NCBI RefSeq assembly: GCF_041956535.1
Contig: NW_027192192.1
Location: 1,459,125 to 1,523,124 of the forward strand
Source of the DNA: Calcarisporiella thermophila CBS 279.70
Taxonomy: Eukaryota; Fungi; Calcarisporiellomycota
Direction of reading: 5' to 3'
Length of the DNA stretch: 64,000 nt
Below the pieces are notes generated by a model. The model was not told the origin of the DNA and did no database searches. It worked only from the letters and a program-made list of their open reading frames with translations. Position 1 is the first letter of the stretch. Each line of letters opens with the position of its first letter. A program made the translations under genes and the position numbers. Below are positions 1 to 64,000 of the stretch, piece after piece.

Positions 1-3000
1 AATATTTCCGGTTTCAGACAGGCAATTACACAGATAGTGACCCATCACGACATGCTCAGGACACGCTTCACCAATCAAGGCATTAACTCGTGGAAACAGA
101 CTGTGATGGACGTGGGCGTGGGTGAAGTAAATGTCCATCATATTGAGTGCAAGGATAGGAAAGAGGTTCAGGAACATGTCAAGCACATGGCATCAACATT
201 GGATATTGCCAAGGGCCCTATGCACTGCGCTGCGCTCATCGAGGTATATAACCTTTTTATTTAGTATGAATACGAGGTAGAGTATTTGTACTTACATTGT
301 TTTTGATCCCGACGATTCGACAGCTCGGCACAGAACAGAGGGTTTACTTCACTATTCACCATCTTGTGGTGGACCTAGTCTCCTGGCGTATCATTCTAGA
401 AGATCTTGAAAGCTTGCTCCAAGGTTACCACCTTGGGGAAAAGACCACATCGTTCCAGGAGTGGGCGGTCGCACAAGTTCAGCAGGCCATACATTTCGAT
501 CCCATAAAATGGGCGCAAAATATTTCTCCATCTGACACGACGGAACTTTTCGAGAATGACTGCATAGAGTAATATCTCTCTCTCCTAGGTTATCGAAAAT
601 CTGCACTCCCATTCTAATCAAGCTGGTTCTATATTAGGGCCATCTGTAGCGGCAACCAGGTCCTCGTTAACAGACTCAGCTCCTCTGCTTCGATTTTGTT
701 TGACGCAGCAAATGAAGCCTACCGGACAAACAATCAGGACTTGGTTTTGGCTGCACTACTGTTAAGTTTTCATGCCATAACAGAGAAGACGACATTGTCG
801 CTCAATTTGGAAGGTCATGGTCGCGAGCCGTGGGATGATTGTTTGGACATCTCAAGGACAGTTGGCTGGTTCACCACAATATACCCCGTCAATCTCTCAA
901 TGACATCTTCGGATTCTATTGGAAGTGTCATTATGGGCGTTAAGAACAACCTTCGCACAGTTCCGAACAAAGGGCTGTCATATGGAGTAATCAAATACCT
1001 TGCGCCTACTACAGATACAACAGACAAGATCAAGAAACATAAGTTGGCTCCGATTAATTTCAACTACTTGGGGCGGTTCCATAACTTCGAGAAAGCCGAA
1101 GCATTCTTTGCTCCCGATGAGAGCATAAAAGCCTGCTATCATGACGAGAATGAAGCATTCCGTGAAATTAATATCAGCTGTTCATTCGGTGCTGATAGGT
1201 GTCTGGAACTGACCATATACTTCAACTCTTCTCTCTTCAAAGCCAGCACTTTAGAGGCATGGGGTAAGAGGTGGACTGAGACAATGGAAGCTCTCATCAA
1301 GCATTGCTGCAACCCCGCCACCCCTGGTGGTATCTCGTCTTTTGATTTCACATTGCTGGAAGATCCCACTTTGATATCCGAGATCGAAGAAGAGCATTTA
1401 CCGGTAATGGGTGTAAAGCCTCGCGATGTGGAAGATATTTATCCTGCTACTCCACTGCAAGCAAGCTTCATTTCTGCTCTTGCGCAAAATCCTCAAGCAT
1501 ATGTAGTGCAATCAGTATACGAGATCAATGGACCACTCGATGCGAATAGGCTTGAGTTGGCATGGTATAAAGTCGCAGTTGCCAATCCAATTCTTCGTAC
1601 GGCATTTGTCTCCACACAACGAGGCGTGTACCAAGTCGTGCTTAGGCTTCCCCCTAATGTATTTGAAGAAACGCTTGAGTGGTCTGAAGATTTGGTTAGC
1701 CAATTCCAAGGACATCTACTGGTTGTTGATCGCTGTCGAGGTTTCCGCCTAGATTGTGTCGCATTTGCTAGATTCACACTTATTCATATCAAAAATACTA
1801 CTCGATACCGGCTGTTCTGGACCATGCATCATTCAATCATCGACGGATGGTGTATATCTCTCATATTCAGCGATATAATGGAAGCATACGCTGGTATCAA
1901 ACTGAAAATCCGACCTCCTTTCAAAACTCATGTTGAATCGATCCTTTCAACTAATATCAATGAAGCAATGATGTTTTGGAAGTCGGTATTTGAAGGAGCA
2001 ATCGTTCCCGATAAGTTAGATATATCAAAAGGAGGCTCTAAACATAAATTTGAGCGTCCGATCTTACAAACTTACAAATTTGATATAACAATGGATTGCC
2101 TTCATCGCTACTGTAACGGGCTCGGCATAACCATTTCGAACTTCCTCCGAGCAATATGGGCCATTGTATTGCGGCATTATACTCGATGTGATGATGTCAT
2201 TTTTGGGTGCGTGATCTTGGGTCGTGACGAAGGAGTTGATAACGTCACAAGGTATGGACTACTCTCCACTTCATTCCACTTGATATCCAATGCTCCATTA
2301 TTAGATTCCATTAATAACTTGTTAATACATAAAGCATGATCGGTGCGCTCATCAATACAATACCGATTCGGGCTATACTGAAGGATTCAATGACGATCCA
2401 CGATCTACTGCAAGCCATGCAAGAGTACCATATTGCCTCTCTCCCGTACAGCCACGTTTCACTAAGCAACATAAAGCGCTGGACAGGGCTGCCATGGATG
2501 CAAGAGATGTTTCCCACCATTTTATCCTATCAGAATACTTACTCGCAACAGAATGCCATAGGAAATGAGTTGAATGGCTTTCAGACAACTGAGGTTGAAC
2601 ACTATGAGGGTACTGAATACCCGCTTACCATTACGATACAAGCATTCAACTCCACTCTCGCTTTGGACGCTCTAGTCAATATGTCAATGATTGATACCAG
2701 AGATGTTGATAGAATAATTTCTAAACTAGAGGATGTGCTGCTAACTGTTTTGAACAGCACCTCCAAATATCCTCCAACGTTGCTTGAACTGGATGTTCTA
2801 TCACCTACTGATATAACAGACTTGGCCTGTATTAGCCAAGGAAAAAAGGCTCAGCTTTCTTATCAATGTCTCCACCATGGGTTTGAATTCAACGCCACGA
2901 AACAACCAGATGCGGTTGCGGTCGAAGGTTATTTCGGAAAAACAATTACATATTACGAGCTGGATTTGCGAGCCAATGCTATTGCCCACTCGCTGCGCAT

Positions 3001-5304
3001 ACAAGGTGTGGCTCAAGGTTGTAAAGTAGGACTCATAATCAAACGGTCGATTGAGATGGTTGTGGGAATTCTTGCGATCCTCAAAGCTGGAGGTGCGTAT
3101 GTGCCAATCGATGCAACATTACCAAGAGATCGAATGGAATATATGCTGAAGGATGCTGCCTGCTCGGTTGTACTGGCTATGCAGGCTACTATCTGCATCC
3201 TTCCCCAGCCAGTGAGCCAAAGAGTTATCCTGATTGATGACTTCATGCATATGGTTCCTGAACATATCACAAAGCCTCTCGATTTATCATCCAGTGACGA
3301 TACTGCTTATATCGTGTATACTTCTGGCACCACGGGCCAACCAAAGGGGGTACCAATTCACCATGGAGGGGCCATGAATTGCATACAAGATCTTCTAACT
3401 ATAAACGGTTCAGGTCCTGGAATACTGCAGTCGCAATTCATGTCGGTAGGATTCGATGGTGCGGTTGCTGATATATTTACTTGCTTAACTCATGGGGGAA
3501 CGCTGGTACTTCGCTCTGAGGATGATGTGGTTGAGTCTTTGAAAAGAGTGGAAGCATTAACTATCACGCCTACTGGGTTACAACACATCCAGCCAGAAGA
3601 TGTCCCCAATCTTCATGTAATTACCGTGTGCGGTGAACCGGTGCCGCAATCATTAGTCGATAAGTGGTCACAACACGTCAAGCTCCTCAATGCATATGGC
3701 CCAACTGAAACTAGCATAATATCAAGCGTCCAGGAGCTTAGAAGAGGGAAAAGAATAGGCATCGGTCGGCCCATCAATAACATGTCATATTATGTTCTAG
3801 ATCAAAAGCTAAGAATGGCTCCTTTGGGAGTTACAGGAGAGCTCTACATTGCAGGTCCCGGCATCGCTAAAGAATATCTCAATCGGCCCGAACTCACCAC
3901 AGAGCGCTTCATTGAGAACCCTTTCATTCCCGGAACCACAATGTACAAGACTGGCGATATAGTCCGCTGGAACCTAGATGGCAACCTAGAGATCCTTGTA
4001 CGTTCCGATGACCAGGTGAAGCTAAAGGGATACCGAGTGGAACTAGGCGAAGTAGCTGCAGCCATGAATACATATCCAGGAGTAGAGGTAGCCGTGGCAC
4101 TTGTGAACGAGAGTATGCTGATCGGCTTTGTCACACCCGTGGGTGTAGACGTTGACAGGCTGCGAGATTCGCTCTTTGATACTCTTCCAGATTACATGGT
4201 CCCGGCAACCATTGTTGCACTTGAAGCATTCCCCATGACAACTAATGGAAAGGTAGACAAGGACAAGCTGAGAGAGATTCCGGCGCAATCAGCCGTGGAC
4301 CGTCAGCTTCCGGCAACAGATAAGCAGCAGCTCGTTGTCGATCTGATGGCGACAGTGCTCAATGTCGATAGAAACATGATTGACCTTCAAACATCCTTCT
4401 TTGCACTTGGTGGTGACTCAATCTCGGCTACTGCTCTGATATCCGCTTTCCACAAGCACGGGCTAGATATTTCCCTTAAACAATTATACAAATCTCCCAC
4501 ACCCGCAACTTTACTATTGGACTCCAATATCACAAAGCCGCCTAACGATACCAAATTTTTCAACGAGCATGGTCCCCACATTTCAAGACGTATTCGCATA
4601 CTTTGCCTTCATGGCTCTGATATGAGTGGCAAAATTATGAAGTTCAAAATGGCGCTTCTCGAAAAAGAGCTATATTCGCTAGTTGATTTCATCTACCTCG
4701 ATGCATGCTTTGACTCAGACATGGCCTGTAATATTTGTGACCTTTCCTGTCCATTTATTCCACCTCTGACCAATTTTTACAATTAGATGTTCAAGAACTG
4801 GAAAAGTATTATGACAGTTCGTTTTTCACCTGGTTTCCTCCTTACCAGTCCAACAGAGAACATGTGGAGCAATCCATTTACCACGTGCTTACTTTCCTTT
4901 CAAGTCTAGGCAAGAAGGTAGATGGTCTTCTTGGATATTGCCAAGGGTCGTGCATAATTGAATTACTTGACCGAATGGCTGAGAGTGGTGAGATTGAGCG
5001 GCAATGGGGATTCAGTGTTCACATATCTGGGGTACTTCTGGACCAAATTCTAGATGATAATATCCTGCCTGCCGGATTATCGCCTGCGAATCTCTGTGCG
5101 CCTATTTCAACTCCCTCAGTTCACTGCATGAGCCCGATTGACGGTCTATATGAAGATAATCTAAAGGTTCAGGGGAGATACAATCCCGAGCTGAGACTTA
5201 CTCTGGAGCACAACTTTGGCCACAATATACCCCAAGCTGCTGAAGCAGTGAGTACATTAGGACGCTTTATTTTAGACACTGCAGAAATATGTCAAAAATC
5301 CTAA
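1..5304 (+). CDS. Non-ribosomal peptide synthetase, 3' part (5'-truncated): epimerization - condensation (DCL-like) - adenylation - PCP - FSH1/LovG-type hydrolase
   Basis: E motifs HHLVVDLVSW, EGHGRE, SRTVGWFTT, FNYLGRF; C motifs DIYPATPLQ, HHSIIDGW; A motifs YTSGTTGQPKGV, NAYGPTE, GELYIAGPG, YKTGD, NGKVDK; PCP LGGDSI; terminal RILCLHG...GYCQG...GHNIP. GT-AG introns (~244-321, 569-637, ~2252-2334, ~4728-4786) join the ORF-track pieces. Confidence 0.95.
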
Positions 5305-6156
5305 TTATCGGTTGCTAGATTTGCTTTATTGAATTGTTTTTTTCCATACTCAAAATCTTACCTACTGTATATCCTGTAATCTTGTTCAAAGTCTGGAGCT
5401 AAATACATTTAATATAATGATTTATTTGTCAAATGATATATTTTGAACTGTCTTTTGACCTGATTTATTATCAGCAATCTGTGGACTTCAAAGCTTGACA
5501 GTAGCCAATTCTATATGCTTCATGGTTAAAGAGTTAATAAAGATGAAAAAGCAGAAAAATATCACTATAAAATATAAAGCAATAGTGTGGTTCTTATAAG
5601 AAACCTTTCCTAAAACTTGAGTCAGATGATATAGAGAACTATACTAGTGCAATTATCTGCTCTCCAGAGGGTATTTTGTTACCATTTAGACATCATTAAT
5701 TACAACAACTTTCCGTCAACACTAACAAGTTCCTACCTCCACTCGTCTCCCAACTGTCCGTCCTCGTTACGCTACGGATGGGTGACGTAGAAGGACGCGG
5801 CATGCGCCGTCAAATACATAGCTAATATATCTTTTTTTTATTTTTCACGCCGCTGACATTTGACCTTGAAGAGGGCCGCAATGATTCCTTTTTTGAAACT
5901 CCCCTGCCAATGATGTTCATTTACCCGAGAATTAGTAATGGCTGGCGCCAATCTGTTTCTCTGCTTTACTCTGTGGAACGGAAATATACATTTCGCGTAA
6001 TAGTAAGGTCATTGCTTGCTATTATCAGGTATGCCAAAACGCAAGCATCGCTGGCCAAGAAATATATCTGCGAAAAGATATATTCAGCGACACTTTTGGC
6101 ACCTCGACCTAATTAATTCTCTTCATTCTAATCTCTCTTTCTTCTCGCGTGTTTGA

Positions 6157-7980
6157 ATGGCATCGAAAACATTCTTCCCCAAATGGGGTGCCCCCTCGCT
6201 CCTCTACCTCTACCCTCCCGTCTTCATTAGCATGCTCATGCTAGGGGCTATAGAAGGCCCCCTCCCGCTTCTCGTCCGAAATCTTGTGTGCCAGGAATAT
6301 TATACCTCGACCCAGCCCAATGCCTTGGCGAATATAAGCCTATTTAATGAGGACTCTGAGTTGTGCTCTGCGCCGATAGTGCAGCAGAGGACATCAAGAC
6401 TAATGATGATAAACGCATTAACCATTAGCATTTCGAGTAAGTATAGCCCTCACCACGGAGTCTTCCAGTCGCCACTGATATAATTCTCTCTTCTTTATCA
6501 GCCATACTTGTGCTGACCTATCTTGGATCTCTCTCCGACCGCAAAGGTCGCCGACTTTTCATGGCCATATCCAACTTTGGTGTACTCTTGTTCAATACCG
6601 TGATTCTGCTTGTTTATCTGTGGTGGAATGTTCTGGGCTCAGGTTTTTTAACCGTCGGCTTTCTCCTTGTGGGCCTCTCGGGAGGTGCGTCCGGCTTCCT
6701 TGTAAGCATGCAGGCTTATATTGTTGACATCACCGCGCCGAAACACAGGTAATGTCGAAGGGTGAAGCTATCAGGCGACATGGTTTCACGAGTAACGATT
6801 TTGTACCGTACCTTTATTAGAGGCGTGACCTTTGGATACCTCTTTGCACTCATTTACACCGGGCTCGGCTTAGGCCCTATGCTTGGAAACCTCACCGTCA
6901 AACTTACGAATTCATTCGGCACCATCCTATACACAAGCGTTGTTTTTCGCATTTTGTTTCTCGTTTATATCGTGTTTGTGCTCCCGGAATCCAACCCAGG
7001 GGGAGAGTATGCTCCACTCACACGGTCCGCAGGAGCCGAGTTCACTGCTTTAAATGACACCCCCAGCTCTCCAGTTACCCAAACACATTCAACTGAAGCT
7101 TCCAATACTAGTATGCGTGACCGATTGGTCCTCACCGCCAAAAAACTGCACCGTGTAATCATACCCCCTCTTTTTGCTCAAGAGAACAGCCGCCGTAAAT
7201 GGGCCCTTATACTACTCGTGGCAGTCAATTTCTTCAATAACACGGCCGTCGTGTCAATGGTTGGGGTTCAGAATCTCTACTATGCTTCCCAGTTCCATTG
7301 GGGACCGGCTGAGAGCGGAGAATTTTTCTCTCTTCAGTGTTTCTCGCGACTGCTAGTATCCTCCGCCCTCTTTCCGCTGCTGACCTATGTGTTCAAGGGG
7401 AACCGAGCGAAGTCTCCGTTTTCTTTACCCGAGGGAACCGAAGCCGATCCGCTTCTATCTCGAGACGCGGCAGAGGCCGAGATTGACTTGAGCCACGAGG
7501 TGAATGATTCAAAAATCGCTTATACTCTGAAAGACGCGCGATTTGACACGTGGATCATTCGTATCACCCTTGTTGGGTTGGTGTTTGTGTGGGCATCCTA
7601 TGGAGTTGCCACAAAGAGCTGGATGATATATTGTCGTAAGTTGAATGATGCTGTATAAACGGAGTTGGATAGCTCCATAACTGACCGCTATCTCCATTGT
7701 AGTGGCCATCATTACAGCAACCGATGCCCTAATCGAGCCCGCCCTTCGCTCGCTTTTCGCCAATCTTCAATCAGGGCACACCGGAGAAAACCTCTCTGCC
7801 CTCGGTCTCTCAGAAGCCCTCGCCACCACCATCTCCCCCCTTGTCCTCTACAACTCGTACTCCAAATTGGTAGAAGTAGGGCAGCCGCACCTTATCTTCT
7901 TCATGGCATCGGGGATCATGTTTGTCGCCTGTGTTTTGGCGTTTTTGTTTCCAGCTCGAGTAGCAAAAGAAGAAATCTGA
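6157..7980 (+). CDS. MFS transporter (SLC46/TetA-like), 4 exons
   Basis: MFS motif A GSLSDRKGRR, QAYIVD, GLGLGPMLG, many hydrophobic helices across spliced ORFs. Confidence 0.9.
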
Positions 7981-8705
7981 AGAACTAGAGGCGGCGGCGC
8001 TGTATTATTATGCAATTTGTGTGTATTAGTATATCAATGGCCCATAATTTATATATGCTTAATTGTTAGAAACCCCCTTGCATTTGAGCAATTTAACTTT
8101 CGATTCTACCCATAATAAAATGACGAAGAGCAATTCCATCCACGCCACCTACGCGGATGGCCGCTCCTAGTTTGACTCCATATCAATGAAGATAATACTT
8201 GCAAAATCCTTTCTCTCCCAGAGGACAAGCTCAGTTCACATGGTCAAGGGTGGGCTTTAGTTTAATTTTTTGTATTATTGAGTGTGTATCCTTCTCTTGA
8301 TCCCCCGTAATCGTGTTGGAAACCGACTTCACTCCATTAACTAAAATATTAGCTACTCATCTCGGTGGAGTTATACCTCTCTACTACCGCCGGATTCATG
8401 CACGTTTTTACAACCCCATGGTGCCTGCTGTCTTATTCATGAGACAGGGTTCAATGGATAAAAAACATTCTCCAAAATTCTCTGAAATCATTTCATTGTC
8501 CATACCACGTTTACAAATATTGGGGGGAAGTAAAGAGTGGACAAGTACGAACTGGGAGATAACTTGTTAAACGAACTCTCAATCATAGACATAAAAAGCG
8601 GGAGTTATCACGATAGACATAAATTGTAGTACTTTCATAGGGATCTAAACAACACGACGTTGTGGAATTGAACATACTACTTGCCATCCTCGGGCCGCTA
8701 GGATA

Positions 8706-9196
8706 CTAAATGTCCAGCTCAAACACATCCTCGCCTCGTATCGTATCATCTATATCAATCCAACTTCAGCATCCAGCCTAAACAAGTGCGTCAACGGATG
8801 AAGACCTACCTCTCCCTGCCTCTCTCCTTTTAACTCCTGCGTTCATCTCCTTATTTCCTCTGTCCCCCACCCCTTCCTCGCTCTCCTTGCCCTCCTCGTC
8901 TACAAATTCAGCATCCCTAATGTTGCGTGGACACGTAACCCCAGGCACAACTGGCAACTTGGGTGCCATTGCCGCAAGTGGAGAAGTGCTCAACATAAGA
9001 AGCGTGTTTCTATCATAGACAATCCTCGTTCCTATCATGCGGCAGATGGGCCATTCATGAACAAGAATTAAAATTGGAAAATGGAAGAGGAAGCGAGAAG
9101 CAAGAGAGATGTACCTCCAGGCGTGGTGCCATAAACGCCCGATGTCGCGGAAGAGGAGGCAGAGCCTGCTTGGATCTGGCATTGAGAGGACATCAT
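8706..9196 (-). CDS. eIF4E-binding protein (4E-BP), 3 exons
   Basis: Spliced product MSSQ...YGTTPGG/TRIVYDRNTLLMLSTSPLA...EDVFELDI*: TTPGGT phospho-motif, YxxxxL-phi eIF4E-binding motif, C-terminal TOS motif; introns ~9114-9032 and 8809-8750. Confidence 0.9.
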
Positions 9197-9758
9197 CGAT
9201 GCTCAGGGGAAAGAAGAAACGGAGTTTAGAAAATCCCTTGGCCCTAAGCAATTTAAATGAAGGGTGGAACCTGCATTTGGAATGGAAAGAGGGGTGACAG
9301 ATATGAAAGGCAATAAGCCACACGCCATGTTGAATCCTCGTTTCGTTTCGTTCAGGAATATTAATACTTAATACGCGGAAAAGGGGTTTCTATTTTAGCA
9401 AAGTAAGGTATCTTTCTTTACTAAGAGCACTAGTGCTAAATCCAGGCGCCGCGCACGTTGGCGGCCCTATTCTTTCCAGTAGATACGTTGGCTAGCAAGA
9501 ATAATAGTGGGTTTCGGAAGCACTGAAGTCAAGCTATGTTTGGTCGCGTCGCATACGTAGATTCTTTATTTGGGCAATTTATGAAATAAGATAGTGGTTT
9601 GAAAGGGCAGGTCGTAGAGAAAAAGCTATATATAAATGGCTGAGGAAGATGAAAGCAAAAGAATGTATTAGAAGAGGAGAGAAAAAAATTATATAGCAGA
9701 GAATATAAGAGTAGAAATAAAGCTTGCAATAGGTATCTCTTTTAAATAGAACATTCTA

Positions 9759-12129
9759 TCATTTACATTGACCAGACCGTAACTGCCGATCTGCCAATTG
9801 GGCCAGATACAGACTCCAAGGAGCAACGTGGGTTCCACGCAGCTCAACCACACTCACTTCTGTGTGGACCTTGCTCCTTATTTTTCCATTGCCTGACTTA
9901 GCAAAAGAGCCGATTTCGAAGTTTGCAGAGGTCGGTGGGGATTGGACGAGGATGCGGCCAGCTTCAGCGTTCCAGACGACACTGTTACCAGCTTGCCATC
10001 CGTGGCCAGAGCCAAAGGCGTCAGCATCCATCATCTCGATATCTCCATCGGTCTTGATCACTATAGGTCGAGAAAACATAAGTATCAAAGGCAAGAAATC
10101 GGTAGCGACAGTTCATACCATCGTAGAGCATGCCAGTGGAAAAATGGGAGTGGGGTCCCATGTTGCTTCCTCGGGTTTTGGGTGGGGTGTTGTACACAGA
10201 GCAATTGGTGAATACATTAGGTCCCATAACAAGGGAAGAGACCAAATAGTTGTGGAAATTCGCCTCGCTCGCGCAATTCTTCATTAAAATCAGCTGCCCG
10301 CCTACTTTGAAAGAGTTCTGTCCGTTCAAAAAGTCACTCTTATAGTGGTGCTCGCAGCGGTCGATGGTGATCGCGCGGCAAGCCTGCTGGCCAGATTTTT
10401 GTTGCTCGAGAATTTGGATAAAGTTGTGGAAATACTCGCCAATCACGTTTCGAACCCAAGACTGTTCAACTCCCTTCATGGTGATAACGAAATTGATGAA
10501 CATTTCATCTGCAAAATGGATATCACCGTTATGCTTATTGGGATCCCGAATCTGGTCGCCAGTACGACCGCGATTAAACGGGCACTCAACCACCAAATTC
10601 TGGATACCAACGTGTTTAATGCGTGTGCTAGTGTATTTGGCAACCCAGCCGCCGCCCTATATTTTATACATTAAAAATAGGCAAACATAGTCATTAGACG
10701 ACAAATCCATAGGATAAATCTAATCTAAACTTCCTACCCAAGCTTGGTCAATCGAAATAGTCATAGGGCTATTGTGATAGAATAGTTGTGAGGGGAAAAA
10801 AAAGATACATGAAATCAGCATATTGCTCGCATCACTGAAATAGACTGTAATCAATAGCCCAACAACTTACTTGTCTAGCAATATAGTTTTCTTAACAGGA
10901 TCAATCGATTGGACAACCCGAAGTGACCTTGCCACCTCTCCCGGTCTCCAAACCGATGGAAATTTGTCCATTCCCAACGTTTTTATCCATTCTTGATTAG
11001 CGATGCGCCCAACTACAATGGTATCGCCATTCTTTAGATCAGCCACATTCTCAAGCGTCAGGATATTTGCCCCAACAGGAACATATTGGTCGACAATTTT
11101 GCGCTGCGCTGTCTCTTTATTGCCCGAGGCTGGGCCTTCGATAAGGAAAAGCTCCTGACTTTTGAGCGGATTGACTTCAGCAATGATGCGAGTGCCTCCG
11201 CCCGGCACGCCTTGCAACACCACCCCACTGTTGGCAATACGCACTGAGCGCTTCATTCTGAAAGTGCCGGCTTCGAGCTGGATTGCGCCACGGAACCCAT
11301 TCTGCACAGGCGCGTAGGATACGTTCAAAATCGCCTGCTGAATCATATCGGTGTCATCTCCGCCCGTTGGCTTCAATCGTACGAGAACAGGTACTTCAGG
11401 AGGGTCAGCTCCGCCATAGAAGCCCACTCCGCTAAAATCGGCGATCCTATCACCTGCAGGGTTGTATGCAGCATACTGCAACAATCCCTGCGCATCCCTC
11501 GCAACAAACTGGCTTTTAGCATTGGCATTGTTGGGCGCATCCATTCCTGGGACTTGCTTCACTACACAAGGGGGTTGAAGCGGCTGCCCATTGACTAATG
11601 GAGGCGGAATCTCCGCAGGGTTTTCTGGAGCTGGGGGCGGGAAGTTCCCAGTCGAGTCGGTGTCATCCGAGTACAGGGGAGCAGCGTCCGGTGGCGGAGG
11701 CCAGTCCAAAGGCGCTTCTTCATAAATAGTGTCGGCGTCTTCATCTTCTAGAGCCAGGGCTTCGAACTGCCCTCTGGTGGCCTTAGGAACCCACGGGTAG
11801 AAGGACCACCGTTCGAGTTTGGTCGAATTCTTTGGCTGAACTAGTGCAGCGTCCCGTTTGGCGGCACGGGACATGCGGATAGGCTGCCTTGTATTAATTT
11901 CGCCTAACAGATCATCGGATAAATGTCTAGCATTATTGTTCAGGATATGATGCTCTCCTGAATTGTCACGATATTTCAGATGAGAGCGAGGATGTAATGC
12001 TAGCGTGTTCATTTTTGGTTTAGAGCAAAGCCTCCTTCATCCGAGTAAATACGGAGATCACTTACATTGGGTAGCGTGAATGGTATGAAAGAACAGGGAA
12101 GCTATGGGTAGAACACGAATTAGTTTCAT
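9759..12129 (-). CDS. Secreted right-handed beta-helix (pectate-lyase-fold) protein, bacterial-like
   Basis: Signal-peptide exon MKLIRVLPIASLFFHTIHATQ at 12129; Pro-rich linker; ADFSGVGFYGG...GDDT...GAIQLEAGTF...VVLQG; WGGGWVAKY...VGIQNL; C-terminal GSGHGWQAGNSVVWN...SLYLAQL; 4 GT-AG introns. Confidence 0.75.
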
Positions 12130-12818
12130 CGCGATCGGATGGTAGAGTCGTCTGTGAGGGGGAGAGCAAGGAAGCGGCTATGACATTTAAAGGGGAGGAA
12201 GCGGCAAGAGAAAATGAAGCATCAATAATGGTTTCTAGTTAAGCAGCAAAAGAGAGGGAAGGGAGCGGGAGTACAAAGAGTACAAATAGATTAGAATTAT
12301 TCGAATCGCAGAAATGATTGTTAAACAGATAAAAAAAGCATCCCCTAAAAACAGCCGTCAAATCACCGGCAGAAATGATGCTGATGTCTTGGCAAGATAA
12401 ATGCCAATCAGTCCTTTGTCTGCAGATAGGCTCTTTATATGCCCTTTTGCATCGTTTCCCAGTGACCGAAACGCCGCCGGCCATGCACCCTCTCCCAGCA
12501 CAGAGTGGGCGCATGCTCCTTGGGGGCTGTACGGTCACCGTATTGCGTCGGCTTAACATCAGGGGAGAAATTGCCCAATTTGGATTCTACTTGAGATTAG
12601 CAAAACACGATGATTATCAAACCAATGTACAGATCACCCCAAGATCTCTCCCTCCTCCTCTCTCCCTCTTCAACCTAGCCCTTTCTTAAGTCTGATCCTA
12701 TTTTAATTTTCCAAGCTGAATCATCAAGCTAGAGTTCCTCACGTTTATTACATAAAACAAAAAAAACGAAAAAGGCTATTTATTTACAAGTCTATTTTAT
12801 GCTTCTGTGGGTGGTTTT

Positions 12819-13243
12819 TCAAGCCCCTTTCTCGTGTCGCCGCTCCTCAATACGTTTCAGCTTGGCAAGAATCTGGTCCCGCTCTTGCTCCAATTCTTGG
12901 CGCACTTTTGTCAAACTACCATGAAATGAATTCATTAGTTAATCACCTGGATGAAAAGCTCTATTGCTCTTAGGGGAAGGGGAGAGTGGAACACAAGGTA
13001 CTTCTCTAATCTCTCCTCCGCATTTTCACGTGTGGGCTGGAAATCCAGACTCATGCTCTTGGCCTAATATCACGAGCACCAATATAAGAATCGGCTTGCA
13101 ACTCCTCATGAATTTAAAAATAAAATGCGCACCTGCTCATCTGATTTTTTCCGCGCATTCAAGCCATAAAAATAACCCGCGGGCACCAGCGCGATCCCCA
13201 CCCAGACAGCAGGGCTCCGAAGACTGGCTGGAATTCGCGACAT
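12819..13243 (-). CDS. Small (~90 aa) single-pass membrane coiled-coil protein, 3 exons (absent from ORF track)
   Basis: MSRIPASLRSPAVWVGIALVPAGYFYGLNARKKSDEQ / AKSMSLDFQPTRENAEERLE / LTKVRQELEQERDQILAKLKRIEERRHEKGA* joined by GT-AG introns. Confidence 0.7.
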
Positions 13244-14082
13244 GATTGCGTTTTCAGCACTTCACTTTTTGTTTATTTGCCACACGGGTTAGGTTGTTGT
13301 GGTCAAGCGACTGCGCCACGCTATGGTTGAGCCATCTTTCCCTTGTTCAGTCGACATGAAACAGAGGGGACAAGGGGAGACACACACTAATTAAAATGCC
13401 TCCAATCGTATCTCTCTTCTTACGAGTTCATAAGGAAATGGTGACTGCTCTGCACTTTTAAGGTAAATTTATTTTTTACTTGCTTGGGGATTAGTGGATG
13501 GAAGGGGCTCTGCAGCGGCAAGGAGAGGTCGGCGTGTCCATGAAAGAACCTTCCATGGATGGAAGGCTTCTTCGGGGAAAGTTTGCTGACATGATGGCCC
13601 AGTTTTTCGGCGATAAGGAGGAAAGCGCGTTGTTAATCAGCTCGGTCTTATGAGTGTTGACCATAATTGGGTGCTGCGGCTTGGTGCCCGAAAAACGGCG
13701 AGGGCGTACAAGGGTGATTGCGTTCATGATGGTGCAATGGAGTTTGTGGGCAGAGCCCGCCTCCTCCCCCCCTAAAAATAGCTGTCAGGGGGTTGAGAGA
13801 ATTAGGCAAGATTGCGAAAATGCCAAGCGAAAGCGGAGTGGGTAAAGAAACTAGTTTAATGAAGATTCTCACTCAGGAGAAGATAGCTATAGTACAATAT
13901 GAGACTGAAAGGAGGAGAGCAGAAGAGAAGAGTCCATCTAACAGGGGGGGAAAAAAATAGAAATGAGATATAAGACATAAGTGAGTTTATAATGGAAGAA
14001 GCAAAGGAAGTGGATAAAATAAAATAAAATGTACACCAGGGTTGGAAAAAATGTGTGTGAATATTCAGGATGATGATGGTAT

Positions 14083-15298
14083 TTATTTAGTCCGCTTTTT
14101 CGATCTTGACGACTTGGAGGAAGTCGCGGGGGCATCCGCCTCCTCTGCACACAGGCTCCCCTCGACCCGTAAGTGACGACTGAGGGCGTCCTGTCGTGCA
14201 AACGACTTTCGACATGTGGGGCACGAAAACGGCTTGATTCCCAGGCTAAAGAAAAGGGGAACATCGGATGAGAACAAATGAAACGAGATTCCAACGGAGG
14301 AGCCTAAAGATGCAAGCACGGACACTTACTGTAATTTTGAATGTCTATTCCTATCGTGCTGTCTTGCAAAGGCTTTCCCGCATCCGGGGAAGAGGCACGC
14401 GTAAGGCCGCTCTGACGTGTGAGTGCGCATGTGTGATTTTAAGTTGTAGGGACGAGCAAACACCTTGGAGCATCCGGGATGGGGGCAGGGGAAGGTTTTG
14501 TCGGAAGCCACTTTGACGCGTTTCGCGGAGGCGGATTTAGGGGGTCGGCCGCGACGAGCGGGCGAGGGGTTGGCGGGGTCGGAGAAGGGGCGCTTCCGGG
14601 TGTGTTTCTTTTTGGGGCGGGCGCGGGGACTAAAGTCCTCGTCGCCATCGTCATCCTCGATGTCGCTCTCCTCTACTTCCTCAGGGAAGCCAGGCTCTTC
14701 CCCCTCCTCTTCCTCCTCCTCCTTCACCTCCTCCTCAATTCTTTCTTCACTTGGTGCCGCTTGCGATCTCTGCAGCACGCCCATTTGCGGTAGTGACGGT
14801 AGCGGCGGCGATGGCGGAAGCGGGGATATGGCTGGCGGCGTAGGATGCTCCTTCTCCACCCACTGCATCCCTTTCTCCCATCGCTGCTCCCTCCTCGCGG
14901 CCACAGCGCTTTTCTCTTCGCTTCCGGAGCCAAAGAGTTTTCCCTCCTCCACGAGGAAGCCATCCTGCTGCGAGTGCAAGAAGGAGGTGAAGTCTCCAAA
15001 GGCGGGGTCCAACCCCCCGTAGCCGCCAAACTCGTGTAGAGGCTCATACGGGGAGGGTTTTTCGTGGGCATCACTGCCCGCAATGAATAATTCCGCGGGG
15101 ATATAGGGAGTGGGAGGGGCATAGGAGCCTCCCGCGAACCATTGGTCGGGATGCGGGTCGAATTTGCCTGGGGAGGTGGAGGGGTTGGTGAGGGATTCGT
15201 AGCTGCTAATGGCAGGCGAGGGGATGTAGGATTGGGGAAATGGGGCGAATGAGTAGGGGGACATGAGTTCCGGATTGGCCTTCCCAAGAAGGGGCATG
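14083..15298 (-). CDS. C2H2 zinc-finger transcription factor (three fingers, Ace2/Swi5/Crz1-like)
   Basis: [52 protein letters not shown]-(intron)[24 protein letters not shown]; acidic region and AT-hook-like RRGRP. Confidence 0.92.
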
Positions 15299-16861
15299 GT
15301 GGGGGATGCGGAGAGACACTTAATGAAAACAAAGGCAAAAGGAGAAAGCGGCACAGGGAGCCGGGACAGGGGGAGGAAAGAGAAGCCGATGACCGGATAG
15401 GCGGCCAGTATAACTTATATACCGGCTTCTATAAAGAGCATAATAATCAAATGTGGGAAACGGTTGAACAAGGTTTTCGCTGTACAAAACAACTCGGAGC
15501 TAACTCAAAAGGCTTGGGGGGCCACGACAGCGCGCTTTTCATTCGGCCCAAAAATGCACCATTTTCTAGAGTTCTTTTTTCTGCATCTAGAAAAAGAGCC
15601 AAGAGTCGTTTATCCACGGACACATGGCCCGCCTGCCTGCCCCAAACCACAGTCACACTGACGATTTTGTGGCACGCAGCCCCGCCGGCACCAATCACCA
15701 CGGTGCTGGCTTGCGAGACGAGCGAGGGGGGGAGAGTGCGAGGTGAGGCGCAGGCTGCGGATGTCCGGAGCTAAGAGGCGGCCCCCTTCTTCAGCTGGAG
15801 CCGCTCACCCGGGCCTCTAACCTGCCGCACCAGGGCCCGCTGGCCCTTGCCAGCTCGCCTGTTCCCCGCACGCGAGCCCGGCCAACTCCCTCCCACCCCT
15901 GCGCTGGCCGAGCCGTAAGCCCGCCGGCCGAAGGGGAATCCCGAGCCATCAGAGTTTTCCTTAAGGGCCCCCGTACCACTTCATAACCTACTGTGATTAA
16001 CACTGGCCACGACAGGGCTCCCCTCCCCCATAGCCACACAACCTTACGGCATTAAAGTCTTATTCTCCATCATATTCCTTGTACATGCATCCTCCCCCGT
16101 TTGGGCCGAATGAAGCGCACGCTTCTTTTCCTTCCATTGCACTCACAATGATTCCTGGCCACGTAAATTAGGCATCCAGCCGGCAGGGCCCTGATTGGAC
16201 GGGCTAACGTATCCAACTCGGAGAGATCTCCCCACCAATCTCTCCCGCCGCAAGAGGACGCCTTCTGCCATCTCATTACTGAGCGCTTTGGCGGCTGGCT
16301 CCGGTTGGCCTGCAGGGGAGGGCAGGGGGCGGAAACGCAGCCGATCCTTGCCAACAAGGAAGTTCGCCCTGCAAACCAGAGACGCGAAGCAATGCAGGCC
16401 GATCCATTCCGGACTGGGGCAAGGACGGAGGGAGGGTGCTGGCTAATCAGCTGGCCCAGCGCGGCTGGCGAGCGAGAGATTAGATAAGAGGAGGGGGCGA
16501 GTGGCTTTCCGCCATGGCCAAAAGCGGCCACGGCCTTGGGAAGCTCGCGCCCAACCCCCTGTTATCAGGTGAGGATCAGATTACACTGTCGCAGGATGGG
16601 TGTTTGTTTTCGTTTCCGTCCAATTGCCGGGGTTTCACCAATTTCACGCTTAAGCCTTGGATTTATCTGTTTTTGCTTCTGTTTACCAACTCGTCTCTAG
16701 TCCTTGGTCTCCCTTCGTCTTCATCCGATTGCGCTTTTAATGCTCATCCTCTAATTCATCCTCTCCACATTATGCCTGGATTCTCCTGCGCAACGTCCGC
16801 ATTCAGTCTATAGTTCCATCGCTACATTTCCATCCCACTCTCCCTGCATCCATACTACTTA

Positions 16862-18985
16862 ATGTCGGAACCACCGAGCAAGAAGCAAGCCGAGGATGCA
16901 GATCCAGCCAACATCGACATCGAATCCTGCATCGACAACCCAAAGCTCGCTCCGCTGGGTGCTCATCTCCTCGGATCCCGCTCCAATACCCCTGACAAAG
17001 GCCGACATTCAAAGGCCTCCACAAGCAGAGACGGAGTCCCATTGCGGAACGAGAGCGCCATTTCTGGATCGCTGCGGGTTGCGGATGCGCCAGCGCATGC
17101 GACGTTGGCATCCTCCGGCGGCGGGGCGGGCATTACATCCCTCCTGCTGCGGCGTCGAAATTTGACAGCTGACGAGCTGAGAAAGCAAATCGATATTCTT
17201 CTTCTTGCGCAAGCTCCGGGGGAGGAGGAAAGGGGGGCGTTGGAGAAGCGAGGTCTGGCGCTGGTGCTGATTCCTCCCCTCCGGCTCACTGAGCTCGACC
17301 TGTCTCGCAATCGTCTGGAGGACTTGCCGAGCAATTTCGCACAGGCTGCCCCCCATCTTCGCTATCTCAACTTGTCGATGAATCGGTTCACCAGGCTCCC
17401 TCGAGAACTCTTCTCGCTCGCCCGGCTCGAAGTCCTGCTGCTCTCCCAGAACAGGATCCGGGACCTCCCGGCCCAGTTCCCCGCCGGATTCCAGAACCTC
17501 AAGACCCTGAAACTGTGCGCGAACGAAATCAGCCAGCTTCCCGAATGGATCGGCAGGCTGGCCCAGCTCCAGACCCTGACGCTGGGCTCCGTGTTCGGGG
17601 GAAATCGCATCTCCGTCATCCCGCCCGGGTGCCTGTCTCGGATGCTTGAGCTGCGAGAGCTCGACCTCTCGCACAACCTGCTCTCCCGATTGCCCGACGA
17701 CCTCGGCCACCCCCTCTCGAAGCTCGTGCACCTCACGGTGGCCAGCAACCGCCTCGAATCGCTTCCCCGCACCATCGGGCTCTGCCGCAATCTGCGTGCA
17801 CTGGATCTCTCGCGCAATCAGCTGACCAGCCTGCCCCTCGAGATGGTGGACCTGGCGAATTTGGACACGCTCGACGTGTCCGACAACCTGCTGTGCGTCA
17901 TCCCGGGCGACGTGTCGCGGTTCATGGAGCGCACGACCTTTTTGCTCACCGGGAACCCGTTCACGCGAGGCTATTGCGATCAAGTGCCGGCCAACTATCC
18001 TGGTGCGACCGGGGCGCGCCCCGGCCCGGCCCAGCCCACGATACCGTCGGCGACGGGCGCCTCCTCCGCGGCCCCCGAATGGGAGACGCTGGTTCGCGAC
18101 CTCTCCCGCCGCCCCATTCCCATCCGAATCGAGTACGACGACATAGGGGAGGAGGAGGGCGACGCCAGCATCGACCACCACTTGCACCACGCGCAAGCTT
18201 ATTCGACGCCCGGCACCCCGACCCAATCCCGGTCCCTCAGCCCTGGGCCCATCGCGAGATCCTCCTCCGGTGACTACTTCGGCCCCGCGGCCCGAAGCAC
18301 AGAGGCGAATAGCTTTGGCATTTCGCGCAGCGTGTTCTCGTCCCCGACCTCTTCGCCTCACCTGGGCTCGACTTCGCCAACCCTGCCGGCGGCAGGGGAG
18401 GACGAGGGTAGGCCGTGGCTGCCCTCGCTCAAGGAGCTCGCCGCCCGCACCATCCTCCTGAACGAGCTGCCCATCCCGCGCGGGCTCCTCCCGACCTCGC
18501 TGCTCGCGTATCTCCAGCCGGGCGCTCGGCCGTGCTGTTTTTGCCAGAATCCATACGTGAAGGAGTGGGTGTCGGCGGTGACGGTGGAGGATTTTCGCGG
18601 CCATCCCTCGGTGGTGCACAAGGTGCGGTTTTGCTCGGCTCGCTGCTGGAGCCATTGCCGGAGGCCGCGCAACCTGCCCGAGCCCTCTCGGGAGGAGAAG
18701 CGGGGGGCTGAGAACAAACAGCTACGGCGGTGCCTAGAGAGGGAGGTGTGCAGTGGACGGGCCAGGGGGCTGAACCTGGAGGCGATGCTGGGCGGGTTGG
18801 CCACGGAGCCGGCCGAGGAGGCGATCGCCCAGACCCTGGATGCGCTCACTCTGGAGGAGCATGTGGGGAGAAGGACCGAGGGGGCCGCAAGACGCTCCGC
18901 CCTGATCATCGGCGTGGGGGGGGGAGGAGAGGCGGAATGCGGAGGGTCAAGGCGGCAATGGTGCATCAAGGGGGTCACGGGGTGA
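16862..18985 (+). CDS. Leucine-rich repeat protein with BC-box and C-terminal Cys cluster (LRRC58/LRRC28-like)
   Basis: About 10 LxxLxLxxNxL repeats; LPSLKELAARTI; CCFC...FCSARC; single 707-aa ORF. Confidence 0.88.
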   Translation: MSEPPSKKQAEDADPANIDIESCIDNPKLAPLGAHLLGSRSNTPDKGRHSKASTSRDGVPLRNESAISGSLRVADAPAHATLASSGGGAGITSLLLRRRNLTADELRKQIDILLLAQAPGEEERGALEKRGLALVLIPPLRLTELDLSRNRLEDLPSNFAQAAPHLRYLNLSMNRFTRLPRELFSLARLEVLLLSQNRIRDLPAQFPAGFQNLKTLKLCANEISQLPEWIGRLAQLQTLTLGSVFGGNRISVIPPGCLSRMLELRELDLSHNLLSRLPDDLGHPLSKLVHLTVASNRLESLPRTIGLCRNLRALDLSRNQLTSLPLEMVDLANLDTLDVSDNLLCVIPGDVSRFMERTTFLLTGNPFTRGYCDQVPANYPGATGARPGPAQPTIPSATGASSAAPEWETLVRDLSRRPIPIRIEYDDIGEEEGDASIDHHLHHAQAYSTPGTPTQSRSLSPGPIARSSSGDYFGPAARSTEANSFGISRSVFSSPTSSPHLGSTSPTLPAAGEDEGRPWLPSLKELAARTILLNELPIPRGLLPTSLLAYLQPGARPCCFCQNPYVKEWVSAVTVEDFRGHPSVVHKVRFCSARCWSHCRRPRNLPEPSREEKRGAENKQLRRCLEREVCSGRARGLNLEAMLGGLATEPAEEAIAQTLDALTLEEHVGRRTEGAARRSALIIGVGGGGEAECGGSRRQWCIKGVTG

Positions 18986-19458
18986 ATTCTTCTGCTTGTA
19001 AAATGGTTTGGCTGGTTTTTTTTTCTCCCTCGCTGTCCTCAGCTCTCCTCCCGTGTTGTTTTATCTTCGTTTCTTTAATTTATCGTATTTCCGTGAAGGA
19101 GGAGGGCCATGGGGTGTACTTGTTTGCTTTTGCTGTACTCTATTCATGTATAAAGAAAATAAATTAATTAATTTATTCCCCATTGAAGGCCCCCCCAGGA
19201 TCAACCCAAGTCAACACCACGTTGAAATGTGGTACAGGGCTGCAGACTCTGTTTCTTTTCTCCACTCCAAATAGTCAAATATTAGAAAAAAAAGTGGTCG
19301 GGAAAGACAAGAGGAGGAATTTTCCATATAGCATTTTAACATTCCCCTCTTTCCTGCCATTGCGCCTAATCCAACTAGACCCATTAAAAGACGACCTAAT
19401 TATCCGCTTTAGGATTCTGCATTTTCTCCCCTCCACCCTCTCCACTCTTTCCTCTTCA

Positions 19459-21512
19459 ATGGCCATTATCGATCTGAAGACGGTGATCTTCATTGTCTTG
19501 GGCACGCTTTTCTGTCCCGTGGTGGCATTTCTTCTGGGTAAGGGAGCCCTGCCAATTGATGTCGCGCCTTGGTGGCCAATTTTAACTTTACCATGCTTAC
19601 CCTGGTAGGGATTTCGTATGCGGTCACCTGGACCCTCTATCTTCTTTATGGTAATGTTTATTTTGTTTATATCGCACACACCCCCTTTTTTCTTGTTTTG
19701 TCCACCACCGGTATTCTCTCTTCCGGCACCCCATTGTTCTGACTTCCATTTCGTGTCTATCTAGCTGGCCAGGGCAGCAATTGGACCGCCTTACCGACAA
19801 GTCCCACGCGCGCCTGGAAGGTGACCCTAGCCATCGCTAATAATGTGTGGGATACGCTTCGCGGACCCATCATTCCCATTATCCTGCGATATATTGTCTA
19901 TAGACTGACAAGTTTTGAGCCGCGCCCTCGATCTGAGTAAGCCATCATCCTTTCCATTCTCCACTCTCCATTTGTTTTATTGAAGGCTTTTTTTTTGTGC
20001 CTTTTTTTTTCTAACGCATGGATCCAGAATCGGCATTCAGTATGGCAGTCGCACCGGTAAACGCCTTGACATATACTATAGCGATAGGGGGAACCTCTTC
20101 ACCGACCAAGGCGACTTAAAGCCTGTCGTCATCGTTGTGCAGGGCGGAGCGTGGAGGAGCGGCGCGCGGATTATCATGAAGCCAGTGGCAGAGTTGCTGC
20201 AGATCGAAGGAGACTATGTCGTGGTGGTTCCAGATTATACCCTGTATCCGGATGTAAATGGGCTTGTGTTTTGGGCTTTTCCACGGGACAGCCTGAGTGA
20301 CTTTGGGTTGACTTTGTTGTGTATAGGGAAAGATCGATGAGATGGTGCGGGATTTGCAAAGCTGTATCTTTTGGACCCGAAAGAACATCAGGTAAGGAGA
20401 AGGGGCGTGTGCCTTAACGCGTATCCTCTACTGCCACCCTAACCATTTTCCGTTGCCGCTTTTTGGTTTCTTATTGGTGGGATGGACAGTATATACGATG
20501 GCAACCCCTCCGAGGTCTATATCCTTGCTTCCGGCGCAGGGGCCCACATAGCGGCCCTGACGGTCATTAAGGACGTGGTCGACCATGTCCGCTGGTTCGA
20601 CAGCACCGGGACTGACGCCCATCGTCCGAGCGAGGACGCGCATCTCCGAGTTCCCACTTGGGACCGGTACACGAAGCCCACGGCCATGCCTCGTGTGCAA
20701 GGAATGATACTGATGTCGGGTATCTACGACATTACTTATTATCACGCGTGGCTCTTCCGACAAGGTAAGTGACGGCTTGACCCAAACCCCCCGGATGGGT
20801 CGACGAAGTGTGCTAAGCTCTGATGCATGACAGGCCTGGAGGAGATTAATGCCATGGATCGTGTTATGGGTAAGGACCCCCTCCGTTAGCTCCCATGGAC
20901 AAGACATCTCATATGAATCCCCCATCTACTAGGAAATGACCCGTCCCGGTTCTCCGACTTCTCGCCCACCTCCCTCTTGGCAAGTTGTCTGAAGCAGCTG
21001 GAAGACAACCCGCGCTTGAAACAATTGCTTCCGCAGAAATGGCTCCTAGTTCACGGGACCAACGTAAATATCCCCCCAGTTTCTTTTTATTTTTCCTCTT
21101 TGGCCGCCATCTCCGCTTCTCCCCCCGCCTCCAACCCTTCCTTACCTCTTCTGATTCGTTTTAGGACAAAGTCACCCCCTGCACGTGCTCTCTCCAGCTT
21201 CATCAGCTGCTCGTGAAAGCCTCGTTCGGGGTGGTCGAGCAGAAACTATACCCACTTGGCCACATCGACCCGCGCATTTTCATGATCCTGCCCACCAACG
21301 AAGTGTGTCGTGCGCTGCTTGACGATGTCAATGAACTGATTCTGACTCCTTCGGAGAATTTTGAGCCAGAGGGGGCCGATGCAACGGGCAGAGAGGAGGA
21401 CGAGGAGCTGGATGCGCCCCCCACCCCACCGCCGGAACGGAGAGTATGGTCGCCCCATGCGAATGGTAACAGCTCTCGGCCTGCAAGAGAGCTGTCCAAC
21501 GGCACCCAATAA
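19459..21512 (+). CDS. Membrane-anchored alpha/beta hydrolase of the prenylcysteine methylesterase (ICME) type, atypical nucleophile elbow
   Basis: N-terminal TM; QYG...RLDIY; KPVVIVVQGGAWRSG; PDYTLYP; YILASGAGAHIA; MSGIYDI; LVHGTNDKV; GHID; multi-exon. Confidence 0.82.
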
Positions 21513-22097
21513 AGCCTTGGATACCCTTCTCGCACCCCTTCACCCCACCCTACTCCCACCACCACTTGTCCCGTTTTGCTCTCATTCCATCCTTACCCTC
21601 ATTTGCCCTTTGAAAAAAAAAATGATTCGAAGTTATCTAGGGAAGACTAGGGTTGCGTAGCGGCTTTCCCTATAATTTTTATATTCCAAAAAACATGGAG
21701 TCTTCATTGTGTTTATTAACTACTTTTATCTGTTCCATTATTATCTTTCCACATCATCCCCATTACCCCCCTCCCGGTGTCCCTCTTCTCCTTCTAAAAC
21801 AGTGTGTATCGTTTTTTTATCCTAGGGATTTCTACATTATCTTTTGTTGTAGTTGTTTGTTTTTCATGTTTGTCTAGTTCATCCGTCATTTCATGGGGTT
21901 GGCGTTCCATCCCCGTTGAACCTCTTTGCTGCAATGAATAATTCTATTACTAGGTCGTAAGATATGTACAAAGAACCAAAGAAAAATTGAGGCCAGGCTG
22001 TTCTCTATAAATGCAATGCTAACTCCACGCCAGCAAGACGGCTTGTGATCCGGCGAATGCCGCAGATAAAGTATAACGGGGTTGAATCCTTACCGCA

Positions 22098-22801
22098 TCA
22101 CCCCCAGTCGGTCGCCAGAGAAAAGTCATAACCACTCTGCGGTGGCGGTCTTAAGGAAGGCGGCATCTCTCTGCCCGACAGCTCTTTCGGCATGGCCCAC
22201 ACTTTCTCCTTTAGCTTTTGCCTCCTTTTCTCTCTTTTCGCGCGGTTCCGCTTCTTCCGGATTTCCTGTGACGTTTTCTCTCGGTTGGAGGTGATAACGA
22301 ATCTGCGTCGGTGCTCCTCGATCAACGCAGCAGGGTCTCGCAGAGGATTCCCGTAGGGGTCGAAAGTAAGATGCGCCCGCGGACATGAAAGCAGAAGCTC
22401 GCAGCGCGGATTTCGGCAAGGGGGCTTAGCTCGCTGCTCTTGGACGATTTGTAGAGGATCTGAAGAGTACCGTGAAATAAAAATGGGTGAGATGGAGCGA
22501 CACAAGATGGCCACCGAAAAAGGATCGGTTGGCGCTTAGCAATAACAATAGGTATAGCATAGAAATTGGGCGCGTAAATGGGGAATTGGCCCGGACAATC
22601 ACCTTTGAACGAGTCGTAGAAGAGTCGCTTGTTCAGCTCGTGCTGAGTCCCCTCCATATGCTTCTTGCGTGCCTCGAAATTGGAGGGGACGTGTGCATCA
22701 CAGATGTCGCAGTAATCTAGTCGATGGGTCAGAAATTGTAAGCGGATGGGCCGCCGGATCAACATGATGGAACCAATGGAGGAGCCATACTTACACTTCA
22801 T
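22098..22801 (-). CDS. ZMAT5: U11/U12 snRNP 20K protein (ZMAT5-like), 3 exons
   Basis: MKYYCDICD...ARKKHMEGTQH...YDSFKD (U1C-type finger); CCCH finger CRNPRC...CPRAH; C-terminal PPSLRPPPQSGY...WG like ZMAT5. Confidence 0.8.
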
Positions 22802-23150
22802 CGAGATGCTGGAATCACGATCGCCCGGCTAAGTTCGTCGGATGAGCGGCTGTTTCCCCCGACTATTCTCGTAATGGAGGTGTGGCTTGGGGAGTGAGTG
22901 GCTAGACTTGCCCAGCTACTTTCCCCCTTCCCACTTTAACCTGATATGGAACGCGGGATAGAGCTTAGGAGAGCCAATTTTCCCACAATGGACTGGCCAC
23001 ATTCAAGATTTCGCAGTCTCCATTACGACATGGTCCGGCATTACCTTTTCATGCGTATTTTTTTTCCACAGAGCCGGGACCAGCTGTCAATGCAACAGGA
23101 GGGATTAACTAGGTATTAATTTATGTTAATGTCGGGCAGAGCGCCTAGGG

Positions 23151-24022
23151 CACGTGCGGAACGCGACGGGTTGGAAATGAGTCGAGGATGTTTTAGTTCT
23201 GGCGACCGAGAGTCTGGAATGGTGGCTGGCGACGGGCTGCGTGAAATAGCGATTCCATATGGAGAAAGGGCCTGGCTACACGGTACAATGCTTGCGGTAT
23301 CTGTGTTAGGCGCGATACACTCTCGCCCCGTCCCAATGCCGCGCTGTGCGGGGAACTTAGGCCAAAGCCAATCTTGGTTTTAGCTTGGGGCGCTTTTACC
23401 GTGCGAAGGGGCGAGGGGAGGGACGCAGATGGCCGTAAGATAAGGAGGGCAGGAGAGGAGGAAAATCAGGCCCTTTTCGGATGAAGCATTGTAATTGGGT
23501 TCAGGGTTTTTGCTACATTAAAATCGCTTGTGACGGTGGGACAGTAATCGCCTTGGATGCGAGAACAAAAAGCCATTGTAATCTTGTGTATGTGAACGAT
23601 TTAGAGCTCGCGTTCTTGGGTCTCCCGGGTTTTCCCCTCTTTTCAGGGGGGATTCCCACCGCTGACCTCGAAATCGCCGGTGAAAACCCACCGTGGGCCG
23701 CAGGGTGTTTGGAGCCGCGCGGTTTCCCGTCCCGACCGTTGGCCCCCTCCGAGTCGTGGCCGCAGCATTCCGGATGACCCCACGTGTTACGGGCCGGCCG
23801 CTTGAAGAGTTCCTTCAACCACCACAAAGTCTTGGATCGGAGTTGGAGGGATTGAAAATTCAGGTGCAATGTGCTCGGCAGGCGGGCGCGGATTGGGCGG
23901 CCGGGTCGCACCAATTTTCATTAGAGTTTTGATCGCAGTCTCAAGGGGGGAGGTTATAAGAGAAGCACGGGCTCGAAGAGGAAGCAAGAACCAGCTCACG
24001 TTGCGGAAGCCTTCTATATATA
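23151..24022 (+). promoter_or_regulatory. Putative Pho4-type E-boxes and TATA box of the alkaline phosphatase gene
   Basis: CACGTG at 23151 and 23781, CACGTT at 23997, TATATATA at 24015. Confidence 0.45.
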
Positions 24023-24211
24023 CTGGCGCACGCCTACGGTTTTTGTTTACCTTAACTCTCCCTTTGTCCCAAGGAGCCTATCGCTGTTAATATTAACATT
24101 AACATTACCATCCAACCTTAATCCAACCCTATTCCCTTCGGCCTCTCTCCTCTTCCGCCTCCGTCTCGTGCTTCCCTCGTCTCCTCTTCTGCCACCACCA
24201 CCACCAACACC

Positions 24212-26443
24212 ATGCGTATCTCCCTTGCCCTGTTCGCCGTAGCCCTGTCGTCCGCCCTCTCGGCTAGCGCACAGCAGTTCTCCCGGCTCGGCGCCTGCCC
24301 CGAGCTTGCCTGCATCTTCCCTCCCTCCTCAGCCGCCTTCGTCCCCGGCGCATACTTCGACCTGCGCGTCGAAGTCCACGCCCCCGGAGAGGGCCCCAAC
24401 CAGCCCCCCGGCACCGCCAACGGCAACTTCACCGTCACCATCACCGGCGACGACGGCAAGGCGCTCGATGCGAATGAATTCTTCGGCACCCAGGACCCCG
24501 CCCTCGAGCAGTGGAACTTCTCGTACCATCCGGTAAGTATTTGTCTGTCCTTGAGCCTCTGGCCTCCGGGATACTCATCCGAGCGGGGGAGCATGTCATT
24601 GTCTCATGCTTTGTCTTGCATTTTGCGACGGTAGGACATGGCCGCCTATTGGGCCACCCAGGACGGCACCAAGACGGAGGTCAACGTGAACGTGGCATCC
24701 CGCATCTGGCGCAAGGTGTTCCTCCCCAAGGCGGGCGAGTACACGGTGCGCGTGACGTACAACGGCAACACCACCACCGAGGCCAAGTGGGAGGCCAAGA
24801 AGCCCGTGTACGAGGGCCGCAAGGCGAAGAACGCCATCTTCTTCATCGGCGATGGCATGAACACCGCCACCCTCACCGCGGCCCGGCTCATCTCGCGCCC
24901 CCGCGTCAGCGGCCGGTACCAGCGCCTGCTGACCATCGACCAGATGGACCACCTCGGCCACATCATGACCCACAGCATGGACTCGCTGATCACGGACTCG
25001 GCCAACTCCGCCAGCGCCTACCACACCGGCCACAAGACCAACGTCAACGCCCTGGGCGTGTACGCCGACTCGTCCGAGAGCCCCTTCGACGACCCCAAGC
25101 ACGAGCTGCTCGCGGAGCTGCTCCGCCGCCGCCCCGAGTCCCAGGGTGGCAAGCTGGCCATCGGCATCGTCACCACCGCCGAGGTGCAGGACGCCACCCC
25201 CGCCGCCGTGTTCTCGCACGTGCGCCGCCGCGGTGAGAAGGCGGCCATCACCGAGCAGTTTGTGCGCGGCGCGGGCAACTTCACCGAGCCCATCCACGCC
25301 GACGTGTACATGGGCGGAGGTGGCAAGTACTTCCACAACAACACCGACGGCAAGTCGCTCAACGGCCAGAACTACTACGACATCTTCCGGAACGAGCTGG
25401 GCTACGCCGTGGTGCACGACAAGCACGAGCTCGCCAACTACACCGACTCCAAGCCCCTGCTCGGCATCTTCCACCAGGGCAACATGGACGTGTGGATGGA
25501 CCGCAACGTGTACCCTGAAAACCTCAAGGGCCAGAAGTCCGACCCCCGCGGCAACGGCCAGGACGCCGTCAACCAGCCCAACCTAGGGGACATGGCGCTC
25601 AAGGCGCTCGAGGTGCTCAAGAAGCGCAGCGGCGACAACGGCTTCTTCCTCATGGTCGAGGCGGCCAGCGTCGACAAGATGATGCACCACATGGACTTTG
25701 ACCGCGGGCTCGCCGAGGCCCTCGAGCTCGACTCCACCGTCAACAAGACCATCAACTGGCTCCGCGAGAACAAGGAGCTCGACGACACCCTCATCGTCGT
25801 CACCGCCGACCACGCCCACTCGTTCGACGTGTTCGGCAGCGTGGACACCCAGTACTTCAACTCGCTCCCCGACTCCGACGACAGCCAGCAGCAGGCCATG
25901 AAGCGCCGCGCCGTGGGCGTGTATGAGTTCAGCGGCTGGCCCGACTACGTGGACGCCGACGGCGACGGCTTCCCCGACAACTGGCGTCCCCGCTTTACCC
26001 TCGCCGCCGGCCCCAACAACTTCCCCACCCACAACGAAGACTACCAGCTCAGCGAGAAGCAGCGTGTGGCCGCCGTGATGGGTGAGGGCGCCAACGCCAA
26101 GAACTTCATCGCCAACCCCAAGGACGACCCCCACGGTCTGCACTTCCAGGGCGATATTCCCACCCACGAAGGCGACTCCGTGCACACCCTGCAGGACGTG
26201 CCGGTGTTCTCCAGGGGACCCGGCTCCGAGCTCTTCTCCCGCCCCGTCATCGACAACACCGAGGTGTACTTTGCCTTTGCCAACGCGCTTGGCGTGGCCG
26301 ACTTGACCAGCGTGTCAAAGCAGGCCCCCAAGAAGGAAAAGCCCGCCGAGAAGAAGGAGGAGGAGAAGAAGGAGGAACCCACCGCTTCCAATGTCGTGCG
26401 TCGTTTCCTTAGCGGATCGCGCCTGTTCTCCTTCGGCATCTAA
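24212..26443 (+). CDS. Secreted alkaline phosphatase (PhoA family) with N-terminal extra domain, 2 exons
   Basis: Signal peptide; FFIGDGM, TDSANSASA (catalytic Ser), DATPAA, EAASVDKMMH, VTADHAH, HTLQDV; intron ~24533-24634. Confidence 0.95.
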
Positions 26444-26837
26444 AACACAACGGGACTCTCTATATTGGACATTTTTTTTCTATATTACCCCTAAAAATCT
26501 AATCTTTCCACCTTCATCCAAAAATAAATCCGTGCTTATTTATTTTTCTCTAGATATCCTGCTCTCTTTTCTTGTTCTTTTCTTTAGTTCTGTTTGTAAA
26601 GGATTAATAGTTCTTTGATGTAATAAAGGCCTTAATACACTTTTTTCACCATCTTCAGCCCAATCAATGACTTCCAATGAGTTTAGCACAATCAAAGGCA
26701 ACTGCTACTGGCATGCTTAATAGGATACAAGGGAAACTCAGGAAAAAACCAATTTAGTCGACTTATTATGAGTTATTACTATTAGATAGTATGGATATGA
26801 TAATCTACTTCATTCTACGGTAACAAATAACCGCGAA

Positions 26838-27218
26838 CTATCTTTTTGTTTTTTTGCGCCTAAATAAAGTTGGTCTTTTTCCACCCCCTCTTGGACTCAC
26901 CCTTCTTCTCTTCAGTACATCCCTTATTCCTGTCAAGGATATGTCGACATTATAATCCATCTTGAGGCTTTTCTTGGCGTCAGGAACGCTCTTATACAGG
27001 CCAGCTTTGAAGTTTCGAACAAGAGCCTTTTCCTGCCTCTCTGAAAGTATGCGTGGGCGACCCGAAGTTGGATTGGGAACTTGGGGTGCGTACAAGTTTC
27101 GATATTTATTCACGGAGCCGGTGCTGACCCCAAGTGTTCGCGAGATTTTTCTACTGGATAAACCTTCCTTACTTAAGGTGGCGATCCTAGATGTGACTCC
27201 TTCTGGAAGTTTCCTCAT
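26838..27218 (-). mobile_element. Tc1/mariner transposase remnant (paired-like HTH DNA-binding domain only)
   Basis: GLSSRKISRTLGVSTGSV HTH, GRPRILS linker, second HTH, KRP...KR; stop where the DDE domain would begin, decayed sequence afterwards; no TIRs recognised. Confidence 0.8.
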
Positions 27219-27945
27219 TAAGTGTGACGAGCGAGTGTCGGTACAAAAGAGAGCAGCAGAATGCAAAGAATATATTCTAATAAATATAAAGATGAAGGCT
27301 CGAATTATTTTTAATGATAATAAAAAATGTATTCAATTCATCGAGCGAGGGCAGAAATAGCTATAGCAAGAGAATGACTTTAGGCGCTCAAAATCTTTAC
27401 AAAAATGTCAACTGCGAATTCTCTAGTGAAACATAATGCAGGGGTAAAGTTAAAAGTATAACGCCCTTTATTACACTTCTATATGAGGAAGAGAAGATTT
27501 TTATGCAAATGTCTGAACAATGGCCGTGCGCAAGTATGCGATCACATAAACTTTATATGAATTGAATTGAACGTAGTTTGAAAGGGAAGAAAAACTTGTT
27601 TACGAGAGTTTTTTCAATCCAACTGGTGACATGTGCAAACTTTTATCTCATAATATGCAGTTAAAAAAACAAGAACAGACAACACAAACTGAACAGCGCA
27701 AAAGAAGGAGAGACGCAAAACTACAAAGTGGAAGGAGTGGATTTGAACAGAGAAGAATAAAGAGAATGAAATGGTGAACTAATGAATGGAGGTGTGAATA
27801 AAGAAACTAAAAGAGACAAGTACATTCATAGTGGGGGGGGGGGGGTGAGAGTGACATGATATGAAAATGAAATATGCATTGATTGTTGAATAAAGAAAAC
27901 TATCAAGAAAGTAGAGAAGAATAGAGTATCATGTTGGAGAAATTT

Positions 27946-30808
27946 CTACATGGTTGCCTCTAGTGAGCGCATCACTTCGTCCAGCTGATGGTGGGACATG
28001 GAGGCGAGGATGGTGGATCGGAAGGCTGGAACGTTGTTTACACGCGGAGCCGCATCGGCAAGTGGGACGGGTGAATGCCCCTTTTCGTGCCTGACATGCA
28101 TTTGGCGCATTGGATTTCTACGCGGCACCGGGGGCGGTGGCAGAGGCTGAGATGGGGGAGGGGGTTGAGATGGAGTATTTGCTGCTGTGTACCGCACCGG
28201 AGAGGGCTGGTGAATTCGGCCCCACTCCTCATCCGCAGGGGAGTGGCTCAAAGCGGGGGCAGGGGGGCTGCGTCGGCGCCTTGTCGCGACCTCGGGTGGA
28301 TCTTCCAGATGGTTAGGCTGCTGCGGTTGCCGTGGACCTTCTCGCATAGGGGGGTGCCTCTTGGGTTCCATTTCCCTCTCGACAGCTCCTTTCTTCAACG
28401 AGTGCTTTGGCTCATCCATGTGCATGCTCGCCACTTGGAACCGCGCAGGCGGAACCTGGAGAGCAGACATCATGTCCTCGACACTTCCACTATGGGCGAT
28501 ATTCATGGCCACCTCGGGATGCGGTGCGTGCTTCATGGGCTTAGTGGCATGCGCAGGCATGGCCAGGGTGTTGCGGGCTGCTGATTGGGAGAGGGGAGGA
28601 GCATGCGGGCGTTCATAGTTCATGTTGGTCATGCGCCTATCCTCGGATCCGTGTCTTGGTCTCGATGGATGGCTGCCACCGGCAGCGCCCTCCAATCTCA
28701 TGAGCGAGGTCGCGTAGTGGTGGCTCGGCTTCTCGGGATGCGATGGCGAGCGCTTTCTGAGCATTGGGTTTTGCTGCAGCCTCTGGGTTGACGGCTGCAT
28801 CATAGAGTGCCGTTCCATGCCCCGGTCTATCAGAGGCACTCGGTTGTCCACAGGTTGCGGGGGCGGCCGCTTGGGTACGAGCTCAGGGATGCGCCTTGGC
28901 TCCTGGAACACCACGATGGGCCGACCGTCACGCATCACCGTGCCTCCGCTCCAGAGAGCCTCTTTATCGTAGTGGGAGGCCGGGCGGTCGAGTACGCTGG
29001 AATCTCTGGCTTGGGAGTTGAGCACGGCCATCCGATGCGCTGAGCTTCTCTGGCCCCTCAGATGAGGGGGGGAGAGTGCGTGGCGGGAAAGAGCGATGGA
29101 GGCCGTGCTGGTGTTCCTGTTCACAAAGGGCAGTGGGTGGTGTTCCATCTCCTCCCTATGTGGCTGATGCAGCTGCGAGTGTTGCTGTCGCAGCGCTCCA
29201 ACCGACACCGACTTGCGAATAGAGCTCCTGTTCCAAAAGTGGGCGTCGCCGATTACCTCCACCACGGAATCCCTGGGATTCTCGTGGCCAAAGACCTCAG
29301 CGTACGCAATGGCGGCAAAATCCTCCTCATCCATCTCAGACCCCTTCTTACCCAGCCCACCTGCCCCCACAAACCACTTTCCAGATACTGTGCGGGCAAC
29401 GTTGTGCTTGATTTTGGTGAGTCGCTGCTGGAAATCGTGCCATCGTTCGCTCTCCTCCGGGGGAGGCGGGCTGGTGAGACTCTCGTCCCTTACTGCAAGC
29501 GGTACCGTTTTGATATGACATGTGGCCGAGACCAATCGAGGCGCTGAAATCTCCTTTGCTGCCATGGTCCGGCGTCGAGGACCGGCCGCTAAGCTATCCG
29601 GCACCTCAAGAGGATTTTCACTCTGTATATTTAACATGTCAAAGGCAGCTCCTAGGGGCTCGCGCCGTTGCGCATGCTCAGAGCTGGGGGTTTCGGGGGT
29701 GTTTTCATGAGACGTGGAGGTGGACGATGTCCCATTGGAGGCGATGCTTGCACTGCGAGAGCCAGAGCAGTGAAGCGAGAAAACGGCATCGATGTCGAGG
29801 GGAGAGAAGGTTGGCAGTCGCGGGAGCGCGTGAGAAAATGAAGAGGAGCGGCGCCGAGCAGCTCGAGACACCTCGACATCGTCTTCTCCTTCATCGTCTG
29901 CCTCTTGCTCAACCTCCTCTACCAAGGGTTTTTCAATTTCACCCGCCTCTTCGTTATTGACGCTGAGAAGAGAATCGACACTGGATGTGGTTGAATGGAA
30001 TGAGCTTTCTCTCATATCGAGAGGAGTGGGAGCCCGAGCGGCTCGCACAGGTCGTTCGGACGAAGCAGCGGAGGCCGAGGATCCCGATCGGGCCCGTGTG
30101 GTTATGCCACCGCTATGGTTTGTACCGGCGGATTTGAGGCTATCTCTTGTGTGTCTACTATGTTCGCTGCCAACGCTTTTCCGGCTTGATAAGGGCGCAA
30201 TTTTTGCAAGAGGAATATTGTCGGAATCGCTCTCGTGTTGGCTGGGTTCCGGTGCGGGCTCTACCGCCTTCGAAGTAGAGGCAACAACAGACTCTCTTGG
30301 CGAAGTGGTTTCCATCGAGGAGTCGGCAGTCGGGATCTAACAATAAGTCAAGGAGAAGTGTAAATCCTCTTCGAATGGTGTGATAACCTAGGCCTGCGGT
30401 CATATCTATACTTACGGGAGAATCCCTACAGTATTCATCAAGTACACACTCGACCCCTTTGCATCTCAATGTTTGTCTGCCGTCCCGCTGTGCAGAGGAT
30501 CTCCGCCGCCTGCCTCCAACGGACGCATAGCTTGGCCGTTTCCCCATCAGGCCATATCCCTCCAGCATTAGGGACGAGGCGGACGACTTGCGAACAGAGG
30601 TGCGCCAGAGAGAAAAGAACTTTCTACGGCTTATCTTGGCGGTCGATCCTCGCCGCACGCGTAGGGTCGTAAACACCCGGTAGCGCGGGCGCAGGAGGGA
30701 GAGGGCGGCACGGGTGGGGCTAGGGCGCGTGTGGGTGACGGCGTTGGTCCACATGGCTACCTGCCGACGCGGCTTCCCTCTCTTCAGAGAGGAGAGGTGT
30801 GATGGCAT
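27946..30808 (-). CDS. Hypothetical low-complexity (Ser/Pro/Arg-rich) protein, 2 exons
   Basis: 789-aa ORF joined in frame to an upstream exon through GT-AG intron 30415-30337; short motif KEISAPRLVS; start codon uncertain. Confidence 0.75.
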
Positions 30809-31804
30809 TTTAGCAAGCAATAGCTCCAGTCTTTGACAAAGGAGAGAAGATAAACCTCGGGGCGGGTTTGACTATGATACAAGGGCTCTCTGCCTTTCGC
30901 GTTTAAGCTTGGGGAACCGCAACAGAGCAAGGAGAGCAAAGATAGAGCGAGGGAGGGTTGGAAAAAGAACAAGAGAGCAGCAGAGAAGAAGGAGCAGGAG
31001 AAGAAGAGAAAGGAGTTGGAGTCATAGAACACAAGGAGGAAGAACAAGCGTAGGGGAAGATGTTTGAGGAAGAGGGTGAGCGGTAACAATCACACAAGCA
31101 GGCACGGAGCGGCAAAGGTGAGACAAAGGGAGCACAGAACCCCTTTCCCAGTACATTTCACTGGCCATAAAACCCATATCTCCGCGGCCAACGCGAAATG
31201 CAGCAATAGTTACATCCCATCGAATCCGTGTAACTCTGCTCCACCGCTCAATGGGAATGCGACTTTGACAGCTTTTTTGGATGCAATCGAAGCGATGATG
31301 TCAGCACCTCTTCCTCGCTCAATAAATCGGCGATGAAGATCGTCCGGGATGTCGAGCCCGGTGGATTGTGCACGCATCTGCTCAATCCAAGACATTAGGG
31401 GTGCGGATGAGTTGGGCGCTGAGCCGCTTGGCTCTTCAATAGCTGCACAAAGTTTCTAAACTAAGCTCATGGTCCGTTGGGATGAAACAATTCTAAAAAA
31501 AAAGCCTTCCCCATTAGTAGAAAGGAGGCGACCTAATAGGTAGTAAAACCTCTGTAGCCATATTAATGTCTCCATAGAAGGTTGTGAAAACCAAACACCA
31601 TGGTCATGATATCACTGTTTAATAATAATAAAGAGTAAAGAAGGCAAAAAAAAAAGGCTAAATATAGTCATAAAAGCTGAAAAAAGAATTAATCTCTCTA
31701 CTAAGAGTCTTTGGTCTAATAAAAAAAACATTAAGGAAAATGAAACCTTTTTTTACGCATAGAGCTTAGAGAGCCATACTCGAGGGTTGGCTCGTGTGTG
31801 TCCT

Positions 31805-34800
31805 CTATTTGTAAGAGAGAATTGGCATCAACCATTTCTCGATCTTTTCCAGGTCCTCTCCCTTCCTGGCCGCATAGTCCTCCACCTGATCTCGCCCGAT
31901 CTTTCCAACCGCAAAGTACTTGGCCTGTGGATTAGCAAAGTATAAGCCACTCACCGAGGCCGCAGGGAACATGGCGAGCGATTCGGTGAGCTCGATCCCG
32001 GTTGTCTCCTTGATGTCGCACAAATTCCACATGGTGATCTTTTCGAGGTGATCTGGCTGGGTGGGATATCCAGGTGCTGGGCGAATCGACTTTAGTAATG
32101 GAATTGAGGGCGGCGGCAGGCGAAACGGGATCGCAGCGACACAAGGGTGGGAATACAATTCAATAAAATGGTTGGGCGCACAAATTAGTAAACAAAACCA
32201 AATCAGACGGCATAGCCTTAATGGAATGGTTACATACCCTGTATTTGACGGCCAAAAGATCCTCGACGCTCAACTGTTCATCCGGAGCGAAGCCCCAGTA
32301 CTCCTTGCGCACGTCCTCGTGCAAGGCCTCGGCCATGGCCTCGGCCAGACGGTCGGCTATGGCCTTCACCATGATCGAATTGTAGTCATCGCCGTCCTTT
32401 TCATACTGCGCACACAGCTCTTCACACCCAAACCCGGCACTGCACGCAAACAGTCCAATGTAGTCGGGGATGCCCGTTTCGCGCGGGGCAATGAAGTCCG
32501 ACAAGCAATGGTACGGCTCCTTGGAGTCCTTCTCGGATTGCTGGCGAAGCCCGTAAAATGTGGAGATCACCTCGGTGCGAGATTCGTCCGCGTACACCTC
32601 AATGTCGTCTCCGACGCTGTTGGCAGGGTAGAAGGCCAAGACGCCGCGGGCTTGGAGCAGATCTTGGTCGATAATTTTGTGCAACAGCTCTTGCGCGTCA
32701 TCGTACACGCGCTTGGCCTCGGCGCCCACTTTTTCGTCCTGGAAGATCTTCATCCCACGGTTCTGGTAGGCGGGGCGAAGCTGCCAGATCTGGAAGAACG
32801 GCCACCAGTCGATGCGTTCGGCACACTTCTTGAGAGAGTACTTGTCGAATACCTAAGAACAACAAATAGGGGGAAAGAGAGAGACGGAGAAAGGGAGAGA
32901 TCAGGGATGCGCACAAAAAAATTAGGGAGGAATGAAACATGGCCTCGAATATTCTACCTTCATGCCTAGGAACGTCGGCTTGACGGGCTTGGGCTCATTG
33001 GCCCAGTTGATCTTCATTCCGTTCTCTCTCGCTACCTGGATGCTCACATACTTTTTCTCCCGGATGGAATCGTAGTGATCCTCCCTGATTTCCTCGTACT
33101 CGTCCGCCACGTCCTCAGCGAATTGCTCCTTCACCTTCTCGTCCAGCAAGCTCGACACCACCACTACGGAGCGTGACGCATCGAGAACATGGACGGTCGG
33201 CTGCGAATACTTGGGTGCCACTTTCACGGCCGTATGAGTTTTGGAAGTGGTGGCACCGCCAATAAGAAGCGGCGTGGACATCCCCGACTTCTCCATCTCC
33301 GACGCAACATGGATCATCTCGTCGAGCGACGGCGTAATCAGCCCGGAGAGGCCAATGATGTTCGCACGCTCCTTGATGGCCACCTCGAGAATCTTCTCGC
33401 AAGGGACCATCACCCCGAGATCAATAACTTTGTAGTTGTTGCAGCCGAGAACAACGCCCACGATGTTTTTGCCGATATCATGGACATCCCCTACAAGGTC
33501 AACATTTACAAAGTTAGCGCGTTTTCCTAAGGAAAATCAAGAGAACTTCTCAATCTTTTACCCTTGACGGTTGCCAACACGACGGTCCCGTTGTAGGCTG
33601 GTTCGCCCGAGTCTAACGCGCCAGATTTAGCCAAATTCTCAAGGCGCTCTTGCTCCATGAAGGGAATCAGGTGATTCACCGCTTTTTTCATCGTGCGAGC
33701 CGACTTAATGACCTGTGGCAAGAACATTTTCCCTGAAAATGGCCATTTATGTGAATCTAAGGGTGAATAACAACCCAGATGCAGAAGGAGATGGAAACAT
33801 ACCGGCACCAAAGAGGTCCCCCACCACACTCATTCCATTCATAAGTGGACCCTCGATAACGTTCAGGGGTCTTGGGTATTTCTCCTTATTCAAACGCGCC
33901 TCCTCAGTATCTTCCACCACGTACTTCTCGATACCCTTCACAAGGGCATGCTTCAATCGCTCCTCAACGGTGCCCTTGCGCCATTCTTCCTCTGACGTGT
34001 CGTCTTTCTTTCCAGCCTTCCCGTGCTGCTTCGCGTACTCAAGCAGCTTCTCGGTCACCTCAGGGTCACGATTCCAGACTGCATCCTCACATAGCTGCAG
34101 GAGGTCTTTGGGAATCTCGTCGTAAACAGTAAGAAAACCTGCATTCACAATGCCCATATCCATGCCAGCCTTGATAGCGTGGAAAAGGAACACGCTGTGC
34201 ATTGCCTCACGCACTTTATCCATCCCACGGAATGAAAAGCTGAGATTCGATACACCGCCGCTCACCTGATGAATAGATATAGAAGAGATTTAGCACACAT
34301 GGGTATCAAACCATTTTTCAGGTACATATTGACAGCCTGTTTACCTTTGCGTGTGGGCAACCCTTCTTGATTTCCCGAGTGGCGTTGATGAATTCAACAC
34401 CATAGTTATTGTGCTCCTCCATCCCGGTACAAATGGTCAGGATATTGGGGTCGAAAATGATGTCATGCGGGTCGAAGCCGATCTTCTCGGTAAGAAGTTT
34501 ATAAGAGCGATGGCATATCTCAAACTTTCGTGAGCACACATCAGCCTGGCCAGTTTCGTCAAACTATAGGGCAAAGAACGAACGGATTGGTGTGGACACA
34601 GGAAATTGTCTAGAAAAAAATACTCACGGCCATCACTACAACCGCTGCACCAAATCTCTTGACAACTCGAGCCTTATTCAAGAAATCCTCCTCGCCCTCT
34701 TTCAACGAGATGGAGTTCACAATGCACTTGCCCTGGCTGCATTTGAGGCCCGCGGTGACGACTTCAAAGTTGGACGAGTCAATCATCAGAGGTATGCGCG

Positions 34801-36369
34801 ACACATCCGGATCCGACGCGAGCAAGTTGAGGAATGTGGTCATGGCTTGCTTTCCGTCAAGCATACCCTCGTCCATGTTGATGTCCATCACTTGCGCTCC
34901 ATTTTCAACCTGCGATTTGGCAATGGTCAGCGCCTCTTCAAACTCGCCCTTCAGCACATGTTTTGCGAATTTGCGCGAACCCGCCACATTGCACCGCTCG
35001 CCCACGTTGACAAAATTGATAGAACCATCGATCTTGAGCGGCTCCAGACCAGAGAGCATCATGCAGTCCGGGATCTTAGGGCGCTGCCGTGGTTTGTATT
35101 TGGAACATGCCTCGGAAATTGCTTTGATATGCGCAGGTGTAGTTCCACAGCATCCACCCAAAATATTCACCAGGCCTTCCTTGGCAAACTCCTCCACTGC
35201 TGCAGCCATCATTTCGGGGGTCTCGTCGTACTCGCCAAAGGCATTCGGTAGGCCGGCATTAGGGTATACGATCACAAACGAATCGGTTGCCCTGCTAATG
35301 TCCTGTACAAAAGGTCTCATCTGCGAAGCTCCAAGAGCGCAGTTCAGCCCAAGTGCGACGGGACGTGCGTGTCGAAGAGAGATGATAAAGGCTTCACCGG
35401 TCTGCCCGGAGAGGGTTCGTCCCGATTGATCGACGATAGTGCCTGAGATGAAAATAGGAATCCGTTGGCCTATCTCCTCGAAAAGTAAGTCCAGTGCATA
35501 GACGGCAGCCTTGGCGTTGAGGGTGTCGAAGATGGTCTCAACGAGGAAGATGTCGGCACCGCCGTCAAGTAGACCCTGGGCTTGCTCTTTATATGCCTCA
35601 ACCAGCTCATCAAAAGTAACCTAAGGGGAGGAAAAGCCATAAGTCTTAGGAAAACACGGAGCGAGGCAAAGCCCGATATTTACATTACGATAGGCAGGGT
35701 TCTCCACTGATGGAGAAATAGAGCAAGTTCGATTGGTAGGCCCCATAGCACCCAGCACAAAACGTTTTCGGCTCGGATCTCTCAACATCATCTATTGCGT
35801 GCATCCATTAGATTCTGAACATAGTACAACCAGAAGATAAAGCTTTCTCGCTTACTTCATGGCATGCCTCTTTGGCGATTCGTGCAGCAGCCTTGTTCAG
35901 TTCATAAGAGTAATCCTCTAGCGCATAATCAGCCTGCGCAATTCTTGTGCTGCTAAAAGTGTTGGTCTCGATCATATCAGAACCGGCCTCCAAGTATTGT
36001 ATATGGATTTTCTTGATTGCCTCGGGCTGGGTAAGAACCAAGACATCGTTGTTGCCACGGAGATTTTTAGCGTGGGACTTGAAAAGATCCCCTACGAGCA
36101 AAGAGATATGGTAAAGGCTACCCGAATAGAGTGCAAGTCATGGCGGGGAGAAAATACCTCGAAAATCTTCTTCTGTGAACTTGAAGCTTTGGATAACCGT
36201 CCCCATGCCTCCGTCTAATTGAAGAGCAGTTAGTCAAATGCAGTTCGGGAATCTCGGGAGAATCCGAAAAAGAATAGGTACCAATGAACATGATGCGCTC
36301 CTGGAGCGCGTTCTCCAGGTACCGCTCAACCTCCTGGGGTTGCAAATCAATAGGGTCGGTAACCATCAT
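31805..36369 (-). CDS. metH: Cobalamin-dependent methionine synthase
   Basis: DGGMGT, GGCCGT (Zn/Hcy), [10 protein letters not shown] and [11 protein letters not shown] (pterin), DVHDIG and SGLITPSL (B12 binding), RPAPGYP and [10 protein letters not shown] (activation domain); multi-exon. Confidence 0.98.
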
Positions 36370-36789
36370 CTTCTCGATGGTCGAGTAGAATGAGAACGCA
36401 GCGAAAAAGTGTTGAGCAAGTCACACCACGTTTACTCAGACTGGCTCTAGATTCTGAGAGAGTATTTGCTCACGCTAACGTTATCAATTTTTTTGTTTTC
36501 AGCTCAACAAATGAAAATTTGTCTTATCAAGATTGCATCCATGCAGAAATTGTCAGAATATATATTATTAGCCCATGGTAGAGAAGAAGGAGGAGGCGAT
36601 TAACTATATGCAGCTTAAAAAAAAGGGGGAGTATAGCAATGAAAAGGAGAAAGAAAAACATATTTCATATCTTGGAAGAAATATCAAACACAATGATAAT
36701 TAACAGAAAGAGAAAAAAAATAGAGATATCAGCAGAAGCCAGAAGCAGTTTCAGTGAATTAACAAGAATAAATTATAAAGAGATACAGC

Positions 36790-39700
36790 TCATGCACATA
36801 AAGGCTGGGTATCAACTTCCATTTCCTCCATCTCTCTTCCTCTCTCCTCTTCCCCTTGGCCCTCTACTGGTTGATTGTCTCTATTCTCAGAAGCATTGCC
36901 CGTATTCTCGACACCAGCGGCCGATTCCGGTCCTAAAATCACCGCCCACCGTGCTACGAAAGACCTTACATCTTTAGAAGCATCTTGAGAGAGATAGCTC
37001 ACCACCTCCTCCAAGGCCTTATTCTCTTCATCCTTGCGATTCTCCATCAGCACCGCTATGGAGCGCGCGACAGATATCCTAACATTAACCACGGGGTCCC
37101 TTGCGAGGCGGAACAACCGCGGTAAGAACCAGGATCCAAAATCCCATGCGAGAGAAGAGGTTGAGTAAGAATAGTGCCTAGTGATCTCGGCCCAAATCTG
37201 TACAAAGACGACGCGTGAGCGGTAAGAGTCCGCGCTCAAGAAATCGTCAAGTTTGGAGAGTATGATTTCAAGAGGCGGAGTTGGGGGCGCTGACTCAGCG
37301 TTAGAGTCGACTTTGGAGGTAGAGTCGACGGGAACATGTCTAAGTGCATTTTCTAAAATATTGGGGAACTTGTTTTTTCCCAAGAAGAATCAAAAATGAA
37401 TATCAAGCTAACCGGTAGGGAGGACAAGACACTTACACATTTAACCCCGGACTCCCTGACACTGGATACTTCGTCCATACAAGCACGCAGAATCAACGGC
37501 AGCAAATGTTCAATAATCTCTTCTATACCATATAGATTACAGAGCGAGCCGATCTGACTAACAAAGAGACACCGTTGCCGCCAATTTGTCGTTACACTCT
37601 CCCATACATCCTTAAGCAACGGGAGATATTCACAGCGAGTTGCTAGAGGAAGACATTCAATGAAAGAGGCAAGGCCCTCGAGTACTCCTTGCTTAACCTA
37701 TATAGGAATCTTTAATTAAGACACCACAATTCTGCATATATAAAACCCCGGCCAATCTTTACATCGTCCACATCCATTAGGTAAAGGGCAAAGATAGAAA
37801 CAAGGTCATGGTCTGCGTTCTCCGGGCCTATAATTCTCGCTATTTCATGAAGAGAATAGGCCAATGTTCTCCTAACTCTAAACTATTTAGACCCAAAAAT
37901 GGCCGGAAAAGTAAAGCGAATAAATTAGTACGCATGAAAGAGCAGAGGCAAACTCAAGCAGGCCCTCTATTCACCTGATGGTCCCGTGCTAATATCAGAT
38001 AGGCCTCGCGAAGTTCCTCCCACCGATCTATTCCCATGGTCAATACAACTGCTGGAAAATTGTAGGCGCACGTCGATGCACGATCTGGCTCCAGTTTTAT
38101 TATTTTTCCGGCGTCTTCTCCGCTGGGGGTAACAAGCGACAAGAAAAACTGAACCAGTGCATCTGGAACCATGGATTCATTCAGGAAATTTGCAAAGAGC
38201 TCGCCAATAATTGTTCCAAGCGCGTTGCGCACGCTACGGCTAACATCATCGCGGAATAACTCGATTGCCTGAACGGCCATCTCTGATTTGAGATTTGAGG
38301 GAAGATGAGAGAGTAAATGTGGTAATGAAGTGACTGCCGAACGGCGCACGTGCCAAATACTATCATGTGCAAATTGGGTGTATAACGGAATCTATTATCC
38401 AAAATAGACGGAAAGAATTTTTTTAGGAATTAAAATACAAAACCATCATATAAATAAATATTGACCAGCTTTGACACCACGATATCTTGAGGCACAACGT
38501 CCGCCAAGCTGCCCACGGTGGTTGCAGCTTCCTGAAGTTTAGATATTTGGGTATCCAATATTAATAAACATCTTGGAGGTCTGAGAGAACCGAGAAACTA
38601 CTAACTCTTCTTGCATAGTGATCTTGATCATTAGCCCTACTTTCCAAGAGGGGTATAAACAGCCCGGTGCATTTGTCTGCCCCCAGAATAGGAGCTAAAG
38701 ATGATATTACCTAATACAGAGAAAAAAAGCACAGGTAAATAAGTGGGAGATTCCGAGCATCTATGAATAATAAGTGCATACTGAAAGCATGATAATTCTA
38801 CACAATGCAGCCTCTGCCCCTCCCGAGTCTATATCTGGTGTTTCATCCCCCTGCCTATATAACCCCATCACTATTCCCTCGAACACTTCATTATCAATGA
38901 TGTCCTCCGGAAGATTTGTTGCCATGGTTACGATCGCCTGCGTCGTCTGGCTAACAATCGTTGAATTTTGGCTTTGAAGAAGATTAATTAGGATAGGAGC
39001 AAACGCCTGGGGTGGGATGTGGGCCCGTGGTTTGTCCTGTTCTGAGCGCTCAGAAGATCCCGAATCCAACGACTTTGCAGATGCTGAAGGTTGATCTGCT
39101 AACTCGGTCGAGGGTTTCAATGCCACCGCCTCAGTGTTGGTTCGATTGGCGTATCGAGACAGCCGAGAATAATCGGGTGGCGCTTTCTTGAATAAGAAGA
39201 ATGAGAAAAGATGAGCGTTCACTGTGCACTTTAGTAGAGGTTGAATCAATTTACTTCGAGATAGAATAGAAGAATTTCCTCGAGAACAGACGACAAAGTT
39301 TCCCTTACGCCCTCCTCTGGAATAGCGAGACTTAATTAAAAATACATGATATTATAATTTCATTATCCTCTTACCCGGATCTTCTGCAAGCGTCTTCAAA
39401 ACAGGAATCCCCCGCTCTACAGCATCATGTAGATCCATTTCTCGGAGTAGAGATGGCAATTCCTTTGCAAGGAAATTTCTGTCAAAATATAAAAACACAA
39501 CTGTCAAGCATATAGAGCCGAAATGAATTCTACTGAAATTCACCTGTGAAAAAGGAAACTGCTTTCCGTCAAGGCCTCCATTTTTTTCGCTGGAGGAAGG
39601 GGCCGATCAGCCAGAAATTCGCCCTCTTCACCCAATAAAACTGCCTCCGGGGTCGTATCTTTAGTAAGATGGATTAGATGTCGGGCAAGATTCTAATCAT

Positions 39701-40055
39701 CAAGTGCACATAAATTACCAGAAGATTCAATCGCCATAGCTTCCAATAGTGCATCAGAGCTTAGGTCATCAATACTAAGTGGCATATCATTTTGTAGAGC
39801 ATTCTCTGGGGATTTGGTGAGTTCGCCGTTATGAGCAGATGTCGGCTCCTCCTCCTCCATCGCAAGATCGCTGAAATCAAACCCAAGATCTATAGACACA
39901 ACACATGAGCAATGGAGCAAATTACAATCACGGCCATAGAATGTCCAGATCGAAGATTTGAAATTTCCTCGAAGAGAACTTTATCGGGTTCTCTCTCTCT
40001 CCCCAATCATTCCAGTAAAATCCACCAAACACAGCCGAGATAACTTGCCTGCCAT
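36790..40055 (-). CDS. HEAT-repeat phosphatase regulatory subunit (PP4R1-like)
   Basis: CAYNFPAVVLTMG, WRQR, RQVF/RVVFVQ-type segment, RDPVVNVRISVA HEAT motifs; N-terminus MADL via a GC-AG first intron. Confidence 0.85.
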
Positions 40056-40459
40056 TGACAAACACTGTTATATATTTTTCCCAAACAACCAACTGAGACA
40101 GGAGATGTGCATCCAATTTGAAGTAGAATAAAGCTAGCTGTAAAAGTTGTAGTTGTGGATAAGGACGTGATACTTCAATTTTGCGTTCAAATGCTTTCGT
40201 CATTATGCTTCCGTCATCGATAAATCATTCGATACCGATCATTTAAGGAATCTATGGCCTGTGCGCTCTACCAAAACGTTGGGTCTATCTTTTTCACACT
40301 CCCTAACCACAAAAAAAGGAATAGAGGGGCATTTAAAGATTGGAAGTGAAATTTTTAATTGAAATTATAACATTCCCAGTCAATAGATTTAGTCCATTCG
40401 AGACCAACCGGTGACATTGAGAGAAGGCTGCATTGGAACCAGAATCCCACGTCTCTAAT

Positions 40460-42177
40460 ATGAGCGGACCCCCTCCGGAGCGCAATACGGCAAGTAGTGT
40501 CGGAGATAGCAATCGGGAACGTCCCCACAATTTCCTCTCCTCGCTTCCCCCCATACAATCTCATCTCAGCATTAGCCAATCTTCCCTCGCGCGCTTTTCA
40601 GCCCCTCTTGCTTCCAACCCAGACCGTAAGCATGTGCTTCGCTATGATGCTCCTTGGCCGATGTACGGACTTGACTGGTGCAAGCGTTCGGGAGAACGGG
40701 ATGCGTGGAGGATTGCAGTTGGGAGTCTTGTGGAAGAGAGCGTGAACAAGGTAGCATAGATTCGGCTTCTTTCCATTAGTTCATTTTAGCCCTTGTTTAT
40801 CATTCATATGTCTTCCATCCACACTATGATGGGGTACCCTAAACGCGCTAATACTTTCTCACTTAGTTGAAAGTCGTGTCTCTGCCAGAGTACCTTAGCA
40901 ATGGCGGAATGGAAGATTCATCGATAAGACCACGATCCGATCTGGTGACCATTGCCGAGACAGATCACATTTATCCCGCTACGAAGATTTTATGGGAGCC
41001 AAGCTTCAGGGTAATTATTTAATGGTCGTGGATTCTGCCGGTAGCATTCAAACACACTCTTTTCGGCTTTAGTATGGGAGCGGCTCCGACCTCATTGCTA
41101 CATCCTCAGACTGTCTACGCCTGTATGAGCTGCACTCTGAATCGAGGCCAGACTCCAACGGCAGCATCCACGCCCGCGCAGCGAGCGGGTACCCAAGCTC
41201 TCAGCAGAAGCTGACTCTAAAGACGGCTTTGAAGAGTGTAAATACTGGCAGTCGTTCTCCACTTTCCAGGTCATACGTCTAAGCGGAACTTCTTTCTCTT
41301 TTCTATCTTGTGCAATAGACGAAGTCAGAGTTCGCAGCCCCGCTAACCTCCTTCGATTGGAGCGAAGTCGATCCAACTCTGATAGTCACTGGAAGCATTG
41401 ACACAACATGCACTATATGGAACGTGGAAACGCAACAACCAAAGACGCAGCTGTTAGCGCACCTCAAAGAGGTGTATGATGTCGCCTTCATGCCTCGCGA
41501 CCCACACGCGTTTTTGAGCACAGGTGCGGATGGTACAGTGCGACTATTTGATATTCGGTCAGTGTTGCTTCCGGGCCATGCCTTAAATATTCACTCGTCA
41601 TCCTTTAGTAAGGATACTAACTAAATCCATTCTAGTTCCCTCGAGAACTCTTCCATCTTGTATGGCAATCCACCGCCGGACCATTCTACACTTCAATCCG
41701 GGGGAAGTAACACCAGTGCTATACCCACTGCGTCACTTCTTCGCCTCGCCATCAATCGCCATGATTCAAATCTCCTGGCCACATTCCATGTAACCTCGCG
41801 CTCCATCCTCATTCTCGATATTCGTATGGGGAAAGTGCTTGCCGAGCTGCAAGGACATGGAGCACCTGTCAATTGCGTGAGCTGGGCACCTCATTTACGG
41901 CAGCTACTAGTATCTGGCGGTAACGTGCACCACTAAGCATTATTTTTCTTCTACCCATTCACTCCTTAATCAAATCAATATAGGAGACGATTCACAAGTC
42001 CTCGTCTGGGACATCCACGACCAAACTCCAGCTCCTAATGCACCAAGTGTCAAGCTCTACCATCCAATACTTGCGTACACGGCGGACGCGGAAGTCAGCC
42101 AATTGTGTTGGAGCGTGGCCATTCCAGACTGGATCGTGGTCGGCTTCGGTAGAAGTATGCAGGCCCTAAAAATTTAG
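40460..42177 (+). CDS. WD40 protein DCAF7/WDR68/AN11 family
   Basis: YDAPWPMYGLDW, YPATKILW, APLTSFDW, SIDTTCTIWN, QLLAHLKEVYDVAF, GADGTVRLFDIR, GHGAPVN, GDDSQVLVWD. Confidence 0.93.
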
Positions 42178-42956
42178 AAAACGTAGAAATTCGGATAAGC
42201 TCAGCCCTACACCGCTTGCACCCTATTCTTCGACCGATTTCTATTTTTTTTTAAATTAAAAACTTATGTATTTATGTCTGTCTTTACTCCTTTTTTTTTC
42301 TCGCAGAACATATATTTGTTTTTCTCTATTTCCTTCCATTTTATTTGCCATTGTTTGTTTCTCCCTACTCTAGCCACTTGCAATTGAATGTTAGCTCAAG
42401 ACTCTTTATACACGCCATTGGGCTAGATTGCCCGTAGACCCACAAACGTTCCTTTGGAAACATAAATACTTGTGGGGCCATCTGCATCCAGTACGAATTC
42501 TTACGATTGCATCTCTTCTGTAGGAGAGATAGACAGAAAACTAAAAAATCTTCGAGGCCTTGGTCTGAGATGCAGACGATGTCAAGCCAAACTTAGGATA
42601 GATAGGCGAGGTTGGTCTATAACGATCACTGCTCAGGACAGGAGAGAGGCAGGTAATAAATGGGGAACAGCTATGCGACACATCACAGTTTAGCAAAGAA
42701 AAAAGGGGCACAGCAAGGCATCGACTTGTTTTTTCCAGCTCAACTCAACTTCTTTTTCTTTGTTTTCCTCAATGCATATTTCAACGATAAAGAAAAATTC
42801 GTTAACAAGAACAGAAAAGACAAAAAGGGACACCTAATATACCATACATTTCAAAGAGAAAAGGAGACTAAAAGATCATAACAAAAGTGACTTGATGGGC
42901 TATATCAACTTACTTCAGAACAGAATAGATTCATACAATAATAAATGAACTGGAGT

Positions 42957-44015
42957 TTAGGCTGCGATCTCCTGTTCGCCAGCGTGCTCACTCTCGCTGC
43001 CGGTCTTTTCATCGGCAGCGAAGTCCGATCGTGCAATCTTGATCATCAACTCGCGACCCTCAACACTGGTACCGCGAAGGTTGTCGAGGGCACGCTTCTG
43101 CTCCTCCTCCGAAGCAAGCTGCACAAAGCCAAAGCCTTTGCTGCGTCCAGTGGTGCGGCGGTGCACAACGCGAGCAGACGTGACGGAGTAGTCATTGAAG
43201 ATGTTGCGTAGGCCGTCGTCGTCAAGGGAGAATGGAAGATTGCCGACAAAGAGCGTGGTCTTTGAGGGCTCATGCTCGGACTCGTCAATGCGGGCGGGGC
43301 GTGCACTGCCGCGACCACGTCCACGGCCACGACCACGGAACCGACGGCCACGTCCGCGATGCGTTGCTGGGAATTCCTCATCCGCACCCTCCTCTGCCGG
43401 TTGCTCATCTGAGTTGCCGTTGGGGGTGGTCTCATTCGCTGCCGCGTTGGCGGGGGGTCCACTCTTGCTCCTTGAGAAGCGTCGCGGGCCAGTCCAGCTT
43501 CCACCGCGTCCACTGCGACCGCCACGTCCGCGTCCGCGACCGCGACCACCAAATCGACCTCCACGTCCACGGCGAGGGCCTTCGTTGGGGGTGACACCCT
43601 CGGGCTTAGGACGGGCGATTTCGACATTAATCTCGCGACTATCGAGCTCCTTCTTGTTAAGGTCATTCACCGCCTTCTCAGCCTCCTCATAGGTATCGAA
43701 GGCGACGAAGCCGTAGCCCAACGAGCGGCTTCCACGGGAGATAACAGTAGCCTGGAGACTAGGTTGAGAAATAAGCATTAATCATAAGATGACATGAAAG
43801 CCTGGATCGGAAAATGAGGGGAGAATATTAATAATGAAGATGAAAACCTACACTTTGCCAGCTGAAGAGAAAAACTTGGCCAACTCCTCCTCAGTTGTCT
43901 GGAACGAAAGATTACCGACGAAAACCTTGTGACCAATGTCATCTTCCAAGGGATTCTCCACGTCATTCGCGACCGGCGAGACTTGTTCCTGAGCTTTGGC
44001 TTCGTGTTCCGTCAT
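42957..44015 (-). CDS. RRM-RGG-RRM RNA-binding protein (Sbp1-like architecture)
   Basis: KVFVGNL / LGYGFVAF and LFVGNL / KGFGFV RNP motifs flanking RGG-rich linker; one coding intron plus a 5'-UTR intron. Confidence 0.9.
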
Positions 44016-44634
44016 GATGGTCGACGTTTAAAAAATGGACAGATGGGCCTTAATCAATGAGATTATAGAAAAAAATAAAAACATTGATTAGCATCAGAAA
44101 ATAAAATCGACGCGTTATAATAAAATAAAAAAAGATGATGATGATCGTGGAGATCCCAAAAAAGAGGGTGGTCATGCACATCATCTCTAGCCGAGATGAG
44201 AAGATAAAATAGCAAAAAAAGGATGGATGGATGTATACTTACTGTGTTTCTTGGTGGACAGAAAATGGATACTAGGGTGTTGCAAAGAGAAAGCGCTACT
44301 CGCTTGATTTGAATGGATAATGCGTTGGATTGGAGTTAAAAAAAAAAGGGGGGGGAAGAGGGGAAGAGATGGCAGGGAAAATTACAACTCAGAATCACGT
44401 GTTCACTTTCAACTCTATTCCACTTTTACAGAAAAGCTCCTGCGTTTCAGCCGAGTTTCTAACCAAAAGTTTCTTTCCACCCAGCGGCTAGAAAGCGAAG
44501 ATTTTCAAGATTCCAACTCAAAAGTAAATTAGCAATGGGCTTAAAAAATAGCGTTATATTGAGTCAAGTCACGAGTTCCTCTATTAGTACTCTAGGTACA
44601 TTAAATAAATAAATAGGCCATTGGAGCAGTATTT

Positions 44635-46260
44635 CTATTCATCTCTAGCTTCACATTCCTTTGCCCAGTTCTTTGGTATCTGGCTTTCAACCGCTCGTTT
44701 AAACGCACTCAATGTGCATAGCGATGTATCGCCATTTGGATGATGCTGACCTCCATTCTTGCACTCCGGTACCTGTACAACCTGGTCGTTGTAACGCACG
44801 CGCACATAGTATTGATCTTCTTCCTTCGACCATAAGCCTCGCCACCAGCTATCAGTCGGCCGCGGTTGGGCACGGAAGAGCTCAATAAGAATGACACTAT
44901 TAAACGGAGGAAATTTATTATCGAAGCCGCCAAGCGTAGTCAAGAGTGGGCCGACGGTTCTAAATGTTTTTGTTTTGTATTAACAGATGAAAAGAAAGAA
45001 AAAGTTGAAGGGTGAAGGAGAAGGCGCGAGATAGAGAGGAGAAAAAGATAAAGAAATATTAGCCTATTATCATCAATTCAGAATAAAAGGCTGTGTTTAC
45101 GTGTCATGCCCGGAATAGATTGCTAGCTTCAATTTCTTCGTGCTTTCGTCGTCTCTAACTTTGTCCTCGATTCTACCAGTAATTTCTCCAAGAAGACGGC
45201 CAATCCCTAGGCGCCGCATTTCCTGGCTCTGGGTAAAGCCATAGAACCACTCAATCGTGTTTACGATATGCAAATCCTCTATAACATCTTCGAGCTCTTG
45301 AGGAATTGGAATACCGTTTGCTTTGGCTGCAACAGCGCTGTCCAAGAGTCCGGATGCAGAAGGATGACTGTCAAGTCGTATCTCCCCTAAGCCCAGTCCA
45401 CTCAATTTCTTACTCACTTCCTGTAATCGTTTTTCCGTTATCTCCACCGCCGCTCGGTAGAATTGTTCCGTCAAATCTTTGAGTCGAGCACAGTTTCTGT
45501 TAATGTAGAGATTCTCATCGAATGCATTTCGCGTATACACTTCAAGGACGAAATCTTTTGGACGCGTGCCAGCTGGATACAATCCATCGGCCAGATGCTG
45601 CACACTCTCTAGGGTCCGCACGAAATCAGTGCTACGGATAAAGAGGGTTTCTGGCCCATCGAGGGACGTATCTAAAAATTTCAACCTACAAAATAAAAGT
45701 TGGAGCATAGACAACATCGGGAAGTAGAGGCTATGTTTAACTTGTCCACGTAAATCTCGCGGAGCCTTGTGCCAAGCTTTGTCATCGATGAGCGTCCTAT
45801 GTCGGTGAGCTGTCCAAGAAAGCTATTTATACATAGTTATTGAACCAAGCCTATAATACATTAAAACACTACATATAGACTCACCAATCGCCATCTTTCA
45901 TTCGTCTTCCGTCAGGACCTAGCACCATCCTTTTATAGCTAAAAGATTCTAAGCCCATTTTGTTGCTTGAAGAATCGCTCAAATGTTCTGTACGAATGAC
46001 ATCGCGCTGAATAATCGCTTGGAATTCTTTTGCAGCATGGCATAGATTCCAAACAGGAGTAATCTTGTCTTCCAGGCGTTTTCTAACAGGAGTTCTCTCA
46101 CCTAAACCAAAGAACTATGAGTCAGAATGATTTGTGCAGCAATTTCAAGGAAAGTACCGTGGCGATGCACAATCTGCAAAAAGACAAGTTGTAAATCGGG
46201 CGGATACAAGGCCTTGATCGAATCCTCATCTGCTGGAGGGAATGGTGCGGTAAATTTCAT
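44635..46260 (-). CDS. Histidine acid phosphatase (ACP6-like)
   Basis: HRHGERTP split by an intron, GQLTDIG, RSTDFVRTLES, YSGHDT, YVRVRYN. Confidence 0.92.
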
Positions 46261-46985
46261 TGCTTACAATTTCAAATATCGTTTCCTCGAAACAAAAAAA
46301 CTCCACAGCAGATTAAGCACAGATATTCTCTGTGACTTGCGGCTGACAATCGAGAAATTCACATCTCTCAGTAGAATTCATCATATCTTTAAATATCTAT
46401 AGTACCCGAGAGTGTTGTCCACTTGAGCTAATATCTGTTGCTCTTTCTTGAAGTTGAACAGAGCTAAAACATATCCATAGCAGTTGAGATAAATGTAAAA
46501 GACCCATTGTACATTTAGATCAAGTCTTTAATAGATATGCCATATCCATGAACTTACTAGACTCGTATATATATATATATTTGTAGATGGTACTCAGTCA
46601 CGGTATGTGCTAAAGGGCCAAGCTTCTCCGATACTGCGCAGATTGAAAGATATTGGAACGAATATATATGAAAAAACATAATTGTTGGTTCCTTTTAGTA
46701 TTAGATATACACAATATTGGTTACGTGATTATACTTACGTTCAATCCGCAAAAGAAAAAATCAAATACTAAAGAATTATTGTGGAATTAAGCGTTATTTT
46801 CTCTCATTTCAAATTTTCGGCTAGAAATCTGTTTAACTATCGCATAGTGTGGTTTGACAGCAATACGAGATCTTAGTTGAGCAGGTCGCTGATCCAATTC
46901 TGATTCACTGTAAATGCTGCAAAAATTTAATTTTAAGAGAGTAATTAATTTGGAAATAGACATTGACTCTTAAGAAAATTTAACT

Positions 46986-49884
46986 ATGCCCCCAAAGAGA
47001 GCTCGTTCATTAGAAAAGGAAAAAGGTATATAATGTTGTGATGCTTTTGATTTTGAATAAATCATATGCATTTCATTTTTAGAGGGAAGTACGACCGCAA
47101 TTACTCAAAAACAGAAAAGAGGGAAGAAGCCAGGTCCTGAACAAGGTGATGAATCTATGCTATCACCTGGTGAATGTTCTGCCCAATTACCACAGGAGGA
47201 ACAGTCTTATTTTGGCTCGGCAGTATCACTTATTCCTTCTTCAATAATGACACCGACTCGACCTCAAAATCAAACATTTTGTCTCCCTGAGTTGGATGAA
47301 AGATATTACTCAGATATAAATGTTTTAGCACGTAATTATTATTTATATTGCCAATAGGTTCTTTTTTTTTAAAATAGTTCCATGTCCATAACATATAGCA
47401 CCTTTCAATGATGGAAAACTCTGGCAAGACTATATTCGGCACATCACCGGGTGGCATTATCCTCATACACGCAAAACTACCAAGGACAAACTTGAACAAC
47501 AGTAAGAAAAGATTCAGCAACTAATGCATATACCGTTGATTTTTTAAACATTCCACTAGATATTTCAAGGCAACTTTGACAATGGCAGCAGAAAACATTT
47601 TCCGTCACAGTTTTTTAGTACATTGGCCTTCGGATTGTATTCGTGATTCCAACCTGAGGACAGCTGTGGAGGGTTTCTTCACACAAAATTCTAGTCAACT
47701 TTCTTTTACAAAAGATTCCAAAATTCTCGGTCTCGATTGTCGATACATATTTCAATGGCTCATATGGGGCAAAGAAAAGGAAGAAATATTGGTCGCTTTT
47801 GAAGAATATTTTCAGGTAGATTTCACAAAATTAACCCCAGCTTACTAGATCGTTTACAGTTTATATAACTTCCATTCCATTTTTAGGATCTCCCGGACAA
47901 GGAAAGACATGAAGCACTCAATATCCAAAATACAGACCCTATAGCAACTGCAGAAAATTGGAGACAGTGCATACAAACACACAATCGCCCTACCGAATTT
48001 GTTTCTCCGCTTTTAGTTTCAGTGGGAATCAAAGCACTTGCAAGAAATAGAGCAACTGTAGAGCAGGATTTCGGAGGATTAGTTCTTGAACCTCTCATAG
48101 GAGCACCGCTTCATGAAGCAAATATCCCAAATTTTTTTTCACAGAGAGAATTCAGATTTCCAGTGATTGAAGATTGGGCTCCTATAATAGACTTTGCCTG
48201 TGGGGTGCAAATGGAATACTATAATATTCCAGTATTGATCGTAGAAGTTGAGACGTCGAAAGAATATTCGGCTTCTGCTCACAAAAACACTCGAAAAATG
48301 GCAAAGTTGCTGCGTCACTCGCTAGAGAAGATGGCAACGAGAGTCCCTGATGGTGCTATCGAAGAACTCAGAGCATATGGTCTACTTCTCTCCACGAATG
48401 GTGGATATGAATTTGTTGGGATGAAACCATTACAAGAGCGCCAGGGAATGAATGGGTCGCATTTTAACTTCTGTCTCTTCGAGCAGCTACTAGAGGGTAG
48501 TCTAGCCAGCTATATACATTCAGCCAACATAGATCATATTATCAAGATCAGTAGCTTCCTTCTTGGACCTGTCAGAGAAGCAATGGTCACGGTCCAAAAG
48601 CTTATGCATAAACGAGGTCCAATAACTATGGGTACTCAAAGATTTATATTTGCATTTTTTACTGGACACATTAGCTTACGACTTAACTTGTGATTATTTG
48701 GTACCAGATCGCTTTCCTCCTCCTCAAATGCAGTTGGAATCCCGTCCTGGAGGTTCGAAATTTACCCCATCGAAGAAAGGAAAAGATACAAGAGGTGGTA
48801 AAAGAATTGAGGAAGCAGAAACTTGTGGCAGCGGAAGTGAAAAACAGTCTATAACTGATATATCTATATCTATGTTATCTCTTTTACAAAAATGTGGTTA
48901 CCACCATATCGATACTATACACAAGGTAAGATTTAGCTTTTTTTATTTTGTGGTTACCTAAGATAAATCATAATAACCAAATATCTATTTCACTAAAAGA
49001 GTGATCATACACGCGTGTTCCATGTAGTCCATAGAGAAAAGTCATTCGCATTTGTAGTTAAGCTTGGAAAAGGTCAAGAAATTTCCTTACTTCAAAAGCT
49101 CCAGGTACTTAATTTTTATTGTTCCAGCTCTTCGCATCGCTACACTGACTTGCTTTTTAGGACCTACCAAATATTGTGCGGCTTTACAATACTTTATTGC
49201 TTAATGATTGCTATGGCATGATCTTAGATAAAGTGGAGATTTACGGCAGAGATTTTCTTGAGGTACTGGTTTTACCGGTTTTTACTTTTTATCCTGCTTT
49301 TAATCTTTTTTTATTCTCTTTGTTCAAGCTTACTGGAGAAAGATTTACGAAAGCTTTATTTTCTGCACTGAATTCCCTACACACTCGCGGTATTATTCAT
49401 CATGATATTAAACCAAACAATATCGGATATAGTAAAGAGCAGAAGCGGTATTTTAACAGTTTTTTCAACACAATTATTTTATCCTAATTGCTTTATTTAT
49501 CTTCTTCGATAGCTGGGCTTTACTTGATTTCAATCTTGCTGAGGAAATCCATGATAAGCAAACACAAAGTGGTGCTGGAACCGAGACTTTTATTGCACCC
49601 GAAGTTGAACGACACGAGCCTCATGGGTTCCCAGCTGATATATATAGTGCTGGCAGAACTCTTCAAGAATTAAATCTACTTTCGAAACTGAGTGAGTATT
49701 TTTTTTCAATATTCTATATGTTTTCCATTAAACAGATTTGATTTTTCTAGGTGAAATTGGAAAGCGCATGCTCAGTGATGACCCTAAAATACGTCCCACA
49801 GCATCTGAAGTGCTAGAGTATTTAGAAATGGAAAAGCAAGCTCGGCGACTACCTACTCCAGAAGATCAAATAGTAGCGAATTAA
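46986..49884 (+). CDS. Multi-exon protein with central PD-(D/E)xK-like nuclease-fold region and C-terminal Ser/Thr protein kinase
   Basis: Exons splice in frame from MPPKRARS; central IDF...PVLIVEV...HKNTRKM; kinase VVK, EISLL, HHDIKPNN, DFN, GT..FIAPE, DIYSAG, RP. Confidence 0.8.
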
Positions 49885-50752
49885 AATTCGAATGCTATAT
49901 ATGCTTCCTGTAACTGATTTCGATTTTCAATGATTTACTCAACCTATACTCTCCATTATACCTTTAAAGTTGCTTCATTTTGCTTCATGCTCTGTACAGC
50001 AAACTAACTTTCATATTTTTTATGCTTGATATCGTGCAACACAACACATCAAATTGCTTATTATACTTGTGTTCAACTTCTCTAAATTTATAGCAAATGT
50101 CAATAGCGTTGAATATCAAGCCAATAAAGTATTATGCGAAATATACGATTCCCTTGGAGCAAGAAACAAAGGAAAATGAAACCAGTTGATATAATAAACG
50201 CTTTATCCATTAAATCATGCTTCGCATAAAATCTAAAAATATTAAAAAACATATTCGAAGCCAAATTAAAAATTACTGTAAGCTATGAAATCTGAGGGAG
50301 ATGTAATATTGGGCTTTGAATAATTCCTTTAAAGCCTAACTTTCCAGTAGATAGAATAATATGCAAGCGGCTCTATTAATAAACGGTAGTGGAGCTACGC
50401 TTATATGTTGATTCAACCGTTATCTCAGTTATTGTAAAAGTTTAGGGAGTTATTAAATGGAACTACTCGATTTATTCAGAGTAGGATCGTTCTCCGAATT
50501 ATAGCAACCCCTCTCTAATGAGCTTACGTAGATTTAATGAAGTAAAATTGTCTTGCTTTTGACATTGTAAAGTTATCGTTGGAAAATCTGTTTAATGAAA
50601 ATGAAAAATATAGTGTGCGGTGGTGTATTCCCCGTGTTCACTGTTGACAAATACCAAGTAGTAAAAAAAAAGAAAAAAATTCGCAGGGAGAAAAGAGGTG
50701 AAGAATAGAATCCTCTACAAATACTAATGCAGTATGAAGCGAATAATGGAGT

Positions 50753-52078
50753 CTATTTGTCAAACAAATAGAAAAACGAGGGCGGATCATTATAGATGAG
50801 ATAATTCTTCGTGCTCTTTGGAACATCCTTTAGCGCGTTTTTGGTGGCCAACTCTGTCAAATGATCCTTCATTTGCTTGGGCGTGATGGTTTCACCCTCA
50901 GGTATTTGAGACAGGAAGTAGGCGACAATTCCCGCCACATGAGGGCTAGCCATGGATGTCCCAGAGATAGTGTTGGTAGCTACAGGCGATCCAATCCAAG
51001 TGGACGTGATATCTTGGCCGGGCGCAAATACGTCGACACATTCACCGTAGTTGCTGAACCAAGAGCGCTCATCCATGACATTCGTTGCACCCACGGTAAT
51101 AGCGTTTTCGGAGGCCGCTGGTGAATAATCTTTGCAGTTCGCATTGTCATTTCCTGCAGCAACGGCAAAATGCACTCCAGAGTCCACTGCAGCATCTACA
51201 GCCCTGTCAAGTGTTCTAGACCTGCCCCCTCCAAGAGACATGTTAGCGACCGACCCGCGGTGTCGAGTGCCGTTGCGTTGCGCCTCTGCAACCGCAATTT
51301 GATGGGACTCTTGAGCCCACAATACACCAGCAATCACATCGCTCATCGTTCCAGAGCCATTGGATCGCAATACTTTAACAGCGACAACGTTGGCACGTTT
51401 AGCAACCCCATACCGCTTGCCAGCAATGGTACCCGCAACGTGCGTACCGTGACCATTGCGATCCTCATCTTCGTCACCATCAGGAATAGTAGTGCCCCAA
51501 CGCGCACGGCCTTCAAAATCTACATGATTCACATTAACACCAGTGTCGATTACGTAAACCGTTACCCCATCACCGGCAGCTTTTTCGTTATACAAGTATT
51601 TGTTGAAAGTGGTCAAATTAAGCTTTTCACGGTGAGAAATACGCGATAAACCCCAAGGAGCATTGCGCTGAAGCTCGTTAGTATACACCATAGAATCTCT
51701 TTCCACATACTCAACGTCCTCACTTCTCCTAATCTTTTCCAGAGTGTCCTTGGAAAATTGGCCCGCATAACCTTTAAGGTTCTTGAAACTGTAGGTGTGT
51801 CTGATTCCCGAAGCGATACCTTGATCAGCCAATGCTTTCGTTAGAGGATCATCGTCATGGATTGATCGAATCCAGTTGTGGTGAGCGGTGATACGGTAAT
51901 TGTCTACTTTATCTTTGAAGACTACAATGTACGAATCTGCAACAGGTTCAGAGGCTTCAGAGGAGAGCAGAGGGGCAACAGGCGAGCTAAGCTCAGGGAT
52001 CGTGAAAATGGGCCATGCGGTCGCGAGTCCAGTAGCCAGGATAAACACAAAGGTAGAGATAAGAGGGTTAGAACGCAT
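50753..52078 (-). CDS. Subtilisin-like serine protease (proteinase K / cerevisin type) with I9 propeptide
   Basis: Signal peptide; VIDTG, HGTHVAG, SGTSMASPH catalytic triad; intronless. Confidence 0.97.
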   Translation of the reverse strand: MRSNPLISTFVFILATGLATAWPIFTIPELSSPVAPLLSSEASEPVADSYIVVFKDKVDNYRITAHHNWIRSIHDDDPLTKALADQGIASGIRHTYSFKNLKGYAGQFSKDTLEKIRRSEDVEYVERDSMVYTNELQRNAPWGLSRISHREKLNLTTFNKYLYNEKAAGDGVTVYVIDTGVNVNHVDFEGRARWGTTIPDGDEDEDRNGHGTHVAGTIAGKRYGVAKRANVVAVKVLRSNGSGTMSDVIAGVLWAQESHQIAVAEAQRNGTRHRGSVANMSLGGGRSRTLDRAVDAAVDSGVHFAVAAGNDNANCKDYSPAASENAITVGATNVMDERSWFSNYGECVDVFAPGQDITSTWIGSPVATNTISGTSMASPHVAGIVAYFLSQIPEGETITPKQMKDHLTELATKNALKDVPKSTKNYLIYNDPPSFFYLFDK

Positions 52079-54081
52079 ACTGTTAAAGCAGCAAAGAGGG
52101 AAAAGCCAAGAATAATCTCAGAAAATGAATAAGTCGTAAATTGCACACAAATATATATATATCTGTTCTATATGTACACAAACTAAAAAAAAAGCTACAG
52201 AAATACAATAATAAAAGGGCTTGAAAAGACGCAGAGAGTTGAAAAGTGATATAAGAAATAGGGGAAGATCCAAGTTTTCTATCAAAAGAGCAGAGGATTG
52301 CGATTTTATACTCGGCAAGCGGAATGATGAAACAATTTGAGGATAAAACGCCCGATAGATTCGAGGTCATCTGACTAGGTTAGGTTAGAGTATCGAATTG
52401 CGTGTTGCGCAATGTGGAAAAATAAATTGTTTGAAAGTGGAGTTTAATGTTGAGGCCCATATCAATAGCGGCAGGATATTTCGTGCAAGAATTTTAACAA
52501 AAGGGCCCAGTACTGTCGAAATAAGTAATGAACTATAACAAGAACTTCGAGCTACTTATTTCAAGCTTGCTCTCGCGTAGGTAGCTCAGATGATATCTGA
52601 ACATTAATCATAATGAATTCTATAAGGTATCAGGGACCGTTTGCCACATCTATGCTAAAAATTTTAAGATTATACTTATTAATCGAGGAACTAACTAGAG
52701 CAAATTATCAACTGGTCATATCTCATCATTAACAAATGAAGCTTTCCAATTTATTAGCGATTGAATCATAATTATTCGTGCGGGAAAACAAAAAGAATAT
52801 TGCGAAATCCATATTTAGAATATTGAGATTGCGAAATAATCTTGGTAAATTCTTACTCTACCACGAGCCATTCGAGTGAAGTGTGCGGAGATATAGCTAG
52901 ACTATAGACTGATCCAGGCTAGTCAACTAACTTATTTAAAAAGTTAGCAAGAAAAGAGAGTTCGGAAGCTTGTAGCTTGGAGGAAGAGTATACGAAATAC
53001 GAGAACTATTCGATAACTGAACAGAGCCCTGACCAATTCTAGGCTTACCCCTTTTTTATACCCTTGAACAAGTAAGCCATTGCATTAAACCCCTCTTATA
53101 TTTGCAAGAGGAGAACTTGCACTTAAGAATAAGAAGAAATTATCACCCCATGTCTCGTGGCTGAGTTAGATTCATCAAGTTATATTAAATTGGCCTATTA
53201 TTCAACAATCACATCCATATTATCAAATATTATTCCCTACTATAAGTTTCAAACGGTGAAGTGGCGTATACAGCAACGGAAATTTATTATGAAACTCGTG
53301 CTGACTGAAATTATAAGAAAAGAAATTTCTCTTATATTATTCCATTACAAAGGAACTAAAGTTGTAAACAATTGTGATATATTCAGCTCGTCGAAGTGGC
53401 GTACATGATACATCTTTAAGCAAATTGTTATATTATCCATCTAGCTGATTTAAAAAAGATGCACTTGTTGGCTAAAATAAAAACAAATGTAACTATGGAC
53501 GTATTTGAATGCTGGATTGTTACTATGTTAAAATTAATTCAAAGTGAGCTATGCTAAATATTTAATGTCAATATAATCTAATACTTAACATGGAAATAGG
53601 TGGTATTCTACAAGCACCAACGCTCTCAATTAATCACTCGTGTTAGCTTGCTATTATTTATGCACCCAGAAGAGTGAACTATTAATGAAGTTAAGAATGC
53701 ATTCGAATAGGAGAAAAAGATACTAAGGGCGACGGTTCAATAAGAGAGAAGATTTATTTGAGGAAAATATAACTCTATGTATGAGGATATGACATACATT
53801 AGAAGAATACTCTTGGATAATATTTTTAGTTGTACTTTTTAGGCTGAATTTTATAAATGTCATAGATACAAATGAAATAGTTGCCCTCAAGTGAAAGTTT
53901 CAATTTATTACGAACTTTTTAAAGTGCACTATCCAACAAATTTAAGATTTGTTAGCCTTACTTTGTTATCCAAGTAACTGACTGCGCCACAACACCTATC
54001 CCCCCTTGTCGAAATTCCAAGTGAAAACACACTTCGACGTCCTTTGACCTATACTGGATTCAAAAAAAACCCGCTAGGAAA

Positions 54082-54739
54082 ATGTCCTCCATCGCGCTGC
54101 GTGCACTGCGTTTTGCACCCATTTCAGTAAGTGTTTTTGTTTGTACTTTTGGATTGCTTCGAAGGTGTAATTTTGGCATCTCATCTAATTGCGAAAACAT
54201 GGAATTATATTGATCTCGTAATCTAACAGGTCAAGTATGCCATTCGCCCTGTTCCTGTGATGGCTGTGCGTGCATTCACGTCCCCCTCTTCCCCAGTACG
54301 GAAAGGTAACAATAGGCCTAATCGGATTTTGACGTTCACCTGAAGATATACTTGATTGTTGACATTTCGATTCTATTGCAATAGATCTTGTCCAAGATAT
54401 TTATATCAAGCAGATCAAATCCTACAAACCTGCTCCTGAGGTTTGTAATATTACACTTTGTCCTGCCGGTTTCTTTTTTTTTGACTTGGAAATTTGATGA
54501 TAACCAATTAGGAAAAAGGTGCTGAACAAGGTCAAGTCAAAGAGCTTCATATTCCCGCTGCTCCCCAGCCTCCTCAAATTGAGAGTGATCTCACGGCCGA
54601 TCTTCAGGCTTATCAACAGGAGGATCCAGTTGCAGTGACCGCGAGTGAGGAAGATCAAGCGGTTCAGGAGGATGAATATACGGATATCTTGGAGGAGGCC
54701 TTGAAGGATGAAGAAGAGGAAACGGAAGGAGAGCATTAA
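54082..54739 (+). CDS. ATP14: Mitochondrial ATP synthase subunit h, 4 exons (absent from ORF track)
   Basis: Presequence MSSIALRALRF...RAF; DLVQDIYIKQIKSYKP...GQVKEL..PAAPQPP...DLQAY; acidic tail. Confidence 0.88.
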
Positions 54740-55071
54740 TTAGACTGTTAATTATTCTTTTATCGATTGCTTTTTCTCTTTTCGCCTTTTCTACTCTATC
54801 TCCCTCATTTTCACTTTTGGATAAACTTGTTCGAAAAGAAAAGATAAAATATAAAATATTTTTTAAAGACTCGCTTTATCTTTTAATCCGAAGTTGAGTA
54901 CACTAATTGCTCTTTATAGTGGAACGCGTATTACAACGCAGAGCCAATATGTAAACTAAATGCTGCTAATAAAAAGACTGCAGAGAAGTTTTGCTTTGGA
55001 TTTTTAGGTTATATACAATTTATTGTAATAGATAATAAAAAATAATAACAGAAATTCCAAGTTACATGGTA

Positions 55072-55458
55072 TTATACGCATGGTACATAACACATTTGGC
55101 CATTGCAATTACGACCATTCGTTTTCCATGTCCAAACGCATATGCAGACCATAATTGCTAGAAAAAGAAGAACAATTGCACCGACGACGATCTTTGACAA
55201 TCCATCATCATCAAAGAAACCACCTCCCTTCTGGGGCTGAGATGTGATGGTTGTTTGTGAAGGTACAGGAAGTACTGAAGTAGATGTTGGCGGTAAACTC
55301 GTCTGGGGATCTCTTTTGGATAACTGTAAATGATTAGAACTAGGGGGTATATGTGTAGAGTGAGCGTGGGGGGTAGATACGACCGGCGTGATGAAAACAA
55401 ATACAAGAACGATTATAGAGAGAATTAGTAAGATGGAGGGCAGGGTTGGCTTTGGCAT
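55072..55458 (-). CDS. Small type-I membrane protein
   Basis: Signal peptide, KR site, Ser/Thr/Pro stalk, TM helix, Cys-rich short tail. Confidence 0.7.
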   Translation of the reverse strand: MPKPTLPSILLILSIIVLVFVFITPVVSTPHAHSTHIPPSSNHLQLSKRDPQTSLPPTSTSVLPVPSQTTITSQPQKGGGFFDDDGLSKIVVGAIVLLFLAIMVCICVWTWKTNGRNCNGQMCYVPCV

Positions 55459-56142
55459 TGTAATGAGGCCAGTTCAAAGCATGTAGTAGAGGTGGATTAA
55501 GAAAAAAGATTGCTTCAAGTTAGTACTCTTCAGAGTTAAGATTCTCGACTTGTCGGTGTAACGTCCATTTCTTCCAGAATACATCGCCTTTGAATGGGGA
55601 TACAAAACAAAGCTAAGCCTATATAAAAGGCATGATAGCGCAGTGAGCAACGGTCAGTAGAGATCCCCCCTCCTCGATCCAAACCTCTGGTGGGATTGAG
55701 TGTAGAGTCAAACTCCTTTTCAAAAGAAAAGGATATTGCGAAGTCAAGTTAGCATACAGTCCATTAGGTAGCTCCGTCAGCTCTAAAGAATCTATTGGGG
55801 TATTTCGAGTGCAGGCTTGAAGAGCAATATTCTAAATGAAGGCTGCAAGGTTATATCTACAATTGCATTTGCACTAAATTTGGCTTTGGTTTAGCATCCG
55901 AAGATGTGTCTCATTATGTTTAATGTCAACTGAGTTTGGTAAATATATGCATGAACGTGAATTCAGTATGTATAAATCGTCTATTATATACCATAATTTA
56001 TGACAATATATGTGCACTCATCCCTATGGTTTGGACGATTGTCCTGAACAGATCCCTATTGACTCCACCTTTTTATCATATTACAAGAAACAATTGACTG
56101 CCATTAGATACAATCGAGCCTGCTTATAGAAAATTACATTAA

Positions 56143-57524
56143 TTAACAGGTTTGCACCGATTTGCCTACCAGGTGCCAACTCCGCGTTTCCTCTATCCTT
56201 TGCAGTGAACGTAGCCATTTCTCCAATGCCATTTTTTCAACACATTTCCGTTCAAGTTCCTAAGCCATGTTTTGCACTCATCTCGGATATTATGTGCCGA
56301 AATTCCTGCCTAAGAGAGGAAAAAGAGTGGGAAGTTGTGTTGAAGGAAGAGAATAGAGCCTGAGTCTTAGAGTCAGCTATAGCCGCTGTCAAGTGCTGGA
56401 CGCGTGTGCGCAGCTCTTCTGTTTGAATCCGCAATTTTTCGCGTTCATCCTCAGCAGCTTCCAAACGATGAGATAACCGGCTTACTTCGTGCATCAATTC
56501 GTCGTTTTCAATGCGGAGAGACAATTCAGCTCTATTGCAAAACTTCTCGCGGAAATCACTGAGGTCATTTTCATAATAAGCACCTGAATACCGATGGGCT
56601 TTAAAATATGAACTTGAAAGTTCTTGCTCCAGGGTTTCCACCCGCATCTTATAATCATCTAGCTGAGATTCAAGAAGCGCAATATTTAACTGCAATTCCT
56701 CCACGTTCATCTCTTCATTACACGATTTTTGGCTCTCTAGTACTTGAATCCGTTCCTCAAGCCTCTTAACTGCTCTAGCCAACATCCCAGCTGTGTGTTC
56801 TGTTAATCTTCGATGCATACCTCTGCCTACATATGTCAAGGCCCACATCTCTGCTGCAGTCTCGTCGACGTGTTTGCTTGCATCTGCAAATTCATCCCAT
56901 ACCCGATTAGAATCTTGCAAGTCAGGTGTTTCTAGTCGCGTAAGGGTATGAGCAGCTCTACGAATCTTCATTTGAAGGACCAACCGAGCCGAGAGTACCT
57001 CCAAACGAGATTCAAGCGCTTCATATTTCTATTGGAAATAACGGATAAGAATGAGTTCAAGAATAAGAAGACAAACGCGGATCTAGATCCTGGGGAAAAG
57101 TAATTACGTCTCGCAGCTTTTCTGCCTCCTCTTCACTTAAAACTTCAAATTTTTCCGCCTCTGCGACTGCCTTAACGATCAACAGCTCTGATAGAAGCTC
57201 GTCTTTCTTTACATAATCCTCCCGGGCGGGAATGCCTGTATTGCATATGGCATCACCCAAGCTATATTCACGTATTCCCAGAGGGACAGTTGGTTCAACT
57301 GTACTCGACTTCTCTGTTCTATTCAACTCGCTTTGCTCAGTCCAATGGTCAAGGTCAACCAGAGGAAGTGGCTTTGGTTTTATTGGCTGTGAAAAGAATG
57401 GGGATTGTGTAGAGAAGCGGTTAAGAAGATGGTCTGCATACTCTATTTTTGTAAGAGAAGAACTATCGCTAAAGTGGAAGGTGTCTTTGCTCAAAGGAAT
57501 GTCGAAAAATCGTATTGCTGCCAT
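56143..57524 (-). CDS. Uds1 (up-regulated during septation)-domain coiled-coil protein with a frameshift near the 3' end
   Basis: AVAEAEKFEVLSEEE...L...KIRRAAHTL...LTEHTAGML; one intron; C-terminal 38 codons in the +1 frame. Confidence 0.8.
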
Positions 57525-58057
57525 AGTCGAGATAGTGGGTATAAAAGTACAGTGAATACTTTAAATAGTAGAAAAAACAAAGGAAAAGCAGGACAGAAAA
57601 AAAATGGAGTGAAGTTATCAGAATACCTAAAGGAACGCAGTGGCTACAAAGTACAGGCCAACATGAAAAAAAGAAAAATATTGAACAATTGCATATTGCG
57701 AATATTTAGTATAGAGATTGCCAATCCTACCAAAAAATAAAGTTAGTGTTAGGTGATTGAAGGTCAGCACTATTTCTTATGTTATAATCTGCGGTGTTTA
57801 TGTCATCAAAGGATGATTTATCTTTCTCAATAGCCAAGGTAATTACTATATATTAATACGCAAAAGGTATAGAAAGGACAATGGAATTAGACCCGGAGTC
57901 AGATAAGAATACGTAGAGAGGAATTCCTAGAAAACGGTATTATATTTTTTGACGAAATAGCAAATGAATAGATAGAGTAAGTAATAGAGGGGAGGTGAGG
58001 ACACAAGCACAAGAGTAAATGGGAAAATTACATTATTGGTCTTGGAAGGAGGATCCA

Positions 58058-58702
58058 TTAAAATAAAACTAGCACAGATGATCCAACTACAAGAAAAGCC
58101 AGGTATATAATGGCAATTACATTTTTTCGGTGCGACTTGGCCCGCCAAGTTGAAGCAGTAGAAGTTGGTAGTTGCGTAACTGAGCGTGTAGCGGTAGGTG
58201 ATGTTTCGCTGTAAGTGGATAAAGAAGCTGAACTAGGCGCATTCGTGAAATTGGATATAGAAGTCGGCATCATATTAGATTGCGTCGGAAGAATCGATGC
58301 TGCTGAAGTTTGAGGAGATTTTTCTTGTCCAAACAATTTCGTCACACCTGCCATCATCCCACTCATCACTTTACAAAAACCCACCACACCATCTGGAGGG
58401 GATCTTCCCAACGCGTTTTGGAACTGCTTCGTCTCTGTTAGACAATCTAGACATGGTTTGTGGTCTGGAGAGCATAAGCACTTGATGGCATCAGTCGCTT
58501 GCAATGGGTTGGCTATTGTGGTGGAGAAGTTGTCGAGAACCTTCGTTTTTTGTAGACAAGTGGTAAACTGTGAATAGAAAGGTTTGCATTCTACACAAGA
58601 ACGAACTTCAGGGGGAAATGCAGGCAAGCCTCCCGATTGTGCATAAGATGGTGGAAAGATGATAGGAAGGAGACAAATAGTAATTAGATTGAAAAATTTC
58701 AT
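58058..58702 (-). CDS. Cys-rich (8-Cys, CFEM-like) GPI-anchored surface protein
   Basis: Signal peptide, CxxC..C..CxC..CxxC..C, Ser/Thr stalk, hydrophobic C-terminus. Confidence 0.75.
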   Translation of the reverse strand: MKFFNLITICLLPIIFPPSYAQSGGLPAFPPEVRSCVECKPFYSQFTTCLQKTKVLDNFSTTIANPLQATDAIKCLCSPDHKPCLDCLTETKQFQNALGRSPPDGVVGFCKVMSGMMAGVTKLFGQEKSPQTSAASILPTQSNMMPTSISNFTNAPSSASLSTYSETSPTATRSVTQLPTSTASTWRAKSHRKNVIAIIYLAFLVVGSSVLVLF

Positions 58703-59734
58703 GCTTTGTGAATAAAGAACGGAAAGGATATAATGAGAGAGAAGGGATAATAATGAAATTTATCTCGAAACCAAATTCATGCTCTTCGAGAAGTTGAGCC
58801 TACAGGACACCTAGATTTTTTTTGGGTAATTCGGCTCCGTTGAATTATTTGCAGATAAGAGATACAATATACGTAAAATATGAATTTTATCTACCGGTTA
58901 TTATATAAGTTCCCTCCAATAAACAAAGAATCAGGTTAGTTTGACATTGTCTGAATAATATAGATATGTTTTAAGATGTTACATATAGATTGAATTCTAC
59001 GTTATTGTCAATACTTGAGCAGCTTAATATCTCCGTTACTACACCTAGCAGGATATATTTAAAATATCAAAGTTTTGAATTATAGTACTCCAACGAATAA
59101 GAAACTAATCATATGGACATCTGGGAGATCTCACAACACATGTCCTAGTATTAGTAAGAGTTCTATTTCAAATTACATAACCAGCTCTGACTCTTAAATA
59201 ATAAAACCATATACTTAATGTGAGTATCATATGAACAGACCATTTGTGAAATCGATTTTTATATTTTGTACAGATCACCTTTAGAAAAGTAAAGCATTAT
59301 TGTTCACATTAATATTAATTAGTTGAAGGAGAAGTGTTTGGTTTCAACAATTAGATGTTTATTATACAGTAAATCATAATTCCAACTTCAAACGACATCG
59401 AATTCTTTCATGGCCATAATCATGGAGCATCGTTGCATTGAAATTTCATACCCTTTCATTTGTCCTGGAAATGAGAACTAGGAATCAAGCCTAACTTGAT
59501 GAGATATATATATCAATTTATGAGTGCGGAAAGGTGTGTAAAATAAGAATGAGGCAAGTGGAAATATATTGATTATAAAGAAGGTAGAACATGTTAAAAA
59601 TATATATATTCGAAAAGCAAGATAAAGAAGGAAAGGTGTTAAAGGAAAGTTTATGAAATAAAAAAGTATCCAGATTTGCTAAACAGACATTTTATACAAA
59701 AAAAGAAAAGAAAAAAAAAGGTGTAAGATTCACA

Positions 59735-60631
59735 TTATTCGGAAGAAAGTGTAGGCAAAAGGGTAAGTCGTTTTTGTTGATAATCTTTAATCATTCCCGT
59801 CAGTAAGCCTATCACATCTTTCTCTTCCACTTTCCACATACGGCAGAAACATTCAGCAAGTACTCGTGGATCATCGTGCTCATATACATTAATTGGTTCA
59901 GATTCATCTTCATCTAGCTCTACATTTATCGTAATTAGGAAGCGGCCACGCCGGGAATAAAAACTTTTAGGGGTATGGTGGGCGGGTTCTGCCTGCGGAG
60001 GCTGTACTGAGGGGCGACTTGGAGAGGGCGAGGGTGAGGGAGAAGGGGAAGGCTCTTGAGATAGGCCGAAAGATTTGTCTTGTTTCTGGGTTTGTACTGG
60101 CTCGGACCGCTCAGCAATACTCTTGACTTCGTTTTTACCTAATGCTTTACCCCGCGGACGTTGTGGATGCTTGGCAGGAGTTGCATCTTTTTTAACTTCG
60201 GAATGTATCTTTTTCTCGGTGTGCTTACTATTCTCTTTTGTATCATCTAAATTTGCTGCTTTCTTCTTATTTTCTCTACCGTTCCCTTTGGCTTTTTTCT
60301 TTCCATCGCTTTTTGTGCTTTCCTCGCGTTTTTGTCCCATTCTTTGTGCTATTATTTCCTCTTCCTCTTTTGGCTTGTAGTTGGGCCCTTGTCGGTGAAG
60401 ATTTCCGGTACCAAGCCCATTCTTCAGCTTAAAATTAGGATCTACTAGTGTATGCCACGCGCTCAATCGTTTTTCGTCATTGCTTGTTAAGCTGCCTTCA
60501 TCCTTAGCTATAAATTCATCTGAGTGTGTATCAATAGAGCCATTATTATTGGTATCTAACTTGGCGGATTTAAGTTTATTGTTGCGATTGGTATCTTTTT
60601 TTCGTGAACGGCGGTTGGCGCCCTCCGGCAT
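59735..60631 (-). CDS. Hypothetical Lys-rich protein with small C-terminal globular domain
   Basis: 298-aa ORF in AT-rich DNA; C-terminal ITINVELD..EPINVYEHDDPRVLAECFC. Confidence 0.7.
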   Translation of the reverse strand: MPEGANRRSRKKDTNRNNKLKSAKLDTNNNGSIDTHSDEFIAKDEGSLTSNDEKRLSAWHTLVDPNFKLKNGLGTGNLHRQGPNYKPKEEEEIIAQRMGQKREESTKSDGKKKAKGNGRENKKKAANLDDTKENSKHTEKKIHSEVKKDATPAKHPQRPRGKALGKNEVKSIAERSEPVQTQKQDKSFGLSQEPSPSPSPSPSPSRPSVQPPQAEPAHHTPKSFYSRRGRFLITINVELDEDESEPINVYEHDDPRVLAECFCRMWKVEEKDVIGLLTGMIKDYQQKRLTLLPTLSSE

Positions 60632-60813
60632 AATTGATTGCAGTAGTTGTTAGTGAGATGATGAAATGGTATTATGAACAAAAAATATTTCGATTATTCA
60701 TAAGTTGGGATTCAAAAACTTTGTAATTGAGGCGCAGTAAATTTAGCATCGTCGTACTTGAACCTCACTTTTTCTAAATAATCCCGATACAACAAAAGTA
60801 TCTTTTGAGGACC

Positions 60814-63641
60814 ATGGAGGATTACCAGGACTCTAATTATCAAGCATATCGGGGGAATGCAGCTGGTAAATCTTAATATAAAGTATAATTGTGGAGTTTA
60901 TGCTCAATTATTTTCAACGGGTTTGGATTTTTCTAGCTCACTCTGCGCCTCCTGCCAATGGAAGTTCAAATCCTGCACCAGCGGACCATGGTGCACCTGC
61001 ACCTGGTGACTGGGAACGTTATTGGGACATAGTACGTGCGAATCCTCAAGATTTTGCTTCATGGGAATACCTCATCCGTCTAGTTGAAACAGCTGAAGGT
61101 GGTCTCGGTCGAGATGCACCATCTGCTAATATCGAAAACGCGAGGAGAGTATATGACGAATTTCTAGATCGATTTCCATTATGCTTTGGTTACTGGAAAA
61201 AATACGCCGATATGGAATTTGCTATTGGAGGTGCCGAGGCTGCAGAAAAGGTATATTTTTTTATTCTTTTTACCTTTAATTTACGTGTTAAATCTCCCTC
61301 TTGTTAGATTTATGAGCGCGGTGTAACGGCTATTCACAATTCCGTTGACTTATGGACACAATACTGCACATTTAAAATAGAAAATTCACAAGATCCGGAA
61401 GAGGTTTCACGGTGGGTATTACTGTTATTCATTACTCTCCTATTTAGGGCTCTCCCCTTTTTCCTTTATAATGATTTGCCTCCCGTTTTCTTTCAATGAC
61501 CAATTCAAGTGCTCTTGGAGATCTTAATGGTGACAACTCACCTTAGCATCGATCAAGTTCGAAAGAGTATTTTATTTTTCAAAAACTTCCTTTTTATTTA
61601 TATTTTAAGATCACTTGCTTTTTGAGATTCATATTAGTGTGCATACTATCTGCACAATCTAACCTGGTCATTGAATGATAGCCTTAGCTCTCTGAGATTT
61701 GCTATCGGTTTTGTGATTTTGAGCAGCTTAATTCACTCTTCTCTATTCAAGCGCTTTTTTTTTTACTAGAATATACTAATAATATCTCTATATTTACAGG
61801 TTATTTGCTAGAGGTGGTGAGAATTGTGGTTATGATTTTCTTAGTCATCTATTTTGGAATAAGTGGCTTGAATGGGAGGAGATGCGACAAGATTACAGTA
61901 GCGAGCTTAAAATCTTAGAGCGTATTATCGAGATCCCGCTGCACCAATACGCAAATTTTTTCGAAAAGTAAGAATTTGATTTGGAAAGAGAAAACGATAA
62001 CTAGAGGCTGTTTCCTAAGCTTTCTTCATTCTTTTTATTTACATAAAGATACACCAATTTGGCTGCCACGCGACCAGTTACGGAACTCGTTTCTCCTGAA
62101 GAATATGCGCAATTGGAGCAAGAAATTCGGTCCGAAAATTCAACCTCTGATAACGCGAAAGAGTCATCCACGAAATCGCCTGAAGAGGTTGAGCACGAAA
62201 TGCGACAACGGATACATGCTAAGAAGGTTGAGGTGTACACGCGTACACAAACCGAGGTTAATAGAAGATGGCCATTTGAAGCTGAAGTATGTTACTTCAA
62301 CACTTGTGAGCGGCCATTACCATGCATGTTGATGGTTTTTACTTTTTTTTATGTTAGATTAAGCGACCTTATTTCCATGTTAAACCAATGGATGAGCCTC
62401 AGCTTATGAATTGGCGGCGTTATCTTGACTTTGCAGAGGCGGAGTGTGATGATGGAACAACTCAAATTTTGTATGAACGTTGCCTTGTACCTTGTGCTTT
62501 ATATGCGGAATTCTGGCTTCGCTACGCTCGTTGGTTCTATTCAAAAGGGAGGACGGAAGACGCCATTTCAACGTGTGCGCGCGCCGTGTATACATTTGTG
62601 CCAGTGCACCAGCCGAGCGTAAAATTGTTACACGCTCTGTTTGAGGAGCAATTGGGACGCCATGATGAAGCAAGAAGAATTTATCGAGAGGTGACAGAGC
62701 TAGGTTTGTCTCCATAGGAGCTACCAAGTATGTTTTATAATTGCTTACATTAATTTCGATATTTTAGTCCCTGGACATCTGGAAACCATCGTTCGCTATG
62801 CGAATTTTGAACGACGACAGGGTGATCTCAAGGCAGCAGAGGAGATTTACACAACTTCTATAAATTTGCCGTCAGAACAGGTAAACAATAGCGGCAAGGC
62901 ATTTTTGACCGCACAGCTAGCAAACTTCGTTTGGCAGGTAAATTAATATCCAAGTCATTTATATCTGAAGAATTTCATCATAATATATTTACAAATTGTC
63001 ATTTTCTCTTTTCAATTTAGTGTAAAGAGTCGGCTGAGGACGCTCGCAAAATTTATGTCGAAGAATGCGGTCGTTTCGGAGATAGCAAATATTTTTGGAT
63101 TAGCTTTTTGAATTTTGAGCTTGCACAGACTGGTAATAACAAAAAAGGATCTCTCGTCTACCGCTTCCTTGGTCACTCTAATCAAATTTGTTTCTTGATA
63201 TTTTTAGGAGCTGACACAGAGCAAAATGTTGAAGCTCTCTTCTCACATCTCCGTACTCATGGCGCAATCCCTCCAGAGACAGCAGCCGACCTTGAACAAC
63301 GATATCTTGAGTTCTTGATTGAGCGAGGAAGTTCAGCGGAAGGAATTATTCAATTGGAGGCGAAACTTGCCGCCTATTCGCCTCCGTCCACAGAAACTGT
63401 GTCGAGAAAGAGAGCAGCACAAGATGAACTGAATGGAGCTGCAAAGATTGCACGACTAGACGGCGCAGGTAGTCAGACAGTAGCAGGAGCTGGAATGACT
63501 GCAGGTTATGGATATGGGGGGCAGTGGGGAGATTATTCACAACAGGCAGCTGCAGGATACGGAGGATATGCTGGGTATGGCGGCTATCCAGCAACGGGAG
63601 GATGGGATTATTCTCAGCAGCCGCAGGGACAAGCGCAGTAG
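60814..63641 (+). CDS. PRP39: U1 snRNP HAT-repeat protein Prp39
   Basis: NPQDFASWEYL, FPLCFGYWKKYA, SVDLW, IIEIPLHQYA, FEAEIKRPYFHVKP, LYERCLVPCALY; G/Y/Q-rich tail; multi-exon. Confidence 0.95.
61492..61706 (+). other. Multi-hairpin structured RNA element in PRP39 intron
   Basis: Perfect 11-bp stem 61492-61502/61665-61675 enclosing nested hairpins, plus a following hairpin. Confidence 0.5.
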
Positions 63642-64000
63642 TCTCCGCATTAAGTCACTACATTCTTGTTAATCAGTTCTAATATGGTGAGGTCCAAATG
63701 TCTATGCAATATTCTCTCTTTTGTTCACACCCTCCTTTACTGTTGAAGCTATACAACTAATGAGCACCTTTTAGGGAATAAAGGCAAAAAATTTTTTTTC
63801 TGCTCTCTAGATGTTCAAAGAAAACATTTATTTACTTTGCGTAGAGGAAAAAATATATAGCATAAAATGAAATATATAATAAAAAAAAGGTCGCAAATCG
63901 CAATGTCATTTTCTCTTATCATAGTCAACATCGAGAAATAAAAACCTAAATAACAAGGATTATAATGAAAATTAGATCAGAATAAAAAAAAAAAAATAAG

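What the first reader, a model, noticed from the sequence alone, without database searches (positions are those of the whole stretch)
4590..5304. NRPS released by an FSH1/LovG-type hydrolase with a cysteine nucleophile (GYCQG)
Seen: after the last PCP (LGGDSI) the NRPS has no canonical TE, R or CT domain. It carries RILCLHG...FIYLDA...DGLLGYCQG...HCMSPID...EHNFGHNIP instead. Known: this pattern is the FSH1/OVCA2/LovG family (LCLHG, GxxGFSQG, HxxGxxD, HxxGHxxP), normally stand-alone Ser hydrolases such as the trans-acting LovG in lovastatin release. Here the nucleophile codon is TGC (4939-4941), with Asp and His retained. Inference: a fused Cys-His-Asp release domain that would form a thioester intermediate and may favour cyclisation or transacylation over hydrolysis. 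This would be an unusual NRPS termination mechanism in an early-diverging fungus.
Basis: partly seen in the sequence, partly recalled or inferred. Interest (0 to 1): 0.8.

Follow-up and report, generated by a model that had tools for sequence, protein, structure and literature searches.

The report
NRPS release hydrolase with cysteine nucleophile
A peptide-making megaenzyme of the thermophilic fungus Calcarisporiella thermophila ends in an FSH1-type hydrolase domain, not the usual release domain, and its catalytic serine is replaced by cysteine, a swap that recurs among sister genes in the same genome.

Summary
The window lies in Calcarisporiella thermophila. Its NRPS gene (deposited model KAL1925070.1, "uncharacterized") ends C-A-PCP and then a Pfam FSH1 (PF03959) alpha/beta-hydrolase domain, split by a 59-nt GT..AG intron at 4728-4786. 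No Thioesterase family matches, even at E<=1. The nucleophile codon is TGC at 4939-4941 (GYCQG).

An AlphaFold model (pLDDT 90.5) puts the Cys on a strand-nucleophile-helix elbow. Asp and His follow the next-but-one and the next strands. Yeast Fsh1 (1YCD) is the best structural match, followed by acyl-protein thioesterases.

Two corrections apply.
- The NRPS-FSH1 fusion is not new. It was noted in Batrachochytrium in 2010, and I find it at the C-terminus of about 25 chytrid NRPSs that form one well-supported clade.
- The Cys is not unique to this gene. Six such NRPS ends exist in this genome: three Cys (all TGC) and three Ser (AGT/AGC). The Cys copies are not monophyletic (AU p=0.006), so Ser and Cys have been exchanged repeatedly.

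All chytrid representatives of the clade that keep the residue have Ser, and two have lost it (Ala, Gly).

Most likely this is a functional Cys-His-Asp chain-release domain acting through an acyl-S-enzyme. Whether it cyclises or hydrolyses is untested. The scan also flagged the two Cys paralogs elsewhere in this genome. Reads could not be checked.

The parts
1428..2767 (+). Condensation domain of the last module. It is interrupted by a short intron near 2250-2323 in the deposited model.
   Evidence: Pfam PF00668: profile 1-283 in window:696-2336 and profile 289-439 in window:2336-4726. Exon mapping of P0001 onto the window.
2882..4252 (+). Adenylation domain of the last module (AMP-binding plus AMP-binding_C).
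   Evidence: PF00501 at 251 bits, residues 183-515 of window:2336-4726. PF13193 at residues 572-639.
4331..4513 (+). Last peptidyl carrier domain. The phosphopantetheine-attachment Ser of LGGDSI is encoded at 4418-4420.
   Evidence: PF00550 at 53.2 bits, residues 666-726. Sequence read.
4586..4727 (+). FSH1 domain, first exon. It holds strand IRILCL followed by the HG oxyanion-loop dipeptide, and FIYLDA.
   Evidence: PF03959 profile 3-47, 28.5 bits. Translation. The model shows strand 29-34 followed by H35-G36.
4728..4786 (+). Phase-1 GT..AG intron of 59 nt inside the FSH1 domain. Four of the six paralogs share this position.
   Evidence: Sequence. The junction is identical to that of deposited protein P0001. 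The same T|GTA donor position occurs in the C25, C6 and C3 copies, and there is no intron in the C37 copy.
4787..5304 (+). FSH1 domain, second exon, with all three triad residues and the stop codon.
   Evidence: PF03959 profile 66-209, 41.3 bits. Translation.
4939..4941 (+). TGC codon for the nucleophile Cys (GYCQG), residue 2636 of P0001.
   Evidence: It is in the same column as Ser in three paralogs and as the GLSQG Ser of yeast Fsh1 1YCD, via the C37 paralog. It lies between strand 120-124 and helix 126-139 of the model.
5140..5142 (+). GAC codon for the triad Asp (SPID), invariant in the six paralogs.
   Evidence: Invariant D118 in alignment A1. It lies four residues after strand 184-188 of the model.
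5221..5223 (+). CAC codon for the triad His (GHNIP).
   Evidence: Invariant H145 in A1 and at least 90% conserved in the 62-sequence alignment A2. It lies five residues after strand 210-214 of the model.

Best explanation
The last module of a multimodular Calcarisporiella thermophila NRPS (C-A-PCP) is fused to an FSH1-family alpha/beta-hydrolase domain that serves as the chain-release domain. This domain belongs to a clade of PCP-linked FSH1 domains that terminate NRPSs of Chytridiomycota and of this fungus.

In this copy the nucleophile is Cys in a Cys-His-Asp triad. The inferred mechanism has two steps. First, the peptidyl thioester on the last PCP is passed by transthioesterification to the Cys, giving an acyl-S-enzyme. 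Second, the His-activated acceptor resolves that intermediate. The acceptor may be water, an internal amine or hydroxyl of the peptide, or an external nucleophile.

Cys is a working alternative nucleophile, not a defect. Ser and Cys have been exchanged several times among the six paralogous NRPS ends of this genome, while the rest of the active site stayed fixed.

Shown here: domain identity, architecture, residue positions, fold, and the distribution of Ser and Cys. Inferred: the release function, the thioester intermediate and the acceptor.
For: - Domain identity: Pfam FSH1 is above cut-off in both exons and in the deposited protein, and no Thioesterase hit appears.
- Organism and gene model: P0001 = KAL1925070.1 on the 1,570,740-base contig that holds the window.
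- Fold: the AF2 model has pLDDT 90.5. The best PDB match is yeast Fsh1 1YCD (E 3e-12), followed by carboxylesterases and the acyl-protein thioesterases APT1/2. No NRPS TE appears in the top 50.
- Triad topology: Cys125 sits on the strand-to-helix elbow, Asp192 follows the next-but-one strand, His219 follows the last strand, and HG follows the first strand.
- Release role: all 15 long relatives whose domains were scanned, and most fragments, have A-PCP-FSH1 at the extreme C-terminus with no other release domain. These PCP-linked domains form a clade with 99% SH-aLRT support, apart from stand-alone FSH1 proteins.
- Cys is real and functional: three of six paralogs carry TGC and three carry AGT/AGC. 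No other residue occurs there in this genome, and Asp, His and the GS/ELLDR surroundings are invariant. Monophyly of the Cys copies is rejected (AU p=0.006).
- Precedent: Cys nucleophiles in the NRPS release domains SulM and ObiF1.
Against: - No biochemical or expression data exist. No sequencing run was listed, so neither the codon nor transcription could be checked against reads.
Only secondary-structure topology and alignment support the geometry.
- All chytrid members have Ser, so Ser suffices for the basic job, and the Cys may bring no change in chemistry.
- The release role rests on position and on the absence of alternatives. A trans-acting releasing enzyme elsewhere cannot be excluded.
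- The deposited gene model is imperfect. It starts inside a C domain and skips a PCP. Parts of the upstream gene are withheld.
Confidence: 0.7

Rival explanations
1. The domain releases the peptide by plain hydrolysis, exactly as its Ser paralogs do. The Ser-to-Cys change is functionally near-neutral drift between two competent nucleophiles that are one transversion apart.
For: AGC and TGC differ by one base. No other active-site column co-varies with Cys versus Ser in the six paralogs. Ser is the state in all chytrid relatives.
Against: Cys is rare in the family: 4 of 140 rows. Yet it is present in half of the copies in this one genome, with at least three changes on a six-tip tree. That is hard to reconcile with pure neutrality. 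In SulM and ObiF1, Cys is tied to special release chemistry.
Confidence: 0.3
2. The FSH1 domain is not the release catalyst. It could be an editing, type II TE-like hydrolase that clears mis-primed carrier domains, or an acyltransferase that loads or passes on an acyl group. Release would then be done in trans.
For: The stand-alone FSH1 relative LovG acts in trans and aids turnover of its synthase (Xu et al. 2013, cited in PMC10512364). The nearest folds are acyl-protein thioesterases. One metagenomic relative is C-FSH1 without an intervening PCP.
Against: The domain is always the very last one, directly after the last PCP. Every scanned NRPS of the clade lacks a TE, R or terminal C domain. 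The only neighbouring gene examined is a weak MFS_1 match (22.3 bits, below the 33.4-bit cut-off), not a hydrolase.
Confidence: 0.1
3. The Cys codon is a sequencing or assembly error, or the gene is decaying.
Against: The same TGC occurs in three diverged paralogs (45-57% identity) on different contigs. The reading frame, the splice sites and all other catalytic residues are intact.
Confidence: 0.03

Closest known systems
C-terminal FSH1 domains of chytrid NRPSs (for example B. dendrobatidis BDEG_03514.1, T-C-T-A-T-FSH1; Bushley and Turgeon 2010, PMC2823734)
   Same: Same Pfam family, the same position directly after the last PCP, and the same clade in the domain tree.
   Different: All chytrid representatives that keep the residue have Ser at the nucleophile. 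This copy and two paralogs have Cys. None of these domains has been studied biochemically in the papers I found.
Yeast Fsh1 (PDB 1YCD), human OVCA2 and stand-alone fungal FSH1 hydrolases such as LovG
   Same: Same Pfam family and fold. 1YCD is the best structural match, and the GxSxG column aligns. LovG releases a carrier-bound product (Xu et al. 2013).
   Different: Those are free-standing Ser enzymes. This one is fused in cis and has Cys. In the tree it falls in a clade separate from the stand-alone proteins. Kinship to LovG itself was not tested.
Cys-nucleophile type I thioesterase domains of the bacterial NRPSs SulM (sulfazecin) and ObiF1 (obafluorin)
   Same: A terminal alpha/beta-hydrolase release domain with a Cys-His-Asp triad. 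The acid lies on the loop after strand beta7, as in the general superfamily.
   Different: Those belong to the Thioesterase family with a lid. This domain gives no Thioesterase hit and no NRPS TE among its 50 best structural matches. This is convergence, not membership.
FSH1 domains in dinoflagellate hybrid PKS/NRPS transcripts (PMC8283056)
   Same: An FSH1 hydrolase fused to a megasynthase in a eukaryote.
   Different: A different lineage and a PKS context. The nucleophile and the phylogenetic relation were not examined here.

Membership tests
Pfam FSH1 (PF03959) serine hydrolase family | Score above the curated gathering cut-off over most of the profile | tested here: met
   Exons score 28.5 and 41.3 bits. 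The deposited protein scores 67.8 bits over profile 3-209 of 211. The cut-off is 21 bits.
Pfam FSH1 (PF03959) serine hydrolase family | Alpha/beta-hydrolase fold closest to Fsh1 | tested here: met
   Model pLDDT 90.5. The best PDB match is 1YCD, E 2.9e-12, TM 0.63-0.65.
Pfam FSH1 (PF03959) serine hydrolase family | Ser nucleophile in GxSxG | tested here: not met
   The motif is GYCQG, codon TGC at 4939-4941. The column holds S 134, C 4, A 1, G 1 among 140 rows.
Pfam FSH1 (PF03959) serine hydrolase family | Acid and His of the triad, and the HG oxyanion loop | tested here: met
   D118 and H145 are invariant in the paralogs. Their topological positions are canonical, and HG follows the first strand. 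Distances were not measurable.
NRPS type I thioesterase (PF00975) | Match to the Thioesterase profile or fold | tested here: not met
   No hit at E<=1 in any of the six paralog domains. No NRPS TE appears among the 50 best Foldseek matches.
PCP-linked FSH1 release-domain clade of early-diverging fungi | Placed directly after the last PCP at the protein C-terminus | tested here: met
   The PCP spans 4331-4513, FSH1 starts at 4586, and the stop is at 5302-5304. Relatives show the same architecture.
PCP-linked FSH1 release-domain clade of early-diverging fungi | Groups with those domains in a tree, apart from stand-alone FSH1 proteins | tested here: met
   A clade of 39 rows has SH-aLRT 99 in a quick tree. 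The six Calcarisporiella copies lie inside it.
PCP-linked FSH1 release-domain clade of early-diverging fungi | Catalyses offloading of the PCP-bound peptide | not testable with these tools
   This needs enzyme assays. No paper I found reports any.

The most novel reading that the evidence does not exclude
FSH1-type domains are a third, uncharacterised class of fungal NRPS offloading domain, besides TE and the terminal C domain. In Calcarisporiella thermophila, natural Ser/Cys pairs among paralogs tune the release chemistry. The Cys forms would hold the peptide as a thioester and release it non-hydrolytically, by macrolactam or lactone formation or by transfer to an external nucleophile. This would parallel, by convergence, the Cys thioesterases SulM and ObiF1.
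Probability: 0.3. Interest if true: 0.8.

Novelty: new variant of a known kind. Interest (0 to 1): 0.6.

Why it matters
Chain release decides whether an NRPS product is linear, cyclic or strained. Fungal NRPSs are thought to release mainly through terminal condensation-like, reductase or TE domains. The FSH1-type terminus of chytrid and Calcarisporiella NRPSs has been noted only in passing and never assayed.

This genome holds three Cys and three Ser versions of the same domain, on otherwise conserved active sites and in a thermophile. That is a ready-made natural experiment on what a Cys nucleophile buys a release domain. It is also a source of compact, lid-less, thermostable offloading domains for engineering. 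The products of all these NRPSs are unknown.

Tried and rejected
- **Reads.** The look-up of sequencing runs listed no run for 3800-5400. The TGC and the splicing could not be checked against reads.
- **PDB by sequence.** A profile of exon 2 against PDB sequences gave nothing at E<=1. Only the intron-less C37 paralog reached 1YCD, at E 5e-4.
- **Word search.** Searching with P0001 residues 2512-2756 returned only P0001 and its paralog P0004. The length window excludes shorter and longer relatives, so this says nothing about absence.
- **Joined exons.** Exons were searched separately by reference. For the full domain I used the deposited protein P0001 by id, whose junction equals the inferred one.
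- **Upstream NRPS.** Large stretches of C2, C37, C25 and C6 are withheld and read as N. The full module count of this gene was therefore not determined and was not pursued.
- **Triad distances.** Model coordinates are not exposed.
- **Co-varying positions.** I looked for active-site columns that co-vary with Cys versus Ser in the six paralogs and found none.
- **A-domain specificity.** Stachelhaus codes were not attempted, because no reference sequence was available by reference.

Full report
**1. The observation**

In frame 2, the open frame 2336-4786 encodes the end of a condensation domain, an adenylation domain and a carrier domain with LGGDSI. The Ser codon is at 4418-4420. After about 25 linker residues comes RILCLHG...FIYLDA.

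That frame runs into a stop at 4784-4786. A second frame (4789-5304) then carries DGLLGYCQG, HCMSPID and EHNFGHNIP, followed by a TAA stop. The deposited protein for this gene, P0001, has exactly the junction DSDMA-Y-VQELE. The Cys codon is TGC at 4939-4941.

For the whole domain I used the deposited protein by its id.

**2. What the domain is**

Pfam scores both exons as FSH1 (PF03959). The first covers profile positions 3-47 at 28.5 bits and the second covers 66-209 at 41.3 bits, against a cut-off of 21. P0001 scores 67.8 bits in one stretch, 3-209 of 211, at residues 2538-2740. Nothing from the Thioesterase family appears at E<=1 in this copy or in its five paralogs.

An AlphaFold2 model of P0001:2512-2756 was built on a 62-sequence alignment (A2). 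It is confident, with mean pLDDT 90.5 and pTM 0.87. Its best match among solved structures is yeast Fsh1 (1YCD, E 2.9e-12). Next come bacterial carboxylesterases and the acyl-protein thioesterases APT1 and APT2. No NRPS thioesterase domain is among the 50 best matches.

By sequence, the intron-less paralog on contig C37 aligns its GFSQG to the GLSQG of 1YCD. In the paralog alignment, the window's Cys sits in that same column.

**3. Is the Cys in a triad?**

Coordinates of the model are not exposed, so I could not measure distances. The topology is canonical, however:
- Strand 29-34 (IRILCL) is followed by H35-G36, the usual oxyanion-loop dipeptide.
- Strand 120-124 is followed by Cys125 and then helix 126-139, the nucleophile elbow.
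- Asp192 lies four residues after strand 184-188.
- His219 lies five residues after strand 210-214.

Asp and His are invariant in the six paralogs. His is at least 90% conserved in the 62-sequence alignment.

**4. Organism and gene**

P0001 is KAL1925070.1 / XP_069256332.1, "uncharacterized protein VTP21DRAFT_4724" of Calcarisporiella thermophila. It lies on a contig of 1,570,740 bases, which is the length of contig C2 that holds the window.

The deposited model (2756 aa) starts inside a condensation domain, and in one place it passes from an adenylation domain straight into a condensation domain. Further C and A domains lie in open frames up to about 11.5 kb upstream of the window. The real gene is therefore probably longer, or a second NRPS gene abuts it.

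Downstream, at 6762-7655, is a weak MFS_1 match of 22.3 bits, below its 33.4-bit cut-off.

**5. The fusion is a family, not a one-off**

A profile of the six paralog domains was searched against 1.84 billion representative proteins. It found only 243 hits at E<=0.001. Twenty-five of the 150 listed are longer than 700 residues (most 1,600-6,600). The Pfam-scanned ones match at or near their C-terminal end.

All 15 scanned long relatives (nine chytrid representatives, three chytrid fragments over 700 residues and three Calcarisporiella paralogs) show A-PCP-FSH1 at or near the C-terminus; P0022 carries a sub-threshold APH match after it (22.9 bits, cut-off 23.2). None shows another release domain. 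Most shorter hits are fragments with the same PCP-FSH1 order.

Besides Calcarisporiella, every named member is from Chytridiomycota: Batrachochytrium dendrobatidis and B. salamandrivorans, Spizellomyces, Globomyces, Chytriomyces, Geranomyces, Phlyctochytrium, Zopfochytrium, Polyrhizophydium, Thoreauomyces, Quaeritorhiza, Terramyces, Dinochytrium and Physocladia.

In a quick maximum-likelihood tree, these PCP-linked domains form one clade with SH-aLRT 99, apart from the stand-alone FSH1 proteins.

The fusion was already reported. Bushley and Turgeon (2010, PMC2823734) described a B. dendrobatidis NRPS with T-C-T-A-T followed by an FSH1-like serine hydrolase domain. FSH1 domains also occur in dinoflagellate PKS/NRPS transcripts (PMC8283056). 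I found no paper that assays any of these domains.

**6. The cysteine**

Within the genome, a six-frame search with PF03959 found six NRPS-linked copies.

| Contig | Nucleophile motif | Codon |
|---|---|---|
| C2 (this window) | GYCQG | TGC |
| C25 | GFCEG | TGC |
| C52 | GFCQG | TGC |
| C37 | GFSQG | AGT |
| C6 | GFSEG | AGT |
| C3 | GFSEG | AGC |

AGC and TGC are one transversion apart. The paralogs are 45-57% identical over the second exon, with the triad and its surroundings invariant.

I built a careful tree with the nucleophile masked. The six copies form one clade. Within it:
- C2 (Cys) pairs with C37 (Ser), support 93/82.
- C25 (Cys) pairs with the C6+C3 pair (Ser), support 95/89.
- C52 (Cys) is basal.

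A tree that forces the three Cys copies together is rejected (log-likelihood 20.6 lower, AU p=0.006). With Ser in the chytrid outgroups, at least three Ser/Cys changes are needed. Either Cys was gained three times, or it was gained once and reverted twice.

Four copies (C2, C25, C6, C3) share the phase-1 intron at the same codon, and C37 lacks it. The family therefore expanded inside this eukaryotic lineage.

In the wider family, the nucleophile column holds Ser in 134 of 140 rows and Cys in 4. The four are P0001, P0003 (the C52 copy), an unnamed 268-aa stand-alone protein from a Logan assembly (P0021), and an Aphanomyces stellatus protein. Ala and Gly occur once each, in two long proteins.

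**7. How it most likely works**

*Shown:* a confident FSH1 fold, a Cys on the nucleophile elbow, the acid and His in place, a position directly after the last PCP, no alternative release domain, and recurrent Ser/Cys exchange with nothing else ever in that column in this genome.

*Inferred:*
- The domain offloads the finished peptide.
- The phosphopantetheinyl thioester is passed to Cys2636 by transthioesterification, giving an acyl-S-enzyme.
- His2730 then activates the acceptor.

The structural neighbours are themselves thioesterases that act on protein-bound acyl thioesters (APT1/2). The stand-alone family member LovG releases a carrier-bound polyketide (Xu et al. 2013, as cited in PMC10512364). 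Both make thioester cleavage a natural activity for this fold.

The acceptor is unknown. It could be water, an internal amine or hydroxyl, or an external nucleophile. In the bacterial NRPSs SulM and ObiF1, a Cys nucleophile accompanies beta-lactam and beta-lactone formation, with the acid on the loop after beta7 (PMC11298585 and PMC6668435). That is an analogy by convergence, since those domains are of the Thioesterase family and this one is not. From general chemistry, which is my own knowledge and was not tested here, a thioester acyl-enzyme is more reactive towards amines than an oxoester. That would favour aminolysis or cyclisation. A thermophile may also face more competing hydrolysis.

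**8. Rivals**

- Near-neutral exchange of two competent nucleophiles, with plain hydrolysis in both. This is possible, because no other column co-varies. It sits oddly with the rarity of Cys elsewhere and its frequency here.
- An editing or acyl-transfer role, with release in trans. The invariant terminal position and the lack of any other release domain argue against it.
- Error or decay. This is very unlikely.

**9. Verdict**

The family assignment is correct at the Pfam level. The claim that such a termination is unusual has to be narrowed. The FSH1 terminus is the standard ending of a whole, uncharacterised clade of NRPSs in early-diverging fungi, and it was already noted in 2010. What is new is the Cys form and its repeated exchange with Ser among paralogs in one genome. 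I rate it a new variant of a known kind and moderately to highly interesting, because it is directly testable.

The scan's first readers also flagged a Cys paralog (GFCEG) and another Cys-ended NRPS elsewhere in this genome. I confirmed Cys copies on contigs C25 and C52.

Noticed in passing
window 1-2336, and upstream G000:C2:1447608-1459124 (L016, L022): The deposited model P0001 begins inside a condensation domain, and at residues ~1095-1300 it goes from a truncated A domain straight into a C domain with no PCP. Further C and A domains lie in open frames upstream. The NRPS is probably longer than annotated, or the model is mis-split.
   Followed up: partly
window 6157-7988 (+): The downstream neighbour shows a weak MFS_1 match (22.3 bits, below the 33.4-bit cut-off) at 6762-7655. 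It is split over several short open frames, so it probably contains introns.
   Followed up: partly
L029:37-2028 (JGI metagenome 3300047128, contig Ga0499905_0847): P0055 is a Condensation-FSH1 protein with no carrier domain between the two (nucleophile motif GWSQG). It is followed by further NRPS pieces, and a second FSH1 sits at the locus end. In the tree it is sister to the Cys-bearing stand-alone P0021.
   Followed up: partly
P0005 (Globomyces sp. JEL0801, KAJ2990346.1): It holds two identical PCP-FSH1 units in tandem in one 834-aa protein on a 5.5-kb contig. Asn is in the column of the triad acid. It could be an assembly duplication or a real tandem.
   Followed up: no
P0054 (3087 aa) and P0132 (5140 aa): These long proteins (domains not scanned) have a partial FSH1 match near the C-terminus whose nucleophile column holds Ala (GFADA) or Gly (GVGEG). 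They may be inactivated release domains.
   Followed up: no
Acid column of the FSH1 alignment (hits): Many chytrid PCP-linked domains show Glu, not Asp, at the triad acid column, and a few show non-acidic residues (V, I, A, S, L). This is either alignment slippage in a variable loop or a relocated acid.
   Followed up: no
P0066 / P0151 (Aphanomyces stellatus): An oomycete stand-alone FSH1 protein also has Cys at the nucleophile (GFCLG). This is an independent occurrence outside fungi.
   Followed up: no
L004 (G000:C37:11002-11646, minus strand): The C37 paralog has lost the intron that splits the FSH1 domain in the C2, C25, C6 and C3 copies.
   Followed up: yes
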